DNA from: Octopus bimaculoides
Taxonomy: Eukaryota
DNA: 61,428 nt
NCBI RefSeq assembly: GCF_001194135.2
Contig: NC_068989.1
Location: 37,015,305-37,076,732, forward strand
Reading direction: 5' to 3'
Part shown: positions 1 through 61,428 of the stretch, in pieces
Layout of the letters: every line of letters begins with the position of its first letter
Numbering within the stretch: the stretch's first letter is position 1
The notes under the pieces: generated by a model
What the model was told of the DNA's origin: nothing
The model's database searches: none
Seen by the model: the letters and a program-made list of their open reading frames with translations, nothing else
Translations under genes and position numbers: made by a program

Positions 1-464
1 AGTGGTCACAGCAGGTCCTTATCTCATGGAGAGTACATAGCGTAAAATGTGTGCGGAACCTAGCAACACTATTTTCTGAAGTTCTCCCACGTTAACACTG
101 CAAGGGAGTTTGTTGAGCTGCTTATCAAGGCCCTTTTTAATTAGCCCTAAAACTCCAATCACCACTGGTGCTGTGCTGCTTTTCATTCCCCACATCTTGG
201 TCAATTCTATTTCTAGGTCTTTGTACTTAAATAACTTTTCAACTTCTTTAATGGACACAGTTCTCTCTGATGGTACTGTCACATCTATCGTTATGCATTT
301 CTTATTCTTCCCATCTTTGATGATTATGTCCGGCCTGTTTGCCTTGATTTCATTATCGATGTTGATTGGCATGTCCCAGAGTACTGTTACATCATGTTTT
401 CCGGTCACAGTTTCTGGTTTATGCTGGTACCATCTTTCTGAAGTTGGAAGCTGGTAGTGTTTAC
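1..464 (-). mobile_element. Dong/R4-clade non-LTR retrotransposon, 5'-truncated copy A (REL endonuclease C-terminus)
   Basis: Minus-strand translation WYQHKPE...LWDMPI...ANRPDIIIKD...IDVTVP...EKLFKYKDLEIE...QKIVLLGSAHILRYVLSMR* carries the restriction-like endonuclease motifs (RPD-D-EK-KY) and the LLG(T/S)AHILR terminus typical of R4/Dong. The 5' break abuts (TAA)n. Confidence 0.9.

Positions 465-528
<64 letters not shown>
465..528. repeat. (TTA)n/(TAA)n microsatellite; tail of copy B and 5' flank of copy A
   Basis: Pure trinucleotide tract read directly. Confidence 0.98.
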
Positions 529-529
<1 letters not shown>

Positions 530-720
530 CACACAACAGATTAGAGTGTTGGAAAAGAAAAATTCGTAACATCGGGCTACAACAGGTAACCTTAAATGCC
601 AAGAACCTTCTTAAGTATCCTAGCTGTCCCTAATAACACTGTTTTCAGGAGCTATACTAAACTGGGTTTTATGCCTAATTCCTCTATCCATCTGTAACCG
701 TCTTGAGATGCTATCTCTGC
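529..720 (-). mobile_element. Dong/R4 copy B: ORF C-terminus plus 3' UTR
   Basis: Minus strand reads RWIEELGIKPSLV*LLKTVLLGTARILKKVLGI* (stop at 592-594), then about 60 nt of UTR and a (TAA)n tail. Confidence 0.8.
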
Positions 721-1321
721 TCCAACTACCGTCATCATCTTCCCGCCATTCGCTTTTGGTTTGTTTTCCGCTTGGGCAGTGACATTAGTAGAATGGTCTT
801 CCTGTTCAGGGGTAACTTTTCCGCCAGTCACCGTCTCTTGTTGTATGCTATTTTTGTTTTCGTATCTTAAGTGCCTCAAGCCCATAGATAGAAATTAGCC
901 TTTATTTGTTTTCGAAGTTTTATTTCGAGCATATCTGTTTTTTTTCTATCTAAAATGAGACGTGTTACATTTTATATTTATTGTTATTATTATGTATCTC
1001 TTCTAATTTGTTTAAACGCTGTGTGCTCTACGTTGTCTTGTTTATGTACGAGTTGTACGGGTGCATATGTGGATTATATAACCATCACATTTATGTATTT
1101 TTGTGTAGAGATGAGATTGCATATACGATTATTATTTGTACTTACAGTATTTTTCTGTAGCGACATCGCATTCTCGTGTACTGTTTCAATTTATGAATAG
1201 GCAAGTCGCATCACCGCATATTGTTTATATTATCACACGCTTGTTTTTCTGTGACAACATGCCCGACAGAACCTGTATTTCATATATGAGAGAAATATTT
1301 CGGTATCCTCATCTAATTTAC

Positions 1322-1328
1322 ATTATTA

Positions 1329-1393
<65 letters not shown>
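1322..1393. repeat. (ATT)n microsatellite; tail of copy C
   Basis: Read directly. Confidence 0.98.
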
Positions 1394-2714
1394 GTTCAGT
1401 AGTTTTATTTTTATAACGTGATTTCACTTCACTACCGAGCGCAGCTCTGTGCGCCTTGGGTATGTGCTGTAGTTTGCTGTGGTGCTCTTATGGTTACTGC
1501 ATTGAAAGTGTTTTGCGTAGGATGTGTGCTGTGCCCAGTAGTGCAATTTTCTGTATGTTATATATATTTGTNNNNNNNNNNNNNNNNNNNNNNNNNNNNN
1601 NNNNNNNNNNNNNNNNNNNNNNNNNNNNNNNNNNNNNNNNNNNNNNNNNNNNNNNNNNNNNNNNNNNNNNNNNNNNNNNNNNNNNNNNNNNNNNNNNNNN
1701 NNNNNNNNNNNNNNNNNNNNNNNNNNNNNNNNNNNNNNNNNNNNNNNNNNNNNNNNNNNNNNNNNNNNNNNNNNNNNNNNNNNNNNNNNNNNNNNNNNNN
1801 NNNNNNNNNNNNNNNNNNNNNNNNNNNNNNNNNNNNNNNNNNNNNNNNNNNNNNNNNNNNNNNNNNNNNNNNNNNNNNNNNNNNNNNNNNNNNNNNNNNN
1901 NNNNNNNNNNNNNNNNNNNNNNNNNNNNNNNNNNNNNNNNNNNNNNNNNNNNNNNNNNNNNNNNNNNNNNNNNNNNNNNNNNNNNNNNNNNNNNNNNNNN
2001 NNNNNNNNNNNNNNNNNNNNNNNNNNNNNNNNNNNNNNNNNNNNNNNNNNNNNNNNNNNNNNNNNNNNNNNNNNNNNNNNNNNNNNNNNNNNNNNNNNNN
2101 NNNNNNNNNNNNNNNNNNNNNNNNNNNNNNNNNNNNNNNNNNNNNNNNNNNNNNNNNNNNNNNNNNNNNNNNNNNNNNNNNNNNNNNNNNNNNNNNNNNN
2201 NNNNNNNNNNNNNNNNNNNNNNNNNNNNNNNNNNNNNNNNNNNNNNNNNNNNNNNNNNNNNNNNNNNNNNNNNNNNNNNNNNNNNNNNNNNNNNNNNNNN
2301 NNNNNNNNNNNNNNNNNNNNNNNNNNNNNNNNNNNNNNNNNNNNNNNNNNNNNNNNNNNNNNNNNNNNNNNNNNNNNNNNNNNNNNNNNNNNNNNNNNNN
2401 NNNNNNNNNNNNNNNNNNNNNNNNNNNNNNNNNNNNNNNNNNNNNNNNNNNNNNNNNNNNNNNNNNNNNNNNNNNNNNNNNNNNNNNNNNNNNNNNNNNN
2501 NNNNNNNNNNNNNNNNNNNNNNNNNNNNNNNTTTGCAGTCCTATGGTTGTTATTTTATAATAGTTTTCCAGCTGTATAAGACCCCTGCCACCTTCTGTGC
2601 GTTATATATATAGCCTTTCTATGTCAGATTTTGGGTGGTGCATCCTATATCCTGTCATTATTTTTCTTGTTTTCCTGTCTATTTTAGATAGTTCGTTTAG
2701 TGTCCAGTTAAGGA

Positions 2715-2716
<2 letters not shown>
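1394..2716 (-). mobile_element. Dong/R4 copy C, 5'-truncated within RT, spanning an N-gap
   Basis: Right of the gap: ILNWTLNELSKIDRKTRKIMTGYRMHHPKSDIERLYI*RTEGGRGLIQLE (RT C-terminal LY.PR..GGRGL motif). Left of the gap: NIQKIALLGTAHILRKTLSMQ* (stop 1494-1496), 3' UTR and (TAA)n. The ~1.2 kb spacing fits the expected RT-end to C-terminus distance. Confidence 0.88.
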
Positions 2717-2801
<85 letters not shown>

Positions 2802-2806
2802 TATTA
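2717..2806. repeat. (TTA)n microsatellite between copies C and D
   Basis: Read directly. Confidence 0.98.
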
Positions 2807-2888
2807 TTCAGTAGTCTTATTTTAATCATGTGCATTCATTGCACTACTGAGCGCAGCTCTATGTGCCTTGGGTATGTGCTGTGGTTTG
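2807..2888 (-). mobile_element. Dong/R4 copy D: ~80-bp 3'-UTR-only insertion
   Basis: ttcagtagtcttattttaatc...cactactgagcgcagctctatgtgccttgggtatgtgctgtggtttg is a close copy of the copy C 3' UTR at 1395-1477. TAA tracts lie on both sides. Confidence 0.85.
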
Positions 2889-2923
2889 TTATTGTTATCA
2901 TTATTATTATTACTATTATTATT

Positions 2924-2995
2924 TTTTTTCTTCTTCCTTCAATTTTGTTTCCATTTCTTGTTGTGTGTCTTCTCGACACCTAAGGTAACGAAACT
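2924..2995 (-). mobile_element. Possible further short retroelement 3' end (copy E)
   Basis: Non-repetitive segment ending in an A-run plus (TAA)n on the minus strand, in the same orientation as A-D. There is no second copy in the window, so the assignment rests on position and recollection of octopus repeats. Confidence 0.3.
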
Positions 2996-3254
2996 CACTG
3001 TATACATTATCAAATGACTAAAATAAACACACCAGATTGTTCATTCATAAAATCAAATAAAGTTATGCAAGATAAATATTTGCATGGAAAATCATCGTTC
3101 TCACAGCAACAATGCTCTTCTCAACACGAGTGATGTACCAATTAAAATAAATGTTTCCACTTCTTGCAGTAATAAGCCAGGGATCATTCTCAGTTAATTT
3201 TCAGTTCCTTTCTGATCATTCCTAGTGCCCTTACAATCAATGGTAGTCCAAATA

Positions 3255-3272
3255 TCATCATCATCATCATCA

Positions 3273-3304
<32 letters not shown>

Positions 3305-3476
3305 GTCATCATCATCATCATCGTCACCACCACCAGCATCACCAGCACCACCAGCACCAGCACCANNNNNNNNNNNNNNNNNNNNNNNNNNNNNNNNNNN
3401 NNNNNNNNNNNNNNNNNNNNNNNNNNNNNNNNNNNNNNNNNNNNNNNNNNNNNNNNNNCCACCACCACCACCACTG
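3255..3476. repeat. Compound trinucleotide repeat (CAT/CGT/CAC/CAG) with internal gap
   Basis: Read directly. Confidence 0.95.
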
Positions 3477-3652
3477 ACCTTGAAACCATTGTCTATATTG
3501 TTCTTTTTATTGTTACCGCTTACAGAAAGATTAAATTAGTGCACTGTATTTACTTAGATCCGTTGATGTTCTTATTTTAAATCCCAATGATTTGGTATTG
3601 ATATAGGACCAAAGTCTGGTATTGATAAAATAGGTGTCCCTTAAGAAATTCA

Positions 3653-4026
3653 AGAACTGAAGTTGAGTAAATCATCTGTCACTCAAGTACAGAAGATGAT
3701 TAAATTGCTTTTCAGTGAAGTTCCAGTGTTGAGTTTAATATATTAGTCATTCAGAAACTGGAGTTGGGGTAGTGGTCTACCATTGAAGAACTGATGTTAA
3801 GTAAATCGTTTATTCCCCTTAAAGGCTGGAGCTGAGTAAGTCGTCAACATCACTCACAAACCGGATTTGAATGACTTGTCTATTCTACTCAGAGACTCAA
3901 GTTGAGTAAATTGTCTACTCTATTCAAAGACCGAGTTGACAAATCATTCATTCCACTTACAGACAGGTGTCAAATAAATCGTCTACTCCACTCAGAGACT
4001 TAGTTGAGTTAGTCGTCTCTCCTCAG
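3653..4026. repeat. Degenerate ~35-bp minisatellite (about 9-11 units)
   Basis: Recurring unit approximately agactggagttgagtaaatcgtctactccactcag, with starts near 3788, 3822, 3858, 3891, 3925, 3960 and 3995. Confidence 0.75.
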
Positions 4027-4259
4027 AATCCTCCGGGTACACCCAGAAATTTGAAACCCTGCGTTACACATCAGAAACCAGCATTATTAATGATTTTCAT
4101 TTACTTAAAACTTTTGCTGTTGTAATTGAAGTTGTGTTTGTTGTGGTTCTTGTGACTATGATTGTTTTTTTCTTGACCAAGAACATCTATTATGAAAAGC
4201 TTTCTAGACATGACAGTTTCGTCATTTCGTCATTGCCCAATGTAACTTCTCATTTTTAA
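4027..4259 (+). CDS. Candidate terminal exon encoding a transmembrane-like segment (weak)
   Basis: ctctcctcag| acceptor, then an open frame SSGYTQKFETLRYTSETSIINDFHLLKTFAVVIEVVFVVVLVTMIVFFLTKNIYYEKLSRH...HF*. The acceptor is part of the minisatellite unit and no homologue is recognised. Confidence 0.25.
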
Positions 4260-4289
4260 GCAACGTGGCTACTGTTAATGTAATTTTGT

Positions 4290-4745
4290 GTTGATGTATA
4301 ACGGAATGTCTGTTTCATTTTAGAGGCAGCAAGCAATTTTACATTTGTTCGTTGGAAATACTTTAACAATTATAAATGAAGGTGTCTGCAAGCATCTATT
4401 ATTTCCGTTCTTTTGTTAAAAAAAATTGCAAATGACTGTAATAAGATGTTATACATCTCTGAGAGACAAAATGACGTATCTGTAACCCATCTTTCTTACT
4501 TTCCTGTGTTTCACACATATGAAACCGAAGTCATGAAAATATCACGTGTTTTTGCACATGAATTAGGAAAAAACATTACACGTTCTATAGACGACAGTTG
4601 AATATGAATGTGTGTCGCGTATTCTAACGGTATTTTGGCAACCAATCCTTTCTATGGCTAAGTATTTGAAGTATTTATATGTTTTTGTTTACAATCGGCA
4701 GGCCACTTCCCTTTTTTAATCACTTAAATAAACGATTCGTTAAAA
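4290..4745 (+). repeat. Upstream pseudo-LTR-like copy (diverged direct repeat of ~6770-7235)
   Basis: cacatatgaaaccgaagtcatgaaaatatcacgtgtttttgca (from ~4515) aligns with cacatatgataccgaagacataaaaataacacgtatttttgca (from ~6995). Similarity extends to ~4740/7230. The region begins with an EN C-terminus-like ...NEGVCKH. Confidence 0.6.
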
Positions 4746-4879
4746 TATATACACTCTAATTTTTTCAGTGCACTCTTCTTCTTCTGTTTGTAAACCCGAA
4801 TGTTCACCTATCCTTATATATTGCTCCCTAATCTATCAAATACTGTTCACAGGCGGAATAAAAAGAAGCTGAAAATAGA

Positions 4880-6840
4880 AAAGTAGTTTCTAAAATGTGC
4901 GAAAAATGTCCCGATGCTAACCAAAGAAGAGTGCATTAAAGAACCAAAGATGTAATCAAGATGATGATGAGCCGGAAGTCATTCATCAATAAAGAGAATA
5001 TAGATACTACCAAGACAAACGAGCTAGGTTTCAGATGTTGTATATGAACTTCACAGGATAAAACACTGGAACCCTTTGAGCCTGATCGTCTCGATATGAT
5101 AAAAACAAGTTTTAAAAAATCATTCAACGAAAAATCATTCAAAGTCTTGCCAAAATTCAAAAATGCATTCATTTTTCTTCCGGCAAAGCCAAAAATATGT
5201 ACAAAACTGATATGCGCATATAGCATAGATGCCTTTTCAATAATATCGTCAAAAATTATGAGAAAACCGACCCTAACAATTACCATGCGAATTGTTTAGA
5301 AGCTAAAAAAAGGGCTACCAACTTAAAAATTGACGGTTGAATATACAATTTAGCGTTACATAAACCATAAAGTATATTTAGAAACCGTAAAGATAGTTCT
5401 CTTGTCAACCCAAAATTTAGATGATGAAATCGAGGAAAAAGTGAGACAGTTTGGGGTTGTAAACGTATTTTAGATTTCAGCATATTAAATAGTCTTCCGT
5501 TATGGAATAATTGTAAATCATTTATCAAGTGGTAAATTGACATAGAATACCTTTATAAATCTATAGAGTTCGACAGTCTAGAGTTTTATTTGTCTATAAT
5601 CAAATCACCCTTCAAAAAGCTTTAGAATTCAATAAAGTGACAAAAAGTGAATCGGATATCATTATTATTATTTTGCATTCTTGGGAATCTTTGCTATGTT
5701 AATATGATTATTTTGAGATAAATGTTTTGGTCAACAATTGTTTGATGTACGATGGAAATGAAGTATGCAAACAGCGCTTCATATGTTTACTTCAGAAAAG
5801 GTTCAGTTCTGCAGAGTTCGGTTTCTTCCGTGATGGGAGACCGTTTATTTTAAGAAGTTCCTCAACATATTCAAAACGTTAGATTTAAAGATCACAGTAG
5901 ATGTAGATACGAATCAAAGTAGTCCTAATTCAATAGAAGTAATACTAAATTTAGTTTCCAGAAATTATTATTCTTATAATAAACCTAACTAGAAAATGCA
6001 GTATATAAACAAAAATGACAAGCATACCCATAGAATCAACAAAAAACTTATTCAATAATATAAGCAAGTGTATATCCAGCTTGTCCCTTGACAAAGAATC
6101 TTTTAAACATTATTACAATGACTCATTGTAATAAAAAAAAGACCTTCAGAATATTTTGTATACAGAACAGCACTATTGTTTATAAGTATAAAAATAGGAA
6201 GCGAAATAGTAAATGACATAATCCTCCATATAGCTTAAATGTTTGTTCTAATGTTGTCAGGCTCTTCCTAAGCTTTATAAATAAGCATTACTCAATACAC
6301 CTACGTATCATAAGACATTTAGTATAAGTGGATACACGGTGAACTGTAGTATCGCTACTTCCAGAGCCAGTATCAACAGAGGAAACCTTTCCTGTACTAA
6401 CGCTCAAAACATCCCTTTCTCTTTGTAAATGCAGTGACCTTCGTTGCTGCTCTCTCAAAGGTATGAGTCTTTCTAAAGAATTAGTTTATCAATCTAGTGT
6501 CCTCTTGAAAATAGCAATAATGGAAAAAAAGAAAGCTGTTTAGGGTTTACTGAATAATCCTTTCAAATGAAAAGAGAATCTCACATGCACGCAAATATTC
6601 AGACATTCAGTAAGATTCCACACTACTCTCCTCTCCAAATGTATATGGAATTTAAAAGATGATAGCATTAACAATTATATAATTGATTTGTCCTTTGCAG
6701 AATACGCATCTCTTTATATCAAAGACGCCAGAAAATGTAACAGTTGTCTAGTGGAGAAGAAGGACATTTTATTACAGCCTTTTGCAATTCTAGATAAAAG
6801 ATACAAAACAGGAATTCTTGCAGACACTGCCATTGATTTT
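4880..6840 (+). mobile_element. Decayed full-length Penelope-like element ORF (RT + GIY-YIG endonuclease; Nematis-like clade tentative)
   Basis: Across stops and frameshifts: LEPFEPDRLDMIK; GKAKNMYK; LKIDG..LHKP.IFRN...LVNPK; EFDSLEFY; MYDGNEVC...FGFFRDG (YRDD equivalent); NPPYSLNVCSNV; CKC....CSLKG..L...LVYQS.V; LSKCIWNLK; CNSCLVEK; CRH*. All motifs are in PLE order. Confidence 0.85.
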
Positions 6841-7235
6841 TATTGAGGAATTTCTCACAGCTCGCTAAAATAGTTTGTTTCTTACACAATGGTTTTCCCA
6901 TACTTCGAAAGATGTTCGTCGAATGAAAAAAAAAATCATCAAACTAAAATGCCATTAACAACAGTCCATATTCCTTTGCTTTTATGTATTTGACACATAT
7001 GATACCGAAGACATAAAAATAACACGTATTTTTGCATGTGAATAAATGAATCTATCACGTGTTTTGCGAACTGAATATAAGAATAAGTAACTCATTTACT
7101 GACTGATTTTACAAACAATGTCATATCGCAATGACCAATCTTATTTCAATGTGCTTTTAAAATATTTCTGCTTTTGTATTGCCTCGCAATGCCCCTTCTT
7201 CAATCATTTGCGTAATCGGTAAGTTGAAAACTAAT
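6770..7235 (+). repeat. Downstream pseudo-LTR-like copy (PLE EN end plus 3' UTR)
   Basis: Diverged direct repeat of 4290-4745 that follows the PLE ORF. Confidence 0.6.
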
Positions 7236-7278
7236 GTTAAAATTTAAGAAGCTTTAGCTTCTATTAATAATGATGATG

Positions 7279-7313
<35 letters not shown>

Positions 7314-7488
7314 GTATGTATGTATGTATGTATGTGTACACTTATCTACACTTTCACAAACATACGCATATACATAAGTATGTGTGTTTGTTTACATGTG
7401 CAATTATAGTAGATTGAAAAGTCTAACTCGCAACATAACTATATAACCTAAATTTAACAGTTGTATATACTTGCACACATACACCCAC

Positions 7489-7551
<63 letters not shown>

Positions 7552-8099
7552 ATGCGCACACACATTTTAGAAATTCTAAACAACAAATCCAGAAAATTAT
7601 GAAGGAAAAAATGACTGAAAATTTCCAACAAAATCCTGATTCTGTTAAAAAAATAAGTAAATGAAATAGAAAATATTTTTATATATTTCCTAATTTGTGA
7701 AAAACTTAACTATTTCCTAATTTAGCTGAAAAACTAAAATTTTACTAATTTAGAAGAAAAAGAAAAAAAGACGGAGTGACAATATGACAAAAAAATAAAT
7801 GAATGCGAAATAAAAAAGTATACTACATTTCGAACTTCCTAAATTAGCAAAAAAAGAAGATAATATAAAAAAAAGCAAAAAGCACTATTTCCTAATTTAG
7901 ATAAAAAAAAGAAACAGGTTAACTAAAACAACTGCAAAATAAAATATAATAATATGAAATTGCAACATAATAAAACTAAATGCATAAGAACTTTAAAAAT
8001 TCAATAATGAAAATTTCCTGTTTCACCATTAGTAGTAATAGGCTTTTGCTATAATTAAAACATTTTTATATATATTTTAACATTCCTTTGAAAATGTGC

Positions 8100-8870
8100 G
8101 AATATCGCTTTTTCTCTCTTGTTTTTCTCTTCTTTTTCACAACTCTCTTTGACTCTCTTTTCTACCCTCTTTTTTTTCTGTCCCTCTCTGAACATCTTTG
8201 TACTCTCTTTTATACTCCCTGTTGCCTCTCTCTAACCCCCCTCTCTCTCTCACTGCATCTCTCAGTTCACTCGATCTTTGTTCCTTTTTCACTTCTTTTG
8301 ATCAATGTTTATCTTTCTTCGGTGTATATCATCCCATATTTGTTTTTAGCTCTTGCTGTTGTTTTCGTTGTTGTTCTTGCCTCTACTCCTCCTCCTTCAC
8401 CCCCCACTTTCTATACAAATTCTCACCTCTTATTTTGTTGTGTCACTCACCCTTTCTTTCTCTTATCTACCACCATCTCCCTACATCTATGTCTATCACT
8501 CCATTTCTCATTTTCACTTTATAAGTTCATTCTCTTTATCTCACTTCGATAATCACTCGTTCTCTTCCTTATTCCTATGTACCTTGTTATATATCTTCAT
8601 AAGTTTATGTTCTTTCCTCTCCGTTTGTATACACACATACATATAGAAAAACCTACAGAGAGAGAGAGAGAGAGAGAGATAAAGACACAGAGACAGAGAC
8701 AGAGAGAGATAGTAAGAGTGAGGGTGAGAGGGAGGAAAAGAGGGAGTGAGGAGAGAGAGAGAGAGAGAGAGAGAACTGGGCATACATGCACACACTCATA
8801 CATATATGTAAAGAGAGAGAAAGAGAGAGAGAGAGAGAGAAGGAGAGAGGGTAAGAGAGAAAAATTAAGC
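8100..8870. repeat. CT-rich low-complexity tract followed by (GA)n-rich tract
   Basis: Read directly. It explains the Leu/Ser- and Glu/Arg-rich spurious ORFs here. Confidence 0.9.
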
Positions 8871-9660
8871 ACAGAGAAGACTTTAAATGAATACGAAACA
8901 AGAACACAAAAATACAAATCTCTTCCTATCAGCTGTTTCCACATATCCTCGTACACTTCTCATCTTGTCTCGTGATACAAAATTGCTCTTTCCCACGTCT
9001 TCTTGCCCCAATACTTTATTATAGTCATGATTTTACTACCTCTTTCTCTAGCAATTTAAAAAAAAATATCCTACAGGTACACCGAAGCTAGTAATGCTGG
9101 TGTTAATGTGCCAATCACCAAATTTCAGCCAACAGCTATTGGGAGGAGATTTGTGTTATTGGTTGTGTTTACTCCTGTCTTATTCATTTGACTTGCCCTT
9201 GCTTACATTTTTTTCTATTTTGATTGTAACGCAATGCACATTTTCATCCAACCTTACTGTTTATATCTTTTCTTCAGCCGCCTTTCTCTGATCCTCGCTC
9301 ATACTTTGAAACACTAGTGGAAATCGTGTGAAAGGATGGTTGCTAATGGAAATGCTATGAATCCCCACGGGAACTTTACACAGTTGGAATAATAGAAATA
9401 ATTTTATTGGAAACAAAGATATTTACACAGCATTTCAGTTACCAACTGAATAAAGAACAGAAGTGGGGTGAAATTTTGACGAAATTCTTTAACAATACAA
9501 ATTCATTGCAATTATAAACACGGCTTATCGCGGAGTTATTGTTGCAAGACATATCTTTGCATAACCAATACCTCCGAGAAACGGATGATTCATATAAGAA
9601 TTTAAAAATCTATTCATGTCTGGATAAACCAATCTATCTTGAATCAGCAATAGAAGTAAC

Positions 9661-9832
9661 AAATACTGATTTCAAATTTTGGCACAAGGCTAGCAAGATC
9701 GTGTTCAATTGGTATTTATTTTATTAATCCTGAAAGGATGAAAGGCAAAGTCGACCTCGGTAGAATTTGAACTCAGAACGTAAACACGAAATGCCGCTAA
9801 GCGTTTTGCCCGGCGTGCTAACAATTTTGCTG
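9661..9832 (-). mobile_element. tRNA-derived SINE, family A (internally deleted)
   Basis: Reverse complement has head ...gttagcacgccgggcaaaacgcttagc..., B-box-like gagttcaaattc and the central gcctttcatcctttc...gat motif shared by at least 10 copies in this window. Confidence 0.85.
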
Positions 9833-9845
9833 TCTTAGAAATAAC

Positions 9846-10065
9846 AATATTCTTTTCTACTCTTGGCACAAGGCTTGAAAGTTTTGGGGAGGAGGCCAGT
9901 CAATTAGATCGACCCCAGTGCGCAATTGGTACTTAATTTATCGACCCTGAAAGGATGAAATGCAAAGTCGACCTCGGCGGAATTTGAACTCAGAACGTAA
10001 AGACAGACGAAATACTGCTAAGAATTTCGCCCGGCGTGCTAACGTTTCTGCCAGCTCACTGCCTT
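9846..10065 (-). mobile_element. tRNA-derived SINE, family A (near full length)
   Basis: Head, B-box gagttcaaattccgcc and central gtcgactttgcatttcatcctttcagggtcgataaattaagtacc domain (resembles the Meta-SINE domain as recalled); tail ccttgtgccaagagtagaaaagaat. Confidence 0.9.
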
Positions 10066-10174
10066 TAGAAGTAACAATATTGGCGGTGCGAGAACAAAGT
10101 ATCACTACATGATATATTGGAAGGAAGAGCTACAGTTCTTACAATATAAAAGAGAAATGTCACATGTGTGGCAT

Positions 10175-10365
10175 GTTTCCTGAGGCAATATACTGTATAG
10201 TATCACTAGAGCTAACTAGAGAACTTCTATGTGATCGCTTGAACAGCCAGAAATGACAGCTAAATCTCTTTCAAACCATGATCTACCTTTTTAGAAAGGA
10301 ACAAAACATTGAATAATATAGTACCAAAACAATTTTTTTCAGAAGAAAGACGAGTAGGCCGTGGC
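10175..10365 (+). repeat. Dispersed repeat family D (unclassified)
   Basis: The core gaaatgacagctaaatctctttcaaa recurs in reverse at ~21990-22040 and ~51935-51975. Confidence 0.55.
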
Positions 10366-10467
10366 CAGAATGAAATGCCTCTAAGCATTTTGTCCGACGC
10401 GTCAACGATTGTGTTGGCTCGCCGCCTTAAGTAATAATAACAGCAGCAGCAGCAGCAACAACAACGA

Positions 10468-10498
<31 letters not shown>

Positions 10499-10833
10499 AA
10501 CGTGGTTATGATAGAAAATATGAAGTAAAGTATATTAACCATGGCATGACATAAAAACATTACATACTGCTGCTTCTAAACACAGCTCGAAGAAGGGAAG
10601 ATCCCACATTTTATACACAACACTCAAATCGGTAACATAGTTCCAGCCGTATACTTTCTATACAATCTCTACCAATTACGCAGCACAACCTACACAACAA
10701 ATATACTACGCAGTTGTCAGCCAATATTAAAATCTAACTCAAGCCGATCAAACACTACACAACCACCACCCATTTTAGAGCATATATTCTTCACAACAAA
10801 CAAATACATTAATTAATATGAGAATCTTCAGGA

Positions 10834-11047
10834 TAGGGCGGCAAGCTAGCAGATTTTGCAAGCCGGGCAAAATACTTGGTGGCATTTCGTCCATCTTTAC
10901 GTTGGCAAGTTCAAATTCCACCGAGATCGACTTTGCCTTTTATCCTTTCGGGGTCGATAAAATAAGTATCATTTGAATACTGAGGTCAATGTAATCGACT
11001 TATCCCCTTCTCCAAACTTGCAGGCCTTGTGCCAAAATATGAAATCC
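10834..11047 (+). mobile_element. tRNA-derived SINE, family A
   Basis: ggcggcaagctagcaga...aagttcaaattccaccgagatcgactttgccttttatcctttcggggtcgataaaataag...ccttgtgccaaaatatgaaa. Confidence 0.9.
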
Positions 11048-14000
11048 CTAATTAATGAGAAACAACCCAAATTCCAACAACCTTGCTAATTAAATGTAAC
11101 AACATACAAATACTTTCCGGTTCTCCTAAATATGATACAACGCAGCCAGGATCTCAGATGTGTAATTCTTGTGCAAAATAATGTGCATGAAACAACCGAA
11201 AAGATAATAATTTCTTCTCCCTAGATACAGATTAAATTTTGTTGCAAAAAAATTATATCGGATTTGAAATACTACATTATTGATCCTAAATTTATGATGA
11301 TAAAAGAAATTGATCTTGATCTGAACTTCTTTACACGAGACTCAAAAATACGTACTATTAACCATTCAGTGCAGTGTTCATTCACCGTGACCACAGAAGC
11401 TGTACCGATGTCGTCTGTGACTATAGTCCATATGAGAGATTTAGTCTCGTTATAAAAGAGTTTTGGGCTTAAAACTAATGTTAAATAGAACAAACATAAT
11501 CATCAATCACAGAATGGCATTTTCGATTCTTGTTTGAATAATTATCAGGAATAATATTGCAGAGGTAGCATGCTCTCTTATTTAGTTGCAGACGATTTAT
11601 TGAATTCTCGTCTAAGTACTGACAATGTCGTCGGATTGACAATAAATCACTGGCCGAAATTACAAAAAGACATTTTGTTGTGTATGAATTAATAAATTCA
11701 GTGTAAGAAAACGTATTAAGTTAAAGTAGAAGGAATGTATACAAGCCAAAAGGAGAAATATAAGGAAATAAATAGATACGAGTCAGAAGGAATAGAAAGA
11801 GGAGTAGGTATGAAATGGACAGAAAAAAAGACGAAGAAAAGCAACACAGAACGAAAAGACGATTAGACGAGAGGAACGAAAACTCCAGTCAAGTCAGAAA
11901 CTGTCTAGAAATAAATAAATTTTAGATAAATGTTAGTTTACAGCTCTGAGATATAAAATCCTCCCAAATTAGAGGAGAAGGAAAAGAAAAAAAATGGTCA
12001 AGCAAATAAACAAGTCACATTGACAAAAGAAAGAAATACAATATAAACAGTGTCTTGGTACTTCCAGCAAAATTGTCCAACTAAATTTCTTTTGTTCTGT
12101 TTCTCTTCAGAAGCATTGTCTAACACATTTTGAGATATTCGCCAAACAACTATCTATTTCTAAACTCCAGTAGAATAAGGAAGAGAAATAAGAAAATAGA
12201 CGTGGCTTAGTTGCTGAGATTTTCGGTTAACGACTGATATTTGGTTCAATGTTGAAATTGTGAATAGAATTGGCAATTTACCATTAAGAAGATATATGTG
12301 AAGGGGAGAGGGAAGGAAACAGATAGAAAGAGAAAGAGATAGATAGATAAAGAGATAGATAGATAAAGAGATAGATAGATAAAGAGATAGATAGATAAAG
12401 AGAGAGAGAAAGAGAAAGAGAGAATGTCTTTAAATAAAGACCAATTCTAAAACGTCAGGAGGCTTTTGAATCAAATGAATTCAGCTGAAGTAATCCCTAA
12501 AAATGTAAATGTCTTCAAAGAACTAATTAAATATTCGAAGAACGAACGTGAATTCGTGCAAATGTCTACAAATAGAAATCGCTATTTGGATGGATTGAGT
12601 AAAGGACATGTATGTATATGTGTGTGTGTACGTATGTGTAATGTGTGTATATGTATCAATGTGTGTACGTGTGATGTGTGCTCACGCACGCACGCGTGTG
12701 AAAGGTGGGGAAGAGGATGGAAGTATCTAACTAAACTTAGAAATTGAATTTTAGGAGGAAATTTAATAAACAATCGATACCATCTAATTGGAAAGAATGG
12801 TGCGATGGAAGCAGAGTGAAGATGTGTAGCTTTCAGCTAAATAGTTGTCTGTTGCTTCATTAACGTAGGTAGATCACCGTACAATAGAAATGAACAAAAA
12901 CAACGGCGTGTTGGCTCAATAGAGTGTTGAACTACTACCAGCCGAACGATCGCCTAGACCGATGGAAATTACCTCGGGACACTAACAGCACGCAACACTT
13001 GAATGAGTATTAATTAATGTAGTGAGCAAAAAATTTCAATGAATTAAAACTATCTCTGCATTAAGGAGAGGTTAACATAAGCTGGGTGACTAATGTTAAA
13101 CAAAATCTGGACTGGGCAAAGAGGCGATAATTCCTAAATTTTAATTAATTTAAATTTCGAAATAGTCACATCTTGTCCTCAATATATTTCAATAGCATTA
13201 GCTACTGAGCCTATATACCATCTACTCATCGTAAATTTAATTATAACTAATTATGATATTTTTGCATTTGATTTGCAAGATTTTTGATATGGGAACGTGT
13301 GTTGAAATAGATTTTGTTGTATCTCGGGAGGTCATTATGCCAATAAAAGTACACGTACTAGTTCTGTTTCACTTCCTTTACCGGTATTCGTTAAATACTT
13401 AACCATCTAACCAATTAACTTAAAAATTGTCTGATTAATTCTTTGGTCAGTCAATCAAGCAGCTTGATTCGTTAGTCAGACCTGGAGTAGATAGGGCATG
13501 CCATTGATGAGGTCACAAATAGTGAGGAAAAAATTCTGACAAACCTAGCTGATTCATTGATTGATTAACTGAGCGATTAATCAAACAATTAATTTGTTAA
13601 ACGGTTAAATAGATGAGTGATTATAATACAAGGGGCAAAATAGAACTGATATGTGTGTTTCTATTGGGATAATAACTCTGCCAAGATAGAACATAATTAT
13701 GATATCTCCTAGTTAAATTTATTACACATTTATTTATCAAAATCTATGGTTAAACTACATACATTATACTGATGACGTTTATCCAGAAATAAATAAAAAT
13801 AGTGATTAGCTTAATCTCATACCTGATTCGGCCAACCTATTACCAATGCTGCTCCAACCGTAATCATCCTGTATTTTATGCTTACAGTATGTACATAAGG
13901 TAAATTCTTTTTTAATAGACAGGATACGACTTAGTGCAAAGTTAACTGCTTCGTCTAGTAATTCTAGTGACCACGTATAACCTATTTTACTGGTTTGTAT

Positions 14001-14428
14001 ATCTACTATATATAAATGTATAATGTAATTCCTTAGACTTCAACGGTTTCATGTAATGCCAGCAATCTTTAGTTAAGCAAAATAGATTAATCAAAGTTGT
14101 TCAAAAACAATCAATAATATATGAAAGTTTGTTGTTACCGGGATTATCAGTTTTCAAGGTTCTTTGGGCATGTCAATTATTCTATGAAATAATATGCACA
14201 ATTCATGGGAATTGTTAAGCATAAAATTCTTTCCCCAACAACTATGTATGCACAAAAAGATTCAGGTATACCAAAAGGAGTACCCAGCTAGGTGCAGGTG
14301 ACGTATCTTTCTATAAAGTATATAATACAGTAGGATAAAGGTGATCAAAGAGTAAATGTAGCGCTTACAATACACCCCCACACGCACACACATCACGACC
14401 TACCTACCTACCTACCTACTTATCCACC

Positions 14429-14435
14429 TACCTTC

Positions 14436-14515
<80 letters not shown>
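14429..14515. repeat. (TATC)n microsatellite
   Basis: Read directly. Confidence 0.98.
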
Positions 14516-16893
14516 TTGACTGTTGAAGTGTTTTTAACGAATGAATGGCAAGCCTTCAATATAAATTGTACATCATATAGAGCATATGGTTTATTCAAGC
14601 GAAATGTTTATCTTGTGACTCAAGTTTCGTGCTACACAATTCCTCAAGTGGGAACTGTTATAAGTCAGTTTGATGATGTATCATTCTTGTGTTTCATCAA
14701 CGGTTTGCGTTTTGCGTTTGCTGACTGGTTATTATTTTCTTGTGACACCATTGATTAATTATGTTGCAAGGGGTTTATTTTCTTATATCTGATGCTGAGT
14801 GAAGGAAGTGCTTTTAATATTTTGTTCTGGATTTATCTGTAGATCTAGTTAATGCTGTTTTTCGTCAAGTTTGTTTTGGTGCGATTTTTGTTCAAGCTTA
14901 TTTGTCAAAATATATTTTTCTTCGCACAGCGATTGTAAATACTGTTGTTACGGACGATACCAGGGAACTTTAATGATTTATTTGTGAGTTTAAAAATAAA
15001 TTACGGAGATATTTATTTATTGGAAGTATTTATGAAATTGTAAGTGGTATATCATGGCTGTGTTACTTTGGTGAGGTATGTAGAAAATGTTAAAGTTTGC
15101 TTATTTCACTAGGGGCATATGTCTTTAATTATATGTCCGTCATATATGTGTGTATGTATGTTTGTGCCTATATTTGTATCTATGTGTATGTATGCATGTG
15201 CCTATATTTGAGTGTGTGCTGTGGTCAGGGCTGTTTTTATTTTGTGTATTAAACGTCTGGTTTCCGTATGCTTGTTTATGCATTTGCATGCCATATTTTG
15301 TATATGGATGGTGGTTTGGTATAGCTTATTAATATTATTTATTAAGATAATTAAAGGTTTTTGTTTGTTTAATTCATGGAAGAATACGCATTTCTTGAAT
15401 TATATGTATCTAGGTGTGTTTGCTCATGCACATGTATATATGCATGTATGTGTGCACATGCATGTGTGTTGTGGTCGGTGATTCACTTTTTGATTGGACA
15501 AATCTCACGGTAAAATCTCTTACTGTAAGAATTGTGTAAAGTGAGACAGTACCTCTTTGCTTTGGAATGTAATCCAAGAGAGTGCAAAATGAAAACTACT
15601 CTGTGTATTCAGAGGCTCATCGAGAGCTCCACCTGCCTTTGGGACAGCAGCTAAAAGAACCTGTCCAGAAATATAAACGTGATGACTAGGGACCTTGGAA
15701 ACGATGGCCTGTGGCTTGTATAACTGTATAGGTAGCGAAGGAGTGACGCAAGGCGACATGTAGTCGGCTGAGATCAGGATCGATTTGCAAGTACTAATAA
15801 AAAACCGAATTCCATAAAAACAATGCGGATTCGTGCCCTGTTGAGGGCGCCTAGAAAAGAGATATGGGACTGAATATGCAGGACAAAAGTTCTTGTGATA
15901 CATCTAGTAATAAAAACCGCTTGAGTGAATTTTACCATGAAGAACTGAAAAGGCGAGAAAAACGGAGGAGAGGCAAAATCAAACGAGAACAGCTGACAAG
16001 TCTCAGCTCTTAGAGTTCCGTCGGTCACAGCTTTGGAAATGATGGCAAAGGTCACCTCACTTTCGGTCCTGGAAACAAGTGACTAATGATCTCACAGCCG
16101 CCTGTAGCATCCAGCAACACGATCGCCTTGTGAAAAGCGGGATGGTGTACAAGAAGAACAAATCATCTCTGAAAAAATAAAAAGAAATTCACGAGAAAAA
16201 TGGGTGTACTTCAATAAAAAATGTCGAGAAGTGTAAGGAGGCTTCAGTTTCTCATGATAATATCATGGAGTACACCGTAGAGTAACAGGCTAACGAAGAC
16301 GCAATAGATTCAGGTCACAAAGCGTCTTTCGAATTTATAAGCGTACTATTTTCAAAAACGTCATTTGAATATGTCAAAAAATAGCTTATTAATAAAATGT
16401 TCACCACTGCGCTGTCAGTAGTGAACCCCCACCATTCCAAACAAATAAATTCAAGTACGCTGGGATTTTTCTAAACCACCCAACCTCCAAATTAGTAAAC
16501 AGTGTATTTCGGTGCACCTGAACGCAATACGAGGAACAGCAGAAAAGGAAAGTTGTGATGTGCTCCAGTTCAATCAAACCAATGGAATCATACCGTCTAT
16601 AAGCAGGTAGCCACATATAATTTCCATGCTTTTTTAAATTTAAATTATATCTGGTTTTAATTACATTCGAATATACACGCCGTATATATTTTGCATATTT
16701 ATATCATTTCATATTTACTAAATGTTATCATTTTTTCTTATCTGTCACTCGAATAATGTCTCCACATTTGCGATGTTTTCCATAAAAATTGTCTAACTCT
16801 ACACGGTATTTTGTGAACCCCATGTTCTCTAACATTAATGATATTATATTGTATCTATTCGAGATATTATCGCTAACAAAGCAAAGATTGTCG

Positions 16894-16894
<1 letters not shown>

Positions 16895-16954
<60 letters not shown>

Positions 16955-17001
16955 TGTTGTTGTTGTTGTTGTTCTTCTTCTTCTTCTTCTTCTTCTTCTT
17001 C
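16895..17001. repeat. Compound (GTA)n(GTT)n(CTT)n microsatellite
   Basis: Read directly. Confidence 0.98.
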
Positions 17002-17290
17002 TCTCTCTTCTCAATATTTCTCAAAAAAGCAACCCTTACCGTTAGCCTGTTTCTTTGTCTCATTCATCTATTACCTTTTAAAAGCCACCAACTTTATCGA
17101 TCTATACAAATCAGAAACAAGCCATAAATTATATTTTAATTTTATGTTTAAAAATCTACAAAACTTTGTCAAAATCATAGACTTAACTTACCGATCTTTC
17201 CATAATAAATTTAATTCTCGATACATTCTTTACTTGCTTTCTTTCTTTCCTTCTTTCTCTCTTCTCTATTCTCCTCCTCTCTACTTTTAA

Positions 17291-17520
17291 CCTTTTGAAC
17301 CTGCGGATATGCTTTAGCGAGTGCGATATCGTTTGATTATACCCTTGGAAGATGTAAAAATGGGCGGACGCATGGTTTTATGTTTACAGCTGAAAATATC
17401 AATGTTTCTGCCAATTAGCGAGCAGTAAACAAAACTATTTGGCCGTCCACTTTAGCATCTTCCAGGGTGTACAGTCAAACGAAATCGCGCCTGCTAAAGC
17501 GTAATCGCAGGTTCAAAGGG
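17291..17520. mobile_element. piggyBac-like MITE (fold-back, ~230 bp)
   Basis: TTAA|ccttttgaacctgcg...cgcaggttcaaaggg|TTCA, with imperfect inverted arms of ~100 bp. Confidence 0.75.
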
Positions 17521-17931
17521 TTCAGGTTCTATCTCTACTTCCTTTCAACTTCATCTCTAAAAGAAAAACAAGATAAAAAAAAATCAATTGAAATTTGAAT
17601 AATACAGATGTGAAAGCAAAAAAAAAAAAAACCCAAAACAAATAAAACATTATTCCTACCTTATTAGGAATTTACCATTTCATTTCTTCTTCTCTCTTCC
17701 CCTTTGATAGTAACTTCTCCAAATTCGAACGTTATAAGAGAAAACCTTATTAAGAGTTTAAAAGTTCAACGTTTTCTCATTTCTAAACTAAATATTGAAC
17801 ATCTAACACTCTAATTTTACTTTCGTTTGAAAATATTGCGGAATTGAAGCATATTTCAGGTTGTAACGGAAAGTGTAATATACACGCATACAATCCTTCC
17901 ACATATATATGGATATTTGTATGTGTGTTTG

Positions 17932-18005
<74 letters not shown>

Positions 18006-18310
18006 TATATATGTATGTGTGTATGCGTGTGTGTGTATGCATATATGTATATATATAAATGTGTTCGTATATCTTTAATAGTAAAGTTGCATAACTGACA
18101 CAAAGGTAGAGCGTTTAGGGCATAACTCTTATCAAACATTCGGAAGTAGCTTGTACGAAACTGTCAGGCCCTGAGTCATCCGATTATGTATGCATGTATG
18201 TATGTATGTATGTATGTATGTATGTACGAATGTATGCATGTATGGATATCAAAGCAGAATCAAAGGTCCTTCCGCATTCTGTGGCGTATAAAATGTCCTT
18301 TCCCCTCCTG

Positions 18311-18429
18311 GAGGCCGGTCTGTCTCAGAATTACTCATTTTTGCCAGTTCTGTGGACTGGAGCAGCGTGAAATGAAGTGTTTCGTTCAAGAACGTAACGC
18401 ATCGCTCAGCCCAGGAATTAAAATCTCAG

Positions 18430-18430
<1 letters not shown>
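18311..18430 (-). mobile_element. SINE family C fragment
   Basis: actcatttttgccagttctgtggactggagcagcgtgaaatgaagtg matches the copy at 32810-32860. Confidence 0.75.
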
Positions 18431-18484
<54 letters not shown>

Positions 18485-18677
18485 GTCTGTCTGTCTGTCT
18501 GCCTGTCTGTCTACATATAAACTCATTTACGCACATATATATGCATAATATACACGCACATACATATAAGTAAATGTATGTATGTATGTATGTGAGTGTG
18601 AATGTCTGCTTGTAGGTGCATGTAACGTGCATGTAACATATATACGTATATATGTATATGTATATATTTATATGTAT

Positions 18678-18767
<90 letters not shown>

Positions 18768-19123
18768 TTTGTGTGCGTGTTGAATAATGCTAAAGCAAGT
18801 TTGGTACAGTTACCAGCAGGCACTTCTCAGATAAATCCGAAACTGAAAGTCTAACACCCACATCATTGTATATGAATAAATGAATGATATAAACAAGTCT
18901 TATCTTTACAGCTGTTCTGGATAAACAATGACTTATGCAATAACCACGTGTATTATGTAATGAGGTTCAATAATATTGGTGGCGTATGAATCAGCACAGA
19001 TTTTGAGACACTCTGATGCGAAATCGTGTAATCCCCATCAGAAGACTGTGACCGTTGACTGAACACTATTCAATTTTTTTTCTCCAATTTTTTTTCTCCG
19101 TGTTTTTCTCCTTGTCTCCGTAT

Positions 19124-19160
19124 TCTTTCTGTTGAAGAGCGTAGCTCGAAACGTCAAAGA
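19124..19160 (+). ncRNA. Minimal type I hammerhead-ribozyme-like motif
   Basis: TCTTT-CTGTTGA-A-GAGC-GTA-GCTC-GAAA-C-GTC-AAAGA gives a 5-bp stem I, a core with A6>U, a 4-bp stem II and a GUC site. A paralogue lies at 30325-30362. Activity is not shown. Confidence 0.55.
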
Positions 19161-19367
19161 CATCCTTTTGTTATTTACACCACCTGTCCTCGTCTGTTGT
19201 TATTATTTNNNNNNNNNNNNNNNNNNNNNNNNNNNNNNNNNNNNNNNNNNNNNNNNNNNNNNNNNNNNNNNNNNNNNNNNNNNNNNNNNNNNNNNNNNNN
19301 NNNNNNNNNNNNNNNNNNNNNNNNNNNNNNNNNNNNNNNNNNNNNNNNNNNNNNNNNNNNNNNNNNN

Positions 19368-19398
<31 letters not shown>

Positions 19399-19959
19399 AA
19401 TTCAACAAGCAACGAAATAAGAAGAGTGGAGAACATCGATGGAAAGATACGATGGAAGGATAATAGGGGTAGTGCTCAACTTAGTGATTAAAGGACGTCA
19501 GTTAACGACACTAAAAAAAAAAAAGAGATAAAATTGGCAATAAAAGAAGGAAAGTAGGCCAGATCAAAAGAAAGTCAGTGTCTAGCGAAGAAGAGATTAA
19601 AAGTGAGAAATAAGAAAGAAATTTGATGGGTGATCGATACAGATGCGCAAGTAGACGCATAGTATGCGGTAAATTATCGTCGGTCATGGAGAAAAGAAAA
19701 GAATGCAAAGAAGACGATAACGAGGTGTCCGTCGTACCGAGGACACGGGTGAGCAAAATTGGGGAGGGAAGAGATGTAAGGCGCGCTGGTGAGTGAAAGA
19801 AGAAAAACTTGAAAACCTTGCTTGGTGTTAAATTTAGAGGTACAACTGTACAACTGTAAAGGGGAGCGGAATCATTGTGGAGGGTAGAGTAGAAAGGCGT
19901 GCTTAATTAGTTCGGTTAGAACATAAAGACTTATGGTAATGAGAGAACATTTTAGTGTG

Positions 19960-20720
19960 TTTATGATAGCACATGGTAATTACATCAGCAAAGCGAATAA
20001 GGAAAGAGATCTCATTGTGACGTAATCTTCTGAGGTACGCGCGGCAATATAAATTACAAATCCTGAGCTTCCAATGTACGGAATTCCACTACTAAGTTTG
20101 AACCAGGAAACGTCGTTATAAGAATACCCTCAGCTTTATATGGTAAATGTGGGTGGCCAGGGAGGCAGATCGTTTTCTGCTAATATCTGAAAAAGAGCTT
20201 GTGCAAGATAACGGCGCTTAAAAACGATCGTTGTACCAATGTAAATTCTGGCGGAATGGTCCCATGCGATGGTAAAGGTATATTTAGATACAACGTTATA
20301 GCATAAATAATTACCCTTCAGAGGGCAAATATAAGGCACACTGACACGCATTACTAGCCGCATCGGGGTCTGTGAAGTTCGATTGTTAGTCCTGTGATTA
20401 ATATTATGAGTATTACTGACATCATTATTAGGAGCGAGGTATATATAGTTGATGACACATATATAATCATTGTTATTACACATACAGGTACACAAATTAT
20501 TATAGTTAAAAGTTGATGATATTCACACTAAGTGTATGATTGCTCGTATTACTAGTATTCAAGTTGCCATCGTTAATAGCAGTTTTAGCTACTGTATATG
20601 CGTTGCTAAAATTAATAGTAGGCTTTATATTCTGCATTACATTACGATATTCAGTTATATTTCCAACATGGGTGTTATGCCTAAAGAAACAGTGGAAACC
20701 TGTACAACATTCAGTAAAAA
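19960..20720 (-). mobile_element. Penelope-like element fragment (linker plus GIY-YIG endonuclease)
   Basis: ORF 20136..20495 contains CPLKGNYLCYNVVSKY...RIYIGTTIVFKRR, matching the CPL.G.CL..VVY...YIG.T..FK.R pattern. Confidence 0.7.
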
Positions 20721-20843
20721 TATACTCCTTTTATTTATCTGCCTCTTCTCTCGTTTCTCTATTTCTCTTGCTCTCTTCATGTACATACATACATACATAC
20801 ATACATATATACATACAAACATGCATACGTACATGTATACATA

Positions 20844-20879
<36 letters not shown>

Positions 20880-21745
20880 NNNNNNNNNNNNNNNNNNNNN
20901 NNNNNNNNNNNNNNNNNNNNNNNNNNNNNNNNNNNNNNNNNNNNNNNNNNNNNNNNNNNNNNNNNNNNNNNNNNNNNNNNNNNNNNNNNNNNNNNNNNNN
21001 NNNNNNNNNNNNNNNNNNNNNNNNNNNNNNNNNNNNNNNNNNNNNNNNNNNNNNNNNNNNNNNNNNNNNNNNNNNNNNNNNNNNNNNNNNNNNNNNNNNN
21101 NNNNNNATATATGTAATGAAAAATTATAGAGGTGAACTCATTTCAAGAAACAACAGCGTAGGGCTCAATTTATTGAGCGATTATATTATAGTATTAATTT
21201 GAAAGAGACAAGTTCCAAGGTCAATAATGCTCCTCATCAAAGCCCACATATATCTGAAATACAGAGCGCATATATAAGTCATTATAAGCATGCGAACACA
21301 TAACATACACAAACATAAATATTCATATAATAGTGTAATTCCGTGCCCAAATCAAAGTCGGATAAGTAAATGCATAAATACATACAAATAAATTAAGAAG
21401 TCCAAGGTGATGAGATAACAGTTCACAATAATTCAAAAGGGAAGTCCTCAAATGAATTCAATAGATAGAAAGAGTCTCACGGCCGTTTCCGGGAATGTGC
21501 GAAGAAGTGTGTAGTTAAGACCTTTTGAACTTCGGTAATCCACATTTCCTTCATCAGAGAATATGTACGGATTTAGAATTTTTATACAAAATCATAAGAT
21601 TATTCATGGGATTGTAAAAATATGTTTAAGAATAAGCAGTAATTATATACAAGTATAAAATTTTAAAAATTCCGAGATTCTATGTCGTTGGGCGAATGTT
21701 CATAGGGTACACTATGAACATTCGTTGGGTGAATGTGTGTGCGTG

Positions 21746-21797
<52 letters not shown>

Positions 21798-22329
21798 TGA
21801 GTTATAGTGTAATATGTCTGTATATAGAGGTTTCGGTGTATATGTCGATTTGTATGCGTTTGAGTGTATGTACATACATGTGTGCGTATGACTGAAGTGT
21901 ATGTGAGTGTAAAAGCAAATGCACGTGTGTCAGAACAGAATTGTGCCATCCCGATAGGCAAACCCTGGCCATGTATAATCAAGCAGAGATTATAGAGAGA
22001 TTTGGCTGCTATTTCCAGCAGCTAGAATGACCATGAAGAGGCTTCATAGTTCAGTGCATTAGTCTTTATTGATGTTATATAAAATAGTAATAATAAACAT
22101 GTGGTTACTCATCCACACTTTAAGTCATATAATTGCTCATACGGAACGTGTAAGCCATATACATAAGCACATGATTATGTACATGATGTATGTAAGCGTG
22201 CATACTTATATATACATTCATATATATGCTCATTATATGAATATGGATAGAAAGGTGCAATGTCAATTTTGATAGCTGCTCAGCTTTTTTTAATTTTTAC
22301 TACAGAAACCCATTTACATCATGTTTTTC

Positions 22330-23600
22330 TATTTTACTTTAGCAGCAGCATTGCTATATCCCAGGGTTGTAGTTTATTCAGCTCTAATCTTAATTGAATC
22401 TGTAATATATCCAAGTTAAGTAAATGTGACAGTTATTCAGATATTGCTTCATGACTTAACAAATACTCTTTATCTCTGACTCGATGATAAAGGATTATCT
22501 GGTCGCAAGTTTTATCAACAACTTGTGCATGAAGAATTCCTGGATAACAGAAAGCTATCCCAGATATTCTGTCATATACAATATTTACTCAGTGAAAATT
22601 CTATTGATCAAATGGTTTTTGGAACGTATTTTCATTTGAAATTGAACAGATTTTTGATAATCTGGAGTATATTTCACTTCCAAAACTTGCAGTAATGGTA
22701 TCTAAAGCTTTCATAGAAATATCAAAATCAAAATCTGTTTACTCGTCTGTGACACCCCCACACATTGACTATAACTGTAAAGTAGAATCTGCTTAAAGAT
22801 TAGTTTCACCCGCTCACCATTGCATGTTTAAAAAGAAACATTTTAACATTTAAAAAAAGAACATTTCAGTTCAAATCAATGATTGTGACGATACTTGTTG
22901 ACTGAAAACCCACTGGCCAGATGTTTTATATCTTTAACATAGTGTCTAAGAAACATTTTAGTTAACTCGCAAATAATATATCTGTTCTGAACTTTGTTAT
23001 TTCAAATCTGATATATTTATTCCACCGTCATTTTGTATTTTCTTAACTCAGTTTAGCTCCACTCGTAGCTGACTGAAAAAGTTATACGATGGTCTAAATC
23101 CAGGATTCAGAAACAACAACTTTCCTTCCATATTAATGGTTACAGCTATCTCTCTGTAATACCAGCAGGTTCTGAAGAAATTCTATTCCATCACCAATCG
23201 ATTGCATTAAAGAGTGTAATCTCCAATTTCAAGTATTCCTGTCTTTTGTAAATATCTTTAATTCACAGTTCACTGCTTTCTTTAATGTCAGATTGTACAA
23301 TTCAAGTATTGCCACATGTAAAAAAGAAAAAGAAAAACCTATTATATTCTCTTGTTAAAAATTGTTTTCACAGAATTTGAAATGGCATCTATTCTGTCTG
23401 TGTTTGTGATTGGCGATTTCAAAACAAATGTAAACAACATTGGTCTAAACAAGAACATTGTTGTTTTCTGGAACTGACAGAAAATAATTTTTCTTTTTGC
23501 CTTGAAGTCATTCTTTGTGATTAGAAAAGTGTTTGAACATTAATTGAGCAAAATATATCTATTGGCATATGCTTTCCCATGGAGATACATATATCAGCCT
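22330..23600 (-). pseudogene. Possible heavily decayed hAT-type transposase
   Basis: Minus-strand fragments GKAYAN (cf. GQGYDN), LTLKK...T*NWRLHSL (cf. LTLK..TRW.SR) and DFDISMKALDTITASF. Many stops, so the alignment is weak. Confidence 0.35.
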
Positions 23601-24204
23601 CAGCATATAGCCAATGATATCAATTCAATGCGTCCATGATAATACATTCATACAACTCAAGGCCATTCAAATACATATATTAAATGAAAAATGCAACACG
23701 ACAAGATTAGTGTTGTTTAACATATTTAACGTCAGAAACAAACTAACATATTCAATGAAATATAATTGTGCCATTAAAACATATTAAGTTACTTGAAATA
23801 AACACTATACTATAAATGACTAAATGGCTTCAACATTAATACTAAAAAAAAAAAGCAAACTTTAATCAAGAAACATTTGCTTTAATAAGTTCTCCACCTA
23901 AATACTTTAGATATCAAAACGTATCAACAGCTTGATTTAAACGTCATTTAAATATGTCAAACATAATCTAAAGATGGTACTGGAATTTTGGGCCTTTTTC
24001 CTATTAGTGTTTTGGTTTTGATCATATTGATCTTCATATCTCTGCATGGTTGATCAATTCAGGTCCAGAATTTTTATGCAGTTCTTTGAGAGAGGCTCCT
24101 AAAATTGGGTGCAGGTATAACTGTAGAGAAGGAGATAAAGACAGATAGATAAATAGAGATAGATGGATAGATAGATAGATAGATAGAGAATAAAAGGTAT
24201 AAAA

Positions 24205-24487
24205 TATAAATTTCACAGAGAGAATATAATTTAATTACTTTCAACAGCTGTTTCATTAGAAACAAGCATAATTAATTCTATAACTGTATTTAAAATAGCA
24301 ACGGTTTATGGTTAGCATAACTGTTAGCATTCCTGATCTGAGATAAGCACTGCTTGAAATTATTTTAATTTAAATAAATTTTCGTCTATTATGTATCTTA
24401 GCTAAGTAATTATAGAATTAATAATGCTTATTTCTAATGAAACAGCTGGAAACAGTAATTAAATTACGATTTAACTGTGAAATTTAT
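24205..24487. mobile_element. Fold-back/MITE-like element with ~80-bp inverted arms
   Basis: ataaatttcacag...taatttaattact...cagctgtttcattagaaacaagcataattaattctata versus the reverse complement at 24408-24487. Confidence 0.75.
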
Positions 24488-25314
24488 GCTTTTCTGCATT
24501 TTATTTCAAATATACATTTCTCTTATGGATCGTTTTAACCCATCATGTGCGTACATGCAAGATTTTCCCTGGATCTACAGTAGCGTTATAACGTGTTGCA
24601 GTTTAACGATCTGTGATTAATTGAGCTCTTAATTATCGTGGACATATATGTTTTGATGCTTTATGCATTATTGCTTTTATGTATATATATATAAATATAA
24701 ATATATGCACATATATAAGTTCATATGCATATTTATATACACATACATATATATATGCATAAACACATACATACACATACACACACATATATACATATAC
24801 ATATATATATATATATATATANNNNNNNNNNNNNNNNNNNNNNNNNNNNNNNNNNNNNNNNNNNNNNNNNNNNNNNNNNNNNNNNNNNNNNNNNNNNNNN
24901 NNNNNNNNNNNNNNNNNNNNNNNNNNNNNNNNNNNNNNNNNNNNNNNNNNNNNNNNNNNNNNNNNNNNNNNNNNNNNNNNNNNNNNNNNNNNNNNNNNNN
25001 NNNNNNNNNNNNNNNNNNNNNNNNNNNNNNNNNNNNNNNNNNNNNNNNNNNNNNNNNNNNNNNNNNNNNNNNNNNNNNNNNNNGATATGTAGATTTATAG
25101 AGCAGCTCATTAAAAACATCACAAAACAATTTGCTAATCTCGTTATTTGTTTCAACTTCGTATTTGTATCTGGTTTGTAAGGTTCTTCATGCGAATTCGT
25201 ATGTTGAAACGACTTTTCTTAGACACAATAAAATTTTCTTTTAACTAATATAGGTAAAATAAATTTTAAGAGGTATCCACTTAGTTCTTTAAAGAAACCC
25301 TTTCTCCTCCTAGA

Positions 25315-25935
25315 CAGGATCTTGCAGATAAATTGAAACGATTTTTACAATGCATAAACTGGTTATAAATACTAAAATAATGGTAGTTATACTTATTACA
25401 ACAAAAACATATATCACTCAATATGGCCACCCTTTTGGGAAATTACTGCCTCCACAAGAGAACGAAATCTTTTGCAGCTGCCGCATCCTCTGTCTGTTTG
25501 ATTTTGCGTGTCGCACGCACGATGCAGATCTTCAAACTGTTGACACTCGAGTGCGGTGAAGCATTAGTTCTTGCTTGAAGTACACCCCATGAAAAGTAAT
25601 ATAGAAAGTTGAGATCTGAGCTATTACTGGGCCAGATGTTAGCCCTCACAAAAAATTGTCTCACCAAGGAAGGCCTGTGTTGCTTTTGACCCATGACATG
25701 GTGCAGAATCCTGGATAAACACCACATTGTCAAACTTCTGCTCCATCCAAGGTGACAGAGTGTTCTTCAGGATGTTTAGATACTCCTTTGTGTCGATATT
25801 CAAGCCAGACTCAATGGAATGTGGATCTATAACATTTCCATCACTCGTCACGGCTCCAACTACCATTACAGAGACATAATTCTTAGTCTCAAACACAGTG
25901 GATTTTGGTAAAAATGAAGCGCAGGTGGTCATGCA
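25315..25935 (-). mobile_element. Tc1/mariner DD37D (maT-like) 3' fragment with probable right TIR
   Basis: VMVVGAVTSDG...YLNILK...FIQDSAPCH...WPSNSSDLNFLYYFSWG...VEAVISQKGGHIE*. TIR-like cagg...taaattgaaacgatttt at 25315. Confidence 0.85.
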
Positions 25936-25937
25936 GA

Positions 25938-26130
25938 TCCCTTTTTTGCAAGGCGAAGGAGCAGCGGAAATCCATGACGAGATGAAAGAAGTCTTAAAGG
26001 ATGGCTGCCCATCTTACTCCACAATGAAAATCAAGGCGTCAAGGTTTCGGAACCCAGGCCAGGACGGCTAACTTCTGAGGACAAAGCCGACGTTGAGCAC
26101 GCTATGATTATCGAGGACCGCCGGATTTCA
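25938..26130 (+). mobile_element. mariner (DD34D-type) N-terminal HTH fragment
   Basis: FLQGEGAAEIHDEMKEVLKDGCPSYSTMK...RF and GRLTSEDKADVEHAMIIEDRRIS. Confidence 0.75.
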
Positions 26131-26688
26131 GCTATTTAAAAAAAAAACATTTCATTTAATTTTTCCACCATTTAATTGTTTTTCTTGCTTTATTCTAAGT
26201 TGAAAAAGTCGAAAAGACTGAAACCGGGTACTAAAATGTTTTTCATGATAAAATTATTTTAGCATTTTCTACCTTGTCTTATTTTCCTTATACATATCAA
26301 CTCGTGTGTTACTTTTCAATCTTCTACTCACACATATAAATATGTATATTTATATATTATATATACATATATATATAAATAAATGTATATATATATATAT
26401 ACATATACACATATGTTCATATATATATATATATNNNNNNNNNNNNNNNNNNNNNNNNNNNNNNNNNNNNNNNNNNNNNNNNNNNNNNNNNNNNNNNNNN
26501 NNNNNNNNNNNNNNNNNNNNNNNNNNNNNNNNNNNNNNNNNNNNNNNNNNNNNNNNNNNNNNNNNNNNNNNNNNNNNNNNNNNNNNNNNNNNNNNNNNNN
26601 NNNNNNNNNNNNNNNNNNNNNNNNNNNNNNNNNNNNNNNNNNNNNNNNNNNNNNNNNNNNNNNNNNNNNNNNNNNNNNNNNNNNNNNN

Positions 26689-26731
<43 letters not shown>

Positions 26732-26743
26732 TAAAAACGCACT

Positions 26744-26784
<41 letters not shown>

Positions 26785-27476
26785 GCACATACATACGTAT
26801 ATTCCTGATCAAACCTTCGCTACACATAATTGTTCATAGAGAAACCAATACCAACCCTGATCTTCCTTAAAATGCCCTGAAACGCCTTTCGCGAACCATT
26901 CTTCTGCATCTAATTTCTCGACGCCAAACAGTCTACGTAGCGTGTAATCCTGTCAAATGTTTTCTCAACAGTGTCAAATATAGTTGTTTGATCTCATCTA
27001 AGAAATTCTCCTGTAATATTCTCTGTAGAAATATGACGTGTGGTTACACATTCTGACACATACTCAAACTGCATCTCATTTAGGAACTTTTTGCTATGTA
27101 ACTTACCCGAACCGATGTTATTATGTACTAAGTTCACACGAGAAATATTGAGTATGTTTTGAATTATTCAGAAATACAAATATATTTGAGTATACGAACA
27201 TAGGTTTGTGTATATGTGTGTTTGTATAAGTGGGGTGGTGCGTGCACACATGCATACACATACACTGGAACACATGCACACACGCACACATGTTTCGTAA
27301 TGTAAAAGTAGTAAAATATATTGAAAAATTTTCACATAATGCAAGCATTGTCGAGCATAGAATTCAACGCATTGGGTAGAGTAGACAGGCTTCTTTGAGT
27401 TACACACGGTGCTTGACTGTTAACGACTATCCTGAACAGCCGATCTCTGGGCGAAGCTCAGAGTACTCTGTTAAGT

Positions 27477-27528
<52 letters not shown>

Positions 27529-28178
27529 AACAATTTTAAATTTGGGTATACTCCTTGTAGTTAGCCATNNNNNNNNNNNNNNNNNNNNNNNNNNNNNNNN
27601 NNNNNNNNNNNNNNNNNNNNNNNNNNNNNNNNNNNNNNNNNNNNNNNNNNNNNNNNNNNNNNNNNNNNNNNNNNNNNNNNNNNNNNNNNNNNNNNNNNNN
27701 NNNNNNNNNNNNNNNNNNNNNNNNNNNNNNNNNNNNNNNNNNNNNNNNNNNNNNNNNNNNNNNNNNNNNNNNNNNNNNNNNNNNNNNNNNNNNNNNNNNN
27801 NNNNNNNNNNNNNNNNNNNNNNNNNNNNNNNNNNNNNNNNNNNNNNNNNNNNNNNNNNNNNNNNNNNNNNNNNNNNNNNNNNNNNNNNNNNNNNNNNNNN
27901 NNNNNNNNNNNNNNNNNNNNNNNNNNNNNNNNNNNNNNNNNNNNNNNNNNNNNNNNNNNNNNNNNNNNNNNNNNNNNNNNNNNNNNNNNNNNNNNNNNNN
28001 NNNNNNNNNNNNNNNNNNNNNNNNNNNNNNNNNNNNNNNNNNNNNNNNNNNNNNNNNNNNNNNNNNNNNNNNNNNNNNNNNNNNNNNNNNNNNNNNNNNN
28101 NNNNNNNNNNNNNNNNNNNNNNNNNNNNNNNNNNNNNNNNNNNNNNNNNNNNNNNNNNNNNNNNNNNNNNNNNNNNNN

Positions 28179-28228
<50 letters not shown>

Positions 28229-28946
28229 CACACACACACACACAACATACACGGAAAAACGGACGTATATTTATATCTAAATGTTTTTATGGTGGAGAAC
28301 TGTAAACACTTGCAAAAGCAAGTTGGATGTTACAACCTGAAGGAGAGAAAAATATGCACTTCAATGTTTCTGCTAATAATCTAGCAGTATTCTGTGGCAT
28401 CTACAGAACTGGATGTAAAAGCACTTTTAGTCTGCAATCCAATGAAGCAACAGAGAATCTCTGATGAAAATTCTTCATTAATTTTAAAAGTAACAACAAT
28501 CATTATTTTAAAAATGTTTCCGCTACCAAGCCTTAGGGACTAAACGTAAAATACCAGACGCGTGTACTTTAGAACATATTCTACATTTGTCTAAAAATAA
28601 GACACATGTATTAGAAAGTGTTTGATTAAAAATTCAAGATAAATTATTATTTTTTTTAGTTCTGATTAAAAAGATGTGAAAAAAAATGGGACAGTTTCAA
28701 AATGTGTATCAAGGGTTGATACGCGTCGCATATCAATACATGATGCACACACTACAAGACAAAGGTAGCAGCGTTTAACGGCATTTGTTCAAAGATTTCC
28801 AAAGGAAGGGGTCCAAAGATTTTCAAAGGAAGGGGTCCTAACCCCGAAATATCAAAATTCCAGGTAAAGCTGTCAACCTGAATTATTTTTATAACTTTCA
28901 TTGTTTGGCTTTTAAAAAAGTATATATTATCAAAGACCTTTATATA

Positions 28947-29594
28947 CAGGGCGCGATGCGTAAATTATCGCCGTTTTATATTTTTAATTTCGCGCATGCG
29001 CATTGTTTGTTTTTGATTTTGTCGACTACACAGTACAATATAGTCAGCTGGGCACTGTGTGTTAGAAAAACAGCACCATGACGCGATTCACTCTGCCAGA
29101 AATTTGAAAACGACATGCTGAAATGCTTGGCATTCGCGCCAGAAGCTCCAATACGAACATTTCAGAGTGTTTGGGTGTCTGACTGAGGACATGTACCGAC
29201 AGTGATAAAAATCAAGAATCCAGTTAACATATTGGCGTTTGGAGTGATCACTAGTGATGGCGACGTTATGCCTCCATTCATCTTTCCACACGGCCTCACA
29301 CTCAACACGGAGGCCTATATGAATTGTCTGGAGGAGGTAGTGCTGGCTTGAGTCAAGAGGATAGCTGCTAGAAGACCCTATGTTTGACAACAAGACTCTG
29401 TACCATGCTACACAAGAAGGGGAACCCAGTCGTGGCTGTCAGACAATTTCTGCGACCACATCACCCTTAACATTTGGCTACCTTACACCCCAAACTGCAA
29501 CCCCATTGATTATTATGTGCGAGGAGCAGTTGAGCGAGAGACAATAAAAACTCCTTGTAACACCAAAGATGAACTGAAGGCAAGGATTATGGAG
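28947..29594 (+). mobile_element. Tc1/mariner maT-like element, internally deleted and 3'-truncated
   Basis: TA|cagggcgcgatgcgtaaattatcgccgtttt left TIR. ATG ~29078 and a short N-terminus are joined to NPVNILAFGVITSDGDVMPPFIF...QQDSVPCY...W...PNCNPIDYYV.GAVE. Confidence 0.88.
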
Positions 29595-30039
29595 AGAAAA
29601 GTATGTCACTTAGACGGAAAAACGCACTACATAAAAACAGATCCGTTTCTCAAGGTAGAGGCAGGTACTTTTGAGTGAACACATAGAGAGATGTGCAGGG
29701 AATCGCCAACCAAGCATCACAGTTTTCCTTTTCTACTAGAGCAAAGAAACAATTTCTGTACAAGAACGTTTAAATAAAGAAAATTTATTTATCGAAAAAT
29801 ACAGAACACGCCTAAATATGAACGTATAACCAACTTTGGTCCCAGTATATATTTTAATATATTTTAATTCATGAGCATATATCTATCACTGTACATATTT
29901 CATCTCACTATTTTAGCTTATGAGTTTTTGTATGTTTATTTATCCCGCCTCCAAAACGAGCAATTACTTCCCTTGTCCCGAGTAATAATTATCACCAGTT
30001 ACCTATATATATATATATGTATGTGTATATATATACTCT

Positions 30040-30237
30040 TTACTGTTTTACTCTTTTACTTGTTTCAGTCTTTTGACTGTGGCCATGCTGGAGCAAAGCC
30101 TTTAGTCGAGCAAATCGACCCCAGGACTTATTCTTTGGAAACCTAGTACTTATTCTATCGGTCTCTTGTGCCGAACCGTTAAGTTACGGGGACATAAACA
30201 CACCAGCATCGGTTGTCAAGCGATGTTGGGGGGACAG
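30040..30237 (-). mobile_element. SINE family B, 3' half
   Basis: ttttacttgtttcagtc.tttgactgtggccatgctggagca...gccgaaccgttaagttacgggg...gttgtcaagc is shared with 32185, 36510 and 47850. Confidence 0.9.
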
Positions 30238-30324
30238 GGAGAATTCACGAAAAAACAACAGACGAAGACAGGTAGTGTAAATAACAAATGGATGTATTAG
30301 TATAACGCTCGGGAATCGAGAAAG

Positions 30325-30362
30325 TCTTTAACGTTTCGAACCTACGCTCTTTAACAGAAAGG
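30325..30362 (-). ncRNA. Hammerhead-like motif, paralogue of 19124-19160
   Basis: Minus strand CCTTT-CTGTTAA-A-GAGC-GTAG-GTTC-GAAA-C-GTT-AAAGA, inside a ~150-bp repeat similar to 19090-19205. Confidence 0.45.
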
Positions 30363-31144
30363 AACACAGAAAGAAACAAGGAGAGAAAATAATATNNNNN
30401 NNNNNNNNNNNNNNNNNNNNNNNNNNNNNNNNNNNNNNNNNNNNNNNNNNNNNNNNNNNNNNNNNNNNNNNNNNNNNNNNNNNNNNNNNNNNNNNNNNNN
30501 NNNNNNNNNNNNNNNNNNNNNNNNNNNNNNNNNNNNNNNNNNNNNNNNNNNNNNNNNNNNNNNNNNNNNNNNNNNNNNNNNNNNNNNNNNNNNNNNNNNN
30601 NNNNNNNNNNNNNNNNNNNNNNNNNNNNNNNNNNNNNNNNNNNNNNNNNNNNNNNNNNNNNNNNNNNNNNNNNNNNNNNNNNNNNNNNNNNNNNNNNNNN
30701 NNNNNNNNNNNNNNNNNNNNNNNNNNNNNNNNNNNNNNNNNNNNNNNNNNNNNNNNNNNNNNNNNNNNNNNNNNNNNNNNNNNNNNNNNNNNNNNNNNNN
30801 NNNNNNNNNNNNNNNNNNNNNNNNNNNNNNNNNNNNNNNNNNNNNNNNNNNNNNNNNNNNNNNNNNNNNNNNNNNNNNNNNNNNNNNNNNNNNNNNNNNN
30901 NNNNNNNNNNNNNNNNNNNNNNNNNNNNNNNNNNNNNNNNNNNNNNNNNNNNNNNNNNNNNNNNNNNNNNNNNNNNNNNNNNNNNNNNNNNNNNNNNNNN
31001 NNNNNNNNNNNNNNNNNNNNNNNNNNNNNNNNNNNNNNNNNNNNNNNNNNNNNNNNNNNNNNNNNNNNNNNNNNNNNNNNNNNNNNNNNNNNNNNNNNNN
31101 NNNNNNNNNNNNNNNNNNNNNNTATATATATATATATATATATA

Positions 31145-31967
31145 TGCGTATTCTGATCAATAAGCATCCAGACTGTTGCTATAGTAACGAAGCTAAACCA
31201 TGAAAAGTAAAGCTGCTTAGCACAGGTTGACCTTAACCTCTGCTGTGCATGCGCACAAAGTTTTGACATTCTAGCTTACTTTCGCTGTTTACAGCAGTGC
31301 TTGGAAGGAATGTGTGTAGCACGTGATCGTCGCATTGACCATGACAGAGAAAGTTGGACAAAGAACCTGCATCAAATTTTGCTAAAAGGCTGGCGATACT
31401 TGCTCAGAGACCTACGTAACGATTTAAAAAAGTTTTCATTGTTTTCGACGCATTCAAGATCTTGTGCAACTGAAACCCGAGAGACATTTTAGTCAGCTGA
31501 AAGCAGTTTTGATACAAACTTGGCAGACACGCTTCTCATACTCAAGTCTTCATTCAGTATTAATGGACTGAACTAAACCGTAAATAATTTTCACATCCCC
31601 TGATAACTTACGGGTGGTAATTCGACGATTTCCCCTCCCAGATGTATGCATATCTGCGATGTATTTCTCAGTTCTGCTAGTTATGGGTCTCCCAGAACGC
31701 TCGTGAATACCGACAAGTTTTCGGCCATCTTGGAAACGTCTGAACCCGTCGTACACTTGTGTGCGGCTCACACACTTCTCTCCATGCACTTTCTGCAGCT
31801 TTGCATAGGCCTCTGAGCAGGTATTGCAATGACAACTTTTTCTGTCATGGTCAATGCGACAATCACACGCTACACACCTTCCTTCCAAGCACCACTGTAA
31901 ACAGCGGAAGTGAGCTAGAACGTTAAAACTTAGTGCACATGCACAGCAGAGTTCAAGATCAATCTTG
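31145..31967. mobile_element. Palindromic non-autonomous mariner built from two inward-facing left ends
   Basis: Plus copy 31145-31410 (MTEKVGQRTCIKFC...). Minus copy 31967-31416 (MTEKV...AKLQKVHGEKCVSRTQVYDGFRRFQDGR...SGRPITS...RRITTR...RVSAKFVSKLLS). The arms are clearly homologous. Confidence 0.85.
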
Positions 31968-32184
31968 TATGCATGTATGTATGTAAGCATGTATGAATAA
32001 CAAAACAGGAAAATGGAAATATTTTGGTATTATTTATTCTCTACTGCACGTGTTTCATTTGCTAATAGGTATTACAGAGATTTACATGTTATATAGACAT
32101 GTAGGAAATTTCCTATTAGACATTCTGCAGGCAGAGAATATATATATGTATGTATATACACGTACATACATACATTCGTTTGTT

Positions 32185-32422
32185 ATTTTACTTGCTTCAG
32201 TCGTTTGACTGCGGCCATGCTGGAGTACCGCCTTGAAGTATTTTAGTTGAAGAAATCGATCTTAGAACGTATTATTTTAAAGCCTTGCACTTATTCTATC
32301 GTTCTCTCTATGCTGCACCGCTACTTCACGGGGACGTAAACACACCAACTCCGTTTGTCAAGCGGTGGTGGGGAACAAACATAGACATAAAGACACACGC
32401 AAGCACACACACACACACACGA

Positions 32423-32455
<33 letters not shown>

Positions 32456-32616
32456 ACGGGCTTCTTTCAGTTTCCATTTACCAAATCCACTCACAAGGCT
32501 TGGGCGGCCTGAGGCTATGTCAGAGGACAGTTGCCCAAGGTGCCACGCAGTGTGACTGAACCCAGAACCATGTAGTTGGGAAACAAGCCTCTTACCACAC
32601 AGCTACTCTCGTGCCT
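32185..32616 (-). mobile_element. SINE family B, full length with internal (CA/TA)n
   Basis: tRNA-like head (aggcacgagagtagctgtgtggtaagagg...ggttctgggttcagtcacac), ggcaccttgggcaa body, internal microsatellite and 3' half as at 30040. Confidence 0.9.
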
Positions 32617-32636
32617 AATAGGCAGCCTGCATAATT

Positions 32637-32948
32637 GGCACTCCGTCGATTACGACGACGAGGGTTTCACTTGATACGATTAACTGAATAGGCTGCTCGT
32701 AAAATTAAGATGCAAGTGGTTGAGCGCTCCACAGATACGAGTACCCTTAATAGGAAGATAGCGTGTGACACAGAATATGACAGGGGTGGTCCTTTGAAAT
32801 ACTGGTGCTACTCACTTTTGCCAGCTGAGTGGACTGGAGCAACGAGAAATAAAGTGATTTGTTCAAGGACATAGCGCACCTCCAGGAAACGAACTCATGA
32901 CCTTACGATGGTGAGCCGAATACCTTAACCACTAAGCTATGCACCTTC
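32637..32948 (-). mobile_element. SINE family C, full length
   Basis: tRNA-like head gaaggtgcatagcttagtggttaagg...gagttcgtttcc (A and B boxes) and body gctccagtccactcagctggcaaaagtgagtag. Confidence 0.88.
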
Positions 32949-33549
32949 AGCAAACACACACACACACACACACGCGCGTGCGCGTACACTTGATTATGAA
33001 CTTCTATAAATGTTCGCAACGTATGATTTTAGAAACCAGTAGAAAGTTGAATTGTGTTGTTCTGGCCATTATACACTGTCTTCTGTGCAAACACACACAT
33101 ACACAAAAAGATCCATCATTTCCATCACATATGCACATAAACATACAAACGAATTCACCCCATCACTATATACACATATCTATACACATACATACATATA
33201 CATATACTTACAAACTTACATACATACACATATATAATTGCACAAATGGAAACAGCAGCAACTATGGTATTATCGTTATCAAGAGATTATGAAAATTTGC
33301 AATATTTACCTTTCGAAAATCAATAAAAAGCAAGTAATATAAATTATATATAAATAAGGCCATCTAAGAGAATAGAAGAAAGTGTATTCATTGTCATAAT
33401 AGCCAGCTTTAAGTATTATCATATTTACAAATAATATTATAATGTTTATAGACTTTGGCTTTCTTCTAAACAAATTACTGCGGTATCTGTAAAGAATTAC
33501 TTGAACAATAAGACTCCCACACACACGCGCACATAAATACTCTCACGTG

Positions 33550-34365
<816 letters not shown>

Positions 34366-35841
34366 GAGTCTATTGTTTATGTATGCCAACGTTAAATCTA
34401 TGTATTTGTTTATCTAATTCACTAAAATCCCAAGATTTACTTTACAATCGATAACAGATCATGGCTAAATCCTGTTAAAGTAATATGACTTTAGCACATA
34501 TGAAGATGAATGACTAGACTGCTGCTAAATTCTTTCTTGCAGTATTTAACTGGTTTTAATAATAGACTTCAAATCATGTTTGGGCATCACCTTTAAAGGG
34601 TTTTATTCAGTCATAACCCCGCCTCGGCAGTTAAGATTTTTGGCTATATTGCACATGAGAGACAGCTGGTAAGTTAGACATTAAATTCTAAGGGAGTGGG
34701 GAAGAAAGATTTAAAAAAAAAGGCTAGCTCTCCTATCTTAACTCAGTCCTTTTAGGCAAACTACACTATGTCAAGTAACGTAATTTTTCTACCTTACATA
34801 TTTTAATTTGGTCTATATCTATGAAGGAAACGATATCAACCAGTGACAAATAGGAAAAATATTTGGAGAAAAATATGACTGAGAGAAAATTCCCCTTTTA
34901 AGCTCTTGCATCATAGCAATTTTTCTTACATACTCCAATCTTACAAACCAAGCCTTTTAAACAATTTTCTTTTTCTTATATGAAAAGAAAAAGACAAATT
35001 AACTATAGAAAACGTATTGAGTTAGAAGACAGTCATTTTTTAATAAATAACTTTTGTACATCTAGAGTAGAACCGTTACAATTGCTCAAAATTAGCAGGA
35101 TTATACTCTGATTTCGAAGAGAAATAATAAAAGGAAACGGCATGAAACAACATAATGTGCAAAGGGAAGTGTCTTCCATAGTAATTTGAAACTTCATTAT
35201 GGTAAATAAAAGGTGAAAATAAATTATAAATGAGGTGACAACACCGCCAAATATAATTTTAGATTTTAGTGACTATTAATTGCCATTGATTGTATTGAGA
35301 AAAAAATCCATGCACACACCCATTAAATTGAAACCAAGAAAATTCAGCAAGGTAGACTACTTCTTGTTATATTCATTCTTTATTAGATAACATTGACTTC
35401 TTTCAGGCAGGAAAGCCTATATAATTCTAAGAGATGATTATGTATTTCAACAGTCAAATGAAAATCAGTCACTTGAAATAAAAGATTTGATAGGACGGGA
35501 GAAAAAATTGCATAGGTTTGATAATTGGCCCTAAACAAGTATATTTTCTTTAAAAATTTTAAGCATTGATTTCTATGAATTATTTATAAAATCTCAAGCC
35601 CTTTGAACATAGGCTAAAGTAAGTATAGAGTGTGAGAAGTATTAGGAAGACAGGGCAATGACTTAAGATATGGTTAAAACAAACACTGAAACAGAAATAA
35701 AAGGGGGACGAGGGGACTGATGCAAGAATACAAATAAATTATTTTTCCTCATTACCGTCCTCTTTTATTGAACCATGTTTCACAATATCGGTTTTACAAC
35801 ATTAGACATAAGCATAGATGTGAGTATACAAGCTTACACAC

Positions 35842-35918
<77 letters not shown>

Positions 35919-36389
35919 NNNNNNNNNNNNNNNNNNNNNNNNNNNNNNNNNNNNNNNNNNNNNNNNNNNNNNNNNNNNNNNNNNNNNNNNNNNNNNNNNN
36001 NNNNNNNNNNNNNNNNNNNNNNNNNNNNNNNNNNNNNNNNNNNNNNNNNNNNNNNNNNNNNNNNNNNNNNNNNNNNNNNNNNNNNNNNNNNNNNNNNNNN
36101 NNNNNNNNNNNNNNNNNNNNNNNNNNNNNNNNNNNNNNNNNNNNNNNNNNNNNNNNNNNNNNNNNNNNNNNNNNNNNNNNNNNNNNNNNNNNNNNNNNNN
36201 NNNNNNNNNNNNNNNNNNNNNNNNNNNNNNNNNNNNNNNNNNNNNNNNNNNNNNNNNNNNNNNNNNNNNNNNNNNNNNNNNNNNNNNNNNNNNNNNNNNN
36301 NNNNNNNNNNNNNNNNNNNNNNNNNNNNNNNNNNNNNNNNNNNNNNNNNNNNNNNNNNNNNNNNNNNNNNNNNNNNNNNNNNNNNNNNN

Positions 36390-36465
36390 ACTATGTGGTT
36401 GGGAAGCAAGCCTCTTACTACATAGTCACGCCTATGCATGTGTGTGCGTGTGAGTGTGTGTGTGC

Positions 36466-36512
<47 letters not shown>

Positions 36513-36755
36513 TGCGTGTGTCTTTGTGTCTATTTTTTTTACAGTAACGCTTGACAACTTGTGTGGTTGCGATTAAGTCACTGTAACCTAGTGGTTCGGC
36601 AAAACGGACCGATGGAATAAGTACCAGGCTCAACAAAATGTAAAGACTGAGGTCAGTTCATTCTATTAGAAACAAATTCTTCAAGGCGGTGCCCCAGCAT
36701 GACTGCAGTCTAATGAATGAAACAAATAAAGAATAAAATGTAAGATAGAAAAGAT
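36390..36755. mobile_element. SINE family B pieces: head of a minus copy (36390-36437) and 3' half of a plus copy (36510-36755)
   Basis: Both match the other family B copies in the window. Confidence 0.8.
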
Positions 36756-37481
36756 ACCCTTTCTGGGAGGGATGCAGGGGTTTGCTTGGCATCATGGGAA
36801 ATAGAAGACGGAAGGCCAACAATCTGGTTGTGTAGGCAGCGGAGGTTACCGAAAACTGACTGTGGATCAGGAAATGCGAGTCCTGGAAGGGATAGTGCTT
36901 ACTGGACACAGCCCGGGTTTTGATCAACTTCCGTTGGGTCATCTAGGTGAGAGTATCTGATGCTGAAAGACCCGGAGCACCTAATGAACCCAGGTAACAT
37001 CAATTACGGATGATGTATCAAGGGGCATGACAAGATTAAGTATGGGAAAACGATACGCACACACACGTGTATATATATATATCATTTAGTATACACAGGA
37101 TTTAAATGCGAGATATAAGTTTAATGTTTCTGATAATACAATAGTCTGACGAGCTTGTATAGCGTGCCGTGAACTATGGAGCTAAAAAAATATGTGTATG
37201 TACGTACATACATACATACATACACACGTGCATACATACATACATACATACATACATACGTACATACATACACACATACATACATACACACATATACATA
37301 TTTAGATAAATAGAGCGATAAATATATAGAGCGACAGAAGTAGCATTAATACCAAAAGATAAAATATTCACCTTAAAAGTGGATGTTGCTTTAGAATACA
37401 GAAAAACTACGATATTTATCGAGAACTCTTATATGATTTAACGCAACATCCACTTTTAAGTGGTGAATACACACACATACG

Positions 37482-37556
<75 letters not shown>

Positions 37557-37744
37557 AATTTTATTCTATTATTCCTTGATGCGTTTCAGCCCGAAGGCCG
37601 AATATATAGGAGAATTGGTTTAGGGAGTTGAAAATACACGTGAGTCTTAAAACGTTTTGCAGTTTTAAAATTTCGTAACAAATTTTTAAAAATACCGAAC
37701 CGGTTTCGAATACTTTTTGCTATTATATGGTAAATAAAAACAGT

Positions 37745-37920
37745 TTAGAAGAGATTGAAGGTACACAGGATAATTCGGAAAAACAGGCTTAATCCTATGC
37801 CCCGAATCGAATAACCAAAATACGAATTTTTCCCTCTATATCAATGCATCGGAAACACTTCAGTGCAATTCCGATTGAATTTGGAAAATATGTTTAGTAA
37901 GAAATATAAACTACAACTAA
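37745..37920 (+). mobile_element. Penelope-like GIY-YIG C-terminal fragment (followed by ~1 kb putative 3' UTR/pLTR)
   Basis: KRLKVHR...YEFFPLYQC...RLNLENMFSKKYKLQLN parallels LTVHKQQI...IFPFY...KEKLFITKYKP.LN of the 40.3-kb copy. Confidence 0.6.
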
Positions 37921-39174
37921 ATACCCTGTAACAACACACCAGAACGAGAAAACTCAATTTATTCGCAGCAAACAACTAGAAACAATAGGCATAAATCAAA
38001 AGTTTAAAGAACGAGTTGCTTCCAGGTTTTGGAACTCTCACTTCAAGCATCTGTACTGTAATACCCTGTACCTTCTCACATACCGTTTGCTGACGTCACC
38101 TTAGGCTTAACCAATTAGATTTTTTTCTGGTCAAAACCAAGCCCTCATGAAAAACCAAATAGATATTCAGGTGACCGAGAACAGTGGCTTCTTAAGGGAA
38201 TCAACCAACTGGAACACTGGACGATAGACAAAAACAAGTCACCAACACCTTTGACAAAAACAAATGACGTATTCAGAAAATCGATCAAGCAGAGCACTAG
38301 ATCTCAATTGGTCAAAAGCAAGTGATGAAAACAGTCGATAAACAATTGACGTCACAAGGACGTCACAAGGAAGCCAAGCAGAACGTTGGACCTCTGCCAA
38401 ACCAATATATGTGACCAGAACATCCGAAAAATGACATTCAGGCAGTCAGCCAGCCAGAATATTAGACCACAGGCTGACAAAAACGAGTGACATCATTAAA
38501 TTTATAATCAAGTAGAACTTGAGCCTTTACTTTAAAAAATCTACATATACAAAGCAATTTCAGCTTAAAACAGTTCAAGCTCTCCCCAGCAAAACCAGCG
38601 ACGAAGAATCCCCCTCCATGCACTACGACAGAAATTGTATAAAAACTTTTTTCTTTCTTCTCATTTATTTTCTTACTTGTTAATATAATTCAATGTTACT
38701 AAACTTTCAATCATGTATAACTGCTATGAAATTCATCGAACATTTGAACTTATATTAAAGTCTATCTCTGTGTTTCACTGAATATTGGAATTTGAATGAA
38801 AATTTGATCTTTTAATCATGGTTTTTCCGAATTTTCCCTAGTTCCGTTAATCTCACCAAAACTTTTTTTTCCTTTCATTGAAAAGCCAAAAATTGTCGAA
38901 ACCAGTCTGATAATTAAAACGTTGTTACAAAATTTAAAAAGTACAACACGTTTTAAAATTCAGTTTTATTTCCATCCCTCCCACCAACTCTCCTATATTC
39001 TTTCCTGTGGAACTATTATGTTATTTTGTTTGTTATTAAACTTTGTTAATTTGTCGAAAGAGGAGTCCTTATGATCTTTTGTGTCTTATATTATTAATTT
39101 GCTCAGCTATGTCAGACGTCCACCCACCTATAGTCCGTTCTTCCTGCCGTGTGTGTGTGTGTGCGTGTGTGTGC

Positions 39175-39279
<105 letters not shown>

Positions 39280-39370
39280 GTCTGTGATACTTGTGTTGAC
39301 TGCAGCCACATGAAGTGTAATACTTTGCTCAAAGACAGTTCAAGCATTATAATCGTAAGTTGAACAGCCT

Positions 39371-39425
39371 AACCACGCTAATATCTGAACCACGCCAATA
39401 TCTGAACTACGTTAATATCTGAACC
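39371..39425. repeat. 17-bp tandem triplication
   Basis: aaccacgctaatatctg / aaccacgccaatatctg / aactacgttaatatctg, at the break of the adjacent RTE fragment. Confidence 0.95.
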
Positions 39426-39835
39426 CGCTTTCAGTATTCTGCGATCACGTCGCTGACTCTGCTCCGTTCTCGAATTACCTCATTTTAGACATGCTCCCGC
39501 AATGATATTCCTAGCATGGGTCTTTCCCCAGCCCTTTGCATCGTAGCCAATCTATATTCTTTCCCCTTCCTAATAACCCATGTATAAGAGCACAACAAGG
39601 ACGGTGCTTGTCTGGCATGTGTCTTCTTGCCCAGCTTTGCTTTGCGCACATCCCTTATTGAGGTAAACGCCTTTCATTTTGCCTTTATTCTTTTCCAGAT
39701 TTCAGCATCCATATCTCGATGCATATTTACTGTGTGCCCTACGTACACCTAATCCTTTGTCTCCTCGATGTCATTGCTTCCTTCCGGTATTCAGTCTCGT
39801 GTCACGTTTTCGGACCGCATGTATTTTGTTTTCAT
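39426..39835 (-). mobile_element. RTE-clade LINE RT C-terminal fragment
   Basis: IEETKD*VYVGHTV...EIWKRIKAK*KAF...RLATMQRAGERPMLGISLREHV*NEVIRERSRVSDVI. Confidence 0.85.
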
Positions 39836-39868
39836 GTGGTTCATTTTATATCTGTATATACAAGTACA

Positions 39869-40004
<136 letters not shown>

Positions 40005-40349
40005 CAGACACAGACACAGACACAGACACACAGAAACACAGACACACAGACACACACACACACACCACACCACACACACACACACAGAGATACAGACAGA
40101 CACACCCACCTACATACTCACACACAGAGTAAAAAGTCGTTAGATGTTTATGTAGAGGTTGTGTTATACAAACAAAAGATGGCAGAAAATGTACAATAAC
40201 ATTAATAGAATTATTGTAATCTTTTTAGACAAAACAAAGAAATAAAAACAAGTGTAACAGTTCATTTAAATATTTCATTTAGGTATATTAAATCTTTTCC
40301 TAACTTACATATAACTGGTTTCATCTCTTTAACTTAGCAAAAAGAATTT

Positions 40350-40935
40350 TTAACTAAAGAAACAATGAAATATTTAGCGACACATAAAACAACATACCTA
40401 GTCTGCTTGAAGACCCCAAAACGAAAAAGTCCTAGAAAATCAACTCTTTATCAAAAGCAAAAAGCAAACTGAAGACTTTGAAGAACATTTTAACAACAGG
40501 TTTTCGAACAAGCAAACGTTTTCGAACAAGTACCAAAACCCCTTGCATATTAAATGTGGTAGACTAAACTATGAAACATATCTGTACTTAACCGAAGGCT
40601 CGGAATTCAAATTTAAGGTTGGACAAGTCTTGAAAACAAGGAAATTTTCACTTACAACTCTCCAAATATAATTTATGCCATAACATGCAGTGGATGCTTG
40701 CATAACTACATCGTACTCACGGGTTTATTGCTTCACAGAAAATTGACGGTGCACAAGCAACAAATAAATAATTAAAAGAGTCAGGAAAATTCTGTTAATC
40801 GGGCAATTAGTAACATGTGCTGGAATAGAACAGCTGATTCTTAAAATATTTCCATTTTACTAGTATTCGGTCTCTATCACGAAACTACAACGAATAAACA
40901 AAGAAAAACTATTTATTACAAAATATAAACCATGA
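40350..40935 (+). mobile_element. Penelope-like element 3' fragment with GIY-YIG endonuclease
   Basis: IKSKKQ...NIIYAITCSGCLHNYIVLTGLLLHRKLTVHKQQI...KIFPFY...KEKLFITKYKP*LN. Confidence 0.82.
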
Positions 40936-41042
40936 CTGAATGACTGACAAGCAATTTCCTTGACTGAAGGGAAACCCAGATACACTTACAAGGACACATA
41001 CACGCACCATTCACATACTGTTTGGATATATACAATATATAG

Positions 41043-41097
<55 letters not shown>

Positions 41098-41727
41098 ATG
41101 TGTGCGTGTACGAGTAAGTGTGTGTGTCTGTATGTCTTTCTATGTCATAAAGACGGTTCAATTGTTAGTAATAATATACATAGAATCCTTAAATATTTAC
41201 AACTTGCTGACAACAAAATCCACCTAATCAGAGAGAAGATTGATTTGCTCATATAAATATCTATCTGATTCCCTCAATGTAGCTACCTATAAATATCTTT
41301 AAGGCAATCTTACGTTAAAAAATTCTCGACTCAACACTAACCGCTTACTTTACTGCTTAAAGGCTGGTATCCTTTCATTATTTGTCTTGTAACCCTAGTT
41401 TTTCGCCCAGCTACAAAAATTCCGGCTATATATATTCCAAACACCATAAATATTTTCAAAAGATGAACCCACCTCTGAATGGATGAAACCGGTTACATGT
41501 GAATTAAAAAAGAGCTACTATATCTAAATGAAATATTTAAACGAAATGTAACAGTTGTTTTTGTTTTCTTATTTTATTTAAAACGTTCACAATAATTCTT
41601 TTTATGTTATTGAACATTTCAGCTATCACACACACACGCACGCATACACACACATACACACACAGCATACACACAGACACACACACACATATAAGTATAT
41701 ATATGTATATATATATATCATAAATAT

Positions 41728-41895
41728 ACAGGGATTAGCATTGAGTTGCTTCTCCAACATACTGAAAATTTAGAAATAGCAGTCAAAGAACTGCTGATTC
41801 TAAACTACAAATTTTTCTCTAAATGGATGGCGATATTTGACTGCTATTTCTAAATTTTCAGTATGTTGGAGAAGCAACTCAATGCTAATCCCTGT
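41728..41895. mobile_element. Perfect 60-bp inverted repeat (MITE-like hairpin, TA-flanked)
   Basis: 41728-41787 is the exact reverse complement of 41836-41895, with a 48-nt loop. Ends read TA|CAGGG...CCCTG|T(N). Confidence 0.7.
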
Positions 41896-42612
41896 NNNNN
41901 NNNNNNNNNNNNNNNNNNNNNNNNNNNNNNNNNNNNNNNNNNNNNNNNNNNNNNNNNNNNNNNNNNNNNNNNNNNNNNNNNNNNNNNNNNNNNNNNNNNN
42001 NNNNNNNNNNNNNNNNNNNNNNNNNNNNNNNNNNNNNNNNNNNNNNNNNNNNNNNNNNNNNNNNNNNNNNNNNNTATATATATATATATATAAATATATA
42101 TTTATATATTATATGTATGTATACACACACACACACACACACACACTCACATATATATATATACATACGTACATATATTCAGATGCAAAAAAAGGCGAAA
42201 AAGAAATATGGAATCTGAAGTCTTATTCAGAGATTATCTGACATATTTACAACAGCAGATAAAGTTTTTTTTGCAGTGAAATGGGATTGCATTACTTATA
42301 GAACTTGTTTTTATGAGAGAGATATATTTGTAAAACATATCTATGATTACCGTTCCGTGAAGGCGAACAAACAATGGAAATGTTATCAATATTATTCATG
42401 AATGATACAGATCTGAGTCCTCGGACTCCATGCATATTCTGAGTTAAGCAGTGTCTGCTAACCTTTCGTGTAGACTCTACATTCTACACATTTCCAAAGC
42501 AGATGTTAAATACCAGAATGTTTAATGCAGGGAGCATAAAAAAAGTTAACTAGAAATCAACACATGTAATGAATAAAAAATGATATTAGACAAAGGCAAA
42601 TATTATTTTCAT

Positions 42613-45336
42613 CAGGTTTGCCACTTATAAAATAATAAAACACCCAGATTATTTGCTGCAAAAAAACCCCAAAAAACCCCACATCCTATTTTATAAACCC
42701 AGATGTTAGAAAATAGGTATATAATTGGTAATTCAATGATAAAATATGTTATATGACAAAATGAATACAGGATTCAATACTTACTTTATGTCATATGGCA
42801 GCTAATTGTCAATTTCGTACATATCCACATCATCTTCATCCACTCCTTCAATGGTGATAGACTCATTCTCTTCCATATTGAAGTTCAATCTACTCGAATA
42901 TCTACGGTGACAAGACCCATCTACTACATCTTTAATAAGTTTAGCGTTCTTGTAATTGCTTGTTTAGCGAGAGACGATCGGTGATCGTTTCGGCCTTCAA
43001 CATATTAGTGAACTTTGTCTTTGTGTAATTTACTTGGGAAAATATGCACTCCACGCACGCTGATGAATGAGGTAACACCGTTAAATTAGTCATGAATTGT
43101 GACAGCCTCTCAAATTATTAGAGTGGTCAAGCCCGTCTTTAAGAATGCGTATGGAATGCCAGAATTCAGGGATGCTTTTTTGAGGAAACAGGAATATCAT
43201 CATATTGCGAAATAATCTCTACTCATCGTCTAGTTCATCAAGTGTGTTTTCAGTTGCAGTTGCTGGAAAGTTTGATGCCAAGGGAATTATTGACTGAGGA
43301 CAGTTAGTAAGCTCGCGCGCTAATTTTGGATCAAGTATTTCTAAGAGGACAAATACTCCAGCTTCACCGAGAGGAAAGTGCATTTTTATTTGAGAAAATA
43401 ATTCTATTAAAAGATTTTGCGATCAGTTCTGAATTTATCAGAGTCACCAACGATGAAGTTTCGTTCTAGATATCTCATTACGCAACCTCCGAGGTAAATA
43501 TCATTCATATCTTTGTGATTTGTTCTTATTAAGATCAATATCTGATAATTTAGATAAAGAGAAAACACCCTCCTTTATAAAGCAACTAAGGATACTTTCA
43601 TATTCACTGGATATGAGTGTATGCAACAGATGCAGTCGGAAGTGTTCCGATTGAAACTCGACATTAAGAGCATTTACTGTCTTTAATATATAATGTAAGA
43701 AGAGCAGCATGTGCTTCGTCCCTTTGTTAATTATTGTTTCACAGATCCTTTTTGCTCCGTCCACTTTTTCTACTTTAGGCCCCTGACTGAAAATAAAGTA
43801 CAAAGGCATCCCACTGTCCTATTATAACGTTAATTACATTTTAACGTGCCAACCATCTAGTTTGCGAAAGCTTTGGAATCTTGTTTTCTTTTGTGCCAAC
43901 AACACTTTGTATCATATTGAAGTCATTTTGACGTTTGCTACTTCGAGAAAAGTAAGAAGTTAAGTCCTTTAAAAAGGACTCGAGATACGGAGGTAACACC
44001 TTCACTACATGACTTGAACAAAGTGCAAACGAATGACAAACACAGCCTATTGTAAATACAGTCGGAATATCGTTTCTCAATAACTTTTGAAACCTGCTCT
44101 TGTTACCTATCATTGTTGAGCAATTATCTCTGGCAAATCCAAGTATGTTACTCATAGATACATCTTCTTTTGTAAGCGTAGACTTGACAGCATTGTACAA
44201 ACCCTGAGACGAAACATTTTCTACAACAATTACATCCAGAAGAGCATTCTTGACATTAAGCAATTATTCATAAAAAAAGCGAACAACTATTGCTAAAAAT
44301 TGTGTCATTGAGATGTCCGTACTCTCATCTATCAATAATGAAACTTTTGTTTCTTGAGAATTTCCAGGATGTCATTTTGTTCATAATGTACAATTCCGTC
44401 TTGCATAATGTATGTTAATTTTTTTTTTTTCCATTTGTAGATTTTTAGCTGTTTCACTATCGAAAAGGCCTTTTACAAATTTCAGCTAAGTGATTTATAT
44501 GGATGAAAGGTACGTGTTGTTCTGCAACATAACCTGTTAGTAGAAAGTCTGCCTTAGTTACTTTTTCATTTAATGTATAATCTATTTAAAAAAAAAAAAA
44601 ATGAATCTAATTTAATTGCAGATTTCGCACAATCAAAAGCTTTCTTGTGTTTGGTAGTGTTTTTATGAGCTAACAGCATTGATTGGTTAGCATTTTTCAA
44701 CACAACGTTGCAACAAACGCAGTGGCAGGTGTCAGGATTTTTATCAAATTGCCGTAACCAATCTTTAAGCTGAGCATCCTCCAATCACGACTTCTTGAAA
44801 TTTTGGGTGTACCACTTTCTCTTTTTGGATACACTATTGTCTGTCATTAAGTCGCAAAGGGTTACAAAACAAAAACACTCATTCAAAATGTTAAATTTTA
44901 AATAGCGAGTAACAATCGACGCGTACACCATCAACACAGTCAAGCTGTTAATGGCGGTGTCAGAGTACAGACAAGTGTGCAAGCGGCCACCAACTCGTTG
45001 AAACTTGTAGTTGCTCAGTATGATACAAGTATAAACAAATAATGAACGCGTACGATCGGTAATTACGTCACATACAATATTTATATCGATAAATTCATTA
45101 CGTAAGATGATTATAGATGATAAATAGGAAGTTTACAAAGTATTAGAAGAGGTGCAACTTTGGTACATATTGCATACAAAGAGTATGACACCGAATTCTC
45201 TTTAAAAGATAAGTTTGCAGCCAAAACTAACTTTAAAACCCAGATTTAATGTAAATTTGGAAATTAAAACTCATAAACCCATCATTACTCCAAAAAACCC
45301 AGATTTAGGTGGAAAAACCCATCAGTGGCATCCTTG
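42613..45336 (-). mobile_element. hAT DNA transposon (decayed transposase) with TIRs and 8-bp TSD
   Basis: ATTTTCAT at 42605-42612 and 45337-45344. TIRs CAGGTTTGCCACT / CAAGGATGCCACT match at 10 of 13 positions. Minus-strand BED-type finger (C..C...H....H), IDESTD, D..STMIG, GCVCHS, LSQTRWL and LPHSSACVECIFS dimerisation motif, with stops and frameshifts. Confidence 0.95.
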
Positions 45337-47806
45337 ATTTTCATTATTTTTATTTACTTTTATATTAATTCAACATTGACTTGTGTATTGTTTTCTATGC
45401 AGATAAAGTCTTCGAATTATGAACGATAAAATTGACTGGATATGAATTTGTATTGTAATTAAATATTATAAACTTTGCTGTAATTAAATATTATAAACTT
45501 TATTGTCTTTATTAGCCTCAAACAACGGAAGCTCTGTTTTAATCAAAGAATCTTGAAACAGTTATGACCAGTAATATCCCAGATCTGTCTTGTCTTAATA
45601 ACATTAATAGTTCTTGGATAAAACAATGTACCGGGGCTTCACGTACAGAACCAAAACTTACATAGATTAGTATTGGATACCTAGATCCATGGGTCATCGG
45701 ATAACAACTAGGTGTGCTAATAGCCTAAGATGGTAGCTCCTGAATTAAGGAATTAAGGATGGTAGCTCCTGAACTGAACTCGCTTCAAACTTATAAAAGG
45801 AAACCAGAAAATTTGATTAAAATAACCATGTACGAGTGATGGCATTTTGTACCAGGCAGTAGTGCCATAACAGTGAGATCTGATTTTGGAAGAAGTATAT
45901 GTGGTTTTGTGAAAGACAGGAATTTTTAAAGATCAGATGAGATTTAATAAGTGGCAGTTTGTATCAATTCGTTTTAATGAAATCTATATAATTTATCGAT
46001 TCTCGGAGCTTTACGGTAATCTTATTTCCACGTGAATAAAGAATTAACTTCAATATGTTGAGCATGTCCGAATGTTAGGTGATATCAAGAATGTTTCTAT
46101 GGCATTACTAAATCGTTTGTCGCAATGACAAATAATTACTAGCAGGAAGATGGCTTCATTTGATATAAGGGAAATTTATTGTCAGAAATTTTCCAGTTAC
46201 ACCTAGAGATTGTCTTTGAGACGCGCAAGAGGAATCATTGTAAATTAATGAAGAGAATGAAACTTAAGCTGCATTTACCCATAATGACGAAAACCTTCCA
46301 TCGCATTGTTCATGAGATGTAGTTTTGATTTGGTACTGGAGTGGGGCGAAAAGGAGATCATGATTCACAGATTGCTGCAAACCACTACTTTGATCCCTTT
46401 AACTCAGCCGGATTTCAGTAATAGAAGGTGGGCTTCTTGGAATTTTGTGTTCGCTGTGCTGTCACAAACAAGGGGGAGAAAAGGATACGGGATTCTGCGT
46501 CAGTTGATAAGACAGGCCACTGAAGCATTACTCATTGAAACATTAATCAGAATAATTTTACCCCCGGTAAAACTATTCTGTAACTGATAAATACTACACT
46601 ATAATTCTTAACCCCAACAATTTTACGATGATAGAAATAACAATTATCATATCTTACAACAACTTCGATCTTCCTCTCAACCGTCAAAATAATAATTAAT
46701 CATTATACTGTACAACACATTGAGTCTCTCTCAGTATCATCTACCAACTAATATGGTGACGATTAGTTATTTGCTCCATCATTCTTCAAGCTCGGGGGGG
46801 GGGGGGTAGTTCCTGTTTCGCTTTTACCATGTCTTGGTTAAAAGTTGTAAGTAATATGCTTCTAAATGAATGAGTGTATAATTATAAGTTTATGACAAAA
46901 CTATAGATGAAACACTCATAAGACACACATTCTTCCTCTACTGTTTACATTCAATGATTCACTCTACCTACCTCTCTTCTATGTATGTATATACGTATAC
47001 ACACGTACACGCGTACACACACACACACATCATATATATTTAACATACGTACACGCACACGCACACGCACACGCACACGCACACACACACACGCACACAC
47101 GTATATATAGAAACGTGTAAACGCTTAAGTGAAAAACACAATGGAGATCATAGTACTTGAATACCAAAGGTAGAGTAAAATATAGTGTTTTGTTGAAGGT
47201 GAAGCAAAAGAATGGTTTTGTATGTTGTGATTACAATAAGTTGGCAAACACTGAAATAAAGATGTCAAGCTGATTCGACAGGGGTTGTCACACTTAGACA
47301 TCAACGGAATTTGCTGGATAATTCGATTAGCCGTTAACGAAAATAATATAACATTAATAACAAGTGAAATAAGGTCGAATAAAGCGAAGCATTAAGCATT
47401 GAAGAAGGGAAATATTTATATCCGCTGCCAAGAAAAAACGTCAGGCAAGAACTATCTTAGAATTTAAGAAACATAGACAAAGTAAGTGGACAATAAAATT
47501 AAAAACCAAAACAAAAGCAAAACAAGTTAATAAATAAATTGGTTAAGGTTAAAGGTGGTGAAAGAAGGTTTTATGTAAGAGAAGGCGATGCGAAGAAATA
47601 ACGAAAAAGAGAGAGATTTGTTGAGGAAAATATCAAGCTTTGGAAAAATGTGTGTACACAACATTGATAAATCGTGAATTACAACTTCAATTTGAAAAGG
47701 GCCATAGATACCGAGTTATACATTCATTCATTCATACACATACATACATACGTACATACATACATACATACGTGCGTGCATACATACATACATACGTGCG
47801 TGCGTG

Positions 47807-47849
<43 letters not shown>

Positions 47850-47850
<1 letters not shown>

Positions 47851-47969
47851 CTTTCATCTTTTACTTGCTTCAGTCATTAGATTGCGGCCATGCTGGAGTA
47901 TCGCTTTGAAGAATTTTCAGTCGAATGAATCGACACCAGTACTTATTTTCTTTATAAGCTCAGTACACA

Positions 47970-48044
<75 letters not shown>

Positions 48045-48229
48045 ACACACACATTCATACACATATATATAGGGCGGGCTTCTTTCAGTTACCGTCTACC
48101 AAATTCACTTTCAAGTCTTTGGTCGGCCCGAGGTTATAGCAGAAGATACTTGCCCAAAGTGATGCACAGTGGGACTGAACCCAAATCCATGTGGTTGGGA
48201 AGCAAGCTTCTTACTGCACAGCCACGCCT
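47850..48229 (-). mobile_element. SINE family B (deleted, expanded internal (CA)n)
   Basis: Head and 3' end match the copy at 32185-32616. Confidence 0.9.
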
Positions 48230-48604
48230 TATTTGGCTCCATGCGACTTAAAGTTTCGCAGGCTTCTAACCGAACGCTGGCTCGTTCAGGCTCAAATTTT
48301 CGAATGGAGAAATACAGGAAGTCTAAAATGGCTACAGGAAGAAGAAGGCGGCTCCTGCAAAATAGCCTGCTATTGGTTAAGGCGAGTCACATGGTGTTGT
48401 TAGAAGTAAGATCGGCGTTCAGCGACACCAAATGCATTAGGAAGAAGAATTTCTTGGGCTGTATGACTAGATAGGAAACTAGTGGCGACATGGGGCCTGA
48501 CGGGCCTTAGAGACATGAAAGCTGGCAGAAACAAGGCCGGCGAGAGTGCATGTGTATACCAGATGTGTGAGTGCGTTGATGTGTGCGTGTTATCGGTTAT
48601 TGGA

Positions 48605-48641
<37 letters not shown>

Positions 48642-48849
48642 ATCTATGTTGTATGTGTATGTGTGCGGGTGCGCGTGCGAATACGTGTGCGCTAGTGCCT
48701 GTTGTATACGCATGTGTGTGAATGTGTTTAGGATGTATGTATGGGTGTGTGTGTGCGTATGTACATTCTCGCATTTGTGTGTGTGTAAACGCATGAGTGC
48801 GTGTGTGTTTGTCTGGAAGAAAATATGTGTGCGTGTGTTTTTATCTGGG

Positions 48850-48882
<33 letters not shown>

Positions 48883-49910
48883 GACATATACATGTATGCT
48901 TTTGGTATATATATCTATGCGGGTGTGTGAGATGTATGCTAGTGCAGTTGCAACAGCGTTGGTGCTGGGTGTTGGGCGGAATAAGTGTTGGAGTGAGGTT
49001 TTGTGGCATGGGGGATGTAAGAGAGAAGACATAGGTGTGTGTAAGTATCTGTGTCTGTGTGTATGTGTGTATACGTGTATAGTTGGGCATGTACATAGAT
49101 GTGTATGTGTGTGTGTTTGTGTGCGCACACCACGATTACGGTGGCAAATGTAGGTATTACAGGGTATGCATAAGGTTGTGGGGTTGGTCTGCAATCTGAG
49201 TAGGCATTCGTAGTCAGGAATCCTGTTCTTGGTCGTGGGGCAGTTAGTGTTGACGAGCAGCCAATGTTAAGGTGGTATATCTCGGTTGTCGGTTGCCAAT
49301 GGTTCTTATTGCTGCCATCAGAGGCACGCCCTTCTGGTGGACTTCAAACCACTGGCTGCCGATATGCAGCGACAGAAGGAAAATACAATCGTGTATGTGA
49401 GCAAGGTATCATGAGAGCAGAAGCAAAACGAACACACAAACACAAAATCTGGTTAAGATCAACGGACAAAACAGACTTGAAAATAGTGGGAAGGCACAAG
49501 AAAAATGCATAGAAACTAAGAGACTTATACTCAAAGACTTTCCAATCATGTTCCCTCTATCATTTTAGAAATAAGTCGGCAGCTATTTTATCCATTGTAA
49601 CCTCTCTTTGTGTTATTCGTTAAAGTGTGTTTGTAGGGTTATTTGGTTTCTGTTTCTGGCTTGCCAAATGACCATGTAAAGGTCTCCTTATTGGTTCATT
49701 GTTCGCTTTGTGAATGAATCTTGTATTTGTTCACATAAGCAACTTCGTTCTATGATCCCTGCCTGTTTCTCTTGCTCATAGTCTTTAGGGTAAATCAATT
49801 CTGTTCGTAGGTCGTTTAACAGTGAAATACATCGGGATTGTCTCTCATTAGTAATTCGACTATCTTATGGAAATGTTCATACATTTCGTTATAAAGATTT
49901 ATCATCATCC

Positions 49911-50027
<117 letters not shown>

Positions 50028-50870
50028 GGCGGCTACCAGGTAGAATCGCTAGCACGCTGGACATAATATTAGTGGCATTTCGTCCGTCTTTATGCACTGA
50101 GTTCAAATTCCGCCGACGTCGACTTTGCTTTTCATTTTTTGGGCTCGATAGAATAACTACCTGTTGAGCACTGGGGTCGATGTAAACGACTAACTTCCTC
50201 CTCCAGAATTTCAGGCTTTATGCCTACAATAGAAAGAGTTATTATTATTACGCGGTGACCAGGCAGGATTAACACGCCGCACAAAATGCTTAAAGACATT
50301 TCGTCTGTCTTTATGCCTGAGTTCAAATGCCACCGAGGTTTAACTCTGTCTTTCATTCCTTCCGGGTCGACAAAATAAGTACCACTTGAGCGCCGAGGGC
50401 GATGTACACTAGTTCCTCCCACAAAAATTTCGGTGGAAAGATAAAAAAAGATTATTATTGTTGTTGTTGTTAAAGTGGCGAGCTGTTAGAATGTTTAGCA
50501 CACCAGACAAAATGCTTAGCGATATTTCTCCAGGCTCTTTACGCTCTGATTTCAAATCATGCCAAGTATTTCGGATTCGATGGAATAAAGTATCAGTTAG
50601 GTACTAGGGTTGATAAAACTCTCTCCTCAAAATTGTTAATCTTGTGTCAAAATCTGAAATTAAAAGCGGCGCGCTGGAAGAATCGTTAGCACATCGGACA
50701 AAATGCTTAATGGCATTTTTTCCGGTTGTATACATTTTGAGTTCAAATACCGTTGAGGTAGTTTGCATTTCATCCTTTCGGAGCTGATAAAATAAATACC
50801 AGCAGAGCACTGGTACCAATGTTTTCTACTTACACATTCCTTCAAAATTGTTGACAACTTTCTTAGTTTA
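50028..50870 (+). mobile_element. Four head-to-tail SINE family A copies
   Basis: Heads at ~50028, 50250, 50473 and 50664, each with cg.tagcac...aaaatgctta...ga(g/t)ttcaaat...tcgataaaataag. Confidence 0.85.
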
Positions 50871-50919
50871 CTTGAGACCACCTTTCACGAAGATTAATAT
50901 TACATCCTCGACAGAAAAT

Positions 50920-51170
50920 GCTTTCCTGAATTCTCGCCATTCAACGCTCCACGTCTTACCTTTATGCATCATTGCAGCTCTTATATATGCTTCGTACATT
51001 CTTCCGTTTACATAAAGAAACACTTTGTTGCCATCACAAATAACAGCTTTTTGAACGTCTTCCTCCCTCTCTATACTCTACCAACTATTCTTTCACTATA
51101 GCCACAACTTCCTACACAAATTAGATCACAGAAGCAACAGAAAATGTTAACTACATTCAGTGTACTGACT
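50920..51170 (-). mobile_element. RTE-clade LINE RT fragment
   Basis: VVNIFCCFCDLI..GSCGYSERIVGRV*RG..TFKKLL...GRMYEAYIRAAMMH..KTW resembles the FCYLGD...GG.C..S...R...AW.KF.EL...C.R..MLHG.ETW pattern. Confidence 0.7.
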
Positions 51171-51383
51171 GATCTGTTTATGGAATTCATTTCGTAACAG
51201 CTTCTTCAGTTAATTAACTTGTACATCATTCACATCTGACGTCATGATTGTCAGTTACCACGCCAGAGATCCTACTGCTTCTTTTGTGTACACATCACAG
51301 TTTCTGAATGGACACTATCCACATCCTACCTATTTCCTTTCTCCATGTCAAGCCAAGTCGCATCTAATAAAACACTATTTGTA

Positions 51384-51452
<69 letters not shown>

Positions 51453-52269
51453 GTCTTTTAACCTTTCACTCTCTCACTCGCATTAATCATACGCGACATT
51501 GACTCTCGTCTATGTAACGTTGATTTTGAACTCGGGGACTAATGCTAATGTTGTTTTCATTGTAAGGATGTGGAATGAAAGGACACTAGAGAGTGAGATT
51601 AACTTCACCTGGGTGAATTATATCCTGTTATATAATATTTCTTGTTGCTAGTTTAGTTCCCAAATAAATGATGGGATCAGAAGCTATTCAACTGTGGTGA
51701 TAGTAAGTTATGATTCGAAGTAAATTTGACAGTTATTTCTAGCATGTCAGGTAAGTACACAAGGGCTCTTTAGATCATAATGGTTGGATGCTGTTGTTTT
51801 TGTTTAGCTCCAGATCCGTTTTGAGTGAGCAAACCTATGACCAAACCTATTCCAGCGGACACCATCCCATCTTTTTTTCTTTATACATTAGGACTACGTC
51901 TGGTAATGTGTTCTTCAGTTTTAAAGAATGTAGGGTGTAGCTTGAGAGAGTTTGGTTGATATTTTGACTAAGTCGTGCATCAATGTGGATATTCTTTTGA
52001 AGTGATTTGTGCAGTTAACTGGCTCAAAACATCGAACGCTTGTAACGAAGAATGTTTTGATTGATCATACTGAGTGTGACAAAAAATACTCCTCTTATTC
52101 ATCGTTCTTGATAAACGTTCCAACGTGCATCAGTTCAAAACATGATGGTGACTAAAATAAGTGATAAAACATTAGCTACATGAAGATATCCTTTTCACCT
52201 GCCTAGAGTCGCATCAATAATGGCATAAAAATATCGGAAATTCTTTTGTCATACTTTTACCTAACTGAC

Positions 52270-52700
52270 AGCGCTATTTTCTCTTGGCTCTTTACGTTCT
52301 GAGTTCAAATCACGTTGACGTAAAACATATATAATTATTTGTGGGTTAACCAGGCTACCATTGGTTTCATGTTAAAGGAGGTGTATTTCTTAACAATTAT
52401 CAAGCCAATTGCTTGAGACGTTGGTGATTCATACTTTTGGGATCGATAAAATAAAATAATAGTCATGAACTGGGATCGATATAATCGACTAATTCCATAC
52501 TGCTCTTGTTCCAAAATTTGAAAGTATTATGTTGCATTATACTGGAAATGTTCTTATATTGTATTTCGGCAAGAAGGCGAGCTAGCAGAATCGTTAGAAC
52601 TTTCGAAAAAATTGTAGTATTACTTCTGGCTCTTTACATTCTGAGTTCACAGAAGTCTCCTTTTCCTTTCATTTTTTTTGGGATCGATAAATACTAGTCA
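52270..52700 (+). mobile_element. Two degenerate SINE family A copies, the first interrupted by an 89-bp insert
   Basis: tctttacgttctgagttcaaat...[insert]...gggatcgataaaataa, and a second head at ~52570. Confidence 0.7.
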
Positions 52701-52844
52701 AGTATTGGGGGTAAATTCCAAGATGGAAACAACACCAACAGCCCATGCAATAATCTTGATAATTGTTAAGAGATATACCTCTCTTAGCATGAAACCAGTC
52801 GCAGCCTGGTGAACCCACAAATAAAGTATATATATATATGTATA

Positions 52845-52886
<42 letters not shown>

Positions 52887-52890
52887 CATT

Positions 52891-54015
52891 AATTTCATTT
52901 CACTTCTCAGAACTCTTGATTTCACTTGCTCTGGCAAATTCTGTAAGCGCGGTCCTGTTGCCAAGTATCTTATAGGGTCTCTTCCAACGATACTTAACGT
53001 TTAAGTACCAATCTTAAAATCCTGCTGTCCCAAATAGAACAGTTTTCTGAGAATATTCTACCCTCATGTCAATCTCAATTTCTTCAACTAATTTCAAAAA
53101 TTGGCAGTTAACGGTCCCAGGGATTCAACAACTACTAGGATGACAGTTACCTTCTTCATTGCCCACATTCGCGCAATCTCACCTTTTAGTGGCTTGTACT
53201 TTTCAATCTTTTCTAGTTCTTTGTTATTCACTTATACATCCCCAAGTATGGCAATGTCTATGATCTTGGTTTCCGTCATCATTTTGTCAACTACAACAGA
53301 GTCTGGTCTCCGAGTATCAATTACAGATTGTAAAATTTCACAAATATACTCATTATTCTCGGTGCCATTATTCTGGTTTATGCGCATACCATTTCAATGT
53401 CCTTTCAAGGCCGTACTTCTAACATAATCTCCAATGGACATACCTAGCTACGTTATCATGCTTCCTTTTGTATCCTTTTTGAACCAGTTTGCTACACTCA
53501 GTCACAATATATTTTGTTTTTGCTGTCACACATCCTACAAAGGGGCGATTCATTGCTCTTATCTATTTGGAACTTGGACTAATTAGTTTTCAGAACTTGA
53601 TCCTCGGCGCTGGATATCAACGTCTCAGTGCATCAGCTGTTGGTCATGTCTTCCTCTTTCATTTCTCTGAAGCATTGCCCATGTATCGCTTTCATTTTCC
53701 AGTTGTTCAACCTCTTGTTTCTTAAATGTTGTTGCGGGTGTCACATCTTTATTAGGTATCGTGTTGCTGTTTCTCACAAGCAACAATCAAAGGTTCAATC
53801 TGTTGGCAATTCAGATCTTGTAGCTTAAGCCTATGAGACCTCTTCCTCTCTTGTTTCTAGGCACATACAACCTTTTGATATCGCTTTTTTTGGGTGCAGT
53901 TCCTTGTTAATTGTCACTACTTACTAGGTTTTTCTATCAATTTCCTCAAGTATGTTCTTTGTCCATCTAAGAACACCTGCGCCATATCGCATTAAGGAGA
54001 CAGCTCACATATCCA
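52891..54015 (-). mobile_element. Dong/R4 copy F, 5'-truncated, with (TAA)n tail at 52846-52890
   Basis: AVSLMRYGAG...EIDRKT...RLYVPRNKRGRGLI...PLCRMC...KRKHDNVARYVHW..C..YGL...RRPD...IIDIAI...EKIEKYKPLK.EI..MW...QKTVLFGTA (RT end, CCHC knuckle, REL). Confidence 0.9.
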
Positions 54016-54734
54016 TTGACCTGATCTCGTATGTATTCATCATCATCATCATCATCATCTGATGTGTATTTATATGCCATATAGAGGCCGCTCTATTATT
54101 AATATTTCAATATCAGTCTTCAGTTAACTTTATTAATGTTTTTCCCACTCTGTGTGCGTGTGTTTGTCTGTTATTCTTCCATGTGTATGTAGACGTGTTT
54201 AGATCATAATTTCCGTTCTATTTCAATGTTATTTTTTCTCAATCATGCTTTCTCTTTTTTCTCTCTTCTTCTCTTTCTGTCTCCTCTGAATGTATTTCTC
54301 CTTATCTGCGATAGTTTCATGTTTCACTCTTTCCCTCTCAAAGTTAATGTACTTTTCTTTATGTGTATCATTTTAATCTTTTCCCCACTCTCTCTAAATG
54401 TGCATGCTCTCAACGTGTGCACGCATGTGTATACCTGTTTTCAGCGCCAAAATATTCGTCGCCAAATTGCCAACGTCCAAACGGTTGCTCCCAATTGTCC
54501 ATTCCAGTATGTAAGTGTACATTGCTAGGTTACTGAAGAAATTCTTCTGATTTTTTTCACTTCATGAAGCGGTTTACGGCAGCGGCATAATCTACAACAA
54601 CAACGAACATTAAAAAGGAATGTTTCAGTATCATTCTACCTCTGATTTCAATGGCAAATAATGATCAGAAGTTATTAACTCTTACAACATAATGCCTTAC
54701 AAATATATAACTATCAGGAAACATAAAAATTTTC

Positions 54735-54781
<47 letters not shown>

Positions 54782-55069
54782 ACTCTCACACACACTCTCT
54801 GTATACTGTATACTCTATATTGTTAACCATTGTGGTTCCATTGCTCTCCCATTTCACCTATCCAGTGTATAGCATGATATATATTTTTACTGTATGCTCA
54901 ATATATATTCCAAGGTTCGACTTCTACGCTTCAGAATCGCCCGAAGATCGGCAACGAGAAACTTGGAATTAAATTCCATTAGATTATATTACTCTACTCT
55001 CAGAATTGAGTACACTGTTTTCATTTACCCCCCCCCCCCAATATATAGTTTATATACATGTATGCATAT

Positions 55070-55450
55070 GTACACTCATATATATACATATACATACATA
55101 CATACATATACATAGACACATACACGTACATACAAACCAACGAATATATATCTATATCTCAATATGCACAAGTGTGTATGTATATATATTTATATGTATG
55201 TACATACGTATGTATGTATGTTTGTATGTATGTATATATATGTATGTATGTATATATATATGTATGTATGTATGCATGTATGTATATATATATATATATA
55301 TATATTATACATATATATATATAGTTACATACATATGTGTACACAAACATACACAGACGTGCAAGCACAGACACATATATACACACATACACGTACACAA
55401 AAATACACATACTTAGAAACACATACACACATATATACATATATACATTA
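55070..55450. repeat. (TA/CA/TATG)n low-complexity block
   Basis: Read directly. Confidence 0.95.
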
Positions 55451-56206
55451 AAATCCTATAAAACCCTTGCCTTAGGGTCAAAACAGAAGCACCTTAATCA
55501 CATATGAGATGTAGAAAAGTTTATTAATAAAATCTCACAGCTCCATAGAAAGAGCATTCCTAATATGAACCGTTAGCAATAATCTTGTTTTCATATCAAT
55601 GGTATCTGCAATTCTTGTTTTGTCACAAGCCAAGTGAAATAAATTGCACAATACGAAGTAATTGAAATTTCTGCTTCTCAAGTTTACTGGAAATTTAGCT
55701 AATCAATATGTCTCATAGTGTGGGCCTACTGTAAAAGAAAGAAAGAACAAGAAGAATGTGATTTATTGCGTGAGTTAAAGGAGAAGTTGAAAAACGGAAT
55801 GAGTTCAAGTTAAACGAGAAAGCAATTGACTATATCTCTAGACATTTCATAGTGTATGCAGCAGTGATTAGCACACTGATATGGACATATGATGGCAATA
55901 AATGAGGATTTAGTACAGGGCTGACTAATCAAATATTTGAGATCAATCGTAGATCCAGCATATATTTTGTGTATTAGTCTGGAACGGCATGGTTGTGACA
56001 CAGTACTGTTGTTGTTAAGTGGATTGAGTTTTGTTATTGTAGTTTGAGACAACAACGCCATATCAAGGTGTTGTTCGAGTGAGGTACAGTATAAAATTTG
56101 ACCACGTTGCAAACACGTGACCGGCCAGATTGTCTTTGCATTATTCATTTTTATAACTTTAACATCTCGCTTGTTGTTGTAGCTAAGTTAGTGTTAACAT
56201 ATTTAA

Positions 56207-56410
56207 CCCTCTAGTTACCATATTTCTATTGAAATACACTGTATTTCCTTTAATTAATTTTGAAAATAATAAAGAATTTAGGAAAATAATTTTGTCATTA
56301 TAAAGCTAGTATTTGGAACATAAATTAACGTGAAATTTTGTTGGAAAGTTTTGAAGGAAGTTTGTATCTCAAAACCAGGGGCGGTCTCAAGCTGATTGGT
56401 GTAAAAAGGG
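56207..56410. mobile_element. Possible piggyBac-like MITE
   Basis: TTAA|CCCT at the left end and AAGGG at the right end. The right TTAA is absent and the TIR match is partial. Confidence 0.4.
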
Positions 56411-56508
56411 CAGAGATAATTAAAAAGCTAATATGGTGACACTAACAATGTTCGTAGGTAAATCAGTTTTAATATATTTAATGCTCCCGCAAGCAATGAA
56501 GTCCTAAA

Positions 56509-56830
56509 CTGAGGTACAAAGACACTCTGAAAAATAACCTTAAAAGGAGTGGCATTGGACCACGTGAACTTGAATCCTCTGACACAGACAGATCAGCATG
56601 GCGGTCTCTCACTTCACGAGCAGCAGCTGCCTTCGAAGAGGACCGGTGACAGCTTCTCGATACTGCAAGAGAAAGACGTCATAGGACAGCATCCACCTCA
56701 ATCTAGTCAACCGACTATCACTATGACATCTGTGAGCACTTGTGTGCATCCTGCTCTGGACTATGGAGTCACATGTGCTCTCATTGCAGTGAACACAGGT
56801 TTGTCGCTATCGGACACCGATGGATTACCT
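56509..56830 (+). mobile_element. RTE-BovB-like LINE 3' end
   Basis: LRYKDTLKNNLKRSGI...DRSAWRSL...FEEDR...ARERR...DICEHLCAS.SGLWSHM..H (terminal C2H2-like motif), then a short 3' end ...gatggattacc. Confidence 0.85.
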
Positions 56831-57420
56831 ACCATATTTAATGCAAGGACAATTAAAAAGTTATCTAGAAATAATTACGCGTTGATGCAAACAATATTAG
56901 TCAATCACTAAATTTGTTATAATTAATAATCGCCAAATGTGGACATGTATTTGTCTTTCTGTGAACTCGTCAACAAATATGTATACCAAAATCCTATTTC
57001 CCTTGAATAAAGATTCTGTTATAGAGACAGCTAATCAAATTCGTGAAAGCAAATCCCGAGTTCAGTACTCAAATCATGCCAGCTTTAATCTAATCTGGAA
57101 TCATATTATAAGATTGTTCATTCACAGAAAAGATATTAGTAATATAATAAATCAATGACACTTTGTAATATTGCCTAAGATGCAATACGTATCGAGTAAA
57201 CAATCAAATTTAATATCCCTTTTCAGAGGTGGTTTGACTACTGTTGAACTGTTAAAGTGGCTTAATACCTGGTTGAATCCTCTAGTAATAGTCTATGACA
57301 TATGTGGAATATTGTCCCTATTTAAGACGGTCTACTATATGTTTTAGCAATCCGTGCTAAATTCATATAATTTAAGTATGTGTTACTGGCATGTACATGC
57401 ACATGTAGTGGATACTGAGG

Positions 57421-57459
<39 letters not shown>

Positions 57460-58062
57460 GTATAAAAGATAAAAAAGAGTGAAAAAACTACAGAAGGCTT
57501 GTGTTATATGGTTAAAGTATATATTTAAATCGTTGTTAGAAAAATGTTATAGAATTTTGAGTGTAGAAACATTGTTTCTGGAGAAATAACTGGTTTCGTA
57601 TTTTCTTTTCAAATTTTTCTACCTGTATCGTAACATGTCTTCGCTATGGTGCAAAATATAGAGTTCTAGATAGGGGAAGGTAATCAAGGATTTTTTTCGG
57701 TATAAGGGAGATAATCAAAACACCCGTAACTTATACAGTTACGATACTCAGACCTGATTCAATGATAGCTAAAACTAACTACTTCCTGAATGTAACTCTA
57801 GCAACCATCCACTCTGTAGCTGATGTGTCAAATTCTATTTATTTTATATAATTTTACATAACTTGTATAATACAGCATTGTAGGTTTCAAGTTTGCAACT
57901 GGTTCGCTATATTTATAATGACGACAATGAGAAGGTTCTGTCTAACTCGATGCAAATCATCATCTTCACGGCAACGTATTCGTACGACGTTTCTTTTATC
58001 ATTGGTTTTCTTTCTCGCCTTGTTTGCATATCTTGAAAATATACATCGGTGAAAGATATACA

Positions 58063-58114
<52 letters not shown>

Positions 58115-58363
58115 TGCACACGCACGCACACGTACACATGATCACTATCATAATTATCGTGGAATTTATGGTATGTTTTTCTATGCTAGTATGTGTTGGA
58201 TGAGACTATGTGACAGTATTCTGGTCCTGCATGCCCTTCCTGAAGTCAATCCTTGCTTTCAGTTAAGGTTGTTTATTTCCCTGTCTTTTGCACGTCGAAC
58301 CACCGATTTGAAAAGCATGTAATTTATGAGGGAAATAAATAGTAGCTCTAACACTCAGACGTC

Positions 58364-58550
58364 ACTTCATCTGTGGCTGTAACACATGTGGTAGTGACAC
58401 TCAACCTGTAGCTATAACACACGTGATGGTCAGACTTGATCTGTAGCTGTAACATGCATCGTAGTCACACTTCATCTGTAACTGTAATAGATGTGGTGAA
58501 ACTACATATTGCGGTTTAACACACGTGGTAGTGAAGCTGTAACACATATA
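58364..58550. repeat. 35-bp minisatellite (~5 units)
   Basis: Units start at 58364, 58399, 58434, 58469 and 58501; consensus acttcatctgtagctgtaacacatgtggtagtcac. Confidence 0.9.
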
Positions 58551-59429
58551 GCGTAATAAGCTCTGCATAAAGGTGCAACACTTTGTAGTAACAATTCATA
58601 TATGACGTGCTTGTGACGCTACATACTTATATATATATATATATATNNNNNNNNNNNNNNNNNNNNNNNNNNNNNNNNNNNNNNNNNNNNNNNNNNNNNN
58701 NNNNNNNNNNNNNNNNNNNNNNNNNNNNNNNNNNNNNNNNNNNNNNNNNNNNNNNNNNNNNNNNNNNNNNNNNNNNNNNNNNNNNNNNNNNNNNNNNNNN
58801 NNNNNNNNNNNNNNNNNNNNNNNNNNNNNNNNNNNNNNNNNNNNNNNNNNNNNNNNNNNNNNNNNNNNNNNNNNNNNNNNNNNNNNNNNNNNNNNNNNNN
58901 NNNNNNNNNNNNNNNNNNNNNNNNNNNNNNNNNNNNNNNNNNNNNNNNNNNNNNNNNNNNNNNNNNNNNNNNNNNNNNNNNNNNNNNNNNNNNNNNNNNN
59001 NNNNNNNNNNNNNNNNNNNNNNNNNNNNNNNNNNNNNNNNNNNNNNNNNNNNNNNNNNNNNNNNNNNNNNNNNNNNNNNNNNNNNNNNNNNNNNNNNNNN
59101 NNNNNNNNNNNNNNNNNNNNNNNNNNNNNNNNNNNNNNNNNNNNNNNNNNNNNNNNNNNNNNNNNNNNNNNNNNNNNNNNNNNNNNNNNNNNNNNNNNNN
59201 NNNNNNNNNNNNNNNNNNNNNNNNNNNNNNNNNNNNNNNNNNNNNNNNNAGAGAGAGAGAGAGAGAGAGAGAGAGACTTTGTAGTGTTCAAAATATTCAA
59301 ACTTAGACTCCGAAACTAATATATTTAATATATTCAATATATTTTATGTATCTAATTTGTTTATCTCTACAAATATATGCATGTATATCCATCTTTACAG
59401 TATTTTCTCAGTCCTCTATTCATGAGAGA

Positions 59430-59830
59430 GTCGTGATGGTAGAGTCCTCAGGCACAAAATTCATAGGCCCTTTCAGAAGCACCCGTCATTACAATTTTCT
59501 ACTAGATTCCTAAGCGCGAGCAGCTGAGACTATGGATATTATCCAACTTTTTCGTTCTTGGTCTACCTTTAGGTCTCCTGCTGCTTGGCACGGCTTGAAG
59601 AGTCCGTCTTACGTTTCTTTCAGAGCGAAATGCTAATCGCATGTTCATAGTACAGGAACTGTGACTTCTCGATAAAGAGAAGTAACAGCTCGAGATGGTG
59701 AGACTACCTGATCCGCAAGATCTGTCAAGTAATGTTACTCCAAAGATCCATTAAAGCGAACCCTATTCCTCCATTTCAGCAGCTTGTATTCGTAATCGCA
59801 GTCTTTCAATCATTACCCAAAATTCATGTC
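59430..59830 (-). mobile_element. RTE-clade (Rex3/Expander-like) LINE 3' fragment
   Basis: SRRPKGRPRT followed by W.DNIHSLSCSRLGI, the GRPR...RLGI terminus. Confidence 0.6.
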
Positions 59831-60919
59831 AATAGGCAAGGATAGGTAGATGGGTAGACACACACACACACAGACACACACACAACACACATACACGCAC
59901 ACACAGACATACGCGCGCGCACACACATACATATGTATGTATGGATGTATCTATATGTATAATACACACTTATTCTTATCTATGTACATGAATATATATN
60001 NNNNNNNNNNNNNNNNNNNNNNNNNNNNNNNNNNNNNNNNNNNNNNNNNNNNNNNNNNNNNNNNNNNNNNNNNNNNNNNNNNNNNNNNNNNNNNNNNNNN
60101 NNNNNNNNNNNNNNNNNNNNNNNNNNNNNNNNNNNNNNNNNNNNNNNNNNNNNNNNNNNNNNNNNNNNNNNNNNNNNNNNNNNNNNNNNNNNNNNNNNNN
60201 NNNNNNNNNNNNNNNNNNNNNNNNNNNNNNNNNNNNNNNNNNNNNNNNNNNNNNNNNNNNNNNNNNNNNNNNNNNNNNNNNNNNNNNNNNNNNNNNNNNN
60301 NNNNNNNNNNNNNNNNNNNNNNNNNNNNNNNNNNNNNNNNNNNNNNNNNNNNNNNNNNNNNNNNNNNNNNNNNNNNNNNNNNNNNNNNNNNNNNNNNNNN
60401 NNNNNNNNNNNNNNNNNNNNNNNNNNNNNNNNNNNNNNNNNNNNNNNNNNNNNNNNNNNNNNNNNNNNNNNNNNNNNNNNNNNNNNNNNNNNNNNNNNNN
60501 NNNNNNNNNNNNNNNNNNNNNNNNNNNNNNNNNNNNNNNNNNNNNNNNNNNNNNNNNNNNNNNNNNNNNNNNNNNNNNNNNNNNNNNNNNNNNNNNNNNN
60601 NNNNNNNNNNNNNNNNNNNNNNNNNNNNNNNNNNNNNNNNNNNNNNNNNNNNNNNNNNNNNNNNNNNNNNNNNNNNNNNNNNNNNNNNNNNNNNNNNNNN
60701 NNNNNNNNNNNNNNNNNNNNNNNNNNNNNNNNNNNNNNATATAAGAATTTAAGGATTGGAGAAAACGCATGTTATAATTGCATACTTTATTCCTACATAT
60801 GTTTCAAAGGATTACAACCTGTGTGATCCATAGGGATCTTTGATATTAAAATTGTAACCTTCACATCAGGGAAAGCATGGGAATCATCTTAAACGTACGA
60901 CAGTATGACCGATTTGGAT

Positions 60920-60998
60920 GAGTGTATCTGTATGTATGTATGTATACATGTATACCTCTGTGTGTGTGTGTGTGTGGGGGTGTATGTATGTTTGTAAG

Positions 60999-61031
<33 letters not shown>

Positions 61032-61428
61032 ATATGTGTACAAATCTACGTATATGTTAGCATGTATAATTGTGTATGTATTTGTATAAAACCATATATA
61101 TATAAGTTATTAAGTTCTGTATGTAAGTGCATATTTCTATATGTATGTGTGTGTATGTATATGTATGTACACATGTGTGTATGTGTATATATGTGTATGT
61201 GTGTGTGTGTGTGTGTGTGTACAAAAAAAATATATGTATGTATATGTATGTGTGTGTATATGTATACATGCACACACACACACATATGAATATGTGGATG
61301 TATGTATATGGGTGTGTGTGTGTATGTATATATAAAACACTTGAGTTATTTTTCTTTTATATATACACAAATATATATGTATATATATGTATATATGTAT
61401 ATGTATATGTATTTATATGTATGTATGT
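60920..61428. repeat. (TG/TA)n low-complexity block to window end
   Basis: Read directly. Confidence 0.95.

What the first reader, a model, noticed from the sequence alone, without database searches (positions are those of the whole stretch)
1..2995. Head-to-tail stack of different Dong/R4 retrotransposons, each delimited by (TAA)n: a self-renewing microsatellite landing pad
Seen: four clear (and one possible) REL-type non-LTR fragments lie in the same orientation, and every junction between them is a TAA tract. Their C-termini differ (GSAHILRYVLSMR, GTARILKKVLGI, GTAHILRKTLSMQ), so at least three lineages used one site. Established: Dong elements of the R4 clade insert specifically into TAA repeats. 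Inference: each insertion leaves a new (TAA)n tail that becomes the next target, building tandem arrays and seeding TAA microsatellites in this genome.
Basis: partly seen in the sequence, partly recalled or inferred. Interest (0 to 1): 0.75.

Follow-up and report, generated by a model that had tools for sequence, protein, structure and literature searches.

The report
Stacked TAA-targeting Dong-like retrotransposon fragments
The left end of the window is a pile of broken copies of several related jumping genes, all pointing the same way and separated by TAA repeats, which is the ordinary footprint of a known class of elements (Dong-like LINEs) that insert into TAA repeats and leave a new TAA tail.

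Summary
The core observation holds. On the minus strand, window 1-3253 consists of 5'-truncated fragments of restriction-like-endonuclease (RLE) non-LTR retrotransposons, all in one orientation, separated by four sense-strand (TAA)n tracts.

- C and D, on either side of the 960-N gap, are compatible with a single element.
- Only 529-692 is the high-copy element B. 693-1321 (E) is a separate low-copy repeat, joined to B without any TAA.
- The stack continues beyond 2995 with a further probable fragment, H (2924-3253).

At least four lineages are present, with about 30 to about 80,000 copies each.

Fragment A has a PD-(D/E)XK fold closest to the R2 endonuclease. Full-length relatives are RT-CCHC-RLE proteins with no APE domain.

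TAA association is general:
- The dominant family's 3' end is followed by (TAA)n genome-wide in two organisms.
- A Mb-contig assembly of another animal shows stacks of up to seven copies, each separated by TAA.
- Full-length copies there start exactly at TAA.

This matches published Dong behaviour, including in a snail, and Dong-R4 is already known to be abundant in octopus. R4-clade membership by phylogeny and read-level continuity of this locus could not be tested. Verdict: real but ordinary, a new member of a known kind.

The parts
1..464 (-). Fragment A. A 5'-truncated Dong-like copy: 149 open codons of the RLE domain (PD..D..K motif intact), with the stop codon at about 22-24. Its 3' UTR runs off the left end of the window.
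   Evidence: About 30-75 copies, estimated from contig depth.
465..528 (-). A(TAA)21, 100% pure. This is the tail of B and the 5' flank of A.
529..692 (-). Fragment B. The 3' end of a second lineage: about 32 codons (RWIEELGIKPSLV*LLKTVLLGTARILKKVLGI*, with an internal stop) plus a 67-nt 3' UTR. Its family consensus continues upstream of 695 as ..GALGTIPKDL, so B is 5'-truncated here.
   Evidence: About 2,500-5,000 copies.
693..1321 (-). Segment E. A low-copy repeat (about 7-30 copies) that is also present in two related organisms at 80-90% identity. Its 5' end abuts the TAA tract. It is joined to B without TAA. Other copies continue after 693 into codons IPVIVGALG, nearly identical to the start of the H family. 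E is probably an internal piece of an H-type element whose 3' end was lost when B inserted.
   Evidence: The junction is confirmed by a 100%-identical contig covering 659-857 at single-copy depth in an independent sample.
1322..1393 (-). (AAT)24, 98.6% pure, with one TGA variant at the end next to E. This is the tail of C.
1394..1571 (-). Fragment C. The last 25 codons (..IALLGTAHILRKTLSMQ*) plus a 3' UTR of about 105 nt, from the dominant family. It runs into the gap.
   Evidence: About 80,000 copies of the 3' UTR. The family's 3' end is followed by TAA genome-wide.
1572..2531 (.). Assembly gap of 960 N. It probably hides about 918 nt of the same element that joins D to C. It is the only gap in the window that lies inside a high-copy LINE rather than next to a simple repeat.
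   Evidence: (family consensus continues in ORF on both edges).
2532..2716 (-). Fragment D. The RT-thumb region (..HPKSDIERLYI*RTEGGRGLIQLE..) of the dominant family. It is 5'-truncated exactly at the TAA tract and differs from the family consensus by about 1%.
   Evidence: About 25,000-30,000 copies.
2717..2808 (-). (TAA)31, 97.8% pure, with two TGA variants next to F. This is the tail of F and the 5' flank of D.
2809..2888 (-). Fragment F. An 80-bp 3'-UTR-only copy of the C family, 85% identical to C.
2889..2923 (-). Imperfect (TAA)12, 91% pure. This is the 5' flank of F and the probable tail of H.
2924..3253 (-). Fragment H (probable). A degenerate Dong-like 3' end reading GLPLIVRALGMIRKELKIN*, then a frameshift, then LRMIPGLLLQEVETFILIGTSLVLRRALLL*, plus a 3' UTR of about 190 nt.
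   Evidence: high-copy family, consensus VIVGALGMI; weak but colinear profile hits.
3254..3365 (-). A (GAT)n(GAC)n(GGT/GCT)n microsatellite that forms the 5' flank of H and runs into a second gap.
52847..54034 (-). Separate solitary copy G. A degenerate 5'-truncated Dong-like element of about 1.15 kb (52886-54034) with a pure (TAA)13 tail (52847-52885). Its 5' end lies next to (GAT)8, not TAA.

Best explanation
Window 1-3253 is a head-to-tail pile of five or six 5'-truncated copies of RLE-type, Dong-like non-LTR retrotransposons from at least four lineages. The copies are H, F, D..C, E, B and A. They entered one (TAA)n microsatellite one after another.

**Proposed mechanism (inferred from family knowledge, not shown here).**
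1. The element's protein nicks the TTA strand of a TAA tract.
2. The freed 3'-OH primes reverse transcription of the element RNA from its (UAA)n end (target-primed reverse transcription).
3. Copying usually stops early, which gives 5'-truncated copies.
4. The 5' end is joined within the upstream part of the tract.

Each insertion therefore leaves TAA on both sides, including a fresh pure tail, so the site stays a target or becomes a better one. Because TAA/TTA is strand-asymmetric, every insertion has the same orientation.

The young D..C element most likely split the tract between F and E. B most likely primed on the tail of E, and its 5' joining deleted the 3' end of E, which explains the one junction without TAA.
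For: **Shown directly in the window**
- Fragments, orientation and zero-distance junctions. Chance is about 1e-12 to 1e-13.
- Different lineages and copy numbers.

**RLE identity**
- Relatives have RVT_1 plus zf-RVT/CCHC plus the C-terminal A domain, with no APE and no N-terminal C2H2 motif.
- The best sequence matches in the PDB are R2 proteins, E about 5e-28.
- The fold of A matches the R2 RLE best (9dou_A, E 6.9e-4, prob 1.0), then other PD-(D/E)XK nucleases.

**TAA association beyond this locus**
- The C-family 3' end is followed by (TAA)n in 60 contigs of the window's organism and 74 contigs of a related organism.
- The full-length contig L001 ends in (TAA)19.
- A copy in Exaiptasia has a TAA tail.
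- 18 of 21 3' ends have a sense TAA tract, against 1 with an antisense tract.
- Full-length 5' ends in L003 and L004 start exactly after TAA.
- A 5'-truncated copy in L003 (9791-10750) has a 106-bp TAA tract upstream that is not the tail of any same-strand element.

**Stacks elsewhere**
- Mb-scale contigs of another animal hold stacks of three to seven copies with different truncation points and TAA at each junction; L004 has seven in a row.

**Tract purity fits relative age**
- The tails of B and G are 100% pure, and the outermost tract is 91% pure.
- The single variant in the C tail sits at the end far from C.

**Literature**
- Dong targets TAA in Bombyx, Anopheles and Biomphalaria (PMC3812793).
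- The 5' junction of Dong is (TAA)n (PMC3774820).
- Dong-R4 is the dominant recently active RLE LINE in octopus (PMC13282606).
Against: - The E|B junction (692/693) has no TAA.
- The 5' ends of G and H abut (GAT)n, not TAA.
- E has no detectable similarity to Dong proteins, so its place in the model rests on a 19-nt match between two family consensus ends.
- H is supported only by weak colinear profile hits plus reading by eye.
- The TAA tracts of this short-read scaffold could not be crossed by any read or contig available here. The 960-N gap hides about a third of the region.
- Placement in the R4/Dong clade was not tested by phylogeny.
- No HDV-like ribozyme was detected in the relatives' 5' UTRs.
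- The loci from the other genome were chosen because they contain a relative, so the frequency of arrays there is biased upward.
Confidence: 0.8

Rival explanations
1. The elements merely carry a (TAA)n tail, as some LINEs without target specificity do, and have no sequence-specific endonuclease. Under this view, stacks arise because the (UAA)n end of the RNA anneals to any nicked TTA-rich DNA, so earlier tails are favoured passively.
For: - The 5' ends of G and H, and the E|B junction, lack TAA.
- The nicking specificity of the protein was not tested.
Against: - Full-length copies begin exactly at TAA in two independent loci.
- A TAA tract lies upstream of a copy that has no same-strand neighbour.
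- Seven elements in a row each sit in TAA.
- Published Dong is classed as target-specific (PMC3812793, PMC4640811).
- In practice this rival gives the same genomic outcome and differs only in which step provides the specificity.
Confidence: 0.12
2. The stack is an assembly artefact. Unrelated contigs that end in TAA repeats were mis-joined in a short-read scaffold.
For: - The assembly is gap-rich, with 12 gaps in 61 kb, 11 of them next to simple repeats.
- Three tracts are 64-92 bp of almost pure repeat, which k-mer contigs cannot cross.
- No long reads were available.
Against: - The non-TAA junction E|B, and the flanks at 1023-1305 and 2932-3279, are reproduced at single-copy depth in independent samples.
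- The same architecture is seen in Mb-scale contigs of another genome.
- The orientation is uniform for all six pieces.
- Random mis-joins would not place the 5'-truncated ends of A, E, D and F exactly at tract ends.
Confidence: 0.07
3. The families belong to another RLE clade, for example HERO, some of whose families are microsatellite-specific, rather than to R4/Dong proper.
For: - No reference R4, Dong or HERO sequences were available, so clade placement is untested.
- HERO includes microsatellite-specific families (PMC4640811).
- No HDV-like ribozyme hit was found.
Against: - TAA is the published target of Dong specifically (PMC3812793).
- RepeatMasker-based surveys of octopus find Dong-R4 to be the abundant, active RLE class (1,129 recent insertions) and Hero to be rare (13) (PMC13282606).
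- Full-length relatives measure about 4.1 kb, close to the roughly 4.2 kb per Dong-R4 insertion implied by that table.
Confidence: 0.15
4. The array arose by tandem duplication or unequal crossing-over between TAA tracts, not by successive insertions.
For: Microsatellites can mediate unequal exchange. C and F belong to one family.
Against: - The units differ in lineage, length and truncation point, and show no DNA similarity apart from C and F.
- C and F are only 85% identical, while D differs from its family consensus by about 1%.
Confidence: 0.02

Closest known systems
Dong (Bombyx mori, GenBank L08889), with DongAg (Anopheles) and DongBg (Biomphalaria glabrata)
   Same: - It is an RLE-type non-LTR element found inside (TAA)n, with sense TAA at the 5' junction and at the tail (PMC3812793, PMC3774820).
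- A mollusc member is already known.
- Here the same TAA flanks are seen on both sides, and the same RT-CCHC-RLE layout is seen in relatives.
   Different: - Sequence relationship to Dong itself was not measured, because no reference was available.
- The copy number of one family here is very high, about 8e4.
- An HDV-like 5' ribozyme, shown for Dong, was not detected in relatives by Rfam.
Dong-R4 families annotated in Octopus vulgaris and O. bimaculoides repeat surveys
   Same: - It is the abundant, recently active RLE LINE class in octopus genomes (PMC13282606 Table 1; PMC8967140).
- The implied element length of about 4.2 kb matches the roughly 4.1-kb full-length relative L001.
   Different: - Neither of the two surveys read mentions TAA, and a four-term search of the held library found no octopus paper on it.
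R2 (28S rDNA-specific RLE element; solved structures 8gh6, 9dou, 9nl2)
   Same: It is the best PDB match, both by sequence over RT and thumb (E about 5e-28) and by fold for the endonuclease domain of fragment A. It uses the same target-primed reverse transcription logic.
   Different: Relatives of the window's elements lack N-terminal C2H2 and Myb motifs, and the target is a microsatellite rather than rDNA.
TRAS/SART telomeric-repeat-specific LINEs of Bombyx (from memory)
   Same: They are site-specific LINEs that accumulate as same-orientation arrays within a simple repeat, which persists between copies.
   Different: They are APE-type elements with poly(A) tails, so the target repeat is not regenerated by the element's own tail.
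Microsatellite birth from retroposon tails (Alu and L1 poly(A); review PMC3812793)
   Same: TE 3' tails are the source of many A-rich microsatellites. In this window, 6 of 7 long TAA tracts sit directly after a Dong-like or SINE-like 3' end.
   Different: Here the tail repeat is also the element's insertion target, which creates positive feedback.

Membership tests
RLE-type non-LTR retrotransposons (R2/R4/NeSL/CRE/HERO group) | A single protein with RT followed by a CCHC motif and a C-terminal PD-(D/E)XK endonuclease, and no APE domain. | tested here: met
   - Full-length relatives have RVT_1 plus zf-RVT, with fragment A aligning to the extreme C-terminus and no Exo_endo_phos domain.
- A CCHC motif lies about 84 aa before the RPD motif in 17 of 17 relatives.
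- The fold of A is closest to the R2 RLE.
- The window itself holds only C-terminal and thumb parts.
Dong / R4 clade | Insertion into (TAA)n, with sense-strand TAA at the 5' junction and the 3' end. | tested here: met
   - In the window, the 3' ends of B, C, F and G and the 5' ends of A, E, D and F abut TAA directly.
- The C family shows the same 3' flank genome-wide.
- Relatives.
- Exceptions: the E|B junction and the 5' ends of G and H.
Dong / R4 clade | The RT domain groups with R4 and Dong in a phylogeny. | not testable with these tools
   No R4, Dong, Rex6 or HERO reference protein could be obtained. The supplements of the relevant papers hold none, and PMC309301 is not held.
Dong / R4 clade | An HDV-like self-cleaving ribozyme at the 5' end (PMC3774820). 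| tested here: inconclusive
   Rfam scans of six related loci, and of a full-length 5' UTR, found no ribozyme. Rfam's HDV-type models are narrow, and the window holds no 5' end.
Dong / R4 clade | No N-terminal zinc-finger or Myb DNA-binding motifs (definition recalled from memory). | tested here: met
   Pfam finds none in 8 full-length relatives. A regex finds no N-terminal C2H2 pattern in 16 of 17; the exception, P0207, has one C2H2-like match at residue 421.
R2 clade | N-terminal C2H2 and Myb motifs, and insertion at a fixed 28S rDNA site. | tested here: not met
   The motifs are absent, and the flanks are TAA repeats, not rDNA. No rRNA was found in the window.
HERO clade | RT phylogeny; mostly non-specific insertion, with a few microsatellite-specific families (PMC4640811). 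| not testable with these tools
   No reference sequences were available. The strict TAA association and the published rarity of Hero in octopus (PMC13282606) argue against it but do not exclude it.
APE-type LINEs with TAA-like tails (e.g. I-factor type; from memory) | An N-terminal apurinic-like endonuclease (Exo_endo_phos). | tested here: not met
   No Exo_endo_phos domain in any of 8 full-length relatives.

The most novel reading that the evidence does not exclude
One TAA-tail, TAA-target system may be shared by a Dong-like family of about 80,000 copies and by the genome's hyper-abundant SINE, whose core has about 350,000 copies. In this window the SINE also forms a head-to-tail stack, and two of the four stacked units end in TAA. 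If so, a single RLE LINE clade would be the main generator of TAA microsatellites in this genome, and of the TGA microsatellites derived from them. It would also be the driver of the SINE expansion, with microsatellites acting as self-extending safe harbours.
Probability: 0.25. Interest if true: 0.55.

Novelty: new member of a known kind. Interest (0 to 1): 0.3.

Why it matters
- **For annotation.** The region is entirely repeat-derived, and the 960-N gap most likely hides the middle of a very abundant young LINE. It should not be mined for genes.
- **For genome biology.** This is a clean local example of how a microsatellite-specific LINE regenerates its own target. That process produces same-orientation arrays and many TAA microsatellites.
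- **For cephalopod genomes.** With about 8e4 copies of one family, the process could account for a sizeable share of TAA repeats, and for assembly breaks, in this genome.
- **Limits.** The principle is already established for Dong, and Dong-R4 abundance in octopus is published. The value lies in documenting TAA targeting and stacking in this lineage and in pointing to a possible SINE partner, not in a new mechanism.

Tried and rejected
- **Pfam on the fragments alone.** No significant family. Sequence search of A against the PDB gave only a marginal R2 hit, E 0.71. This was resolved later through full-length relatives and a fold search.
- **Long reads.** Searches for PacBio and Nanopore runs returned nothing. 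Logan contigs cannot cross the pure TAA tracts, so the continuity of the stack and the gap could not be tested at read level.
- **Orthologous empty site.** Contigs from related organisms, laid on 690-1345 and on 2800-3255, showed that these 'flanks' are themselves repeats (E and H families). No orthologous empty site could be identified.
- **Genome-wide 5'-junction census from loose ends of family D.** Only the continuation of the family consensus was reported, so this was not informative.
- **Clade placement.** No named R4, Dong or HERO references were found in cluster names or paper supplements.
- **Identifying the organism.** A second protein search with fragment D found no hit above 78% identity and no species name.
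- **Ribozyme search with Rfam.** Negative. The window also has no Rfam or tRNA hit.
- **E as Dong coding sequence.** Profile and relaxed tblastn searches did no better than control regions. I rejected my first reading of 693-1321 as single-copy DNA once related-species contigs showed 10-30 copies.
Full report
**What is in the sequence**

All the elements lie on the minus strand, so the TAA tracts read TTA on the + strand. Reading the minus strand 5' to 3', that is from high to low window coordinates, the order is as follows.

| Coordinates | Feature |
|---|---|
| 3365-3254 | (GAT/GAC)n microsatellite |
| 3253-2924 | H, a degenerate Dong-like 3' end |
| 2923-2889 | imperfect (TAA)12 |
| 2888-2809 | F, 80 bp of 3' UTR |
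| 2808-2717 | (TAA)31 |
| 2716-2532 | D, RT-thumb codons |
| 2531-1572 | gap of 960 N |
| 1571-1394 | C, last 25 codons plus 3' UTR |
| 1393-1322 | (AAT)24 |
| 1321-693 | E, a low-copy repeat |
| 692-529 | B, last ~32 codons plus 3' UTR |
| 528-465 | A(TAA)21 |
| 464-1 | A, 149 open codons and a stop; its 3' UTR leaves the window |

Element ends touch the tracts with no intervening bases. A simple calculation on this window gives about 2e-13 for the four 3' ends and about 3e-12 for four of six 5' ends arising by chance. A further solitary copy, G (52886-54034), has a pure (TAA)13 tail.

**The gap, tested first**

- D aligns to residues 693-752 and C to residues 1059-1081 of the same full-length relative, P0273. 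The missing 306 codons (918 nt) compare with 967 nt between the aligned codons in the assembly.
- Both sides belong to the same very abundant family. At both gap edges the family consensus, seen as loose contig ends, continues in the open reading frame.
- C and D are therefore compatible with one 5'-truncated element of about 1.3 kb.
- With the nominal 960 N the two frames are off by one base. This carries no information, because the length is an estimate.
- I could not prove continuity. No long-read run was available, and short contigs stop inside the repeat.
- The other 11 gaps of the window abut simple repeats. This one alone lies inside a high-copy LINE.

**What the fragments are**

- Pfam sees nothing in the fragments alone.
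- Fragment A has thousands of homologues. In every full-length one (1,000-1,300 aa) it aligns to the extreme C-terminus.
- Those proteins carry RVT_1 in the middle, then a zf-RVT/CCHC motif (CRxC-x7-H-x4-C) about 84 residues before an RPD motif. They have no APE domain. A C2H2-like pattern upstream of the RT occurs in only one of 17.
- Their best solved relatives are R2 retrotransposon proteins (E about 5e-28). The R2 endonuclease motif PD..D..K lines up with NRPDIII..IDV..EKLFKYK of A.
- An AlphaFold model of A (pLDDT 73, pTM 0.70) finds three R2 proteins as its top PDB matches (9dou_A, E 6.9e-4). These are followed by cap-snatching endonucleases, restriction enzymes and resolvases, that is, the PD-(D/E)XK fold.
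- The 'REL-type' reading is therefore supported.

**How many lineages**

A, B and C share no DNA similarity. F is 85% identical to C. Copy numbers are estimated from summed Logan contig depth divided by the depth of about 42 seen for 100%-identical single-copy contigs.

| Piece | Approximate copies |
|---|---|
| A | 30-75 |
| B | 2,500-5,000 |
| H | ~500 |
| E | 7-30 |
| D | 25,000-30,000 |
| C/F 3' UTR | ~80,000 |

D differs from its family consensus at about 1% of sites, so it is young. At least four lineages used this site: A, B, C/D/F and H (E probably belongs with H).

**The one junction without TAA**

- High-copy B ends at 692-695, where its family consensus continues as ..GALGTIPKDL.
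- E is a different family that is also present in two related organisms at 80-90% identity. After position 693 its other copies continue as ATACCAGTGATTGTCGGAGCACTT, which encodes IPVIVGALG.
- That sequence is nearly identical to the start of the H-family consensus, GTGATTGTAGGAGCACTTGGAATG.
- E has no profile similarity to Dong proteins.
- The E|B junction is real: a 199-nt contig from an independent sample covers 659-857 without a mismatch at single-copy depth.
- My reading is that E is an internal piece of an H-type element. B primed on E's former TAA tail, and its 5' joining deleted E's 3' end. This is inference.

**Is TAA association a property of the family?**

- Genome-wide, the best-supported continuation of contigs that reach the 3' end of the C family is (TTA)n on the + strand. 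This is seen in 60 contigs of the window's organism and 74 of a related one.
- A full-length relative on a 4.1-kb contig ends in (TAA)19, about 250 nt after the stop codon.
- An Exaiptasia copy has a TAA tract 86 bp after its last codon.
- Four 20-kb loci from Mb-scale contigs of another animal assembly (ENA ERZ25066847; A-like copies about 71% identical in DNA) contain same-orientation stacks. In each, every Dong-like piece is separated from the next by a sense TAA tract. L004 has seven in a row, including a full-length copy.
- Across these loci and the window, 18 of 21 copies with a complete C-terminus have a sense TAA tract within 500 bp downstream, against 1 with an antisense tract. 15 of 27 have one within 120 bp upstream.
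- Two independent full-length copies both begin (TAA)n|T(T/A)GTCCTGGGTATGAC.
- One 5'-truncated copy has a 106-bp TAA tract upstream that is not the tail of any same-strand element.
- These last two points argue for true insertion into TAA, not merely possession of a TAA tail.
- These loci were chosen because they contain a relative, so array frequency is biased. Their existence in long contigs nevertheless shows that such stacks are not an assembly artefact in general.

**Comparison with what is known**

- TAA microsatellites are the published target of Dong in Bombyx, Anopheles and the snail Biomphalaria (PMC3812793, citing Kojima and Fujiwara 2004 and Xiong and Eickbush 1993).
- The 5' junction of Dong is (TAA)n, and Dong carries an HDV-like ribozyme there (PMC3774820).
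- RLE elements fall into the CRE, R2, R4, NeSL and HERO clades, and some HERO families are microsatellite-specific (PMC4640811).
- Dong-R4 is the dominant recently active RLE class in Octopus vulgaris, with 5 families and 1,129 recent insertions, against 13 for Hero and 1 for R2 (PMC13282606). It is among the abundant LINE classes shared by coleoid cephalopods, including octopuses (PMC8967140).
- Neither of these two surveys mentions TAA, and a four-term search of the held library found no octopus paper on it.
- I could not verify the organism, because labels are coded. I could not obtain R4, Dong or HERO reference proteins, so clade membership rests on architecture, target and the literature, not on a tree.
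- Rfam found no ribozyme in relatives' 5' regions, which is inconclusive.

**Mechanism and rivals**

- The best explanation is successive target-primed insertions into one TAA tract, each leaving TAA on both sides and a fresh tail. Orientation is fixed by the strand asymmetry of the target.
- Tract purity fits this model. The tails of B and G are 100% pure and the outermost tract is 91% pure. The single variant in C's tail lies at the end far from C, where old target would remain.
- The rivals are passive annealing without endonuclease specificity, scaffold mis-joins, another RLE clade, and tandem duplication. They are weighed in their own sections. None is favoured, but the first two cannot be excluded without reads across the tracts and biochemistry.

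**Verdict**

This is a real and well-structured example of a known behaviour. The finding is a new member of a known kind, of modest interest. The one lead that reaches beyond the known is the SINE stack with TAA tails noted in passing.

Noticed in passing
window 50028-50830 (minus strand); also 9700-10430 and 10858-11044: Four SINE-like units of about 150-210 bp lie head to tail. Two of them end in (TAA)4 and (TAA)20, and one ends in (CAA)n(TAA)3. The conserved core (50100-50127) has a contig depth of about 14.8 million against about 42 for single-copy sequence, or roughly 350,000 copies. A related organism shows a similar figure. This may be a SINE partner of the TAA-targeting LINEs. Other copies, at 9700-10430, have non-TAA tails.
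   Followed up: partly
window 3254-3341, 54037-54059, 49900-49967: (GAT)n, equivalent to (TGA)n on the element strand, borders three insertions: the 5' end of H, the 5' end of G, and the far side of the SINE's (TAA)20 tail, where it runs to about 24 units. TGA variants also occur inside the TAA tails. Either TGA tracts derive from TAA tails by A-to-G change and expansion, or some lineages also use TGA repeats as targets.
   Followed up: no
window, all 12 runs of N: Eleven of the 12 assembly gaps abut a simple repeat, such as (TA)n, (CA)n, (AG)n or (CCA)n, on at least one side. Only the gap at 1572-2531 lies inside a high-copy LINE. Gaps in this assembly mark microsatellites and young repeats.
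   Followed up: yes
window 693-1321 and related-organism contigs: Repeat family E (about 10-30 copies, 80-90% alike across three organisms) extends beyond both ends of the window copy. It is joined in other copies to an H-like Dong 3' end. It could be a decayed or non-autonomous Dong derivative. Its sequence has no detectable coding similarity.
   Followed up: partly
L003-L006 (ENA ERZ25066847, Mb-scale contigs): An unidentified animal genome shows very dense Dong-like arrays, with up to seven copies and TAA tracts of up to 372 bp within 10 kb. Full-length copies there have a conserved 5' end, GTCCTGGGTATGAC, directly after the TAA tract. This would be a good place to look for a 5' ribozyme.
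   Followed up: partly
window 41728-41757 and 41866-41895: A short inverted duplicate, whose two arms give the same peptide in tblastn, lies directly next to the gap at 41896-42074.
   Followed up: no
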